Of a stretch of DNA of 42,517 nucleotides, positions 1 to 42,517 are shown piece by piece. The stretch spans positions 1 through 42,517 of IMG/VR virus record IMGVR_UViG_3300015259_000003; one strand, 5' to 3'. Below the pieces are notes generated by a model that was not told where the DNA came from, ran no database searches, and saw only the letters and a program-made list of their open reading frames with translations. Source of the stretch: a virus. Its lineage: Duplodnaviria; Caudoviricetes. A program made the translations under genes and the position numbers. The number at the start of each line of letters is the position of its first letter. The first letter of the stretch is position 1.

Positions 1-123
1 AGCGCAGGATCACGAATCATTTCATCAAACCTAGTGCGTGCCCGAGCGAGATTCTTATGCGCTTGCGCAGAAAGTTCTCCGCCCTTAGGATTGAAACTGG
101 CAACAGCGTCGTCCAACAGACGC
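1..123. repeat. Terminal direct repeat, left copy (circular assembly overlap)
   Basis: 1-123 is identical to 42395-42517; a reading frame runs uninterrupted across the join, giving a 42,394 bp circle. Confidence 0.97.
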
Positions 124-1220
124 TGATATTCCTGCATCTTCGCCATACCCATACGTGACACTGAATTCATTGCGTTCAGTGCTGTGCCAGTTCTTGACAT
201 AGCTTCCGTGGCCATTTCCGTCGCTGCTGGCTGAGTGCCACGCGGGCCACGAGCTTCACGCCAGAGCTCACTCCTAGCAGCATTAGTTACTGGGAAATTC
301 TTACCACCCAGTACCTGCTCGAATTCGCCGCCTGGACCAGTGAATCTCTGCTGTAGGATAGCAACCTTCTCTGGGATATTCATCTCTTTTGTGTCTACGT
401 CGGGGGCAATCCTCTTCAGCAAAGCATCAATTACTTCACGGTTTTGACGATGCTTCACATCCACAGCACCAGATGTCAGCCCGCCAATGAACCTCGCAAC
501 CCGGCTATCAGTGCCTTGTTGAAGTGTGGGGTTAACTCCTTGACGAAATAAGTTAGTGGCTTCAGCAGATGGCTTGAACCACTGCGTTAGCGCTCTCTTC
601 AGCACTCCGCCAGTAGCGCCAATTCCAGCGCCCCACATAGCATCTTCGCCAGCAGACCCAGCTTTGCTGCTAAACTGTTCGGGCAGTGTTTCGCCCTTAC
701 CTGGGTTCAATGCAAGTCCTTGAACTCCACTTGTGGCAGCGAACGCAGTAGGTCCTCGTAACCACGAAAGGGCTCTGGGAATAGCAGACGCCGCTTTGGT
801 CGCTCCACGCGCGACTGCTGCACCAGGAAGCGCAGTAGCAAGAACATTGGCACCGACATTGCCACCAAGACGCTGAAGTTTCTCAGGGTCAGCTTCATAC
901 TCAGCCTCCTGTTCACGAAGAACAGCTTGCTCTTCAGCACTAGCGCCAGTAGCTTGGCGCAATGCGCGGTACTGCGGCATCACAGCTTCACCAAACTGGC
1001 TCAGACCAATCTTAGCCCTAATAGCTGCGTCAGCTACCCCCGCGCTAATAGAACCCAAACCTCCAGCCCGCTCAAACGGCGCTGGAGCCGCAAGCGGCGC
1101 GCCCGCAGGGGTAGGTACAGCCTTACCCAGCCGTTGCTTCACGACACGCTGGATTACAGCCTTGTCTGTGCCGTCCGGAAACTCCAGCACAGTGCCATCA
1201 GCGAGTTCAGCTTCAATCAT
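1..1220 (-). CDS. Internal virion / DNA ejection protein, 5' part (572 aa in total, continues at 42394..41896)
   Basis: Absent from the ORF track because it runs off the edge. ATG at 1220 overlaps the upstream stop (ATGA); N-terminus MIEAELADGTVLEFPDGTDKAVIQRVVK; I checked 121-1220 codon by codon and found no stop; in frame with ORF 41896..42510. Confidence 0.85.
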   Translation of the reverse strand, partial: MIEAELADGTVLEFPDGTDKAVIQRVVKQRLGKAVPTPAGAPLAAPAPFERAGGLGSISAGVADAAIRAKIGLSQFGEAVMPQYRALRQATGASAEEQAVLREQEAEYEADPEKLQRLGGNVGANVLATALPGAAVARGATKAASAIPRALSWLRGPTAFAATSGVQGLALNPGKGETLPEQFSSKAGSAGEDAMWGAGIGATGGVLKRALTQWFKPSAEATNLFRQGVNPTLQQGTDSRVARFIGGLTSGAVDVKHRQNREVIDALLKRIAPDVDTKEMNIPEKVAILQQRFTGPGGEFEQVLGGKNFPVTNAARSELWREARGPRGTQPAATEMATEAMSRTGTALNAMNSVSRMGMAKMQEYQRLLDDAVASFNPKGGELSAQAHKNLARARTRFDEMIRDPA

Positions 1221-2329
1221 TTTGCAGTAACTTCATTGCCCTGCGCATCGTACCTGATGCGGCCTGGTTTTGCAGAAACGGTATTAATATCAAGCGGGTC
1301 CATCCAACTTGGATCACCACCTGTTTCTGTTTGAAATTGTTTGTACGCCTTCCGTGCATCTTCGTTTGCACTGCCTAGCACGGCAGTGCGAGAAGTCTCC
1401 AGCATTGGAAGAATGTGCGTCTTCAAAATAGTGGCGCGAGTCTTGGCACTAGTGGATGGCTTGTTGAACGTTTCAAGCTGCTGGCGCAATACTTCACCCT
1501 GTGTCTGCGAAAGGCCAGCGTCAGCGCGAGTAAGAGCATTCATTATGCCCTGGAATGCACCCATATTATCAAGCGCTTCCTTAGACAGTTTACGGTCACC
1601 AAACGGGACACGTGCCAATACCTGTTCAGTAGTAGATAGCCCAGGAACTTCTTTATCACCGGCAGCATTGATTGCTGTAAGAAGCTGACGCCCGCTCTGC
1701 ATCAACCGCGGCAATTGTTTCTTGTCTGCAAATGCTGACAACTTCTGTACATTAATGCGAGTTTCCTTGTCCAGCAAGGCTTCAGCCTTCTCAGCAGCAG
1801 CACGCTTGCGTTCCTCGGCCTTGTCAGCTTCGCGGTCAGCCCGGCTACCCGCGGCCACCGCTCCCAAAGACATGCGAAGAGCACGCTGGTCAGCAGCACG
1901 ATCATTGCGACCCTGTTCAAGCATGGTGGTCATACTCTGCTGAAGTGCATATCTTTCTTTAGCAAGCTCTTTCTGCTGGTCTAACCGCGCGACTTGATTT
2001 TCCCTAGTGGCAGCCCTAGCTTCATCACGTTCTTCAGTAAACATAGGAGACGAAATAAACTCACCTGTCTGTGGCAAAGCAAATCCTTGAGAGCCAAGTT
2101 GCATCGGCTTTCCAGCGGAAGCGGCACTCTTAGCCATTGCCCCCGCAGCGTTCGCTGCTCCTGGATTATTAGCCATCTGCAAAACAGCCGCCATGGGATC
2201 AAAACGATGCGCCTGCGCATTGGCCTCAGCCAAACGTGGATCAGCGTTCCGCGCGTTACTACGTAGAAACTCAGCCAGAAGCATCTGCTTCTGCTCTGGC
2301 GTACCAGAAACGAGGTTATAGTCCGCCAT
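1217..2329 (-). CDS. Putative DNA ejection (internal virion) protein, 370 aa
   Basis: Ala/Gln-rich helical protein in the ejectosome block after the tail tubular genes. Confidence 0.6.
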   Translation of the reverse strand: MADYNLVSGTPEQKQMLLAEFLRSNARNADPRLAEANAQAHRFDPMAAVLQMANNPGAANAAGAMAKSAASAGKPMQLGSQGFALPQTGEFISSPMFTEERDEARAATRENQVARLDQQKELAKERYALQQSMTTMLEQGRNDRAADQRALRMSLGAVAAGSRADREADKAEERKRAAAEKAEALLDKETRINVQKLSAFADKKQLPRLMQSGRQLLTAINAAGDKEVPGLSTTEQVLARVPFGDRKLSKEALDNMGAFQGIMNALTRADAGLSQTQGEVLRQQLETFNKPSTSAKTRATILKTHILPMLETSRTAVLGSANEDARKAYKQFQTETGGDPSWMDPLDINTVSAKPGRIRYDAQGNEVTAK

Positions 2330-2696
2330 AACCGAATGGTCTCTTCTGTTGCCCAGGCATAAGCCCTGTTCCGCCAGTTGGCTGAGAAGTTGGTTGAGGT
2401 GACTGAGCCAGTATGGCTTTTAAAGTCATCTGATTTTGCATCTGCTGGCGCTGCGCCTGCTGCTGTTGCCCAGCGAGTGCTTGATTGCGCAGCATGCCAC
2501 CCTGCGCCCCACCGCCAATGTGCGCAATACTCTCCAGTACGCTTGGAGCCATCAGCATACGCCCAGCGCTGCGCTGCGGCAATTGTCTACCACGCAAAAA
2601 CTTCGCCTGTTCCATCTGAGCCTGAATTGCTGGCTCCGCCTCGGCATTCATTCCACCTAGCCGAAGTATTTCAGCCATCTGTTCTGGAGTCATCAT
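2316..2696 (-). CDS. Putative small ejection protein, 126 aa
   Basis: Gln/Gly/Ala-rich; overlaps both neighbours in the ejectosome block. Confidence 0.55.
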   Translation of the reverse strand: MMTPEQMAEILRLGGMNAEAEPAIQAQMEQAKFLRGRQLPQRSAGRMLMAPSVLESIAHIGGGAQGGMLRNQALAGQQQQAQRQQMQNQMTLKAILAQSPQPTSQPTGGTGLMPGQQKRPFGYGGL

Positions 2697-3853
2697 GTCA
2701 GCACCTTGCTGTAGTCAACTTTAAGGAACCCATTGGCGTCAGCATGCACAGCATCAGGAATTACGCGCTGCACTTCTTGAGCAATCACGCCCAAGTGCAT
2801 ATCTTCCTGCCCAACGAACCTATACTGGTATATGGAAATTCCATTAGGTAGCATACCAACAATCTTCATGTCCTTCTTCAACCTGCGGTCTGAGAAATAC
2901 ATCGCTGCAATAGTTGCCAAACCAGACACAGTGCTCTGTGTCTGCGCATTCCTCGCATTAGTGGCGTCCATCGCTGCACCATACTGGTCGTTCATAGCAC
3001 CAGTCAGATCGAAGCCCTGTGCCTTACTTGCCGTTTGAAAGTTTGGCATCTGCGGATTCTGCACTTGCTGCCCAGTGAGCAGCGCATTCAGCTCATTAAG
3101 CGCCTGATTGCGCCGAGCCTGCTGCTCACTAATGGCCTGACCGCGTGTAGCATTATTGAATGCGCCAGCCTGCACCCCACCCTGAAGCTCCTTCATGGCA
3201 GCTTCATTACCAAAACCAGCACTAGCTAAATCCTGGCCAAATAGCATCTGGTCTTCGCTACGGCCCTCTCCAATTGCCGCAAGGTGCGCACGAGCCTCTT
3301 CGTCACTAAGTCGCTGCATCTCTGCATTGTAGGCTTCACTACCACGGGTAATGCCCTGATTAGCAAGCTGAGTTTCAACTGCTGCTCGGCGGCGATCCAA
3401 CTGAGGTTGTTGCAATTTAGTGATTGCGTCCTGCGCCCGCTGCCTCCAATCACCAGGTGACCGTGTCAATGAGCGCTGCAAGCTAAGAGACTGCGAAAGT
3501 GGGCTAGCCCGGTCTGGTAGTTCATCCCAATTCATTGGAGTGCCAAGAGCACCCGTAGCCTGATCTAATAGACCTTCTGCACCTGCAGACCGACCCATCT
3601 GAATACGCTGTTGCGCGTCCAACGCAGCTTGCTGATCAGGGCTAAGCGTTATGTCAGACGCCCACTCGGTAATCGGCTTGCCCGTAGATGGGTCTATGCC
3701 AGCAGACGTATTCCATGTCTGGCTACCCCACGGAGTATTTATCTCGGGGCGGTTCGCGTATATTTGCTGGACTGTGTTTTCTTTATTTTCTTCGCCAGTA
3801 GCTTTTGCAGCACCTACATAATCAGGTGCCGGCGGAGCAGATTTCTTTCCCAT
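2693..3853 (-). CDS. Ejection/pilot-like virion protein with C-terminal peptidase S74 (intramolecular chaperone) domain
   Basis: N-terminal MGKKSAPPAPDY; C-terminal SDRRLKKD...IYQYRF...GVIAQEVQRVIPDAV...VDYSKV is the S74 signature. Confidence 0.75.
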   Translation of the reverse strand: MGKKSAPPAPDYVGAAKATGEENKENTVQQIYANRPEINTPWGSQTWNTSAGIDPSTGKPITEWASDITLSPDQQAALDAQQRIQMGRSAGAEGLLDQATGALGTPMNWDELPDRASPLSQSLSLQRSLTRSPGDWRQRAQDAITKLQQPQLDRRRAAVETQLANQGITRGSEAYNAEMQRLSDEEARAHLAAIGEGRSEDQMLFGQDLASAGFGNEAAMKELQGGVQAGAFNNATRGQAISEQQARRNQALNELNALLTGQQVQNPQMPNFQTASKAQGFDLTGAMNDQYGAAMDATNARNAQTQSTVSGLATIAAMYFSDRRLKKDMKIVGMLPNGISIYQYRFVGQEDMHLGVIAQEVQRVIPDAVHADANGFLKVDYSKVLT

Positions 3854-4226
3854 GTGTATTCCTCAGCCATCTACATTCAGATTTCCTAAGGCGAAGCAGG
3901 ATCAAGTCCTTACCTTCCAGCCCTGAGTCCTCTACACGGTAAACTTCCTTGAACCCACACCTTTTGTCTATGTCTAGTGCTCTGGTATTAGCACTGTCCA
4001 CCAGCGCCAACACTTCCACCAGTTTGCACTGAACAAATGGGTACTCGAAAATTGCCCGGACGAATGTTCGACTGACTGCGGATGGGTCGTCAATGGCACT
4101 GTGCATGAAGCACGAGCGCCCGGTGAAGCCATTGTATGCCACTACCGCAGCCAAAGACAATCCATCACGGCTAACACCAATACCACGAAAATCTGCACTA
4201 TACGAAATACCCAGCCGTTTTTCCAT
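3822..4226 (-). CDS. GNAT-fold acetyltransferase-like virion assembly protein
   Basis: AIFEYPFVQCK...ALVDSANTRALDIDKRCGFKEV is a GNAT motif; typical position between tail tubular B and the ejection genes; true start may be about 12 codons upstream. Confidence 0.75.
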   Translation of the reverse strand: MEKRLGISYSADFRGIGVSRDGLSLAAVVAYNGFTGRSCFMHSAIDDPSAVSRTFVRAIFEYPFVQCKLVEVLALVDSANTRALDIDKRCGFKEVYRVEDSGLEGKDLILLRLRKSECRWLRNTHGKEICSAGT

Positions 4227-4258
4227 AAACGGGCCTAGCCACGAACGGTCAGTGACAA

Positions 4259-5914
4259 TTACCCCAAGATATTCCCCGACTGAAATGCGTAATCTATATG
4301 CGCCAAAACTGTATCACCCGTAGACAGTGTCGCTAACGTAGCAGCGCCAGCGAACCCAACGTCGCCGGTCGACGCCCATTCAGCAAATACTTCGGTGCCA
4401 CCGCCCCATACACCGAACCCCCACAGCCCGACACCCCACAGTGATCCCGCACTAACAATCACAGGCAATAACCCAGCAGGAACGCTGTACTTATAATTCA
4501 CAGCGACGTCAATTGATATTTGAGGCTGAGCTGACCCAGTGAATACCGGGCGTACCAGCAAGAACTGTTTTTCAAGCGCTGGAGTACCAAAGTGACTAAA
4601 TGCAGGCATGATTGTACCTGCAATAGGAGTACCCGACGACGGAGCAGCACCAAACGCTACATTATCTAGCGGGCCGTTCAATATAAGAAGCACCTTGCCG
4701 GTGGTAGTCCCAGCGAACATATACCCAGCTGTGAAACCCAGTGAATACACAGGTATTCCGCTGAACTTACACCACTGATTTAGTGACGTACTCATCACGT
4801 ATTGCAGTTGCTGCGACGACCCATAGTCAGGTACGTTCACCAGCATTACACGCTCACTGGGGTGAACTAGCATCTGCCAGCCGCGCTGGGTGAAACTAGC
4901 ACGAAGATCAGTACCAATCAATGGTCTAATCTTGGAGGAGTATTCCTTAGAGCTGGCAACAAGAAAGTCAGCACCACCACGAGTGACATAGCTAATGGGG
5001 AAGATACCATCGGCACTGGAGATAACGAGGTCTCCACCATACTGAGTAAAAGCGCGACGTCCCACTGGGATTTGCCCGACGAACCAAGTTCCAACGAGTC
5101 CAAAGGTAGACGCTGAGGCTGGGTCAGTTCCTTTAAAGACACAGACATCACCATTACTCCCCACCGCCACTAACAAGTCGTCAATGCCCGTACCTGCATC
5201 AATAGTCCAGTTAGCAAGATAAGCTAAATGCCCACCATGCTTGAACATAGGGCCAAAGTCGAAGTAAGCCCCCGCACCATAAACAGCACTGGCTGGCAGA
5301 TAGGCTGCCTTAGTAGTATTCTTAACAACGAACCACGCCCGACTTTTCCACTCCAGCACCTGGACGAACACTGTCGGATCAGTTACAGATACCTGTGTTC
5401 CACCAGCGCCGAGCGTGACTTTCACCCACGTAGTGCCATCATATGTAAAATATCCGTCAGCCTCACTACACGCCAGCATATACGCGGTGCCAGCGGAATT
5501 AGTGAACATTGTGCTGTTCATCCAACCGGCATCGGCCGCAGCAGACAGAGCTTGCGACAGCGTAGGGGAACTCGTAGTAGTTGTTATCTCGTAGATGCCA
5601 GCATCAATGGACGCGAACAGCTTACCCGGCATAGTTGTCGGGGTTATTAGAAATGAACCACCAGGAAACGATGTAGTAGACGAAAAGTATGGGAGAATGC
5701 CGCCGACAGCGGCATTCCCAGGCATGTTTATCGCCCATTCACTATACCCCTTACGGCAGTGAACACCACCAGCATCTGGAATCCAGTTAGTTAGGACTAC
5801 AGCATCTGTCTCCGGCATAGCTGCCAGCCCATCACGAGCATTCAGCCCGCCATTGGGAGCAGGTATGGTCTTTATCTGCGCACGCGCAGGAAATGTTGGG
5901 GCTCTACGAACCAT
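4259..5914 (-). CDS. Tail tubular protein B / packaged-DNA stabilisation protein (P22 gp10-like nozzle)
   Basis: 551 aa beta-rich protein with PAPNGGLNARD start, located after the adaptor gene. Confidence 0.75.
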   Translation of the reverse strand: MVRRAPTFPARAQIKTIPAPNGGLNARDGLAAMPETDAVVLTNWIPDAGGVHCRKGYSEWAINMPGNAAVGGILPYFSSTTSFPGGSFLITPTTMPGKLFASIDAGIYEITTTTSSPTLSQALSAAADAGWMNSTMFTNSAGTAYMLACSEADGYFTYDGTTWVKVTLGAGGTQVSVTDPTVFVQVLEWKSRAWFVVKNTTKAAYLPASAVYGAGAYFDFGPMFKHGGHLAYLANWTIDAGTGIDDLLVAVGSNGDVCVFKGTDPASASTFGLVGTWFVGQIPVGRRAFTQYGGDLVISSADGIFPISYVTRGGADFLVASSKEYSSKIRPLIGTDLRASFTQRGWQMLVHPSERVMLVNVPDYGSSQQLQYVMSTSLNQWCKFSGIPVYSLGFTAGYMFAGTTTGKVLLILNGPLDNVAFGAAPSSGTPIAGTIMPAFSHFGTPALEKQFLLVRPVFTGSAQPQISIDVAVNYKYSVPAGLLPVIVSAGSLWGVGLWGFGVWGGGTEVFAEWASTGDVGFAGAATLATLSTGDTVLAHIDYAFQSGNILG

Positions 5915-6638
5915 ACCCTGTATCCGGCAAATTCAACACGCCGAGATACGGGTAGTCGGACCCTTTGGCGATGGACAGGGTTCGCCCAGGAACATCGTTT
6001 GCTTTAGCAGCAGCTTCTACACGAGCGTACTCACGAAGCAACTTGGTAGTGTCAAATTGTTTAGCCTCATACCACGCCAACTTCAACGCAGTCTTGAACA
6101 ACTGAGGATCATACAGGACAATATCGTTGTCAACTTCTAAGTTATCCTTGTAGAGATTTGCATCAGTTGCATCCCTCACCCACCCGCGACTCGTGTACGG
6201 AAGCACAATTGTCTCAACAGCAGTGGGCACATTGTAGAACACCACCTTGTCATTCTGCACCTTAAACAGTGCTGTAAACGACGTGCCACTAAGCAAGCGT
6301 GCCTTTAGCATCTGCCATTCAAACTCTGCTATGCTGCCAATGACAGGAAGACGCTTAGAGCGGTTCCACGAAGAATCAGCCACGTAGCCATCAAAGTCCG
6401 TTGGAAGAACATAGATATCTACACCGATTGTAGTGACAATGGTGTGATCTCTGGACAATATCTGCCACTTATGCTGACCCATGGCCAGTTTCTGGCCAAC
6501 TTCAGTAGCGAGTTGCCACCACTGCTGAGTTCGTTTATCTGTGTCCCCAGCGATAGTTGTGGGCACGGTCATACTCATGCCCTTCATAACTTGCTGAACA
6601 AGAACCTGCCCTGTTGACCGGCGCTGGGAGGTTGCCAC
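5904..6638 (-). CDS. Tail tubular protein A / head-tail adaptor
   Basis: 244 aa with YVLPTDF motif; synteny after capsid genes. Confidence 0.65.
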   Translation of the reverse strand: MATSQRRSTGQVLVQQVMKGMSMTVPTTIAGDTDKRTQQWWQLATEVGQKLAMGQHKWQILSRDHTIVTTIGVDIYVLPTDFDGYVADSSWNRSKRLPVIGSIAEFEWQMLKARLLSGTSFTALFKVQNDKVVFYNVPTAVETIVLPYTSRGWVRDATDANLYKDNLEVDNDIVLYDPQLFKTALKLAWYEAKQFDTTKLLREYARVEAAAKANDVPGRTLSIAKGSDYPYLGVLNLPDTGYGS

Positions 6639-6641
6639 GGA

Positions 6642-7232
6642 TTACTTCCTCTTTTGAAGAGCTTCGACTTGCGCCGTCAGCTTGCTGATCTGCTCAGCCA
6701 TTTCCTTCTGATTACGCTCCGCAACTTCCAGAGAGTTTTTCGCATCAGACGCGATCTTCTGCAGCGCCTCTATCGGTGCAGCTTCTTTTGCGTACTTCAA
6801 GAAGTTTTGAGCCTTCTGTTTGTAGGTGGTTAAACCAGAAAACTTAGAGCATACAGAGTCGCTAGCACTGGCAAGCTGTTCCACAGTAAAGAAACCCATG
6901 TACTTCAACTCTTCCAGCATGGCGCGGGAAATACTAGGCCATTCCTTCAGCGGTGTACCAGTAATTGACTCTTCTTCACCAGCCTTAAACGCACGATATG
7001 CATCACGCCAACGAACTTGGTCATCTTTACGCGCAGGCCGCTGAACGCAGTTATTACGGTCACCACGCACACGAATTTCAACGAACTCTACATCTGTGAA
7101 CAGCAATCTACCCTCGGTCTCTAGAGAACCGTCAACCGGCAGAGGCTCAAGGTAAAAACGCACAGCAAGGTTCTTATCCGCCTCAGCAGACTGTTGCATG
7201 CGGTAGTCAAAGTCCAGTTCTTCAAGCGCCAT
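6642..7232 (-). CDS. Conserved phage protein (FVEIRVRGD...GTPLKEWP...TVEQLA, C-terminal coiled coil)
   Basis: Strong AAGGAG RBS; recurrent motif type in the head module of this kind of podophage. Confidence 0.7.
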   Translation of the reverse strand: MALEELDFDYRMQQSAEADKNLAVRFYLEPLPVDGSLETEGRLLFTDVEFVEIRVRGDRNNCVQRPARKDDQVRWRDAYRAFKAGEEESITGTPLKEWPSISRAMLEELKYMGFFTVEQLASASDSVCSKFSGLTTYKQKAQNFLKYAKEAAPIEALQKIASDAKNSLEVAERNQKEMAEQISKLTAQVEALQKRK

Positions 7233-7275
7233 GAAGTTTCTCCTTGAAATGGCCCCGAGATTGGAGCCATGTCAA

Positions 7276-7295
7276 GAAGGGGCCGAAGCCCCTTC
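7276..7295 (-). terminator. Hairpin terminator/stabiliser after the capsid decoration gene
   Basis: Minus strand GAAGGGGC-TTCG-GCCCCTTC directly after the stop at 7299; the U-tract is weak. Confidence 0.6.
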
Positions 7296-7298
7296 AAG

Positions 7299-8045
7299 TT
7301 AGGTGATAGCACCTTGCGCGAACGCGCGGTTCATGTGCAACACGTTATAGAAGATCGTAGCGTTGTTGTCCGTCTGAGTAACGCTGCCAGCAATGTCCGC
7401 CGAGTTGGCGACCGTCGCGATCACGTACTTACCCATCGGGTCAATGTCCCCAATGATAGCCGATGCACCTACTCCAGTGCCAGACAAGTAACCACCGACC
7501 CACCAGCCATCAGTCGTGACCACATTTATCCGTGTATCACCGTTCAACCCGGTGGCCGCTTTCGCAAGGGTCCGAGTAGCAGTGCCGCCGACGCGAGCAT
7601 TCAAGATTTGCTTACCCGCGGTATTGGCGCCAATCTGACCAGCAGCAGTGATGCCTGCGGTGGTATCCACAGCAACCGTGGCAGTCCCATTCACTGGCGT
7701 GTTGCCAGAGTACATGAACCACCCGTACTCACCGGAAGCCATCGCGCCCACACACTGCGCCACCGCGAGCGCACGTCCGAGGTTAGCCGTATTCGGGCAC
7801 TCTGTGGCGTTGATCGTGTAGAGCAGATTGGTGGCGTCCCAGACCGGAGTCAATACGCACAAGCCGTACTGTCTAATAGCGCCGTTGGCCCGAGCGAAAA
7901 TGAACTCACCACCACCGAACACTTTGTCATCTGCCTGCGCGATCATGCCCGGCACGACACCAGATGCAAGACCGGCCGCAGCCGCGAGCTTCCGCTCAAT
8001 GTTCGGGTAACCGGCCATGCCTGGGGAACTGAATTTGTAACCCAT
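7299..8045 (-). CDS. Capsid decoration/cement-like protein, 248 aa
   Basis: Gly/Ala/Thr-rich, directly after the MCP, AAGGAGG RBS, followed by a hairpin. Confidence 0.6.
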   Translation of the reverse strand: MGYKFSSPGMAGYPNIERKLAAAAGLASGVVPGMIAQADDKVFGGGEFIFARANGAIRQYGLCVLTPVWDATNLLYTINATECPNTANLGRALAVAQCVGAMASGEYGWFMYSGNTPVNGTATVAVDTTAGITAAGQIGANTAGKQILNARVGGTATRTLAKAATGLNGDTRINVVTTDGWWVGGYLSGTGVGASAIIGDIDPMGKYVIATVANSADIAGSVTQTDNNATIFYNVLHMNRAFAQGAIT

Positions 8046-8055
8046 GTCGCCCTCC

Positions 8056-9021
8056 TTAGGCAGTTGCGATCAGCCGGCCCTGGAATTGGGAACCGGAACT
8101 GGTCATGTTGCCCGCAAACGCGAGAATTTGCACTTCAGCGTCCTGGTTAATCGCATAGCGCCGGTTAGGGCTCAGCGGAACCATGTTACGCCGCGCGTGC
8201 GGCCGGTAATACAGATACTTGGTGTTCAGGAAGAAGCACGTCCGCGCTGCCGCAAATCCACCAATGCCGCCATCCAGAACGCAATCCGCGTCCATAAATT
8301 TAATGGTCGGGAAACCCAACTTACCAACTTCAGACTGTGTAAAGCGTTGAAGAGCCTGAAGACTGGCCATGTACTGTGTCCACCAAAGAGTGTCCATCAG
8401 CAGCAAATTGGGGCGGTCCATGCCACGGACCAAGTTAGCCCACATGGCGTTCATGGCAGGCTGCACGGTTGCGCTCGTGAGAGAAGCGATCGTGGTGCTG
8501 CGGGAACGCCAGAAGACCCACGTTGCGCGGTCGATGCCACCATACGTGCCCGTGGTCGGCACTACAGGAACAGCAAGGTCCAAGCCAACAATTTGTTTAC
8601 CCCCCGCGGCCGTTCCATCACTGTACATACCGGCTGCGACGAGGTTCATCATCGTAGACTCAGCTACGTCCATGCGCCCGGCCATCAAGTCAATCATCTG
8701 CTCAGGGCCACCGTTCTTCAGTTCGTCAAGACCGCTGATAACAACAGGCACGGCAGCTTGCTTAATGTCGTACTGAGCAGCAGACAACACGTCCTGCGCA
8801 GCTACCGGCAACAAGTCATAGCCCGAATACCAGCCAGCATTCGCATTTTCAGCGAAACTCAGTTCCTCGTAAATCAGTGAACCGCCACTGAATGTACGAA
8901 CGTTACCCTTGTCCTTGATGTAGGCCAACAGACCATTGTTCTTGGTCACGTTGTCCTGAATCTTCTTCGATCGCTTCTCGATCGTGGTGGCGATGATATC
9001 GCTCACATTTGGGAATGCCAT
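8056..9021 (-). CDS. Major capsid protein
   Basis: 321 aa, IIATTIEKRSKKIQDNVTKNN...GWYSGYD...YGGIDRA motifs, follows the scaffold, GGAGG RBS. Confidence 0.9.
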   Translation of the reverse strand: MAFPNVSDIIATTIEKRSKKIQDNVTKNNGLLAYIKDKGNVRTFSGGSLIYEELSFAENANAGWYSGYDLLPVAAQDVLSAAQYDIKQAAVPVVISGLDELKNGGPEQMIDLMAGRMDVAESTMMNLVAAGMYSDGTAAGGKQIVGLDLAVPVVPTTGTYGGIDRATWVFWRSRSTTIASLTSATVQPAMNAMWANLVRGMDRPNLLLMDTLWWTQYMASLQALQRFTQSEVGKLGFPTIKFMDADCVLDGGIGGFAAARTCFFLNTKYLYYRPHARRNMVPLSPNRRYAINQDAEVQILAFAGNMTSSGSQFQGRLIATA

Positions 9022-9047
9022 GATGGCCTCCAGGAAAATGAAGTGTA

Positions 9048-10181
9048 TTACCGTCGGTTGGCCACTTCTTTCATCGATGCCAGAATGGCTGATCGAAGAC
9101 TTCCGTCACCTTCCTCTTCACCGCCCTGCGAGGGTGCTCCACCATTGCTGGGGATGCTGGCCGCTGCTTCAAGCGCTCTACGGGCCGCTGCGGTTTGCTG
9201 GGCCGACCCGTTTGCTTGCTCTCGTTTTCGGACTAATTCCGAAATCGTCGGATGCGCCATTGTAGCCATCCTATACGCGTCTTGCAAGCTAATTTTGCGT
9301 CCTTGGTTTGAATAAGCTTCCAGCAGTGCCGCGATATCCATTTGAACATCAGCAGCGAACTCATTTTCAGAAGCAAACTTAGTCCACTCGGCTGACAATT
9401 CTTCCTGTGTCTTAGCTGTCTGAGCCTGCTGGCCCTGCTTAAATTGCTCCATAAAATCTAGCATTGGCTTCAGCTTGTTATCCAGCAAGCCCACCAGAGG
9501 ATCAACTTCGGCGGACGGCGGACGCTGCTGCTGCAACTTTGCGCTCAGCGTTTTGTCCAGCAAATCTAGCGGGATACCAAAGTTGACAATCATTTCGGCG
9601 ATAAGGCTAGCTTTGTGGCCAGGAGGAGCTACGCGCAACGCTGCGGCGGTCTTCAGCACAGCATCCACTGCCTGCATAGCTGTGGCATTCTCAGCGCGAA
9701 ACATAGCCTCATACGGCTGAGTAATACGGTGAAACTCGTCAGAAGTTTTTCGTGCCTCAGTCGTAGCACTCAGCACTTGCTGAACTTCAAGTTCTCGTCT
9801 AGCAATGGTTGCCTGCACTTCCGGCTTGATTGTTGACCAGTGCTCGCGTTCCTCGGGTTTCCAACTAACTGGAGCACGCGACTCAGCTGGCTTCGGCGCC
9901 GGTGATGTCACTTTCCCTTCTTTAGCCGGTTCCTTATCCGCAGGAACCTGCCCTTGTGCGGGGGTCTTGGGTGTGTATCGTCCATCATCACTCCGTGCAC
10001 GTTCGGAGGAGGGTGTAATTTCCTTTCCAGTAGTGGCGTCAAAGACTGCGACTTCTTGTCTAAAATCGTGTTCTTCTCCACCAATAGCCGAAGGAGAGCC
10101 GGTAGTTTCTTGGCCACCATCATCTCCTTTGCTTAAATCTGCAAACGCAGCGGCCATGTCGTCACGCATGTCTTGTGGCAT
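9048..10181 (-). CDS. Capsid scaffolding protein
   Basis: Acidic disordered N-terminus, APVSWKPEEREHW motif, helical body, immediately upstream of the MCP. Confidence 0.75.
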   Translation of the reverse strand: MPQDMRDDMAAAFADLSKGDDGGQETTGSPSAIGGEEHDFRQEVAVFDATTGKEITPSSERARSDDGRYTPKTPAQGQVPADKEPAKEGKVTSPAPKPAESRAPVSWKPEEREHWSTIKPEVQATIARRELEVQQVLSATTEARKTSDEFHRITQPYEAMFRAENATAMQAVDAVLKTAAALRVAPPGHKASLIAEMIVNFGIPLDLLDKTLSAKLQQQRPPSAEVDPLVGLLDNKLKPMLDFMEQFKQGQQAQTAKTQEELSAEWTKFASENEFAADVQMDIAALLEAYSNQGRKISLQDAYRMATMAHPTISELVRKREQANGSAQQTAAARRALEAAASIPSNGGAPSQGGEEEGDGSLRSAILASMKEVANRR

Positions 10182-10182
10182 A

Positions 10183-10599
10183 TCAATCTCCTGGTTTAGC
10201 TACAGCCTGTTCTACTTGCGCTGTGATCTCCTTACGGAGATCCATGTCGTGATACTCGCTCACACGACGCAGTTCACGCTCAGCAGCCTCCTTCTTCCAA
10301 GTTTCCTTGAAATCATCCACAGTAGTAAGACCTCGCTCTTTCATGTACCGCCTATGTTTCGTGCGCGAGCTAATGTCAGTGCCATCTGTGGCCTGCATAC
10401 CGTCATAATGACGATCTCCAGCGAGTGCGTTTGCCAGCCCAGACATCTGCGGATTTACAGACAACTTTCTTTCCATCAGACAATATTGATTATCATGTAC
10501 GCACCATGGTCTAATGGGATCTTTAATGTAAGCGGAAATAGATTGAAAAACGCTGTGCTCTTTACCACACTTCGCACAGCGGTAATCATAGGTCGGCAT
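10183..10599 (-). CDS. FmdB-type zinc-ribbon protein
   Basis: MPTYDYRCAKCG...C..H...C followed by DGTDISSRTKHRRYMKERGL. Confidence 0.75.
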   Translation of the reverse strand: MPTYDYRCAKCGKEHSVFQSISAYIKDPIRPWCVHDNQYCLMERKLSVNPQMSGLANALAGDRHYDGMQATDGTDISSRTKHRRYMKERGLTTVDDFKETWKKEAAERELRRVSEYHDMDLRKEITAQVEQAVAKPGD

Positions 10600-10768
10600 C
10601 TTTGTTCTCCAGCACCTTCAACATTTCGCTGCAATACTGGTACCATTGCCGTTCTGCCTCAGACACTTGGGCAGTTATTTGAGCAGATGGGTGTTCCTTT
10701 TGTAACTCTCTCATACGCTTCAACGTGCGCAGCGCTCCGTATGCCTTCAAGAATGACTGTTCTACCAT
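10586..10768 (-). CDS. Hypothetical protein, 60 aa
   Basis: GGAG RBS, tightly packed between neighbours. Confidence 0.55.
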   Translation of the reverse strand: MVEQSFLKAYGALRTLKRMRELQKEHPSAQITAQVSEAERQWYQYCSEMLKVLENKDADL

Positions 10769-10771
10769 AGT

Positions 10772-12301
10772 TTACTCCATCAGTAAAAGTAGTTCCTCTT
10801 CCCTACGGCGGCGTAGGCGAGCCTTGGCTTCCACTTTAGCCTTCTCAATAGCCCGCGTCACTTTATCAGCATCAGCTCGCGCCACTATTAGATCGCGTAC
10901 CTCAGCTAGTGCAGCATACACCTGCGGCCCCACGACTGGCAAATCTGCCGCCAGTGGATTTGCAGGGGGCGCAATTCGCGCAGGTTGAGGATACAGAGCG
11001 GCGATCACGGCTACTAACTCTTCACGAATCTTGTTGCGCGAATTCTCAACTTCCTCTTCTTTCTTGTATCGTTTTCCACCACGCCGCGGCTTCGGCAAAC
11101 CACCATGAAATATAGCTGGTACGAAACCAGGAACTTTAGCCGCTGTAGCTGCATCACTAAATACGACTGTGTCAGCCGCTACAGCGGTTATTGCCGCAAG
11201 GACAACAGAAGCTATAGCACTGTCACTGAAGGTCCTAGTATCAGCGGCAACAGCAGTGTGTGATAAACTAGATACAGCGCTATCGCTAAATGCTACAGAG
11301 TCTACTGCTACCGCAGCCTGCGCTCTAGCGGCGACCGCACTGTCACTGAAGGTCCTAGTGTCTGTAGCAACAGCAGTATGCGAAAGAGATGCGACTGCGC
11401 TGTCACTAAAGGTCCTCGTATCAGCGGCAACTGCTGTTCGCACAGTAGTAGCGACCGCGCTGTCACTAAAGGTCCTAGTATCAGCGGCAACAGCAGCGTG
11501 TGAAAGTGAAGCTACAGCACTATCACTGAAGGTCCTCGTGTCAGACGCAGTAGTGACAATTCCGCCAGCAGCTTCTGCGAAAATTACGACAGTGCCAGCG
11601 TATTCCTCAGTGCCAGTAAGAACTCCCCACATGGCCTCGGCCTTCTGGCCGATCCATTCGCTATTAATCTTACGGTAGTCAGCCGAGTAGCCTATCGACG
11701 AATTAGAATCCTGCTCAATACCCGCGTTGATGTACCACTCAGGACGATCAATACCAACGGCAGCGTTGTTCCCTCCGCAACACAGCACCGCAATAGCAAT
11801 GCCTTTTTCAGTTATGATACCGCTCTTGCCAGAAACCGGACGGGCGTCCGTGCCAGTGGACGTACCAGCCGCATTGACTATTGGTGATGCCTTAACACCG
11901 GACAACTCAATTAAGTTGCCATTTCCCCACGTCGCGTTGCTAGGACCAACTACTGTGACACTTTTGTCGCCTGCACTGACATTGCTCTCATAGTAGACAA
12001 TTGCTGACTTAGTTGTGCTGAACGTTGCTATTGCGGCCTGCGTCGCCGTCATACCGCCAATGCTGTTAGGAATGGCATCCCCTCCAGCCTCATTCCACGC
12101 CATCACGGCAACGAGAGTGTTGCCAGCAGTAAAGCCGGTCAGCGTCAGCGTCATCGTCGTGCCGGCACCGGCGATCTGCCCCTTCGGGCCGATTTTAACT
12201 ACTTGCGCAGTAGTGTCAGTGGTCGAGACTGCGGCGTCGTTCGCACCTACCCAAGACTCGCCGACGAAACTCAGTGATGACCCGACAACATGGCCGGTCA
12301 T
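10772..12301 (-). CDS. Putative virion fibre/decoration protein with seven 20-aa repeats
   Basis: Beta-rich N-terminal domain, repeats AVAADTRTFSDSAVASLSH, charged C-terminus ending RRRREEELLLLME. Confidence 0.7.
   Translation of the reverse strand: MTGHVVGSSLSFVGESWVGANDAAVSTTDTTAQVVKIGPKGQIAGAGTTMTLTLTGFTAGNTLVAVMAWNEAGGDAIPNSIGGMTATQAAIATFSTTKSAIVYYESNVSAGDKSVTVVGPSNATWGNGNLIELSGVKASPIVNAAGTSTGTDARPVSGKSGIITEKGIAIAVLCCGGNNAAVGIDRPEWYINAGIEQDSNSSIGYSADYRKINSEWIGQKAEAMWGVLTGTEEYAGTVVIFAEAAGGIVTTASDTRTFSDSAVASLSHAAVAADTRTFSDSAVATTVRTAVAADTRTFSDSAVASLSHTAVATDTRTFSDSAVAARAQAAVAVDSVAFSDSAVSSLSHTAVAADTRTFSDSAIASVVLAAITAVAADTVVFSDAATAAKVPGFVPAIFHGGLPKPRRGGKRYKKEEEVENSRNKIREELVAVIAALYPQPARIAPPANPLAADLPVVGPQVYAALAEVRDLIVARADADKVTRAIEKAKVEAKARLRRRREEELLLLME
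11150..11560. repeat. Coding tandem repeat, 60 bp period, about 7 degenerate copies
   Basis: Unit similar to GC(A/G)CT(G/A)TCACT(G/A)AAGGTCCT(A/C)GT recurs near 11217, 11337, 11397, 11457 and 11517, with more diverged copies near 11157 and 11277. Confidence 0.9.
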
Positions 12302-12305
12302 GATG

Positions 12306-13217
12306 TCACCCTACCCTAGTAAGCTTTAGAGCGGTCCCAGCCTTGAGCGTGGTGGAGGTTGCTGTCTCCGAGGCGTACATCAACTTCAGATTGCCTGCGA
12401 CCGTGCAGATGAACCGCCCCTTGATGACAAGCATGATGTCGGCGTTGATCGTGTCCACATCGGTCATCGGGCCAAGCGTGGTGTTCTTCACCCGCGTAGA
12501 CATTTGAGCTAGGATGAAGCCAGTCGTCGCGTTCGTCTCCTGGTCGATAACTCCGTTCGCAGCAGTGACGCCCTGGCTCGGAAACTCAAATCGGTACTCG
12601 AATTCTGTCGTTGTCCCAGAGTGATCGACCGCGGCCTTCATGGACACCGTAGCGGTGGCTGACTGCACCCGCATCGAGTACTCGAATATGAAGGTGCCAA
12701 CGTCCGTCGGGATGGTTAGCCCGGTGACCTCGGCGACGGTGGACGACGTGACAGCAAAGTCCGACTCCAGCGAGATCGAGATCTCCTGCGGCTGCACGCG
12801 CAGATCGACGATCTGATTCGACGCGATCGTGGTGTCGTTGGCGGGCACGTAGACCACGGCCAAGACGACATCGTTTGCCGTGCGGGCCGGTGGCTTCGGG
12901 TTAGCAGCGGGCGTGCCGGCGCGCGCCGCCTTCGTGCCAGCGCTGTTGGCGACGATCAGGTCGAAGCGCGGATTGGTCGCGTCAGCCGCTGTGATCGTGA
13001 CGTTGCCAGCAGAGACAGTCTTTGGCTTGTAGTTCGTGTTGACTGCACCTGCTGCCACGGCAACGGTCATGTCCGGTAAACCTTGAGCGGTAACTCCGCA
13101 CCCACCAATTACGAACTCAGAGCCACCGAACGCGGCGATCACAACATCCAAATACTCCTGAAACAGAATACTTTGGTTGTCGTGAAAGGCTTCACCTTTA
13201 TCTGGCAACGTCCACAT
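12306..13217 (-). CDS. Putative virion structural protein, 303 aa
   Basis: GCGVTAQGLPDMTVAVAAG...ADATNPRFDLIV...VVLAVVYVPA resembles phage minor tail/fibre anchor domains. Confidence 0.65.
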   Translation of the reverse strand: MWTLPDKGEAFHDNQSILFQEYLDVVIAAFGGSEFVIGGCGVTAQGLPDMTVAVAAGAVNTNYKPKTVSAGNVTITAADATNPRFDLIVANSAGTKAARAGTPAANPKPPARTANDVVLAVVYVPANDTTIASNQIVDLRVQPQEISISLESDFAVTSSTVAEVTGLTIPTDVGTFIFEYSMRVQSATATVSMKAAVDHSGTTTEFEYRFEFPSQGVTAANGVIDQETNATTGFILAQMSTRVKNTTLGPMTDVDTINADIMLVIKGRFICTVAGNLKLMYASETATSTTLKAGTALKLTRVG

Positions 13218-13220
13218 AGG

Positions 13221-13478
13221 TCACAGCCCCACCGCGCCCGCGTACAGTGTCTTCTTGTCCAGCGCGCCTACCGCTTCATGACCAGCAAGATCGGCTGCGG
13301 CGATCGCTGCGTCCTTGATCGCTGTGTTGATGGTCGCCGCCAGGGCATTATGCGCTACGGTCAAGTCCCACGGAACAGCATCACCACCATCGCTCAACCG
13401 CGCCTCACCACTAATAAACAGTGTTCCATTCTCACCATTACCAATTGAACCTACGAAAATTGCAATGTGTGCCATCAT
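13221..13478 (-). CDS. Hypothetical protein, 85 aa
   Basis: Packed in the operon with 1-3 bp gaps. Confidence 0.6.
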   Translation of the reverse strand: MMAHIAIFVGSIGNGENGTLFISGEARLSDGGDAVPWDLTVAHNALAATINTAIKDAAIAAADLAGHEAVGALDKKTLYAGAVGL

Positions 13479-13479
13479 T

Positions 13480-14112
13480 TCACCCGTTAAATGTGTAAGT
13501 CACTAAGAGCGTGTCGAGGTTGTCCACAGCTTCATTACCTCCAGTAAAATCTGCTGCGCTCACCAATGTTCCGGTAGTGTCGTCCTTAGTTACAGAACCA
13601 GCATTATTCATAAACATACCAGCCACCGTGCCAGTACTCGTAATTGAGTACGACTGCTGTGGACTGACACTAGATTGGCTGGAAGCCGCTCCCATCGTAA
13701 CGTCTTTCCGGTTACCAGAATACGTAGGAGCATTAGCCAGACCCACTTCCAACCAGCTAGCGTGAGACGCCTGGGTGTCACCCGCCGCAGCGGCACCAGC
13801 ACCCTTTAGACCCATTCTCACAGTCTGCGTGTAAGCCGACCCGCGCCAGAAAGTATCAAGAATGTGATTACGACCTAAATTTGTAACCAGGTTCTCGCCA
13901 ATAGCTCTCGCTTTCTCGTATTGAAACGGGCGCATTTCTCGGCTCAGACGTTCATGTTCCAGCTGCAATATCTCCTTCTCAGCTACGCTCAGCCCAGTGG
14001 CTGACATATCTTCTTCAACCTTCAGACGAGCGTTCCACAACGGCATGAACTCGTCAATTTTGCCCGGCAACGGGCGCAGAATACTTGCGTGAATTCGATT
14101 AGGCTTCGTCAT
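13480..14112 (-). CDS. Putative virion structural protein, 210 aa
   Basis: ENLVTNLGRNHILD...DTLLVTYTF is a tail-collar/fibre-like beta domain; AGGAG RBS. Confidence 0.65.
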   Translation of the reverse strand: MTKPNRIHASILRPLPGKIDEFMPLWNARLKVEEDMSATGLSVAEKEILQLEHERLSREMRPFQYEKARAIGENLVTNLGRNHILDTFWRGSAYTQTVRMGLKGAGAAAAGDTQASHASWLEVGLANAPTYSGNRKDVTMGAASSQSSVSPQQSYSITSTGTVAGMFMNNAGSVTKDDTTGTLVSAADFTGGNEAVDNLDTLLVTYTFNG

Positions 14113-14113
14113 A

Positions 14114-16306
14114 TTAATCTCCTAGTTTGTCCGTTACGCTCAAGATATCACCTGTCTTCTTGTCGCGCTCAGGCACGCGAATGCGAGGCTTCTTCATAAC
14201 TTCCATCAGCTCCTTCATGATATTTTTCAACTCACTGCTACCGTCACCAGCTAACTGCTGGCTCTGCAAGACACTTTCTTGAGCGCCGCTCATAATTTGC
14301 ATCAACGCCTCGTGCGCCTGCTGCGCGCGTTGAGACATTTGATCCATGCTGAGCTTCATGCCTTCCTGAGCGGCCTTGTTGTCCTCGCTCTGCTTGGTAA
14401 TAGCATTAGCCATCTGTTCAATGAGCAGCTTCGTGCCATTGTTCAGCTGAGCCACTTCCTTCTGTGTATCTGATTGCATCTTGGCCACCATTCGCGTAGT
14501 TTCTTCTTTACCCATGGCAATCGCTTTCGCAGTATCTTCGTGCATTGCAGCCAGTTCTTTCTTAGCCTGTGCTTCCACGACAGCTGGGTCAGGTTTCTCA
14601 CCCTGTGGCTGACTTGCGACCTGAATTGCCTGGTCGAGAATAGTTTCAATATCACTGCTACCACGGAAGCTAGCGGTCACCCAGGAAATCATCTTAAGTA
14701 AGAATGGAGCGGCTTCGGGTGCAACTTCCAGTATCTGTCCGGCTTGAGACACGAACTGCCCCACTGCCACGAGATATTCGGAACGGAGTTCACGCTCAGC
14801 GTTGTAATCCGCGAGGCTGAGGGTCTCTTCTCCAACTTCGACACGATATTGGCTCGCACGAAAATCTTTGAGCAATTGAATCGCTTGGTCTGCGTATGGT
14901 GCGCTTTCCGTTTGATCGATTTGACTGACACGCTTAATTATCTCCGGTTGCCAATGTTTGCAAATTATTTCACACTTCAGACGAATTGAGTGTCTGACAA
15001 ACTTTCCAACATCCTGTTGCTTCAACTGAAGTCTTACAGACGAGTATTGCGCTTTCAACTTCTGCGCGCCCAACGTTTCACGTGGATTGGACGCCCCACG
15101 CTGGATATCACTAATACTGGTTAATTCGTAAATTTGAGTAATAACCGATTGGCGCTGAACCATCAGTCTTTCCAGCACTTCAGCGATTACTTCGACTGGA
15201 AACCAGTCCACCTGTCCCTTCAGACCACCCTGTTCAGCGAATGCTGCCCAGTTGTCCACAGGGATCATGTTAAACTCACCGCCAGTGAGCAATTTCTTCA
15301 ATTCGTCGTTAGTTTTGTCGTAAACACCGACAACACGCAGCGCTTTAGTCAGAATAGCAATACGTTGATTCAGAATATCCAGTTCCTCGTACTGGTCCTG
15401 AGCCATATAGTAGTCAGTACGTGGAACGAACGCGTTCGTCGTGTGCGTGGCGAGTACAGGCTCTGGGCACGGCCAGAAATCCTCCAATTTCAACGGGTCA
15501 TCAATAGGATCCTGTAAAAAATCCTCGAGCGCTCGGCAAAGCCAGTAAACTCTATTGGTGTCCTCACACCAAACTTCGAAAACCTCCACCCGACCCTTCG
15601 TGAAACCCTGTGGGAGGAAGTCTCCACGACTTATCTTAGCCTGAGCAGATGACTTAACTGTTTCCCACTTCTCTTTTCCGAAAAACTTTACAAACTGTTT
15701 CTTTTTCATCCAGCAACGTCGTCCTACCCACCATACTTCACCCCATGTACGGCTAATGGAGAACAAAAAATCACGCCAATGCACGTAATCGGTGGGGGCG
15801 GATTCATCAATGATCCGCATGCCAGCCGGGGCGAGCTCACTGCCATCAGTGCCAAGAACTGGCTGAGTCAGCTCCGTCTCTACTTCATATCTGTGCCAGA
15901 TTTGGCCCAAGCCAGGTATTAAGAGATCCTCTACAGCTGACTTAAACGCCGCATGCATATCACTAGAGTCTTTATCTAGCCCGAAATTGACTATTCTCTC
16001 CAGAATCAATGCTGCGCATCTCGCAATGTCATCTTTCTGGTCATCGTGTTGCCGTTTGATAGCCGGTTTCGGTGCTGTAGCATACAACGCGCTCTTGATA
16101 ATCTGCGTATTAGCCCAGAAAATATTGTATTTTCGGCGCTTTTCGTCGTCTAAGACGTTGTCGTCACTACGGTCGTCCAAATAACGCCTGACTGCATCGT
16201 CACCCGATCTTCTCCACTTATCATCAAGGTATTTTTCAACTATTTCAATCTCCTGTAACCACCACAAGGCAGTGTATTCTACATGATTGTTAGTTGCCTC
16301 GGCCAT
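14114..16306 (-). CDS. Portal protein
   Basis: 730 aa after terL, YNIFWAN...DYVHWRDF...FWPCPEP...ETLGAQKLKAQY motifs, long C-terminal helical barrel as in P22-like portals. Confidence 0.9.
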   Translation of the reverse strand: MAEATNNHVEYTALWWLQEIEIVEKYLDDKWRRSGDDAVRRYLDDRSDDNVLDDEKRRKYNIFWANTQIIKSALYATAPKPAIKRQHDDQKDDIARCAALILERIVNFGLDKDSSDMHAAFKSAVEDLLIPGLGQIWHRYEVETELTQPVLGTDGSELAPAGMRIIDESAPTDYVHWRDFLFSISRTWGEVWWVGRRCWMKKKQFVKFFGKEKWETVKSSAQAKISRGDFLPQGFTKGRVEVFEVWCEDTNRVYWLCRALEDFLQDPIDDPLKLEDFWPCPEPVLATHTTNAFVPRTDYYMAQDQYEELDILNQRIAILTKALRVVGVYDKTNDELKKLLTGGEFNMIPVDNWAAFAEQGGLKGQVDWFPVEVIAEVLERLMVQRQSVITQIYELTSISDIQRGASNPRETLGAQKLKAQYSSVRLQLKQQDVGKFVRHSIRLKCEIICKHWQPEIIKRVSQIDQTESAPYADQAIQLLKDFRASQYRVEVGEETLSLADYNAERELRSEYLVAVGQFVSQAGQILEVAPEAAPFLLKMISWVTASFRGSSDIETILDQAIQVASQPQGEKPDPAVVEAQAKKELAAMHEDTAKAIAMGKEETTRMVAKMQSDTQKEVAQLNNGTKLLIEQMANAITKQSEDNKAAQEGMKLSMDQMSQRAQQAHEALMQIMSGAQESVLQSQQLAGDGSSELKNIMKELMEVMKKPRIRVPERDKKTGDILSVTDKLGD

Positions 16307-16639
16307 TTAGAACTCCATCCTGTAGCTAACTACTACTCCGCCACGCTGCGCCTGCATCATCCACGCACCAACCTGAACACCAAGATACGCTCCCGCAGCG
16401 TCCCACACTAGGTCCTTATAGCTGAATCCAGTAGTTTTTCGATCGGACATCTCTTTCAATAATCCTACTCCCATCGCAATACCAAAGGCGATAGGTTTGC
16501 TCTCAACCGCTGTATACGCCAGAGTTCCTATGAAGACAGAGCCACCAAAGTGCCAGACCTTGTCGTCTCCTACCCAACGATCCTGCGCACATACAAACGC
16601 TGGTAAGAGAAAAAGAAGGGGGAAAAGGAATTTAAGCAT
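16307..16639 (-). CDS. YfiM/DUF2279-like membrane protein with signal peptide
   Basis: DRWVGDDKVWHF...GLLKEMSD...GFSYKDLVWDAAGA; start at ATG 16639 with GGAG RBS, overlapping the terL stop. Confidence 0.7.
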   Translation of the reverse strand: MLKFLFPLLFLLPAFVCAQDRWVGDDKVWHFGGSVFIGTLAYTAVESKPIAFGIAMGVGLLKEMSDRKTTGFSYKDLVWDAAGAYLGVQVGAWMMQAQRGGVVVSYRMEF

Positions 16640-18026
16640 GTCTGCTCCGTCTAAGGTCCCAAAGATCATCCAAGCAAAAGCCATAGCTTACGCCTGCCGG
16701 CGCACTAGGGGTATCACCTTGATATACCTGCATGCGGCTCCTCTTCGCTTTAGTCATGGCGACCACTTTCGGGTTCATCATGATGCACATATATCTGAAC
16801 ATATCCATCCAATCACTAGCCCAATCATGTACCGGTTCATCTTCGTATCTCTTCAGCTTTTCATCGTACTTGCGATGATACGTCTTCGCTGCCAGGATGA
16901 ATGTCTCATTTTCCGGCTCATTAATGTAAATCTGCGGGAACGTCAATCGAACAGCCGCGATGCCATCTATAACGTCTAGCTTTGGAACCAACTTCGGTCT
17001 AAGGGATGCGGCCTGAAAGTGATTGATGATCGCCTTACCCGTCTGCAAAGTCTTCGCTTTGGCGTCATGGGGGAGATATATATTCCCGGGAATATACCGG
17101 GGGCCCTCTCGGACTCTTGTAGCCTCCGGCCAACTTGATCCTTGCCAGAAAGCCTTAGCGTAGACAATGTAATTTGCGATGGGCTTGAAATTGTCACCAT
17201 ACGAATGACCGAGTAAGATTCCGTCGAATCTTCGCTGACCAAATCCCATCGTAGCTGCATCCTTAAAACCCAAGTCCATTGTGAGGTCCACTGGAGCGGC
17301 CGTATCAATGGGAAAGTTACCGATACGACCTTCAGTGGAAGCGGCTTCCATTTGTCTTGCATAGATTGCTCCTCGTACGCTAGCTTCGAAGTCGCACATC
17401 ATTTCTTGTGCAAACTCCTCCGGCTCCATCAACTCTCTCATCTCCTCCAAATCTTCGATGGGAATGATATTTGTCTGTGTCACCTTCCACATGGTGGTGA
17501 ACCACTTGTCGTTTTTCAGATTCTTATACCACAAGTCTCGGAAGTGATTTGGACCGTTCGGTGTTCCCATGAAAACAGCCCAGCCGCGGCGATCAACGAG
17601 TGCTGGGAGTAAGACTTCCTTCCAGACATACACCACCATATTCCCGAATTCGTCCAGGACTGCTCCGTCAAAGTACAGCCCACGAAATGAATCAGGGTTG
17701 TCAGCCCCGTAGATCGTAATTCTTGGGCAGGTAGGCAACGCCGATAATTCGACATACAATTCCGCCTCACTTATCTTAGGATTGAACGGTGCGGCAGCTT
17801 TTTTCAAGTATTCCCAAGCGATCGCCTTCGCTTGTTTCAGAAGTGGGGCGATATACGCGTACCTTGGAGCCTCCCTAGTATTGTAACTCGCCTTCTCTAC
17901 CAGATCATTGACTGCCGCTACAGTCTTCCCGGCCCGTCTGTGGGCGACGAGTATAGCCCATCTCTGCGTTCGCAGATGGAACGGCATGAAGTGACTTCTA
18001 GGTCGGTAGTTACTGTGAATCTGCAT
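16632..18026 (-). CDS. terL: Terminase large subunit
   Basis: Walker A HRRAGKT, Walker B AVLDEF, coupling motif GTP, nuclease DLG...HDWASDWMD. Confidence 0.95.
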   Translation of the reverse strand: MQIHSNYRPRSHFMPFHLRTQRWAILVAHRRAGKTVAAVNDLVEKASYNTREAPRYAYIAPLLKQAKAIAWEYLKKAAAPFNPKISEAELYVELSALPTCPRITIYGADNPDSFRGLYFDGAVLDEFGNMVVYVWKEVLLPALVDRRGWAVFMGTPNGPNHFRDLWYKNLKNDKWFTTMWKVTQTNIIPIEDLEEMRELMEPEEFAQEMMCDFEASVRGAIYARQMEAASTEGRIGNFPIDTAAPVDLTMDLGFKDAATMGFGQRRFDGILLGHSYGDNFKPIANYIVYAKAFWQGSSWPEATRVREGPRYIPGNIYLPHDAKAKTLQTGKAIINHFQAASLRPKLVPKLDVIDGIAAVRLTFPQIYINEPENETFILAAKTYHRKYDEKLKRYEDEPVHDWASDWMDMFRYMCIMMNPKVVAMTKAKRSRMQVYQGDTPSAPAGVSYGFCLDDLWDLRRSRHA

Positions 18027-18207
18027 TATTATTCACGCAAGCGCCGACAGCTTCAGGTATTTCTTTTTCCCATGTTCCCAGATTCTCCGCGCACACTACC
18101 TTAGGGTCACGCGCGGGCGCGAGCGTGTGATTGTAGTTACCACACGAGGCCAGTGTGGCTGTCGCCGTTGCGATCAACCCACTTACCATCTCTGTAAATG
18201 TAGTCAT
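18010..18207 (-). CDS. Possible small lipoprotein, 65 aa
   Basis: Hydrophobic stretch ending LASC; no basic n-region and a weak RBS. Confidence 0.3.
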   Translation of the reverse strand: MTTFTEMVSGLIATATATLASCGNYNHTLAPARDPKVVCAENLGTWEKEIPEAVGACVNNNADSQ

Positions 18208-18325
18208 ACAATTTTAATCTTTCTAGGTAAATGGGAGAGTCTGGCCATATCTCGAAAGTATGCCCTTCACCATCCCTATACCTGATCGTCCCCTCCGGAG
18301 GAAACGTCGGCTTCAGGGTGCTCAT
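18137..18325 (-). CDS. Possible hypothetical protein, 62 aa (MSTLKPTFPPEGTIRYRDG...)
   Basis: Protein-like composition and fills the terS-terL gap; no clear RBS. Confidence 0.35.
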   Translation of the reverse strand: MSTLKPTFPPEGTIRYRDGEGHTFEIWPDSPIYLERLKLYDYIYRDGKWVDRNGDSHTGLVW

Positions 18326-18614
18326 CGAGGGGAGTGGGGGCGATGGCATGGATAATCTGTACCACTCCGCCGTGGCCAATTTGGATGGAAGTAGATGGGA
18401 GGAGTTTGGAATATAGGGCATAAAACTTATCCGGGTTAGCGCTGGCCCAAAGCGCGAGCCTCTGTGTCCCCCCAATCATAGTGAACGCGTGGGCGAACGC
18501 GTTCACTACGTCTTGACGGGTAAACCCATCTCTTGCGCGAGTGAGCCCATTTGGAGCTGGATTCTTGAGGTCCTCACGCCGCTCAATCAACTCGAAAGCT
18601 CTTTGGTCATCCAT
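18276..18614 (-). CDS. terS: Putative terminase small subunit
   Basis: AFTMIGGTQRLALWASANPDKFYALYSKLLP matches a common small-terminase helical motif; first gene of the late operon; AAGGA RBS. Confidence 0.7.
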   Translation of the reverse strand: MDDQRAFELIERREDLKNPAPNGLTRARDGFTRQDVVNAFAHAFTMIGGTQRLALWASANPDKFYALYSKLLPSTSIQIGHGGVVQIIHAIAPTPLDEHPEADVSSGGDDQV

Positions 18615-18636
18615 TTTCAGATCCTTAAACGGCTAA

Positions 18637-18665
18637 ACCCTACCATAAAACCATAGGTAGAGCAA
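18637..18665 (-). promoter_or_regulatory. Candidate sigma70-like late promoter
   Basis: Minus strand TTGCTC-17 bp-TAGGGT upstream of terS; spacer contains the CTACC/GGTAG inverted repeat. Confidence 0.35.
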
Positions 18666-18797
18666 CCTACATTGGGCTCTAGAGACAAAAGAAAAGAGTA
18701 CTCAATTTAGATAACACGAAATGAAGAGAAATGTGCCTGGGGGTTGAGCGGAATCTTCGGACGCAATTGGGGCTTACCCTCCCCGGCCATTAATTCT

Positions 18798-18944
18798 TGC
18801 TATATGACCTGGGCTTCCGATAGTGGTTAACATAGTTAACTAAGTATACTCGTGGCATCACTATCATGTGCTATATGACCTGGGCTTCCGATAGTGGTTA
18901 ACATAGTTAACTAAGTATACTCGTGGCATCACTATCATGTGCTA
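18798..18944. repeat. Perfect 71 bp tandem duplication
   Basis: 18798-18868 equals 18869-18939, plus TGCTA; the unit contains GATAGTG/CACTATC arms and the palindromes GTTAAC, TAGTTAACTA and GTATAC. Confidence 0.95.
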
Positions 18945-18999
18945 CCTTCACATAGCTAAATACCATTGGCTGTTCGGGCAGCCAGCGCCTATAACTAAC

Positions 19000-19027
19000 T
19001 TGATTACATGGTTAGGGCAGTTAGTCT
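19000..19027 (+). promoter_or_regulatory. Candidate sigma70-like promoter
   Basis: TTGATT-16 bp-TAGTCT upstream of ATG 19069. Confidence 0.3.
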
Positions 19028-19068
19028 GCCATCCGCAGCGGCCGGTCTGTCGCGAAAAAGGGTACATC

Positions 19069-19446
19069 ATGGCTTCCTCCAAGTCCTCCAACGCGACCAA
19101 GCGCGCCCAGTCCAAGCCGGGTCCTGTCACGGTCATCGCACCCCCAAAGCCTGTCGTGTCTGCGGAGCCGCCGTCGACTGCTCCGGCTCCTGCGCCAGCG
19201 CTCGCCTCGTCATCCACGCCCTCGCCGTCTGTAGCGCTGCGGGGTGGTCTGGCTATTCAGTCGGTCAAGCTCACCGGTAAGCCTTACCAGGTCGGCGCTC
19301 CGCACAATGCGAGATGGTGGCAAGCCTGTCAGGCGCAGGTCACGGCTGGAAACGGTCAGACCACGGTAGCCGCGCTGCTCACGGCCAGTGTGCCGGCGCC
19401 GTTCATCGGCTACATGGTCCGTCGCGGCTACATGGCGGCGGTCTAA
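19069..19446 (+). CDS. Basic Pro/Ala/Ser-rich protein with small C-terminal helical domain, 125 aa
   Basis: AAAGGG RBS before ATG 19069, GC3-rich codons, followed by a strong terminator. Confidence 0.75.
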   Translation: MASSKSSNATKRAQSKPGPVTVIAPPKPVVSAEPPSTAPAPAPALASSSTPSPSVALRGGLAIQSVKLTGKPYQVGAPHNARWWQACQAQVTAGNGQTTVAALLTASVPAPFIGYMVRRGYMAAV

Positions 19447-19452
19447 AACCTC

Positions 19453-19478
19453 AGGGGGCGCAAGCCCCCTTTCTTTTC
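19453..19478 (+). terminator. Rho-independent terminator
   Basis: AGGGGGC-GCAA-GCCCCCT followed by TTCTTTTC. Confidence 0.85.
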
Positions 19479-19574
19479 TCCTCGTAGTCGACTTCCGAAA
19501 GGGGAGGAGAGAGGGATCGACATCTATACGGATCTTAGTGGATCGATGGCACACGACTTGCTTGTGGGGTCGGA

Positions 19575-19826
19575 TTGCTGTTGCGTGGGAGCAACAGCAA
19601 AGGTAGCAGGGTACCAGGTAGCAGGTTGCCTAAAATTAGCTGTATATTGCCAAGCATATCAATATCATTCAATCTTCGTACGTAGCTCGCGTATTGTATA
19701 GTTTTACCATTTAACTTGCTACCTGCTACCCACCAGCGCTAACCCATTGTTTTACAACGCATTTTACGGTACTAGGACAGGGTAGCAGGGTACTGCCAAG
19801 CTTCCCCCAACATGCTACCTGCTACC
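19575..19826. other. Putative replication origin (hairpin, GGTAGCA iterons, AT-rich tract, IHF-like site)
   Basis: 10 bp perfect stem at 19575-19600; GGTAGCA at 19602, 19617 and 19781 and its complement TGCTACC at 19717, 19724, 19813 and 19820; abuts the primase-helicase stop. Confidence 0.6.
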
Positions 19827-21911
19827 TTAGATTTTCTTTTTAAATGTTGCAAGATGTTTCCTGGCACCATCAGTAGTCCACTCCTCATCCCGCCTTCGAA
19901 TAACCCAATACCTCTCAGGCCTCCCATCAATTTTCAATGTAATCTTAGGGAAGCCGGCTGAGTGCATTCGTATTCCCAGTGTATTCTTCTTAGCTGGTGT
20001 CACCCCCATGGGATCATCACCATAGCAGTACTGCGCGAGCTCAGACCCAGTCATGAGACAGCGGCCTTTAAGAATGGGTGGTAACACCTGATCAGGATCT
20101 TCCCACAATATATTGACCCACTGCTCATCAACACGACGCGTTGCACGTGTGACTTCCACCTTATCTTCAGTCATAGGAGCCCACCCCATTGGATCGAATC
20201 CAGTTGTATCTACCCTGAGTAAGAATCCATATACTTCAGACGCTCCTTCAGTATTTATCCAATGGAAGTATGCCTCCCACTCCTCGCGAGACCACTGCCC
20301 ACCACGGGTACCGAAGCGGATAACAGCACATCGTCTGTCATCATCGTCAAGTCGTAAAGCATCGGAATAGTTTGCTGTGGATACAATGTTGGAGCAATTT
20401 GGGACTTGATACTCTGGCTGACCTTTAGCATTGACGGTGAACATAGGGTCAGTGACGAGTCGTTTAATCTTGTTGATAATGGAAAGTGCCACGCTATCAG
20501 TTCCACCATGTATTTCGTCAAGATTGATGAATTGTTTGTTCGCATATATTGAAGTGAAAGTAGAAGCTATTTGATCTTTCCCAATAGTGACAGCATTGCT
20601 GCCGTATGCACGCATGAGCGGATGCAAGATAGCTTGTTTGCCACACCCAGGAGGGCCGAAGAGATGCACGAATGTGTTCATCTTGGCCCCAAGATTCTGA
20701 AGTGGGTATGCCATCCACTGAATGAACCACTTCCGAAGACCTAAGTCCGTTACATTCCTTTCAAGTAGTGCCATCCACCTAGACACGTCACCCTCGGAGG
20801 GCTCCAATACCATACCCCGCCAGAGATTAAGCGCACCATTAGAGATCCTTTCACTCCCGGGCATGTACGTAAGTGTATCAACCTCCACCCTGCGGCTGTC
20901 TGATAACCACAATCTAGGAACATTGACTGCATGATCTTCAACAAACGCGGTGTAGTGCGCATAATTCACATCCGTAAAGACTGCTCGAGTCATAAGAGTG
21001 CCAGAAGATTGCTCAGCGATACGCCCGAGTGACCGCACGATGCATACTTCATCATTTAACTGGATCTTAAGGAGCTCAAGCTCGTCAATAGCGACTGGAG
21101 TTGCTTCAGAGTCAAGCCATTCCAGCGCAATCTTGTCTCCATGTCTAACACAGAAGTCGTCAAATCCCCAGTGGGTGCCATCAGGAGCTCTTGGAAGCAA
21201 GAGATGCGATGCATGCTGGCCAGTGAGCTCAAGTAACTTAGAGGCCAATCTACCGGTCGCTGATTGGATATCCCAATTATCTTCTGCGTTAGAGTCAAAG
21301 ACAATGACAGGTTGAAGTCGTCTGGATTTCCAAGGCAAATCTCTAAGCTCCGGCATAAGAGCGACAGCGTGTTTTCTAGAAGACCATCCCCAAACGCCAT
21401 TGAGACCGACGCTCCACCTTCCGAGTCTTGCACCATTGATAGCTTTAATTGCTGACTCATGAATGTATACCCTTGCTCCCTCCTCTAGTTTAGCCCAATC
21501 AAGCGTCGGAGGTAGATACGCATGTGGCATCTCGTTAGGGGGACAAAACATCTTCCCACGTTTGTGTGGAACAAGATTTGCGAACGACGAAACTACGGGT
21601 CGAAGTCCAGTATCAACAAGACGGGCTGACCACCAGTCAATATAGTCGCCAGATGCGTTGAAGTGTGGAAAGATGACCGCTAGGCGGTCATCTATAGCTG
21701 AAGTTACATTGCGAGCCCGCGCTATGAGGTCAGCAGCAGGAAATATCTTAATACCAAGATCATCGAGCATACTCCTGGGTATCCCGCGTTTTTCTAGGTA
21801 TCTGAGTACCGCTGGGAACCCAAAACTATCAATCTCGGACTGTATGCCTCGTTCTACATTAATCTGTGGAAACGTCAGCATAAATTGCCCTTGCTCGTCG
21901 CAAGCGGCCAT
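19827..21911 (-). CDS. Primase-helicase (DUF3854/Toprim-like N-terminus, DUF5906/D5-like SF3 helicase C-terminus)
   Basis: IHESAIKA...GLNGVWGW...IVFDSN...GFDDF primase motifs; GPPGCGK Walker A, INLDEI Walker B, STAN motif C, DDRR arginine finger. Confidence 0.88.
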   Translation of the reverse strand: MAACDEQGQFMLTFPQINVERGIQSEIDSFGFPAVLRYLEKRGIPRSMLDDLGIKIFPAADLIARARNVTSAIDDRLAVIFPHFNASGDYIDWWSARLVDTGLRPVVSSFANLVPHKRGKMFCPPNEMPHAYLPPTLDWAKLEEGARVYIHESAIKAINGARLGRWSVGLNGVWGWSSRKHAVALMPELRDLPWKSRRLQPVIVFDSNAEDNWDIQSATGRLASKLLELTGQHASHLLLPRAPDGTHWGFDDFCVRHGDKIALEWLDSEATPVAIDELELLKIQLNDEVCIVRSLGRIAEQSSGTLMTRAVFTDVNYAHYTAFVEDHAVNVPRLWLSDSRRVEVDTLTYMPGSERISNGALNLWRGMVLEPSEGDVSRWMALLERNVTDLGLRKWFIQWMAYPLQNLGAKMNTFVHLFGPPGCGKQAILHPLMRAYGSNAVTIGKDQIASTFTSIYANKQFINLDEIHGGTDSVALSIINKIKRLVTDPMFTVNAKGQPEYQVPNCSNIVSTANYSDALRLDDDDRRCAVIRFGTRGGQWSREEWEAYFHWINTEGASEVYGFLLRVDTTGFDPMGWAPMTEDKVEVTRATRRVDEQWVNILWEDPDQVLPPILKGRCLMTGSELAQYCYGDDPMGVTPAKKNTLGIRMHSAGFPKITLKIDGRPERYWVIRRRDEEWTTDGARKHLATFKKKI

Positions 21912-22051
21912 GCTACATTAAGCATGTCTGCCCTTTCCTTAGTTGAGTGAGAATCGCCCGAGTCGTTTGCCGCGCCTCGGGCGATTTGCCGTGCACTTTC
22001 TGAGTGCATGCACCAAGCATACGCCCCCCCGCGCGTGGGAGCAACCAGAGC

Positions 22052-22079
22052 TTGCATGTCTAGCCGACGTAGGCATACT
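22052..22079 (+). promoter_or_regulatory. Candidate early promoter
   Basis: TTGCAT-16 bp-CATACT at the start of the plus-strand block. Confidence 0.3.
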
Positions 22080-22114
22080 AGGGGCTGGGCATGGTGCCCA
22101 TACAGGAGTGATTC

Positions 22115-22240
22115 ATGATAGAACCAGCTGATTTCTGGATGCTACTAGCGCTGTTGTTGATCATCGCTGTAGGAATAATCGTGTATTTAGCAGACAAGGC
22201 GGAAGACTATGATGCCGCGTCAACTAGGAGAATGAAGTGA
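22115..22240 (+). CDS. Small single-pass membrane protein, 41 aa
   Basis: AGGAG RBS; MIEPADFWMLLALLLIIAVGIIVYLADK...; GTGA overlap with the next gene; below the ORF-track cut-off. Confidence 0.65.
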   Translation: MIEPADFWMLLALLLIIAVGIIVYLADKAEDYDAASTRRMK

Positions 22241-22485
22241 GAAACATAAGTGAAAAAGATTTCCTGAACCGCATGCTTCAAGAATACAAAGAGCAGTGGA
22301 ACAGCCACTACGCGCAAGTACCAATGACTTGTTACTTGGGTAAGAAAGACGAACAGACAGTGATGTATCAGTCCATTCGTAGTGAAGCGAAAGAACCCCT
22401 GGGCATAAACGCAGTTGTCAGTGCTGTGGCTACGTTCAAGCAACGCGGGCGTCCGATTGACAAACACAACATAATGAGAGGTTGA
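22237..22485 (+). CDS. Hypothetical protein, 82 aa
   Basis: AGGAG RBS, GTG start coupled to the previous stop. Confidence 0.65.
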   Translation: MRNISEKDFLNRMLQEYKEQWNSHYAQVPMTCYLGKKDEQTVMYQSIRSEAKEPLGINAVVSAVATFKQRGRPIDKHNIMRG

Positions 22486-22534
22486 TTATGACCACCGAAG
22501 AGCTGTTTAACCAATTCATTTGGAAGGATTGATC

Positions 22535-23362
22535 ATGGCAAGACCTCTTATCAACTCAGCGCGCATGCTTCGCACTGGCGCTCCGCTGTCGTTGGAGGCA
22601 ATCAAGCAAGTTGCCCCCGCCGTGTTTGCTCTGGAGCCGCACGCCAGCCGTGGCCCTAGATATGCCTACGTGCCGACAATCAAGCCGCTTGAGACACTTT
22701 TGAGCGCAGGCTGGGCTGTCTTTGAAGCGGCCCAGCAGCGCAGCCGAGCGGTGGATCGTGACCCCTATACGAAGCACATGCTGCGCCTACGCAAGCCAGG
22801 ATGGAAGACAGACGTGGATGGTGTGCCAGAAGTTATTCTCATTAACGGCCACGATGGCACGGCCGCGTATTCACTGTACGCGGGCTATTTCCGATTCATC
22901 TGCACGAATGGTATGATGGTCGGCACTGGCATCGCAGGGTTCAAGGTACGTCATACCGTCGGGCCGCAGACAAGTAAAGAAGTACTGGAAGCTGGGGAGC
23001 GGACCATCACGGAGAAGTTTCCACTGATGATGGAGAAGATTGGTGTCATGCGCACACTGACGCTGAACACTGGGCAGCAGGTACGATTGGCTGAGCGCGC
23101 CCTGAGATTGCGCTACGGCGACACAGTGGCCCCCTTTCCCTCAAGCGATCTGCTAAACAAACGCCGCGAAGAGGATAAGGACCCCACGCTGTGGAATATG
23201 CTGAACCGCATCCAGGAGAATATAATGAACGGCGGATGGGGAACACGCAGCGCGATGTTCGCACGTCGTAGTGCTGTGCGCCCAGTGGAGCGTGTATCTG
23301 CTGTGGCGAAGATCAACGGCGGTTTGTGGGATGAGGCAATGGCGATAGCGGAGGAAGTATGA
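22535..23362 (+). CDS. DUF932 family protein
   Basis: APAVFA...RYAYVPT...YTKHMLRLR...PEVILINGHDG...AGYFRFICTNGM...LWNMLNRIQEN motifs. Confidence 0.9.
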   Translation: MARPLINSARMLRTGAPLSLEAIKQVAPAVFALEPHASRGPRYAYVPTIKPLETLLSAGWAVFEAAQQRSRAVDRDPYTKHMLRLRKPGWKTDVDGVPEVILINGHDGTAAYSLYAGYFRFICTNGMMVGTGIAGFKVRHTVGPQTSKEVLEAGERTITEKFPLMMEKIGVMRTLTLNTGQQVRLAERALRLRYGDTVAPFPSSDLLNKRREEDKDPTLWNMLNRIQENIMNGGWGTRSAMFARRSAVRPVERVSAVAKINGGLWDEAMAIAEEV

Positions 23363-23571
23363 GCTGGTTTACGAGATTTCTCTACAGTGCTGTTGAAGAA
23401 CAGCGTAAAGAAGATCACGATCGCGGGTACTCATGGGCAGCGGGAGAATTGCTACGCGGGAAAACTCCAGATGCCGTGGAATTAGCTCATGAGTCTTCAG
23501 TCTGGGACTGGGGGCCATTTGGCTATGGCATCGTTGACGCTCTACATGACTGGAAAAGGAGAATGAAGTGA
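23359..23571 (+). CDS. Hypothetical protein, 70 aa
   Basis: GGAGG RBS, ATGA overlap. Confidence 0.7.
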   Translation: MSWFTRFLYSAVEEQRKEDHDRGYSWAAGELLRGKTPDAVELAHESSVWDWGPFGYGIVDALHDWKRRMK

Positions 23572-23614
23572 AGTACATGTCTGCAGTTCACCGTATTGAA
23601 GAATTGGAGAGAAA

Positions 23615-23824
23615 ATGACCACTTTTGTTAAACTGACTGCCACCGTCGGTAGTACGCCGCATGCGAAGCAGCGCATTGTCTGCCTTGACAACATTGCGTA
23701 CATGGTGCGCAATGATGAGAATACGCAGACCTGTATTTTCTTTTCCGGCAGAGATGAATATCTGTGGGTGACAGAATACCCAGTGTTGATAGTTGCGGCT
23801 GCGCCAATTAGGATGCATGAATGA
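23615..23824 (+). CDS. Hypothetical protein, 69 aa
   Basis: GGAG RBS; small beta-rich phage protein. Confidence 0.65.
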   Translation: MTTFVKLTATVGSTPHAKQRIVCLDNIAYMVRNDENTQTCIFFSGRDEYLWVTEYPVLIVAAAPIRMHE

Positions 23825-24243
23825 ATACACTCAGCAACACCATCAAGACAATGGCCCAAATCACACGTGTCTGCACGCCGCTGATAGGACAGGAGGCTAC
23901 ACAGTTCCTTAGGGATACACTGGCCATGAACGCCATGATTAGTGACATGCTTCGTTCATGGAGAGAGCGAAACAAGACAACATCAGAAAAGATGCTGGAG
24001 CTCGCTGAAGATAACTGGCTAGCATACCTTCTGGCATGCCAACTTGGATGTATGCGTTCCATTTTGGACGCTGAGATGATTAGCGGTGAAGCTAGGGAAA
24101 AGATTTTTCCCTGGTTGAGTGTTGCGCTCAGCGGCATGCCGTATGACGTGGCTGTAGAGGACCTTGCATCACCAGAAAGCACGACAATCGTGGCATACCG
24201 CGTGGCGCTTACACCTGAAGAAGCGACCAGCAAGCCCCATTGA
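23821..24243 (+). CDS. Hypothetical protein, 140 aa
   Basis: ATGA overlap with the previous gene. Confidence 0.65.
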   Translation: MNTLSNTIKTMAQITRVCTPLIGQEATQFLRDTLAMNAMISDMLRSWRERNKTTSEKMLELAEDNWLAYLLACQLGCMRSILDAEMISGEAREKIFPWLSVALSGMPYDVAVEDLASPESTTIVAYRVALTPEEATSKPH

Positions 24244-24244
24244 A

Positions 24245-24279
24245 TACGCTTGCACACACACATGTGACAAGCGTACCAT
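24245..24279 (+). promoter_or_regulatory. Candidate promoter overlapped by an inverted repeat
   Basis: TTGCAC-18 bp-TACCAT with TACGCTTG/CAAGCGTA arms at 24245-24252 and 24268-24275. Confidence 0.4.
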
Positions 24280-24310
24280 GGGGGTACATGCGCCTCAGGA
24301 GGTAAGACCA

Positions 24311-24568
24311 GTGATGCACATTCATGATCAAGTTGGGGTTCTTTTACAGATTGACTACACGCCCAGTACGGACGAGGAAGGTCCTACATTCCACGACATA
24401 CGCATACTAAGCGCCGATTACCAGCAGGTAGGCCCGAACCTGACCCACTTGTTTCGCGAGATTTTTGTTCTTGGCCCAGCCGATAAAGACGGAATTCGTG
24501 AAGCAGAATCATTTCTTTCAATGCTCGTAGGAGAACTGCATGGACAAACCAAAGTCACAGTATCTTGA
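24311..24568 (+). CDS. Hypothetical protein, about 85 aa
   Basis: AGGAGGT RBS 7 nt before GTG 24311. Confidence 0.65.
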   Translation: MMHIHDQVGVLLQIDYTPSTDEEGPTFHDIRILSADYQQVGPNLTHLFREIFVLGPADKDGIREAESFLSMLVGELHGQTKVTVS

Positions 24569-24986
24569 GGATTATGTCCTCCAATCAAGCCAGCAGAAAA
24601 AGCTGACAGCGAAACAACTCGCCAGTGTGGCTGACGACTGGTTCGCCACCCGCAAAGATCGCTACGCTGCCGACAAGGTAGCAATGAAACTGAAGGAGCG
24701 TGAACAGAATGCCTATGCATTGTTGATTGAGCAAATGCGGATGCAAGAACTGACCGCCATTGGTGGAGCGCGCGTGCGCGTAGGCATGAGCCTAGAGCCT
24801 ACGTACGAACCTCACGTTGTGGACTGGGACAGTTTCTACGCGTTCATACTGGAAACGAAAGATTTTAGTTTGCTCGAAAGACGTCCGGGCAGATCAGCGT
24901 GCAAGGAACGCTGGGAAGATGACGTCGTTGTTCCTGGTGTCGAAAAATTCCCTGTTTACAAGTTAACTAGTAGCGAGGTAAAGTAA
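24540..24986 (+). CDS. Conserved phage replication-module protein, 148 aa
   Basis: Coiled N-terminus plus DWDSFYAFI...LLERR...VPGV motif typical of genes preceding the SSB-like gene. Confidence 0.7.
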   Translation: MDKPKSQYLEDYVLQSSQQKKLTAKQLASVADDWFATRKDRYAADKVAMKLKEREQNAYALLIEQMRMQELTAIGGARVRVGMSLEPTYEPHVVDWDSFYAFILETKDFSLLERRPGRSACKERWEDDVVVPGVEKFPVYKLTSSEVK

Positions 24987-24988
24987 CC

Positions 24989-25861
24989 ATGCCCACTGTT
25001 TCTAAAGGCCAACCGGCCGCGTCCAAGGCCACTGGAGCCCCAAAAAGCCCCACACCCGGTACTGCCGTAGCTACCCAGCCCGGCAGCGGCTCTGGAGCGG
25101 TCGCATTGCCGGCGGATTTAGCTGCAGAGTTGGCCCAACACGCCAAGTCCGCTGCTGCTATTGAAAGGCCAAATGTTAGCAAGATGTCCTTGAAAGGGGG
25201 CATCATCACCTACAATGGCGGTGTTATCCCCAACAACAAGGTTGACGTAATCTTGCTGGCCGCTGCGTTCCGGAATACCTGGTACAGCCAGCCGTTTCAA
25301 GATGGTGTACTAGTCAATCCTGACTGTTTCGCCCTGATGCCACCTGACAAAGAGGGCCAAGCGCCTGACATGGTGCCGCATGCTAACGTGAAGGAACCCG
25401 TTAACAAAACCTGTTTAGGTTGCCCGAAGAATGCGTGGGGGAGTGATCCACGTCCTGGTAGCCGTGGTAAGGCTTGCAAGGAAACGCGGCGGCTGATAGC
25501 AATTCCAGCTGATGCCACTGCCTCAGTTGATGCTATCAAGAAAGCCGAATTAGCAGTGATTGATGTACCGGTCACTTCAGTGGGGAACTACGGCAACTAC
25601 GTCAACGTGTTGAATGCATCATTAGCACGGCCTATGTGGACAGTGATCACAACGCTTGAAGTAGTGCGGCATCCGAAGTTTCAGTTCCAGGTTACGTTCA
25701 CGCCCGTGACAGCAATCAACGACGCCGACGTTATTCGCGCCATCATGGGCAGGCTTGACGATGCCATGCGTATCGTACTCACGCCCTATGATGAAGCTGT
25801 ACTCCAAGAGGAAAATCCGAAAGCTGCACAGGCGAAGCCCGCAAAGTTCAAGGGTAAGTAA
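24989..25861 (+). CDS. Putative single-stranded DNA-binding/annealing protein
   Basis: PDCFA...CLGCPKNAWGS...GKACKETRRL Cys cluster; located upstream of the DNA polymerase; followed by a terminator. Confidence 0.6.
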   Translation: MPTVSKGQPAASKATGAPKSPTPGTAVATQPGSGSGAVALPADLAAELAQHAKSAAAIERPNVSKMSLKGGIITYNGGVIPNNKVDVILLAAAFRNTWYSQPFQDGVLVNPDCFALMPPDKEGQAPDMVPHANVKEPVNKTCLGCPKNAWGSDPRPGSRGKACKETRRLIAIPADATASVDAIKKAELAVIDVPVTSVGNYGNYVNVLNASLARPMWTVITTLEVVRHPKFQFQVTFTPVTAINDADVIRAIMGRLDDAMRIVLTPYDEAVLQEENPKAAQAKPAKFKGK

Positions 25862-25882
25862 GGAGTTCGTGTTGCCATGTTC

Positions 25883-25910
25883 ACGCCCCAGCGATGGGGC
25901 GTCTTTTCTT
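25883..25910 (+). terminator. Rho-independent terminator
   Basis: ACGCCCCA-GCGA-TGGGGCGT then CTTTTCTT. Confidence 0.8.
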
Positions 25911-25921
25911 GGAGAAATGAA

Positions 25922-26131
25922 ATGAGTGAATTTAAGCGTGGCGATCTTGTAAAGCACATGATCACTCGGAAAACTTATAAGATCGTATCATCAGCAGAAA
26001 ACTGTAAATTAAAATCTGGAGCTGACTGGGTGCCCGCATATGCCTATCAAGGTATGTTGGACACTGACGACATTGTCTACGTGCAAGAGCAGAAGAGAAT
26101 GGAAGAGAGGTTCGTCCGTGTTGACATTTGA
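25922..26131 (+). CDS. DUF1653-like small SH3-type protein, 69 aa
   Basis: GDLVKH...TYKIV...VYV...ERF pattern; GGAG RBS. Confidence 0.6.
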   Translation: MSEFKRGDLVKHMITRKTYKIVSSAENCKLKSGADWVPAYAYQGMLDTDDIVYVQEQKRMEERFVRVDI

Positions 26132-27965
26132 CTACGAAACAGAAGGCATTGTCGGCAACCCGATACACAATCCTCCACGACCTGTTGGAGTGTCTATCAA
26201 AAATGACGGCCAGCCCAGTTTCTACTGGGCATGGGGTCACCCTACAGAAAACAACTGCACTTGGGAAGAAGGTAGAGCTCATCTCATCGCTTCTCTAAAA
26301 TTACATAAAGAATGGCTCGCGCACCACGCGCCATTCGAAGCTGCTGTCAGTCGTAAGTGGTTTAAAGTGGTTAAACGAGTCCCGGAGAATTTTCATGACA
26401 CTGTCTACCTCTTATTTCTATCCGATCCCTACGCGCCCAGCTTTTCGCTCAAGCCTAGCGCCGAACGTGTACTCAATTGGGCGCCAGAGGAGCAAGACGA
26501 GCTACGCGCATGGATTCTCGCACATGTCACCCAAGCAACGGCGAAGGATTGGGGCGCATACATCTGTCTTGCGCCAGGTAAATTGGTCGGGCGCTATGCC
26601 TGCGGTGACACCGACCGCACGTATGCGCTGTTTCAGCGACTCTATCCCGAGATTGTTGAAAATGGCATGGCTGAAGCGTACAGGCGCGAACAGAAATGCC
26701 GCCCTATCTTCGATGGTGTGAGTGAACGTGGCGTTCGTGTTGATATGGAAAGGCTTGAACGTGAAACTGCGGTCTACCGCGCGGCGCAGAAAATATCAGA
26801 TGATTACATATTCTCGAGGCTGGGAGAATTCGAGCTTAGCAAGGATGCCCAACTGGCAGAAGCTCTTGATAGAGCAGGTCAAGTCACGAACTGGGTTCTC
26901 ACACCCACTGGTAAGCGCTCAGTCGCACGGAAAAACCTGGTTGGCAATATCAGGGATACTAAGCTCTACTCGCATCTGGCGTACCGTGGTGCTCTCGAAA
27001 CATGTCTGGGAACTTTTGCTGAGCCTTGGATGGCTAAGGCTCACGCAGAAGGGGGTAGGTTACACCCAGAATGGAACCAAGTGCGTGGTAATCGCGGAGC
27101 GGATGGGGACATTAGCGGCACGCGCACGGGTAGGCCATCCTGTCAAGGACCAAACCTGCTAAACGTTCCCAATGATTTCGAAGAATTAGATATCCCAGAG
27201 GAAATCAAGAAGTACTTCGCTTCGCTTCGGCGGCAAAAGGTATTCAAAGAACTAACAGACATAATTTACTGCCGAAGATACCTACTTCCAGAGGAAGGTC
27301 ATGTCTGGTTGAAGCGAGATTTCGACGCACAAGAAATGCGTATCCTGGCCCACTTTGCAGAAGGTAAGCTCTATGAAGCATTCAAAGCCGACCCAACCAC
27401 TGACCCCCACGTCGCCGTCTCAAAGATTATTCTTGACAACACGGGCATACAGCTTACTCGTAAGCATACGAAGATCACTGGTTTCGGTATTATGTATGGT
27501 AGAGGCGTTGATAATTTGTCTATTGCTCTTGGCGTTGACCCAGTGCAGGGGGCCAATACCCGCAACGCCTACTACGAAGCACTCCCAGAAGTGCGCTGGC
27601 TTGCAAATGAGACAAGAACGTGCGGTCGCAACGGCACCCCAATCGTTACATGGGGTGGACGGAAGTATTACCGTGAGCCTAATCCCGATCGTGACCTCTC
27701 ATACAAGCTACTGAATTATCTAATTCAAGGTAGCGCAGCGGACCAGACTAAAGACGCCATGATTGCGTGGGAAAACACTCGTGGACCAGATGACATGATG
27801 ATAGCTGACGTGTATGACGAACTTGATATGTCTGCGCCAGCGGAAGAAGATAAACGTGCCATGGTATGTCTACGCACGGCTATGAATGCAGACAGGTTTG
27901 ACGTGCCCTTCCGTTCGAAGGGATACAAAGGAGCTAATTGGGCAGACGTGAAGGAGTGGATATGA
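26118..27965 (+). CDS. polA: DNA polymerase family A with 3'-5' exonuclease
   Basis: ExoI FDYET, TRTGRPS, motif A DFDAQEMRILAHF, motif B RKHTKITGFGIMYG, IQGSAAD, motif C VYDE; GTG start after GAGG. Confidence 0.95.
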   Translation: MLTFDYETEGIVGNPIHNPPRPVGVSIKNDGQPSFYWAWGHPTENNCTWEEGRAHLIASLKLHKEWLAHHAPFEAAVSRKWFKVVKRVPENFHDTVYLLFLSDPYAPSFSLKPSAERVLNWAPEEQDELRAWILAHVTQATAKDWGAYICLAPGKLVGRYACGDTDRTYALFQRLYPEIVENGMAEAYRREQKCRPIFDGVSERGVRVDMERLERETAVYRAAQKISDDYIFSRLGEFELSKDAQLAEALDRAGQVTNWVLTPTGKRSVARKNLVGNIRDTKLYSHLAYRGALETCLGTFAEPWMAKAHAEGGRLHPEWNQVRGNRGADGDISGTRTGRPSCQGPNLLNVPNDFEELDIPEEIKKYFASLRRQKVFKELTDIIYCRRYLLPEEGHVWLKRDFDAQEMRILAHFAEGKLYEAFKADPTTDPHVAVSKIILDNTGIQLTRKHTKITGFGIMYGRGVDNLSIALGVDPVQGANTRNAYYEALPEVRWLANETRTCGRNGTPIVTWGGRKYYREPNPDRDLSYKLLNYLIQGSAADQTKDAMIAWENTRGPDDMMIADVYDELDMSAPAEEDKRAMVCLRTAMNADRFDVPFRSKGYKGANWADVKEWI

Positions 27966-28390
27966 ACCAGAAGGAAAGAATAGAAATTCGCTGCGAAAAA
28001 AGACAAGGCTGGATTGGGGTGGACCTTGATGGTACACTTGCTGAGTACTATGGGTGGGATGGCAGACCAAAAGACGGAGGTGGTATCGGTGAGCCAGTGG
28101 AAGAAATGAGAATGAGGGTTATGTCGTGGCTTGAGGCTGGAAAAGACGTACGTATTTTCACAGCGCGCGTGGCTCCATCGCGAAATGATTCCGCTTCCAT
28201 TTTAATGGCTCAGCAGCAGTTCCACTGGATTCATGAGTGGTGTCTTGAACACCTTGGGCGTTCGCTACCTGTGGTGTGCCAGAAAGACATGGCGATGATT
28301 GAGTTATGGGACGACCGCTGCGTACAGGTGATTCCTAACACAGGCGAACCCGCTGTGAACTACAAGCCAGATGACCGAGAGGTATTCTAA
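27962..28390 (+). CDS. HAD-superfamily phosphatase (PNK phosphatase-like)
   Basis: VDLDGTLA motif I, IFTAR motif II, K...WDDR motifs III/IV. Confidence 0.85.
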   Translation: MNQKERIEIRCEKRQGWIGVDLDGTLAEYYGWDGRPKDGGGIGEPVEEMRMRVMSWLEAGKDVRIFTARVAPSRNDSASILMAQQQFHWIHEWCLEHLGRSLPVVCQKDMAMIELWDDRCVQVIPNTGEPAVNYKPDDREVF

Positions 28391-29121
28391 TGGACGCCGA
28401 AGTAAGACCGTTCCGCTGGAGCTTTAGTCAGTGGGAAACCTACGACCAGTGCCCGGCAAAGTGGAAGTACAAGTCTATTTTGCGTCTGCCAACGCTACCA
28501 CCCGGCCCAGCAGCGGCGCGCGGGCTGGACATGCACGACCGCATGGACAAGTACATCACTGGTCAGATCGAATTACCTTACGCACAGAATGGAGACCCAA
28601 ATGCCAGATTTGGTTCGAAGAAAGCGGCTCGTGTCCACGATAAATATATCCCCATTATTGACGCCTACCGTAACCATCCAAATGGTTCACGACACAGCGA
28701 AAAGAAACTTGGGTTTGATCGTGAGTGGTATCTCTGCGACCCAAAGTCAAGATTTGCATGGTGTATTGCAGTCTTGGACGGAGTGCGGTGTGAGACTGGA
28801 GGTCCACTTCGTATCGGGGAATGGAAGTCAGGCACCCCCAAGGCGCGCCATCAAGATCAGAGGAGTTTGTACGCCATATTCGGTATGAAGGCGTGGCTTT
28901 GCGATGACGTGGAAGTGACTACGTACTATTTAGAACTGCCGGATGAGAAGCCACAACGACTTATCGTGAGCGGGCAAGCCGGGTTCGAAAAGTTGAAATC
29001 CAAGTGGACATCACGAGCTGAACAGATGGAGAATGACGCTATCTGCGCTCCTCGGCCGAATGAGGGGTGCCAGTGGTGCGATTTTGCCAGGGGCAGGGGT
29101 GGGCCTTGTCAGTTTGGATGA
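28390..29121 (+). CDS. Cas4/RecB-like PD-(D/E)XK exonuclease with Fe-S cysteines
   Basis: SFSQWETYDQCP...LDG...EWKSG...Q..LY...CQWCDF...C. Confidence 0.85.
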   Translation: MDAEVRPFRWSFSQWETYDQCPAKWKYKSILRLPTLPPGPAAARGLDMHDRMDKYITGQIELPYAQNGDPNARFGSKKAARVHDKYIPIIDAYRNHPNGSRHSEKKLGFDREWYLCDPKSRFAWCIAVLDGVRCETGGPLRIGEWKSGTPKARHQDQRSLYAIFGMKAWLCDDVEVTTYYLELPDEKPQRLIVSGQAGFEKLKSKWTSRAEQMENDAICAPRPNEGCQWCDFARGRGGPCQFG

Positions 29122-29597
29122 AAAATCTCCTAGAACGGGATGATGAAGAGAAGACAGTTACGTTCGCGGTTAGACACGGCATACTGCACCTAAAGGGCAA
29201 CCGTGCTGGGAACACTGGCTGGCCCGATCAGGAGTTCTTTTTTAACAGCAGAATGGTGTTCATGGAGCTAAAGCGTCGTGGGGAAGACCTGAAGAAAAAC
29301 CAGCCTGAGCGTATTGATAAACTCGTCGGCTTAGGCTTCACAGTAGGAGTGTTTGATGATTACAGAACAGCCAGCTACTTCTTGGAAGCCACGCTCCTAT
29401 CAGAAAGCTGGTGTCAAACTTATGATCCAGCAGGCGTGTGCTGGATTGCTCTACAAGCCAGGGCTTGGAAAGACCAGCGTGGTCTATATGGCGTTCCGTA
29501 TTTTGCAGGACAAACGGTACGTTCAAAAACTCTTGTGTATCTGCCCCATACGCCCCGCGTACAATGTCTGGCCAGACCAGAAAGACAAATACGTTGA
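29118..29597 (+). CDS. VRR-NUC domain nuclease (putative resolvase)
   Basis: GWPD...FMELKR...Q motif; ATGA overlap with the exonuclease. Confidence 0.8.
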   Translation: MKNLLERDDEEKTVTFAVRHGILHLKGNRAGNTGWPDQEFFFNSRMVFMELKRRGEDLKKNQPERIDKLVGLGFTVGVFDDYRTASYFLEATLLSESWCQTYDPAGVCWIALQARAWKDQRGLYGVPYFAGQTVRSKTLVYLPHTPRVQCLARPERQIR

Positions 29598-30774
29598 ATT
29601 CAGTCATCTACGCGTCGGTGTAATGCATGGCCCTGGGAAAGAAGCAGTGCTCGCTAGTGACGACTACGACATTTATGTCATTAACCCAGAGGGTCTATCA
29701 TGGCTATTCAATGCGGAAATAAAGAAGGGAAAGATCAAACTGGACCCGGTACGGATGGCGTATTTGAAGTCCAAGTTTTCGATGCTGGTGGTGGACGAGT
29801 CGACGAAATTTCGCAATCCTCAGACAGCGCGATTCAAATTGCTGAAGGCGTTTGTGCCTTTCTTCGCACGGCGCTATATCCTGACTGGCACACCAACTCC
29901 GAAGAGTCTCCTAGACCTATTCGGGCAGATATACATCTTGGACGAAGGCGCATCACTGGGGAGATATATTACTCACTACCGAACGGCTTACTTCTATCCT
30001 TCAGGATACGGATGGTATGACTGGCAACCGCAGCCGGATGCAGCCAAACGCATTGCTAAGAAGATAGCGCCACTGTGCCAAGTGGTGGAGGCAAAAGGCA
30101 ACATTGAATTACCGGAGCTGATGTATGATGACATATGGGTTACACTCCCCAAGACTGCGCGTGAATATTACAGACGCATGGAAGACGACATGGTGGCAGC
30201 CATTGAATCTGGCACTGTGGTTGCGGCGAATGCTGCGGTTGCAAGTTCAAAGTGTCGCCAGATTGCGAACGGCTGCATTTATCACTCAGAAGAAGTTGGG
30301 CAGTATACAGAAGTCCATGACGAGAAGTTGCAAGCACTCACAGACCTACTGGAACAACTTCAAGGTGACCCCTGTCTCGTCACGTTTGAATTCGGTTTTG
30401 ATCGCGAACGCATTACTCGTGAGCTTGAGATTCCCTGCATCAGCACTGGTTCGCCGAGCCACGATTCGTTGTACATCAAGAAGTTTTCTAAAGGACTTTT
30501 ACCAGCCGTGCAGGGCCAACCTCAATCGGTGTCTCTTGGGATCGATGGGCTACAGGATAACTGTTTCCATATCGCAATGTTTGGTGTTACGTGGCGCTTG
30601 CTTGACTATGAGCAAGTGATTGACCGAGTAAGAAGATCCGGAAATAAATCAAATCATGTCATTGTCCATCGTATACTGGCACGAGATACTGTAGACGAGC
30701 GAGTACTGGAAGTGCTTGATTCTCGTGATAGAAACCAGCAGTCATTCATGAAACTACTTAAGGAATTGCGCTAG
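29353..30774 (+). CDS. SNF2-family (DEAD-like) helicase
   Basis: PRSYQ, PGLGKT, VVDEST, LTGTP, QVIDRVRRSG motifs. Confidence 0.92.
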   Translation: MMITEQPATSWKPRSYQKAGVKLMIQQACAGLLYKPGLGKTSVVYMAFRILQDKRYVQKLLCICPIRPAYNVWPDQKDKYVEFSHLRVGVMHGPGKEAVLASDDYDIYVINPEGLSWLFNAEIKKGKIKLDPVRMAYLKSKFSMLVVDESTKFRNPQTARFKLLKAFVPFFARRYILTGTPTPKSLLDLFGQIYILDEGASLGRYITHYRTAYFYPSGYGWYDWQPQPDAAKRIAKKIAPLCQVVEAKGNIELPELMYDDIWVTLPKTAREYYRRMEDDMVAAIESGTVVAANAAVASSKCRQIANGCIYHSEEVGQYTEVHDEKLQALTDLLEQLQGDPCLVTFEFGFDRERITRELEIPCISTGSPSHDSLYIKKFSKGLLPAVQGQPQSVSLGIDGLQDNCFHIAMFGVTWRLLDYEQVIDRVRRSGNKSNHVIVHRILARDTVDERVLEVLDSRDRNQQSFMKLLKELR

Positions 30775-30820
30775 GGTTTCCCCCAATGGCGTGTCTCCTG
30801 GATAAGAGCACACTTTAAAC

Positions 30821-30934
30821 AGTAGGCGATCGCTTGCACAGTGGCTGGATAGCAGAAACGTCATCTGCGAAAAGTTACGTTGAAGGACGACGGACTGGAG
30901 TAGCCTGCCAGCCACACTGCAAGCGATCACTACT
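30821..30934 (+). ncRNA. Candidate structured RNA (long stem enclosing an inner hairpin)
   Basis: GATCGCTTGCA-CA-GTGGCTGG (30828-30848) pairs with CCAGCCAC-AC-TGCAAGCGATC (30908-30928), extended by AGTAG/CTACT; inner hairpin GCAGA/TCTGC. Confidence 0.5.
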
Positions 30935-30966
30935 TGTCAATCACCACAACTGAAAGGAAATGAAGA

Positions 30967-31512
30967 ATGGCCAAGTCCCATGTGAAACCAGCAGCGAAGA
31001 CGGCCGCTGCCAAGAAACAACCTGCTAAGGTTGAAGTTGGCCCAGAAATGGGCAAAGTGGCGAAGAACATCGCTGCTGTTGCGGAAGCCCCGAAGAGCGC
31101 CCCGGCCAAGGAAGCCAAAGTTCCTCTTGCCAAGATGCGCGGCCCACGTGGCGTGGCGGAAACTGCGAAGATTCACCTGCTCTCCAAAGACAATCCCAAG
31201 CGTCCTGGCAGCAAGGCTTCCCAAGTGTTCGCGTGCTACAAGGATGGCATGACGGTCGGTGCGTTCTGTGATGCCGTTGATGCAACGCCCCAAAAGGGCC
31301 AAGCGACTCCGAACCTCGTGTATGACGCGGGCCACGGGTTCATCAGCATTGACGGTTACGACCCCGGTGAGATCATCAAGCCGAAGGAACGTGCACCAAA
31401 GGTAGAAAAGGCCCCAAAAGCCTTGTCTGGCCGCGGTGGTAAGGGGTCCGCTTCTGCTCCTAAGAAGGATGCTGAAGCGGAGGCTGATGCCAACACCGAA
31501 ATGGTGGACTGA
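30967..31512 (+). CDS. Lys/Ala-rich (histone H1-like tails) putative DNA-binding protein
   Basis: Low-complexity K/A/P arms flank the core IHLLSKDNPKRPGSKASQVFACYKDGMTV...NLVYDAGHGFISI; AAGGA RBS. Confidence 0.75.
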   Translation: MAKSHVKPAAKTAAAKKQPAKVEVGPEMGKVAKNIAAVAEAPKSAPAKEAKVPLAKMRGPRGVAETAKIHLLSKDNPKRPGSKASQVFACYKDGMTVGAFCDAVDATPQKGQATPNLVYDAGHGFISIDGYDPGEIIKPKERAPKVEKAPKALSGRGGKGSASAPKKDAEAEADANTEMVD

Positions 31513-31606
31513 ACAAGAGGTTACGCACGTCTATCCTCGGCCTGTAAGAACATGCCAGTCTGTGATCCATGGCTGGATATAGCGGGCTACAAAGTAAGTG
31601 CCGACT

Positions 31607-31629
31607 GGCCCCCGTAAGGGGCCGTTTTT
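31607..31629 (+). terminator. Rho-independent terminator just upstream of the glycosyltransferase
   Basis: GGCCCC-CGTAA-GGGGCC then GTTTTT. Confidence 0.7.
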
Positions 31630-31642
31630 ACATGGAGATATA

Positions 31643-32422
31643 ATGGACATACTCATACCCACGTACGGTCGTGCGACGTGGAGTCAGCAGCACACGGCTC
31701 GCGCACTGATAGATGACAACATTACGCCACACCTAGTTATACAGCGACGTGAGGTAGACGAATACGACCAAATTGGATTTCTTGGTGTGAACCGCAGCAT
31801 TCTGCCTGCTGGTATTCAGACCATTGGGCCTACACGTGACTATATCATTTATGACATGCTTGGAAGTGACATGGTCTGCATGCTGGACGATGACCTACAC
31901 TTCGCCGTGCGCCGTGATGACGACAGAACAAAGTTCCGGCAGCCAATACATGGTGACTTTTATCTCATGTTTGACCATATAGAAGCAGCGCTGAAAAAGC
32001 ACCCCATGGTCGGCATTGGTGCTCGCGAAGGTGGCAACCGCGTGACTGACGAAATAGTGCTGAACACACGAGTTATGCGCGTATTAGCATTCCGCAGGTC
32101 ATACCTGAAGAAACACTGCATTACCTTCAGCAAAGTTGAAGTAATGGAGGACTTCCATGTGGCTCTGAGCATCCTGCGAAGTGGTGCAGACATTTGTGTA
32201 TTGAACAACTGGGTGAGCAACCAAGCTGGGGGTAGCGGCGCGCCTGGAGGATGCAGTGCATACCGTACTCCAGCCCTCCAGACCGCCGCAGCGCACAAGC
32301 TGGCAGCGCTGCACCACGGCTTTGTCCGCGTGGTCCAGAAGGCCACGAAAGGGGCGTGGGGTGGTGGCACTCGCACGGATGTAGTGGTAAGCTGGAAGAA
32401 AGCACGGGAGTCGGCACTGTGA
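31643..32422 (+). CDS. GT-A glycosyltransferase, TET/JBP-associated (GREB1/JGT-like) type
   Basis: ILIPTYGRA, IGPTRDYI, MLDDDL (DxD), VMEDFHVAL, GGCS.YRT, VVVSWKKA motifs; GGAG RBS. Confidence 0.8.
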   Translation: MDILIPTYGRATWSQQHTARALIDDNITPHLVIQRREVDEYDQIGFLGVNRSILPAGIQTIGPTRDYIIYDMLGSDMVCMLDDDLHFAVRRDDDRTKFRQPIHGDFYLMFDHIEAALKKHPMVGIGAREGGNRVTDEIVLNTRVMRVLAFRRSYLKKHCITFSKVEVMEDFHVALSILRSGADICVLNNWVSNQAGGSGAPGGCSAYRTPALQTAAAHKLAALHHGFVRVVQKATKGAWGGGTRTDVVVSWKKARESAL

Positions 32423-32601
32423 CTGCTAAGGAAATGTATGAGAAGGCGACCTACGGGTGCCACCCTACATGGGATCAATTGGGCGAGACAACGAAAGCTA
32501 TCTGGGAAGAAAGGGGAAATCATGACAAGGATAGAGGAACTGGCGTACTGGATAAACGAGCGGTACAAGATGAAACTAAGAAAGGAAAACCCAGGAGATA
32601 A
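32419..32601 (+). CDS. Hypothetical protein, 60 aa
   Basis: GTGA overlap with the glycosyltransferase stop, GGGAG RBS; PTWDQLGETTKAIWE motif. Confidence 0.5.
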   Translation: MTAKEMYEKATYGCHPTWDQLGETTKAIWEERGNHDKDRGTGVLDKRAVQDETKKGKPRR

Positions 32602-33337
32602 TCTGTGGGCTTACGGCTGGAGCAACGACCCCTACATGGGGACAGTTCGTTACTGCAACGTTCATCGTGAAGATGACGCTGTGACAAGATGGCTGGCTGA
32701 ACATTGGAGACCGCAGCACCACGAAGTCTGGGAAATTGTGCTAGCTCGCATGGTGAACTACACACCAACTCTGGAGTATATCAACCAAGATATACTAGAC
32801 TTAGAAACAATTAAGAAGAATTTGAAGGACAGACGTGCGGCAGGTGAAAAGGTGTTCACTAGCGCTTATACAATCAGCACTTGTGGTAAGTCAATGGACA
32901 AAATTGACTATGTCATCGACTGGGTGGTGCAGGCAGTGCAAGAGCGCGGAGAGCTATGGGAAGAGCCCATTACTTTGGAGAAGTGCCACAGACAACTAAC
33001 TTACATTGACGGCCTCGGCAGTTTTTTAGCCGCGCAGGTAGTAGCAGACCTTAAGAACACGGCTGGGCACCCCCTTCAGACCGCTCCAGACTGGTGGACG
33101 TGGTGCGCCCCTGGCCCTGGTAGCCTAAAGGGGCTTCAAGCGTTCTACGGGGCTAAGATTGCTGCTAGAACATTTGCCAACGACATTAAAGAGGCATGGA
33201 TGTGTATGGAGGGGCTAATTGATAGGAGAGTGCCACGTATAGGTATGCAGGATTTCCAAAACTGCCTGTGCGAATTTTCAAAGTACGTAAGAGTCAAGGA
33301 GGGAGGTCATGTCAGAAACAGATACCCTGCGAGGTGA
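32522..33337 (+). CDS. aG/PT-pyrophosphorylase clade 1 (helical, HhH glycosylase-like) DNA hypermodification protein
   Basis: WINERY, DPYM..VRYCNVHREDD, GLGSFLAAQVVADL, GPGSLKGL, QNCLCEFSKY motifs; AGGGG RBS before ATG 32522. Confidence 0.85.
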   Translation: MTRIEELAYWINERYKMKLRKENPGDNLWAYGWSNDPYMGTVRYCNVHREDDAVTRWLAEHWRPQHHEVWEIVLARMVNYTPTLEYINQDILDLETIKKNLKDRRAAGEKVFTSAYTISTCGKSMDKIDYVIDWVVQAVQERGELWEEPITLEKCHRQLTYIDGLGSFLAAQVVADLKNTAGHPLQTAPDWWTWCAPGPGSLKGLQAFYGAKIAARTFANDIKEAWMCMEGLIDRRVPRIGMQDFQNCLCEFSKYVRVKEGGHVRNRYPAR

Positions 33338-33497
33338 ACTTCGCGTGTTGGGGCTAATTCACGGGGGTGCGGCCATCAATACAATTGTGACTTACTACGA
33401 GAACCCCGACGACTGGGTCATGAAGCAGTTTGTTTCAGAAGCCCAACTTCATCAATTTGCCAGAGATGAAATGCTGGCTGTTCGAAAGGATTCATGA
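33309..33497 (+). CDS. Hypothetical protein, 62 aa
   Basis: GGAGG RBS. Confidence 0.6.
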   Translation: MSETDTLRGELRVLGLIHGGAAINTIVTYYENPDDWVMKQFVSEAQLHQFARDEMLAVRKDS

Positions 33498-33826
33498 TGA
33501 GCTATCCAGGCGAAAGAGCGCAACAAATTAAAGTAGCTGAAGAACGGAACGGAGGAAGTGTCGTTCGCGAGAAAACTGAAATGGAGATGCAAATTGATGC
33601 AACACAGATGTCGCTTGGCAATCTTAGCAGACAATTTGAAAGATTGTTGCAAAGATGCGAAGTAGGCGGGATACTGCAAATAGCTCCACCAGAAAAGCCT
33701 AAAGAGAGCCTTAAATCAGGCGTGCCGACATCTTGCCCGTTGAGTGAGCTGATCACCCAATTTCGTCTCGGTACTGATACTGTGTGCGAGCGCATCTCTG
33801 GTCTAATTGACAGATTAGTGGTGTGA
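33494..33826 (+). CDS. Hypothetical helical protein, 110 aa
   Basis: AAGGA RBS, ATGA overlap. Confidence 0.65.
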   Translation: MMSYPGERAQQIKVAEERNGGSVVREKTEMEMQIDATQMSLGNLSRQFERLLQRCEVGGILQIAPPEKPKESLKSGVPTSCPLSELITQFRLGTDTVCERISGLIDRLVV

Positions 33827-33904
33827 CATGAGGCACACATACTCAATTCTAAGCATTGCCACTAGACACCCGCACCTATTTCAACGCATGTTCAGGAGAC
33901 AATC

Positions 33905-34879
33905 ATGATACACTGTATAACAGTACGCAATGTGAACGAGGCCTTTGTGGAGGGGTTCATACATCTGCGAACGGAAGGCATTGAAGAACCATCACGCAAT
34001 GGGCCAGTCCTAGTCGCCCCTGGCCCCGTAGTCACAACCTACACTAATCCGGAAGAACGTGTTCTCTTCAACCCAGTACGTGACGCCAACCCAGTGTTCC
34101 ATTTGATGGAGGCTATATGGATGCTGGCGGGGCAGCATCACGTTGAATGGCTGTTGCAATTTAACAAGCGATTCGCAGACTACGCTGAGCCTAATGGCGT
34201 CCAGCACGGAGCCTATGGGTATCGCTGGGCCACGCATTTCGGCATGGATCAAATCTACAATGCAATTGTTGAACTCCGACAAAACAGGGAAAGCCGGCGC
34301 GTAGTAATCGGTATGTGGGACCCAATAGCGGATCAACTCGCGCCTGTAAGAGATGTCCCATGCAACACTCACATATACCTTGATTGTCGTGGCGGCAAAC
34401 TGAACATGTCTGTCTGCAACCGCAGTAATGATATGTTGTGGGGTGCTTACGGAGCCAATGTGGTCCACATGAGCATGTTGATGGAATTAATAGCCCGTGC
34501 TGTAGGCATACCAATTGGGGAATACCGTCAATTTTCTAATAACTTCCACGTTTACACTGAGGGCTACCAAGTTCAGCATTTCCTGCGAGTTCCGCCCAGC
34601 TACGAATTTGACTTTTACTCACAGAACTTATGCCACCCGTGGCCACTGTTCGAAAGTGGGGAGACATGGGAAGATTTCACAAGTGACTGTGAGCAATTGG
34701 TGTCTGGCAGCTACCTGTACGCCACGCAATTCTTCGAGCTAGTTGCGCGGCCACTGTATGATGCATATCTTCTGCGAAAGAAAGGACTTGACATCAGCAA
34801 AAACATTGAGCAAATGCCACAGAGCAATGACTGGGTGCTGGCTTTCAAACAGTGGGTTGACAGAAGGAGTGAAACATGA
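33905..34879 (+). CDS. Thymidylate synthase homologue, probable dUMP hydroxymethylase
   Basis: SRNGPV...RDANPVFHL as in the YuA/M6-type enzyme; catalytic PCN; RSNDMLWGAYGAN with the Asn that specifies dUMP; NFHVY. Confidence 0.85.
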   Translation: MIHCITVRNVNEAFVEGFIHLRTEGIEEPSRNGPVLVAPGPVVTTYTNPEERVLFNPVRDANPVFHLMEAIWMLAGQHHVEWLLQFNKRFADYAEPNGVQHGAYGYRWATHFGMDQIYNAIVELRQNRESRRVVIGMWDPIADQLAPVRDVPCNTHIYLDCRGGKLNMSVCNRSNDMLWGAYGANVVHMSMLMELIARAVGIPIGEYRQFSNNFHVYTEGYQVQHFLRVPPSYEFDFYSQNLCHPWPLFESGETWEDFTSDCEQLVSGSYLYATQFFELVARPLYDAYLLRKKGLDISKNIEQMPQSNDWVLAFKQWVDRRSET

Positions 34880-35436
34880 GCGCAAATGACAGGCAAGTGG
34901 GTGGAAACCACTACAAAACTGGTGGAGAAGAACACTGGGACCGCGCGCATCGGCTTGGCTTGGACTACTTTCAGGCCAATATCACCAAGTATGTGGAACG
35001 AGCGTGGCTGAAGAACGGAACGGAGGACTTGAAGAAGGCCCGTCACTATCTGGACAAGTACATTGAGCTACAGGGTGGTGAACAGACAGGCCCAGTGATC
35101 ACTGGACTGGTGTTCAAGGGTAAGACATACGATTTGTTTGAAGCACAGGCGCTACTGGCGTCCATGGAGTCTGCTGAACCTACTAAGCCTCCAGGCGGAG
35201 CCATGAGCCCAAGCGTGGACTTCGTGCAAACACACTCCGACGATGTGTGGCAGTGTGAGGGCTACTACGGAGACGGCACGCAATTGTACCGGCATAGGGT
35301 AGACCGCAAGCTGATTAGGTGCCAAGCTCTTAGTATCGCTTACGAACTACATGCAGCGCAAGCAAGTCAGGAGGCACAGATGCGTGCCGCACTGGACTGG
35401 CGCTCGTCGCTGGTGCTCGCGGACGCTGGGGTCTAG
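34876..35436 (+). CDS. DUF3310 domain protein (T7 gp1.7 nucleotide-kinase related) with C-terminal extension
   Basis: QVGGNHYK...NITKYVER...KNGTEDLKKARHYLD. Confidence 0.8.
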   Translation: MSANDRQVGGNHYKTGGEEHWDRAHRLGLDYFQANITKYVERAWLKNGTEDLKKARHYLDKYIELQGGEQTGPVITGLVFKGKTYDLFEAQALLASMESAEPTKPPGGAMSPSVDFVQTHSDDVWQCEGYYGDGTQLYRHRVDRKLIRCQALSIAYELHAAQASQEAQMRAALDWRSSLVLADAGV

Positions 35437-35492
35437 GGCGCTAAGGAGCACGTGTTAACCCGTTGTTCTAGAGCGTGCTAGAGGGCCACGGG

Positions 35493-35768
35493 CTACAGCC
35501 CCCGTGGCCCCGGCACCGCGCCAGCCTGCTCCCCGGCGCTGTACCCATCTAGAAAAGCGCGCTGTAAGTTCATTAGCAGCGCGCGGTTTGTGACAACAAT
35601 ACAGCCACCGCCAGACTCGCAGACATACTGCATGGCGCGCTTGTGTTCTTCTACATCAAGCGTTGCACACCCTGACACTAGAACTACGGCCGCCGCTCGA
35701 AGTGCGGCACGTCTAAGAAACTTGTCCAATTTCCGCCCCACGAATTCTTGGGATTCAAACTTTCCCAA
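35493..35768 (-). CDS. Putative lipoprotein downstream of the endolysin (start uncertain)
   Basis: RRAALRAAAVVLVSG|C lipobox; overlaps the endolysin 3' end. Confidence 0.5.
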   Translation of the reverse strand: MGKFESQEFVGRKLDKFLRRAALRAAAVVLVSGCATLDVEEHKRAMQYVCESGGGCIVVTNRALLMNLQRAFLDGYSAGEQAGAVPGPRGL

Positions 35769-36025
35769 TAGTCACCCACGGCTTGCAGTTCTGCCTTGTC
35801 GTAGATCAGTTTTCCACCCTTGAAGAAGTTTAGGTCAATGGCACAGCGTCTCAGATGGTTGCTGTTCATCGTCTTAGACTTGCCCTGCTGCACGTATAGT
35901 CTCTGCTGTTCAATAGTACGATGGAGCTCCCCGCCAGTGGCGACCCACCCTTCATCAACACAATAGTTGATAAGATGAGCCACATCCAGCAGGAAGTGCC
36001 ACTGCTCAAGAACCAAAGCGCTCAT
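35684..36025 (-). CDS. Endolysin, peptidase M15 (L-Ala-D-Glu peptidase-like)
   Basis: RTIEQQ...SNHLRRCAIDL...WGGNW...DVPHFE zinc-binding motifs. Confidence 0.9.
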   Translation of the reverse strand: MSALVLEQWHFLLDVAHLINYCVDEGWVATGGELHRTIEQQRLYVQQGKSKTMNSNHLRRCAIDLNFFKGGKLIYDKAELQAVGDYWESLNPKNSWGGNWTSFLDVPHFERRP

Positions 36026-36219
36026 TAGTCTGGGAAGTTTTGCTTGATAGATCTCGCGACGACGATAGCCAGACCTAGTGCCAGATTAATCTGGGTAAAT
36101 AGGTCAACACTAATGACGTCTTTCGCTACTGGTAAGAAAGCGTAGACAGCATCAAATACAGATAGCACCACGCCAAGCCAGAAGCTAGGCGTCCGGTGTA
36201 CTGTTGGGTTCAGTTCCAT
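36025..36219 (-). CDS. Putative holin, two TM segments
   Basis: Two hydrophobic helices ending VVARSIKQ, directly upstream of the endolysin. Confidence 0.7.
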   Translation of the reverse strand: MELNPTVHRTPSFWLGVVLSVFDAVYAFLPVAKDVISVDLFTQINLALGLAIVVARSIKQNFPD

Positions 36220-36364
36220 GTTTCACCCCTAATTGCAGTTTAGGATCATTCGCCTGGGTCTGTATTTTACAGATAACGGCGTTCACTTGAGACCATGGCG
36301 CGGTTGTCACTAGCCGCATAATGAGATCAAGTTCTTGTACTTCCAATTCAAGTTTAATATTCAT
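36185..36364 (-). CDS. Small protein after the tail fibre (possible fibre chaperone), 59 aa
   Basis: Translated by hand: MNIKLELEVQELDLIMRLVTTAPWSQVNAVICKIQTQAND...; GGAG RBS. Confidence 0.65.
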   Translation of the reverse strand: MNIKLELEVQELDLIMRLVTTAPWSQVNAVICKIQTQANDPKLQLGVKHGTEPNSTPDA

Positions 36365-36397
36365 AGTTTAGCTCCAATTAGGACCACTGATTTGCGC

Positions 36398-39300
36398 CTA
36401 CTGCACCAATGCCCGAATCTGAGGCTCTAAGTAAGCTTGATCAATATCGACGATGACCTTTGCCTTCGTGTAATTCCACCAAACGCCGGTAGCAGTTGTC
36501 AAAGCAGGATTAGCACCGTCATAGTGTGCAATCTTGATGTACGCCGGAAAGGTGTTGCTTGCGCAGTTTATTTCGAATGAATCGACAGCAACTACTCCGT
36601 CAATCCACACCTGGGTGCGACTCGTTGCACCTGAGATGTCAAGATGCCAGCGAATAACAATGTCGTGGAAGACATCAGGGGTAAAGAAAGCCCCGAGCTC
36701 AAAGTTGGTGTAGTTGGAGATTGAATCTCGAAGAATCTGGAACCGCAGAGCGAACCCTGCCCCACCCGACCTATACAGCGACATAGCCCATCCGCCGTCA
36801 GTCGCGCCGTGCAGGTTGGGGATGGCAAAGGCCGTATTGCTGTTATAGACGGCTGCGGAAACAATGCACTTGAAAGCCAACCAGCCCGTACTGAGGTTGC
36901 CAAAGGTGACAACCTCGCTCGTGCTAATGTCCATCCGGCGACCGTTAGAATCCGCTACGTCGGTATCTCGGATGGCATGGCGTATCGTCTGTACCCCACC
37001 AACGTTGACTTTCCCAAACCGGTGAACGACGCCGTTGACAGTATTTGTTATCAACCCTCCTCTGGTATAACCAGTAACGTCGGAGATACTTGAAATCAAC
37101 GGGAAATCTACAGCGTCATACTGGAGTCGCCCCGGTTGAGAAGCAAAAGGAATGCTTGCGTCGATAGACCAAGCGACTGGAATACTGGATGCCGCATTGA
37201 CAGTAATCTGGAACTGTGCAGTCGTTTGCGCCCCCAAAGCGTCTTGAATTGTAGCGGTTTCAGGAAATACGCCAGGATTGAGGAAGGTTCCACTGATGAT
37301 GAACGTGTTTACATTCATCTCCGGCAGGAAGGGGTTCACGCTCACGATCTGGTACGGCCCTTGCCCACCAGCCACACTAAAAACTGGTCCACTCGATCCT
37401 GCTTGCCCCTGGGTGAAGACGTTGTTGAAGATCAACACAGTCGCCGTCAATGGAGTAGGAGCTACGACAGTATACGCAATAGAGTCACTTGGATATTGAT
37501 CACCATTGATAGTAGCTAGCTCACGAACTTTCACCGAATGCCCAACAGGGCTCGTAGGAACAGGATAGACCGCAGTGGTCATCGTCTGAATAACTGCTTG
37601 ATCAGACTGACGAATAGCCTGCCAAACACGTGCTGATGGGGTTACTGGAGCTCCATCACTAGTCCAGGTAGCTGGAGTAATTGTGTATGTCGTTCCAGCT
37701 GCTAGTGTAGCAGACCCAGTGTAGGTAACAACGATTTGGCCATTAGCCCCGGAGCCAAACTGCGTAGAGATATTACGACCATCACCACCGCCACCCCCGC
37801 CGTACAGACCGCCGTCGCCGGCAGTCTGTTCGCCTGACCCACCACCACCACCACCACCTGATCCATGCGAAGCATCAATTTCCTGGCCTTGACCACCGAA
37901 ACCACCAGTATTTTCTGTGGCTGTCCACTTGCCAGCGCCACCACCACCACCACCGAACGTCGCGTCGGTGCCAGGGGCGTCCTGCGCCCCACCGGTGCCG
38001 TGACCGGTGCCGGCGAAGTTGTCACCGCCGTTGCCGCCGGCTGTCGCACCACCGACCGCGCCCGCAGTGCCGCCGCCTGAGCCACCACCCCCGCCAGCGC
38101 CGAAGTTAGCTCCAGTGCAAGAACCACCATTCTTACCATCACCATTAGGGCCAGCGGCTCCACCACCCCCGCCCCCGCCAGAATCACTTCCGCCAGTGGC
38201 ATTTCCACCCGCGCCGCCGCTAAACTTGATCGTGCCGATACCAGAAGCGGCAGCGCCGCCAGCGCCGCCCAGCGACGTGTTGAAGTCACCGCCGACGCCA
38301 CCCTTTGCCCCAACCTCGGACGCGGCAAGGCTCGCGCCGTCGAACCAGGTATCACCACCATTAGCGTAGGCGGTCGCACCCCCTGTACCGACTTGCATCG
38401 TCGCGCCGTTCGCGGCAGTGACATTCGCCTTACTAGAATAACCGCCGCCGCCACCACCCGGACCTTGGTTCAGCGCCGGCAAAGAATCACCGCCGGCAGC
38501 ACCAGCACCCCAGGTCTGGACAAGATCAGCAATTCCTGGCCAGTCAACAGGAGCTACGAATGATGCACCACTTGTAATAAAAATCTTCTGGTTAGCCGAC
38601 CCTGATCCAACTAGTGACGGGTCAGTAGGAGAAGCTATTACGGGTGCTCCAGCTACCGTCACGATATTGGAAAAGTACTCAATGGAAACCAGCCCCAAAC
38701 TGGAGCCAGAATTACCAGTACGAATCAACCCAACTTGCACCCCATTTCCAAGCTGAGCTATGTTAGTATTCGTAGACGTAGAAGATGAACGAACCCCACG
38801 CGCAAACCTCACTCCACCTATAACCTCGTACGCCTGATAACTATCAGACCCAGTAACATTCCATGTACCGGGAGCTGACGTCAGGGCCACATTAGTCTGT
38901 TGTGTTCCACTAGGCACTAGCGTCGGAGCAACGCTATTACTCGGCGTGACACCAGTGACGGCAGCAGTAGTAAGAACAGATGTCTTCGGATCACTACGCA
39001 CACCCGTGACATTATCAATTGCCACCTGTGTAATAGTTAAAAAGAACGTATTGTCTGACGCTGTTGGAATGTAGCTAAGCGAATTTGAGTTAGGAATGGC
39101 CGACGACGGCACACCCGGCTTAACTTTATTCCAAGTAAACTCATTAGTAACTGCATGCCCAGCGAACAGAGTAACTGAACTCGCTACAGCAACGACCTCA
39201 GTTCCAATTGTAGGAGTGACGTGCCCACTAGAAAACGTTGGCAGTGCATCTACTACTGGCTTGTTACTAGTGACCGAAAGCTGCTGCTTAATCGCAGTAA

Positions 39301-39508
39301 TTTCAGCCTCTACAGTAGCCCCCGTGGACACCATTATAACTTCAGACGCATTAGTCGTATCACCAGCCAGAACGTTCAATTGAGCCTGAAGGTCATTGAT
39401 GGCTAACTGAATAGCCGATAAACTAATAGCTGTGCTACCGCCAGTCGGTGGATTTTTGCCAATTGACGAGCCTATTGCGTCTTCAATTAATTCTATAGGA
39501 TTGCCCAT
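36398..39508 (-). CDS. Large tail fibre/receptor-binding protein: Ig-like domains, Gly-rich domain, C-terminal ConA/polysaccharide-lyase-like domain
   Basis: 1036 aa; N-terminal coiled coil, PSNSVAPTL-type Ig repeats, GGGGGG-rich segment, FHDIVIRW...QVWIDG...YIKIAHY tail. Confidence 0.75.
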   Translation of the reverse strand: MGNPIELIEDAIGSSIGKNPPTGGSTAISLSAIQLAINDLQAQLNVLAGDTTNASEVIMVSTGATVEAEITAIKQQLSVTSNKPVVDALPTFSSGHVTPTIGTEVVAVASSVTLFAGHAVTNEFTWNKVKPGVPSSAIPNSNSLSYIPTASDNTFFLTITQVAIDNVTGVRSDPKTSVLTTAAVTGVTPSNSVAPTLVPSGTQQTNVALTSAPGTWNVTGSDSYQAYEVIGGVRFARGVRSSSTSTNTNIAQLGNGVQVGLIRTGNSGSSLGLVSIEYFSNIVTVAGAPVIASPTDPSLVGSGSANQKIFITSGASFVAPVDWPGIADLVQTWGAGAAGGDSLPALNQGPGGGGGGYSSKANVTAANGATMQVGTGGATAYANGGDTWFDGASLAASEVGAKGGVGGDFNTSLGGAGGAAASGIGTIKFSGGAGGNATGGSDSGGGGGGGAAGPNGDGKNGGSCTGANFGAGGGGGSGGGTAGAVGGATAGGNGGDNFAGTGHGTGGAQDAPGTDATFGGGGGGAGKWTATENTGGFGGQGQEIDASHGSGGGGGGGSGEQTAGDGGLYGGGGGGDGRNISTQFGSGANGQIVVTYTGSATLAAGTTYTITPATWTSDGAPVTPSARVWQAIRQSDQAVIQTMTTAVYPVPTSPVGHSVKVRELATINGDQYPSDSIAYTVVAPTPLTATVLIFNNVFTQGQAGSSGPVFSVAGGQGPYQIVSVNPFLPEMNVNTFIISGTFLNPGVFPETATIQDALGAQTTAQFQITVNAASSIPVAWSIDASIPFASQPGRLQYDAVDFPLISSISDVTGYTRGGLITNTVNGVVHRFGKVNVGGVQTIRHAIRDTDVADSNGRRMDISTSEVVTFGNLSTGWLAFKCIVSAAVYNSNTAFAIPNLHGATDGGWAMSLYRSGGAGFALRFQILRDSISNYTNFELGAFFTPDVFHDIVIRWHLDISGATSRTQVWIDGVVAVDSFEINCASNTFPAYIKIAHYDGANPALTTATGVWWNYTKAKVIVDIDQAYLEPQIRALVQ

Positions 39509-39510
39509 GA

Positions 39511-39882
39511 TTACTCCTGGTCTTCTACACTAGTTCTCACGTCCACCGCACAAGCGGGTGCAGGGTGCTTCAGCTTGTGGCCTTTCAGGCAGGCGCAGTA
39601 GGAACTCACGCGCATGTAGCTAACGTAAGCCGCATCTATCGCGGCCTGTAGGTCGTCGGCACGCTCATGGAGCATCAATGCTGTGTAGTAATCAATGTTC
39701 CCTTGCATAGCTCCGGCCACGCCGCGCAGGGTTCTGATGCTAGCCTCAGCTTCCAACACCAACTTAGCATCTACACGACTAAGGGCCTTCGGCGGGCACG
39801 GGTCGCGCTTTGGCAGCGCCTCGGCACTGCTGAACGTTGCACACCCTGCTACCAGCAAGCAAACGAACAGCAGGAACTTCAT
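39511..39882 (-). CDS. Putative lipoprotein, 123 aa
   Basis: MKFLLFVCLLVAG|C lipobox; ATGA overlap at 39879-39882. Confidence 0.65.
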   Translation of the reverse strand: MKFLLFVCLLVAGCATFSSAEALPKRDPCPPKALSRVDAKLVLEAEASIRTLRGVAGAMQGNIDYYTALMLHERADDLQAAIDAAYVSYMRVSSYCACLKGHKLKHPAPACAVDVRTSVEDQE

Positions 39883-40106
39883 AGCTTTGACGGCGCTTCC
39901 TGCGTCCACAGAACAGGGTCTTCTTTACCATCTTCCCACAGCTTCATGATCTGCTGCATGTTCAGGCTGGCCGGGAATGTCTTGTGATGCCAGCCCTGCA
40001 CGCCAAGCGGACAGTCTCCATCGGCTTCGATTGCGATGTAGACCTGTGTCAGTTCGTCCTCGATCAGGAAGCGCATCTCGCGGTATGTCATCGAACACTT
40101 ACCCAT
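39879..40106 (-). CDS. Hypothetical protein, 75 aa
   Basis: AAGGAG RBS, overlaps neighbours. Confidence 0.6.
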   Translation of the reverse strand: MGKCSMTYREMRFLIEDELTQVYIAIEADGDCPLGVQGWHHKTFPASLNMQQIMKLWEDGKEDPVLWTQEAPSKL

Positions 40107-40284
40107 TCAAGTCTCCTTCGGTGTGGCGAACTGCCTTATCACGATACGTGGTAATGATTAGCAGCGCTGTGTAAACAATAGTCAGCAGACCAGCGACGAT
40201 ACCTACGACAGCGGCCCATTGCGACAGTGTCAGCGTACTGATTACGCCGACCCAAGCAACCAGAGCCTTCATAGTGTCGCTCAC
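40099..40284 (-). CDS. Putative holin-like membrane protein, 61 aa
   Basis: TLSQWAAVVGIVAGLLTIVY followed by a charged tail; GGGAG RBS. Confidence 0.6.
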   Translation of the reverse strand: MSDTMKALVAWVGVISTLTLSQWAAVVGIVAGLLTIVYTALLIITTYRDKAVRHTEGDLNG

Positions 40285-40619
40285 AAACTAGTCTCCCAAG
40301 ATAAATGGAAAACGGCCCCATGTGGCGCGGGAGCTCCTGACAAACGAAAGCCACCACCCAGGCTGAAACTTCCTACTACAGCTGGAACTATACCATGCCT
40401 GCGGTATCCTGTAACAGCAGCAGCAGTGACTGAAAATCGTCCGTACTGCCACGATTTGCCGACGTACATAGAGTTCCTGTCTTCACTGTTCCTGTACCCG
40501 CCTACAGTGTACCCTTTAGGACTAACTAAGTACACACCAGGATTGACATTATTCATGCCAGTCTGCCCTGGGTGGGCTGAAAGAAGATGAAGACCAAGAA
40601 CCCAACCTTCAAGCATCAC
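40281..40619 (-). CDS. Small beta-barrel-like protein resembling PagP-like outer-membrane proteins
   Basis: H...NNVNPG.Y...GGYRNS...SMYVG..W...VTGY alternating beta-strand pattern. Confidence 0.5.
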   Translation of the reverse strand: MMLEGWVLGLHLLSAHPGQTGMNNVNPGVYLVSPKGYTVGGYRNSEDRNSMYVGKSWQYGRFSVTAAAVTGYRRHGIVPAVVGSFSLGGGFRLSGAPAPHGAVFHLSWETSL

Positions 40620-41896
40620 AGCACCCGATAGGAAAAGTTAAACACGTGCGTCAATGCTGGGGAAGTGTACCCAGCTACGAATGTTAGAGTAGCCCTGTCG
40701 TTAGCTGCATCAGCTAAAATCCATCCTGGATTGGCAACCGCCGCTGATGCAAGCATACTTGTCCCAATCAACTGTTCAGCCGCAGTTAGTGCTGAAGCTA
40801 CCGGCAGCGAAATTCCCAATAATGTTCCAGCGGCAGCCGTAGGATCAATGTCAACAGCGCCAGACACATGAACCTCGTTCCCCACGCGCATCCAATGGCA
40901 TAGGTACGCAGTACTAGAATCTATATTCCCAACATTAAAGAGTGTCGGAGTATATGTACCAAATGTCACATTGTCACTATTAAATCCGCCACCGGCAACG
41001 ACGTTGTTTGTTAAATCAAGATCAGACGCAGTTACCGCTCCACTGAAGGCACCAGTCGAGGCGGTAAGACCAGCCATTAATACAGCGCCTGAGAAAGCAC
41101 CAGTGGTGGCCCCTGTGAAAGCCCCGCCTATTGCAAGCGACGTAATACCAGAAAGTGCCCCACTAAAAGTGACGTCTCCACTAGTAGCAACAGAAATCTT
41201 GTCAGATCCGCCGCTATCGTCACGAAGAGTCCAGTTTTGGCCGCTAACAGGCAAGCCAATTGACCATTGTCGTTGAGACTGTTGGACCATGACATAACGC
41301 GCCGCTACGCCATTGGCTGTATTTACTACTGGCGGTGTTGCCCCACCGAAAGTGACAAGCCCATTAAAGTCAGCTGCAACAGAAAACAAGCTATTCCACC
41401 GGCTAGCCGTGGAACCAAGATCATAGGAAGTAGTAGCACCGGGGAGAAAATGCCCCGCCGCGTCTAGTCTAGCCCGTTCTGCGCCGCCAGTAGACCACGC
41501 AAGGATGTCGGCCCCTGGGGACCACATACCCGTATTAAGATCACCAAGAAAAGAATATGCTGGAAGACTATTAGATCCTAGCGCTAACGCTATCCCGGAT
41601 GCAAACCTAGCTATATCAGCATTAAGAATACTAACACCAAGAACTCCCGCGCTAACACGATATAAGCCAGACGAAGGTTCAGCAGCGAATGATATACCTG
41701 GCAGTGCCTGTGTGCCAGAGAACAACTTCAGCGCCGCAAGCATGTCACCACGTCCAGACCTATCCAATGAGTCAGTAATCCCTTGTGCTACGTCTGTTAG
41801 TGTAGGATTAGCCCATGTATCTTGAATAACGGTCCCAGTAATTACGGGATTGATACCCGCAGGAACCGTGTAAACGCCTGCTCCAGAACGCGGCAT
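40616..41896 (-). CDS. Tail fibre/spike protein, 426 aa
   Basis: MPRSGAGVYTVP...WANPTLTDVAQGITDSLDRSG virion-anchoring N-terminus, PGISF...SGLY fibre repeats, GTYTPTL...RVGNEVHV tip. Confidence 0.8.
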   Translation of the reverse strand: MPRSGAGVYTVPAGINPVITGTVIQDTWANPTLTDVAQGITDSLDRSGRGDMLAALKLFSGTQALPGISFAAEPSSGLYRVSAGVLGVSILNADIARFASGIALALGSNSLPAYSFLGDLNTGMWSPGADILAWSTGGAERARLDAAGHFLPGATTSYDLGSTASRWNSLFSVAADFNGLVTFGGATPPVVNTANGVAARYVMVQQSQRQWSIGLPVSGQNWTLRDDSGGSDKISVATSGDVTFSGALSGITSLAIGGAFTGATTGAFSGAVLMAGLTASTGAFSGAVTASDLDLTNNVVAGGGFNSDNVTFGTYTPTLFNVGNIDSSTAYLCHWMRVGNEVHVSGAVDIDPTAAAGTLLGISLPVASALTAAEQLIGTSMLASAAVANPGWILADAANDRATLTFVAGYTSPALTHVFNFSYRVL

Positions 41897-42517
41897 TAGT
41901 CTTCTCCCGTAAATGATTGCCCGGCTCCGTACCCAAGATACGGAGCAGCTTTTCTAATTTGTTCAGCCAGTGCTCGCTGCGCCGCAGTTTCGCCGAACAT
42001 GAACTTAGCACCCTTGGCCGTCTGGCCAGCAAACGACAATCCGTAAAACGGAGCAAGAGCCATTCCAATTGGGTTACCAGCGACGGCAGCCCCTCCGGCC
42101 GCAGTAGCCCCCGCCATCTTCGCAAGTGGTAACATCGTACGACGCGCTGCCATAACAGCAGTACGCGCCTCTTCTTGAGTAGGGGTCAAACCCATCACAC
42201 GGTTTGCAGGTTCCAGCAATTCACGTTGCGTAGCGTTCTCAGCCGTGGCGAATCCTGGGCCTTTATACTCCCGTGTGACAGCTGCAACACTGGGATCAGT
42301 GTGAAACGCTGGCTTGTCAGCCGCTGCGCGAAACTTCAAAAAATCGCTGAACCGAGATTCTACATCACGCAATTGCTCGCGTTCAGCAACAGAGAGCGCA
42401 GGATCACGAATCATTTCATCAAACCTAGTGCGTGCCCGAGCGAGATTCTTATGCGCTTGCGCAGAAAGTTCTCCGCCCTTAGGATTGAAACTGGCAACAG
42501 CGTCGTCCAACAGACGC
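41896..42517 (-). CDS. Internal virion / DNA ejection protein, 3' part (begins at 1220)
   Basis: In frame with the ORF starting at 1220 across the circular junction. Confidence 0.85.
   Translation of the reverse strand, partial: RLLDDAVASFNPKGGELSAQAHKNLARARTRFDEMIRDPALSVAEREQLRDVESRFSDFLKFRAAADKPAFHTDPSVAAVTREYKGPGFATAENATQRELLEPANRVMGLTPTQEEARTAVMAARRTMLPLAKMAGATAAGGAAVAGNPIGMALAPFYGLSFAGQTAKGAKFMFGETAAQRALAEQIRKAAPYLGYGAGQSFTGED
42395..42517. repeat. Terminal direct repeat, right copy
   Basis: Identical to 1-123. Confidence 0.97.

Follow-up and report, generated by a model that had tools for sequence, protein, structure and literature searches.

Direct O-glycosylation of 5-hydroxymethyluracil (hmU) is known from trypanosome base J, and the protein families considered here were reportedly defined by Iyer et al. 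2013. The closest described phage systems are the thymidine hypermodification clusters of M6/YuA, PaMx11, ViI, PhiW-14, SP10 and SH-Ab 15599 (PMC5889632, PMC8989533, PMC13458397). The window analysed here, the whole 42,517-nt stretch of IMG/VR record IMGVR_UViG_3300015259_000003, is like these clusters in encoding an orthologous dUMP hydroxymethylase (39% identity to both M6 gp58 and phiJL001 gp24), a clade 1 aG/PT-PPlase (30% identity to M6 gp55) and a DUF3310 protein (M6 gp61). The gene order beside PolA is also the same; this family A DNA polymerase (26040..27965, + strand, PF00476) would incorporate hmdUTP. In contrast to the M6-type clusters, we did not find genes for the 5-hmdU kinase, clade 2, PLP, radical SAM, Nmad5 or HD proteins, and a TAGT-family glycosyltransferase (GT) occupies the position held in M6 by the kinase.

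The arrangement is widespread, not peculiar to this genome, and not new. According to the excerpted text of PMC9599517, HTVC023P-type pelagiphages likewise have genes for a TS, aG/PT-PPlase1 plus one for beta-glucosyl-HMC-alpha-glucosyltransferase grouped close to PolA, their genomes being small and podoviral, and they also have a 5'-deoxynucleotidase. That excerpt regards the region as extending the M6 system and makes no mention of a missing kinase or of glycosyl-hmU. Two cultured phages, phiJL001 (AY576273, gp18/19/22/24/26) and LuckyBarnes of Brevibacterium (NC_047851, gp38-41), are alike in having clade 1, TAGT and Asn-type TS genes, and profile searches of both gave no kinase or clade 2 gene over threshold. 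phiJL001 carries Nmad5, HD and dCMP deaminase genes in addition, and LuckyBarnes has two TAGT genes. In the main texts searched there was no report on the DNA chemistry of either phage and no paper measuring the modified base of this gene set.

Other sugar-bearing DNAs resemble the predicted product in part. It would be of the same type as base J, which trypanosomes make with JBP and JGT (O-glycosyl-hmU in DNA), and the GT-A motif is common to JGT; whereas base J hmU arises by TET/JBP oxidation (PF12851 was not found here), hmU at this locus would come from the nucleotide pool via the TS homologue. Phage 5mC-TET-GT systems and T-even hmC glucosylation use the same GT-A family after replication on a 5-hydroxymethylpyrimidine (bioRxiv 10.1101/2023.12.21.572611, excerpted text), but the acceptor predicted here is hmU rather than hmC, and cytosine methylase and dioxygenase genes are absent. 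SP-15, YerA41 and Carin-5 also bear sugars at phage T positions, but there a phosphorylated pentyl linker carries them, and the genomes are large and rich in sugar genes (PMC12686479) of a kind absent here. The literature searched, with Iyer et al. 2013 outside its scope, gave no phage example of direct hmU O-glycosylation.

Gene content of the locus

The genome is complete at 42.4 kb, as first supposed, with an identical 123-nt terminal repeat and a completeness class of 100%. Its capsid protein has its best matches among annotated phages in BUCT555 (70%) and Mx8 (62%). The four co-oriented genes were confirmed by profile matches on the + strand where the sequence-only reading had placed them: the GT-A glycosyltransferase (31643..32422), a stand-alone clade 1 aG/PT-PPlase of helix-hairpin-helix fold (32522..33337), a TS homologue (33905..34879, PF00303) and a DUF3310 protein (34876..35436, PF11753). 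Two small + strand genes lie between clade 1 and TS. One encodes 62 aa (33309..33497) and is conserved in close relatives (22 BLAST matches among the loci); the other encodes 110 aa (33494..33826), was not found in other loci and is probably a passenger. A terminator-like hairpin with a T run lies just 5' of the GT start (31606..31634, + strand); such sites are consensus matches only, 6 being found in the genome versus 7.3 expected from shuffles. A promoter scan of the genome gave a result below chance.

The system is larger than the minimal four-gene set originally described. A + strand gene at 30967..31512 encodes a protein that is rich in Lys and Ala and includes a small conserved domain, a relative of phiJL001 gp18 (E 2e-9) without a match to a named family; its homologues occur in 46/60 GT loci versus 1/21 kinase loci, and it is absent from 6/6 cassette-less relatives. 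A small HAD-family phosphatase with a DLDGT motif (27962..28390, + strand), possibly a dTMP phosphatase, is probably also a member and could take the role that the HD nucleotidase has in M6-type clusters. It has weak matches to PHROG 1238 and 415 plus Atlas neighbours, and homologues lie inside the cassette in loci L009 and L066 and directly 3' of TS in L006; its membership is weak because the profile stayed at 3 distinct sequences.

We then looked for the enzymes of the kinase and amino-acid route. The sequence-only reading recognised no kinase, clade 2 or radical SAM gene, and the HMM scan that it had suggested bore this out: in six frames of the whole genome, PF18748 (kinase, HMUDK), PF18724 (clade 2), PF04055 (radical SAM), PF18746 (clade 3) and PF12851 (TET/JBP) had no match at E<=1, and local profiles for the kinase, for clade 2 and for PLP and radical SAM enzymes reached at best E 0.16 in 795 stop-to-stop frames. 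The absence of kinase and clade 2 rests on several imperfect profiles, because PF18724 and PF18748 each missed an annotated gene of phage Montesquieu; the two Montesquieu proteins themselves, used as queries, found nothing in the genome (best E 3.2 and 0.95). Across whole records, PF18748 found the kinase in 9/10 kinase records and 0/29 GT records, and the clade 2 profile gave the same counts above its cut-off. With these searches a cryptic kinase among the small ORFs was rejected, and so was a junction-spanning enzyme, the junction ORF (576 aa) having no match to the tested profiles. Walker A motifs had been placed only in the terminase and two helicases, which was roughly right: the strict pattern occurred in 6 frames, including the terminase but also a 509-aa structural-arm gene (10772-12301) and the last part of the DUF3310 gene, and the non-terminase matches look like chance.

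Glycosyltransferase-like genes in the kinase position

The GT matches PF20691 (TAGT; E 5e-14, 53.1 bits versus a cut-off of 27.5) and PHROG 842 (E 2e-42) and is 37% identical to phiJL001 gp22; no sequence relative was found in the PDB. The PHROG label is that of the T-even enzyme, which adds the second sugar, not the first, and this counts against our best explanation. Residues R10, D82-D84 and E169-D170-F171 form the R...DDD...ED[FY] motif, which is found both in active GT-A enzymes of phages that act on DNA and in the base J glucosyltransferase of trypanosomes (excerpted text of bioRxiv 10.1101/2023.12.21.572611). From its sequence, the protein is a predicted hmU-DNA glycosyltransferase.

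Comparison of related loci revealed a strict exchange of GT and kinase genes. Among 152 distinct loci with clade 1, a GT-A gene of this family was present in 92, a gene from either of two other GT-like families in 15, a kinase in 33 and both in 0; the 12 with neither all had <1.5 kb upstream. Of the 103 distinct loci in which 1.5 kb or more lay upstream of the clade 1 gene, 75 had a GT-like gene and 28 a kinase, with 0 having both and 0 neither. The GT-like genes in the kinase slot come from three unrelated families, the two alternative ones with Pfam matches below threshold (best E 0.002 and 0.004) and the first of these without a PDB sequence match. Clade 2 was present in 0/107 GT loci. In a clade 1 tree (FastTree, without a support test), GT-A, GT-B-like and kinase loci were intermixed. 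In the cassette-less relatives, GT, clade 1 and TS were all missing together (0/6 near-complete records); these controls came from a capsid query, since searching with PolA gave no viral loci.

These patterns bear on whether the GT acts on DNA at all. Were it barely active or directed elsewhere, e.g. to the virion or host surface, the DNA would contain plain hmU, either by itself or in a mixture with T. We regard this as distinctly improbable, although ∼65% of GT contigs in the Pyle survey have no nearby base-modification gene (as far as the excerpted text goes), sugar-donor genes were not found and the restriction-site signal of the genome itself is weak. Set against this are the locking of the GT between DNA-metabolism genes in 92 loci with full exclusion of the DNA kinase, its loss jointly with clade 1 and TS in the cassette-less relatives, and its membership in the DNA-acting TAGT family.

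A probable sugar route on hydroxymethyluracil

The TS homologue has D150 (= ThyA L143), C153, D176 (= D169) and N185 (= N177), the same pattern as M6 gp58 and SP10 gp188, so that the dUMP-type Asn of the earlier reading is confirmed and the whole signature of M6 gp58/SPO1-type dUMP hydroxymethylases (catalytic Cys, Asn 177, acidic 143, Asp 169) is present. By the class rules for ThyA residues 143, 169 and 177 in the excerpted text of PMC13326640, the enzyme likely produces 5-hydroxymethyl-dUMP. Across TS sequences of GT loci, N occurs at 177 in 89/89, D at 169 in 89/89 and D at 143 in 88/89. Could the TS instead make ordinary dTMP, hydroxymethyl-dCMP or 5-hydroxy-dCMP, with any sugar placed on cytosine? 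hmC is the acceptor of those TAGT-family enzymes that have been characterised to date (bioRxiv 10.1101/2023.12.21.572611, excerpted text), and Microbacterium phage Clock has clade 1, TAGT and a dCMP-type TS together. Nevertheless, we give this very little credence: N185 is of the dUMP type, D150 of the hydroxymethylase type and D176 lacks the D169N hydroxylase mark; on these residues we rejected both cytosine-type and hydroxylase-type enzymes, including a 5hodCMP synthase like RB69 gp48 (D169N with N177D), and the nearest named relatives are M6-type hydroxymethylases.

Residues 1-72 of the DUF3310 protein match the nucleotide kinase family PHROG 236 (E 2e-18), and its gene is found in 83/91 loci having 3.5 kb downstream. 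DUF3310 has been linked to T7 gp1.7 (PMC11797047, excerpted text), and the protein is likely a non-P-loop nucleotide monophosphate kinase acting on hmdUMP.

We consider it probable that a sugar is attached directly to hmU in DNA, yielding a base J-like nucleotide. A sugar route in place of the kinase and amino-acid route, as the sequence-only reading proposed, is supported because of the TS active site and the strict GT/kinase exclusion beside clade 1. The TS homologue would supply 5-hydroxymethyl-dUMP, DUF3310 would phosphorylate it, and the HAD protein may deplete dTMP; hmdU would be built into phage DNA, replacing thymine, and the GT would put the sugar straight onto the hydroxymethyl group. 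No gene for sugar synthesis was found in the genome, so the donor would be an NDP-sugar of the host. The replacement of T may be partial, because searches of the genome gave no gene for a dCMP deaminase, a dUTPase or an HD nucleotidase and none of MazG type, and because HD, HAD and MazG are all missing from 10/27 GT loci that have long flanks.

The likely purpose of the modification would be to block host nucleases. GC-only six-base palindromes were avoided more than T-rich ones in 11/11 GT genomes versus 3/6 controls, the cassette-less relatives (p = 0.074, not significant, the control genomes being richer in GC), which is only suggestive. In the genome itself the effect was small (log ratio 0.18), with CTGCAG and AAGCTT still under-represented. 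The protection from restriction that had been put forward at the outset draws weak support from palindrome avoidance (p = 0.07). If confirmed, the route would add a sugar branch to thymidine hypermodification, provide simple enzymes for hmU labelling in DNA and indicate a phage origin of JGT-like enzymes.

The clade 1 protein

The clade 1 protein matches PF18723 (E 1e-30, 107 bits versus a cut-off of 25), and its Cys250 is invariant in 144/144 sequences. As the single-sequence fold was unusable (pLDDT 38), we took the model folded from the 144-sequence alignment (pLDDT 95). Its leading fold matches are HhH glycosylases and PaMx11 gp46, the latter being the top VIA match (Z 10.5, rmsd 3.9, 213 aligned); Foldseek gave no match at E<=0.001, and no sequence relative was found in the PDB. 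It is the one conserved gene of these clusters to which the literature searched assigns no function.

Since the closest solved structure, PaMx11 gp46, is a clade 2 glycine transferase, Cys250 is invariant and the GT sits in exactly the kinase position, we asked whether clade 1 could be a group transferase. It would put an amine, an amino acid or a polyol in place of the hydroxyl or of an activating sugar, the GT either activating hmU or glycosylating the clade 1 product, and the base would be more complex than base J. SP10 also speaks for this, as it makes glutamyl-thymine and has a kinase-clade 1 fusion with clade 2 not detected, but the argument is weakened because genuine clade 2 genes can escape PF18724. 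Overall we find a transferase unlikely. O-glycosides make poor leaving groups. Clade 2 needs a metal-binding Glu-Thr pair, part of E222/T223/C226 with the Cys (PMC13458397). Clade 1 Cys250 aligns to the Cys of clade 2 M6 gp51 in a non-significant profile alignment (E 0.34), and in this tentative register the pair is replaced by Gln246-Asn247; Gln-Asn is found in 100/103 clade 1 proteins from GT loci and 27/29 from kinase loci. The clade 1 site therefore seems independent of its partner, and a search for an active-site signature telling GT from kinase partners found none. Moreover, clade 1 is lacking from MW202897, which has GT and TS, and from P26218, which has TS along with kinase and clade 2, so it is not the essential transferase; M6 gp55 is dispensable for glycine transfer (PMC8989533).

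A candidate function, which we advance tentatively and which is the most speculative step of the sugar route, is conversion of leftover hmU to thymine: clade 1 would flip out non-glycosylated hmU, Cys250 would attack C6 and the methylene would be reduced. Virions would then contain T and glycosyl-hmU with little free hmU. Clade 1 is retained in both GT and kinase systems; it is present in M6, SP10 and PhiW-14, whose virions have hmU turned into T or the hypermodified base, and absent from SPO1. Against the idea, the protein has no cofactor-binding domain that could supply hydride, its Cys register with clade 2 comes from the non-significant alignment above, and it also stands beside the dCMP-type TS of Clock, so that it is not uracil-specific. 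The kinase-free context isolates clade 1, so that the hmU to thymine question of M6, SP10 and PhiW-14 becomes directly testable. A broader reading, in our view a little more doubtful still, is that hundreds of small phages bear base J-like sugars on hmU through at least three unrelated GT families swapping repeatedly with the kinase, and that clade 1 is a phosphorylation-free, Cys-dependent DNA dehydroxylase of HhH fold, turning hmU into T and acting in the same way on hydroxymethylcytosine in Microbacterium cluster EA phages.

The cassette and the kinase route

We asked whether the window carries a compact thymidine-modification cassette and lacks the kinase-dependent route, as the sequence-only reading had claimed. 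Four co-oriented plus-strand genes were present as described: a glycosyltransferase (GT, 31643..32422, from ATG 31643), a clade 1 protein (stand-alone aG/PT-PPlase, 32522..33337, from ATG 32522, the same form as in the protein collection), a TS homologue (33905..34879) and DUF3310 (34876..35436). A possible 60-aa gene with no Pfam match (32419-32601, plus strand) lies between the GT and clade 1 and overlaps the clade 1 start.

The dUMP-specifying Asn ascribed to the TS is N185, which occurs along with D150 and D176. In the available text of PMC13326640, N177 of E. coli ThyA specifies dUMP and D at this position dCMP, an acidic residue at 143 marks hydroxymethylases and D169N marks dCMP hydroxylases. 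The residue string of the window TS is identical in M6 gp58, phiJL001 gp24 and SP10 gp188 (39% overall identity to M6 gp58 and to phiJL001 gp24), and dUMP hydroxymethylase is the best reading of this protein. The GT scored above the TAGT cut-off and contains the R, DDD and EDF motifs. In the accessible part of Pyle et al. (bioRxiv 10.1101/2023.12.21.572611), these motifs of active DNA GT-A enzymes from phages are aligned with those of the base J glucosyltransferase of trypanosomes; the same part describes many GT-A contigs adjoining TS genes and makes no split into uracil and cytosine types. DUF3310 matched PHROG nucleotide-kinase families and is a candidate hmdUMP kinase; the available portion of PMC11797047 connects DUF3310 with the kinase activity of T7 gp1.7. 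Among 91 loci, 83 carried DUF3310 versus 6 with an alternative small gene, none had both and two had neither.

The expected absences also held: a profile check in six frames of the window found no kinase, clade 2, clade 3, radical SAM or TET/JBP domain, and local profiles run on 795 frames, the junction among them, found nothing either. The profiles are imperfect in that those for kinase and clade 2 both missed the annotated genes of phage Montesquieu. Neither dCMP deaminase nor dUTPase was found in the window. Homologues of its HAD phosphatase (27962..28390, plus strand) lie within the cassette in two other phages, and this protein may, on thin grounds, stand in for the HD nucleotidase.

Exchange of glycosyltransferase and kinase

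Together with the window we compared 212 loci; clade 1 was present in 209, of which 152 were distinct. In these 152 the GT slot held a GT-A gene in 92 and a kinase in 33, a ratio that is no census because the loci were chosen by resemblance to the window's genes; moreover, loci that are related are not independent. A GT-B-like family with weak PF00534/PF13439 matches filled the slot in 8 loci and a family without a name, whose single glycosyltransferase match was weak (E 0.004), in 7; the 12 loci with neither GT nor kinase all ended <1.5 kb upstream. GT and kinase never occurred together (0/152), and the locus types were intermixed on the clade 1 tree (FastTree, 123 cores, some kinase loci being lost to the trimming rule). 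In 39 whole records (23 of the 34 from IMG/VR at least 90% complete), a kinase was present in none of 29 GT records, whereas 9 of 10 kinase records had one, and the counts for clade 2 above cut-off were the same; the two missing cases were recovered by local profiles. The single weak clade 2 match in phiJL001 falls on its own clade 1 gene. Therefore, the GT takes the place of both the kinase and the transferase. TS, clade 1 and GT were missing together from six near-complete capsid relatives, so the cassette moves as one unit. The 181-aa gene upstream (30967..31512, plus strand) follows GT cassettes (46/60 GT versus 1/21 kinase loci).

The cultured actinobacterial phages LuckyBarnes (L215, 6514-10529) and Montesquieu (L214, 7971-16535) carry similar 517-aa TS fusions, LuckyBarnes with two TAGT genes and no kinase, Montesquieu with kinase, clade 2 and PLP genes; the pair displays the GT/kinase swap. 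An uncatalogued 300-aa family, probably GT-B, occupies the slot in L074 (4594-5502), L093, L109, L152, L154, L181 and L079, and in L152 a radical SAM/SPASM gene comes after it. In L194 (999-2827), an FkbM-type methyltransferase adjoins a GT-B-like gene that precedes clade 1, which suggests that the sugar is methylated.

The window system is predicted to work as a glucosylation system of the base J or T-even kind, acting on hmU that is supplied before replication, and belongs neither to the kinase/AADT systems nor to the JBP-based base J system. Such sugar modifications were reportedly predicted by Iyer in 2013. The phiJL001 GenBank record already names a glucosyltransferase and a hydroxymethylase-like TS, and Wittmers et al. 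(PMC9599517, available part) describe pelagiphages with TS, clade 1 and the same GT family. Neither measured glycosyl-hmU in phages nor a clade 1 function was found in the literature searched, which covered few subscription papers and included the available parts of PMC5889632, PMC12686479, PMC11946847, PMC13229309, PMC7302621 and PMC10201439. The cassette is real, widespread and partly described at gene level, its chemistry being only predicted; its value lies in a clean kinase/GT exchange, cultured test phages and a handle on clade 1.

The clade 1 protein

The predicted clade 1 model, a confident one (pLDDT 95), gave only weak Foldseek matches, mainly to HhH glycosylases. On re-alignment the clade 2 protein PaMx11 gp46 ranked top (Z 10.5, rmsd 3.9, 213 residues), closely followed by QNG1/DUF2419 and glycosylases (Z 8-9.4). 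Cys250 is invariant and sits on a conserved clade 2 Cys in a weak profile alignment; the clade 2 metal-ligand positions (PMC13458397, available part) are Gln-Asn in the window protein, as they are in most clade 1 proteins linked to a kinase.

Clade 1 occurs in M6, SP10 and PhiW-14 and is absent from SPO1, P26218 and MW202897. In the accessible text of Lee et al. (PMC8989533), virions of M6, SP10, ViI and PhiW-14 contain no hmU, all of it becoming hypermodified base or thymine; glycine transfer goes without M6 gp55, and gp51 plus borohydride produces thymidine. Our guess is that clade 1 would convert leftover hmU to T, which would fit a protein that both kinase and GT systems share and that the main transfer does not need, but no reductant is evident, and in phage Clock the TS beside clade 1 and TAGT is of the Asp type. 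SP10 leaves room for clade 1 as a transferase, as this phage has a kinase-clade 1 fusion (L216, 12383-14296) and no clade 2 detected in its genome, and for the latter reason no evident glutamate-transferring enzyme.

Rhodoferax phage P26218, a cultured podovirus (L001, 5552-9044) with clade 2, kinase and hmU-type TS and no clade 1, offers a natural experiment on what clade 1 does. The locus of Microbacterium phage Clock (L213, 3484-7128), with Asp at the 177 position of its TS, is a probable glycosyl-hmC system of a cultured actinophage group, judged from its genes; clade 1 matched in 42 Microbacterium records.

Palindromes and genome layout

In 11 GT genomes, the pooled observed/expected ratio of six-base palindromes rose with T content (0.53, 0.69, 0.77, 0.85). 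It also climbed in 3 kinase genomes, and the series was less regular in 6 control genomes (0.68, 0.56, 0.60, 0.92). With a per-genome p = 0.074 and GC content as a confounder, the pattern is in keeping with protected T positions and is no proof of them. In a 19-kb stretch of phiJL001 (L005), GC-only six-base palindromes were strongly avoided (O/E 0.49; CCGCGG 0 versus 13.6) and T-containing ones were not (0.85-0.9), the pattern that shielding of T positions would produce.

The window holds the complete genome of a small phage (record classed complete, identical 123 bases at both ends). Its minus strand forms the packaging and virion arm and its plus strand the replication arm, with PolA, a PD-(D/E)XK nuclease, a VRR-type endonuclease and an SNF2 helicase; the family scan covered 66 of 242 ORFs, picked as likely genes. 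Two minus-strand proteins had no family match, a 509-aa structural-arm protein containing 60-nt repeats (10772-12301) and a 1036-aa glycine-rich, tail-fibre-like protein (36398-39508). Of the annotated phages, BUCT555 and Mx8 matched the capsid best. A single 576-aa minus-strand gene spans the circular junction (41896-42510 plus 707-940) and probably encodes an internal virion protein. In the non-coding gap separating both arms, a 71-nt exact tandem duplication (18798-18939) may mark an origin or promoter region, or be an assembly artefact.
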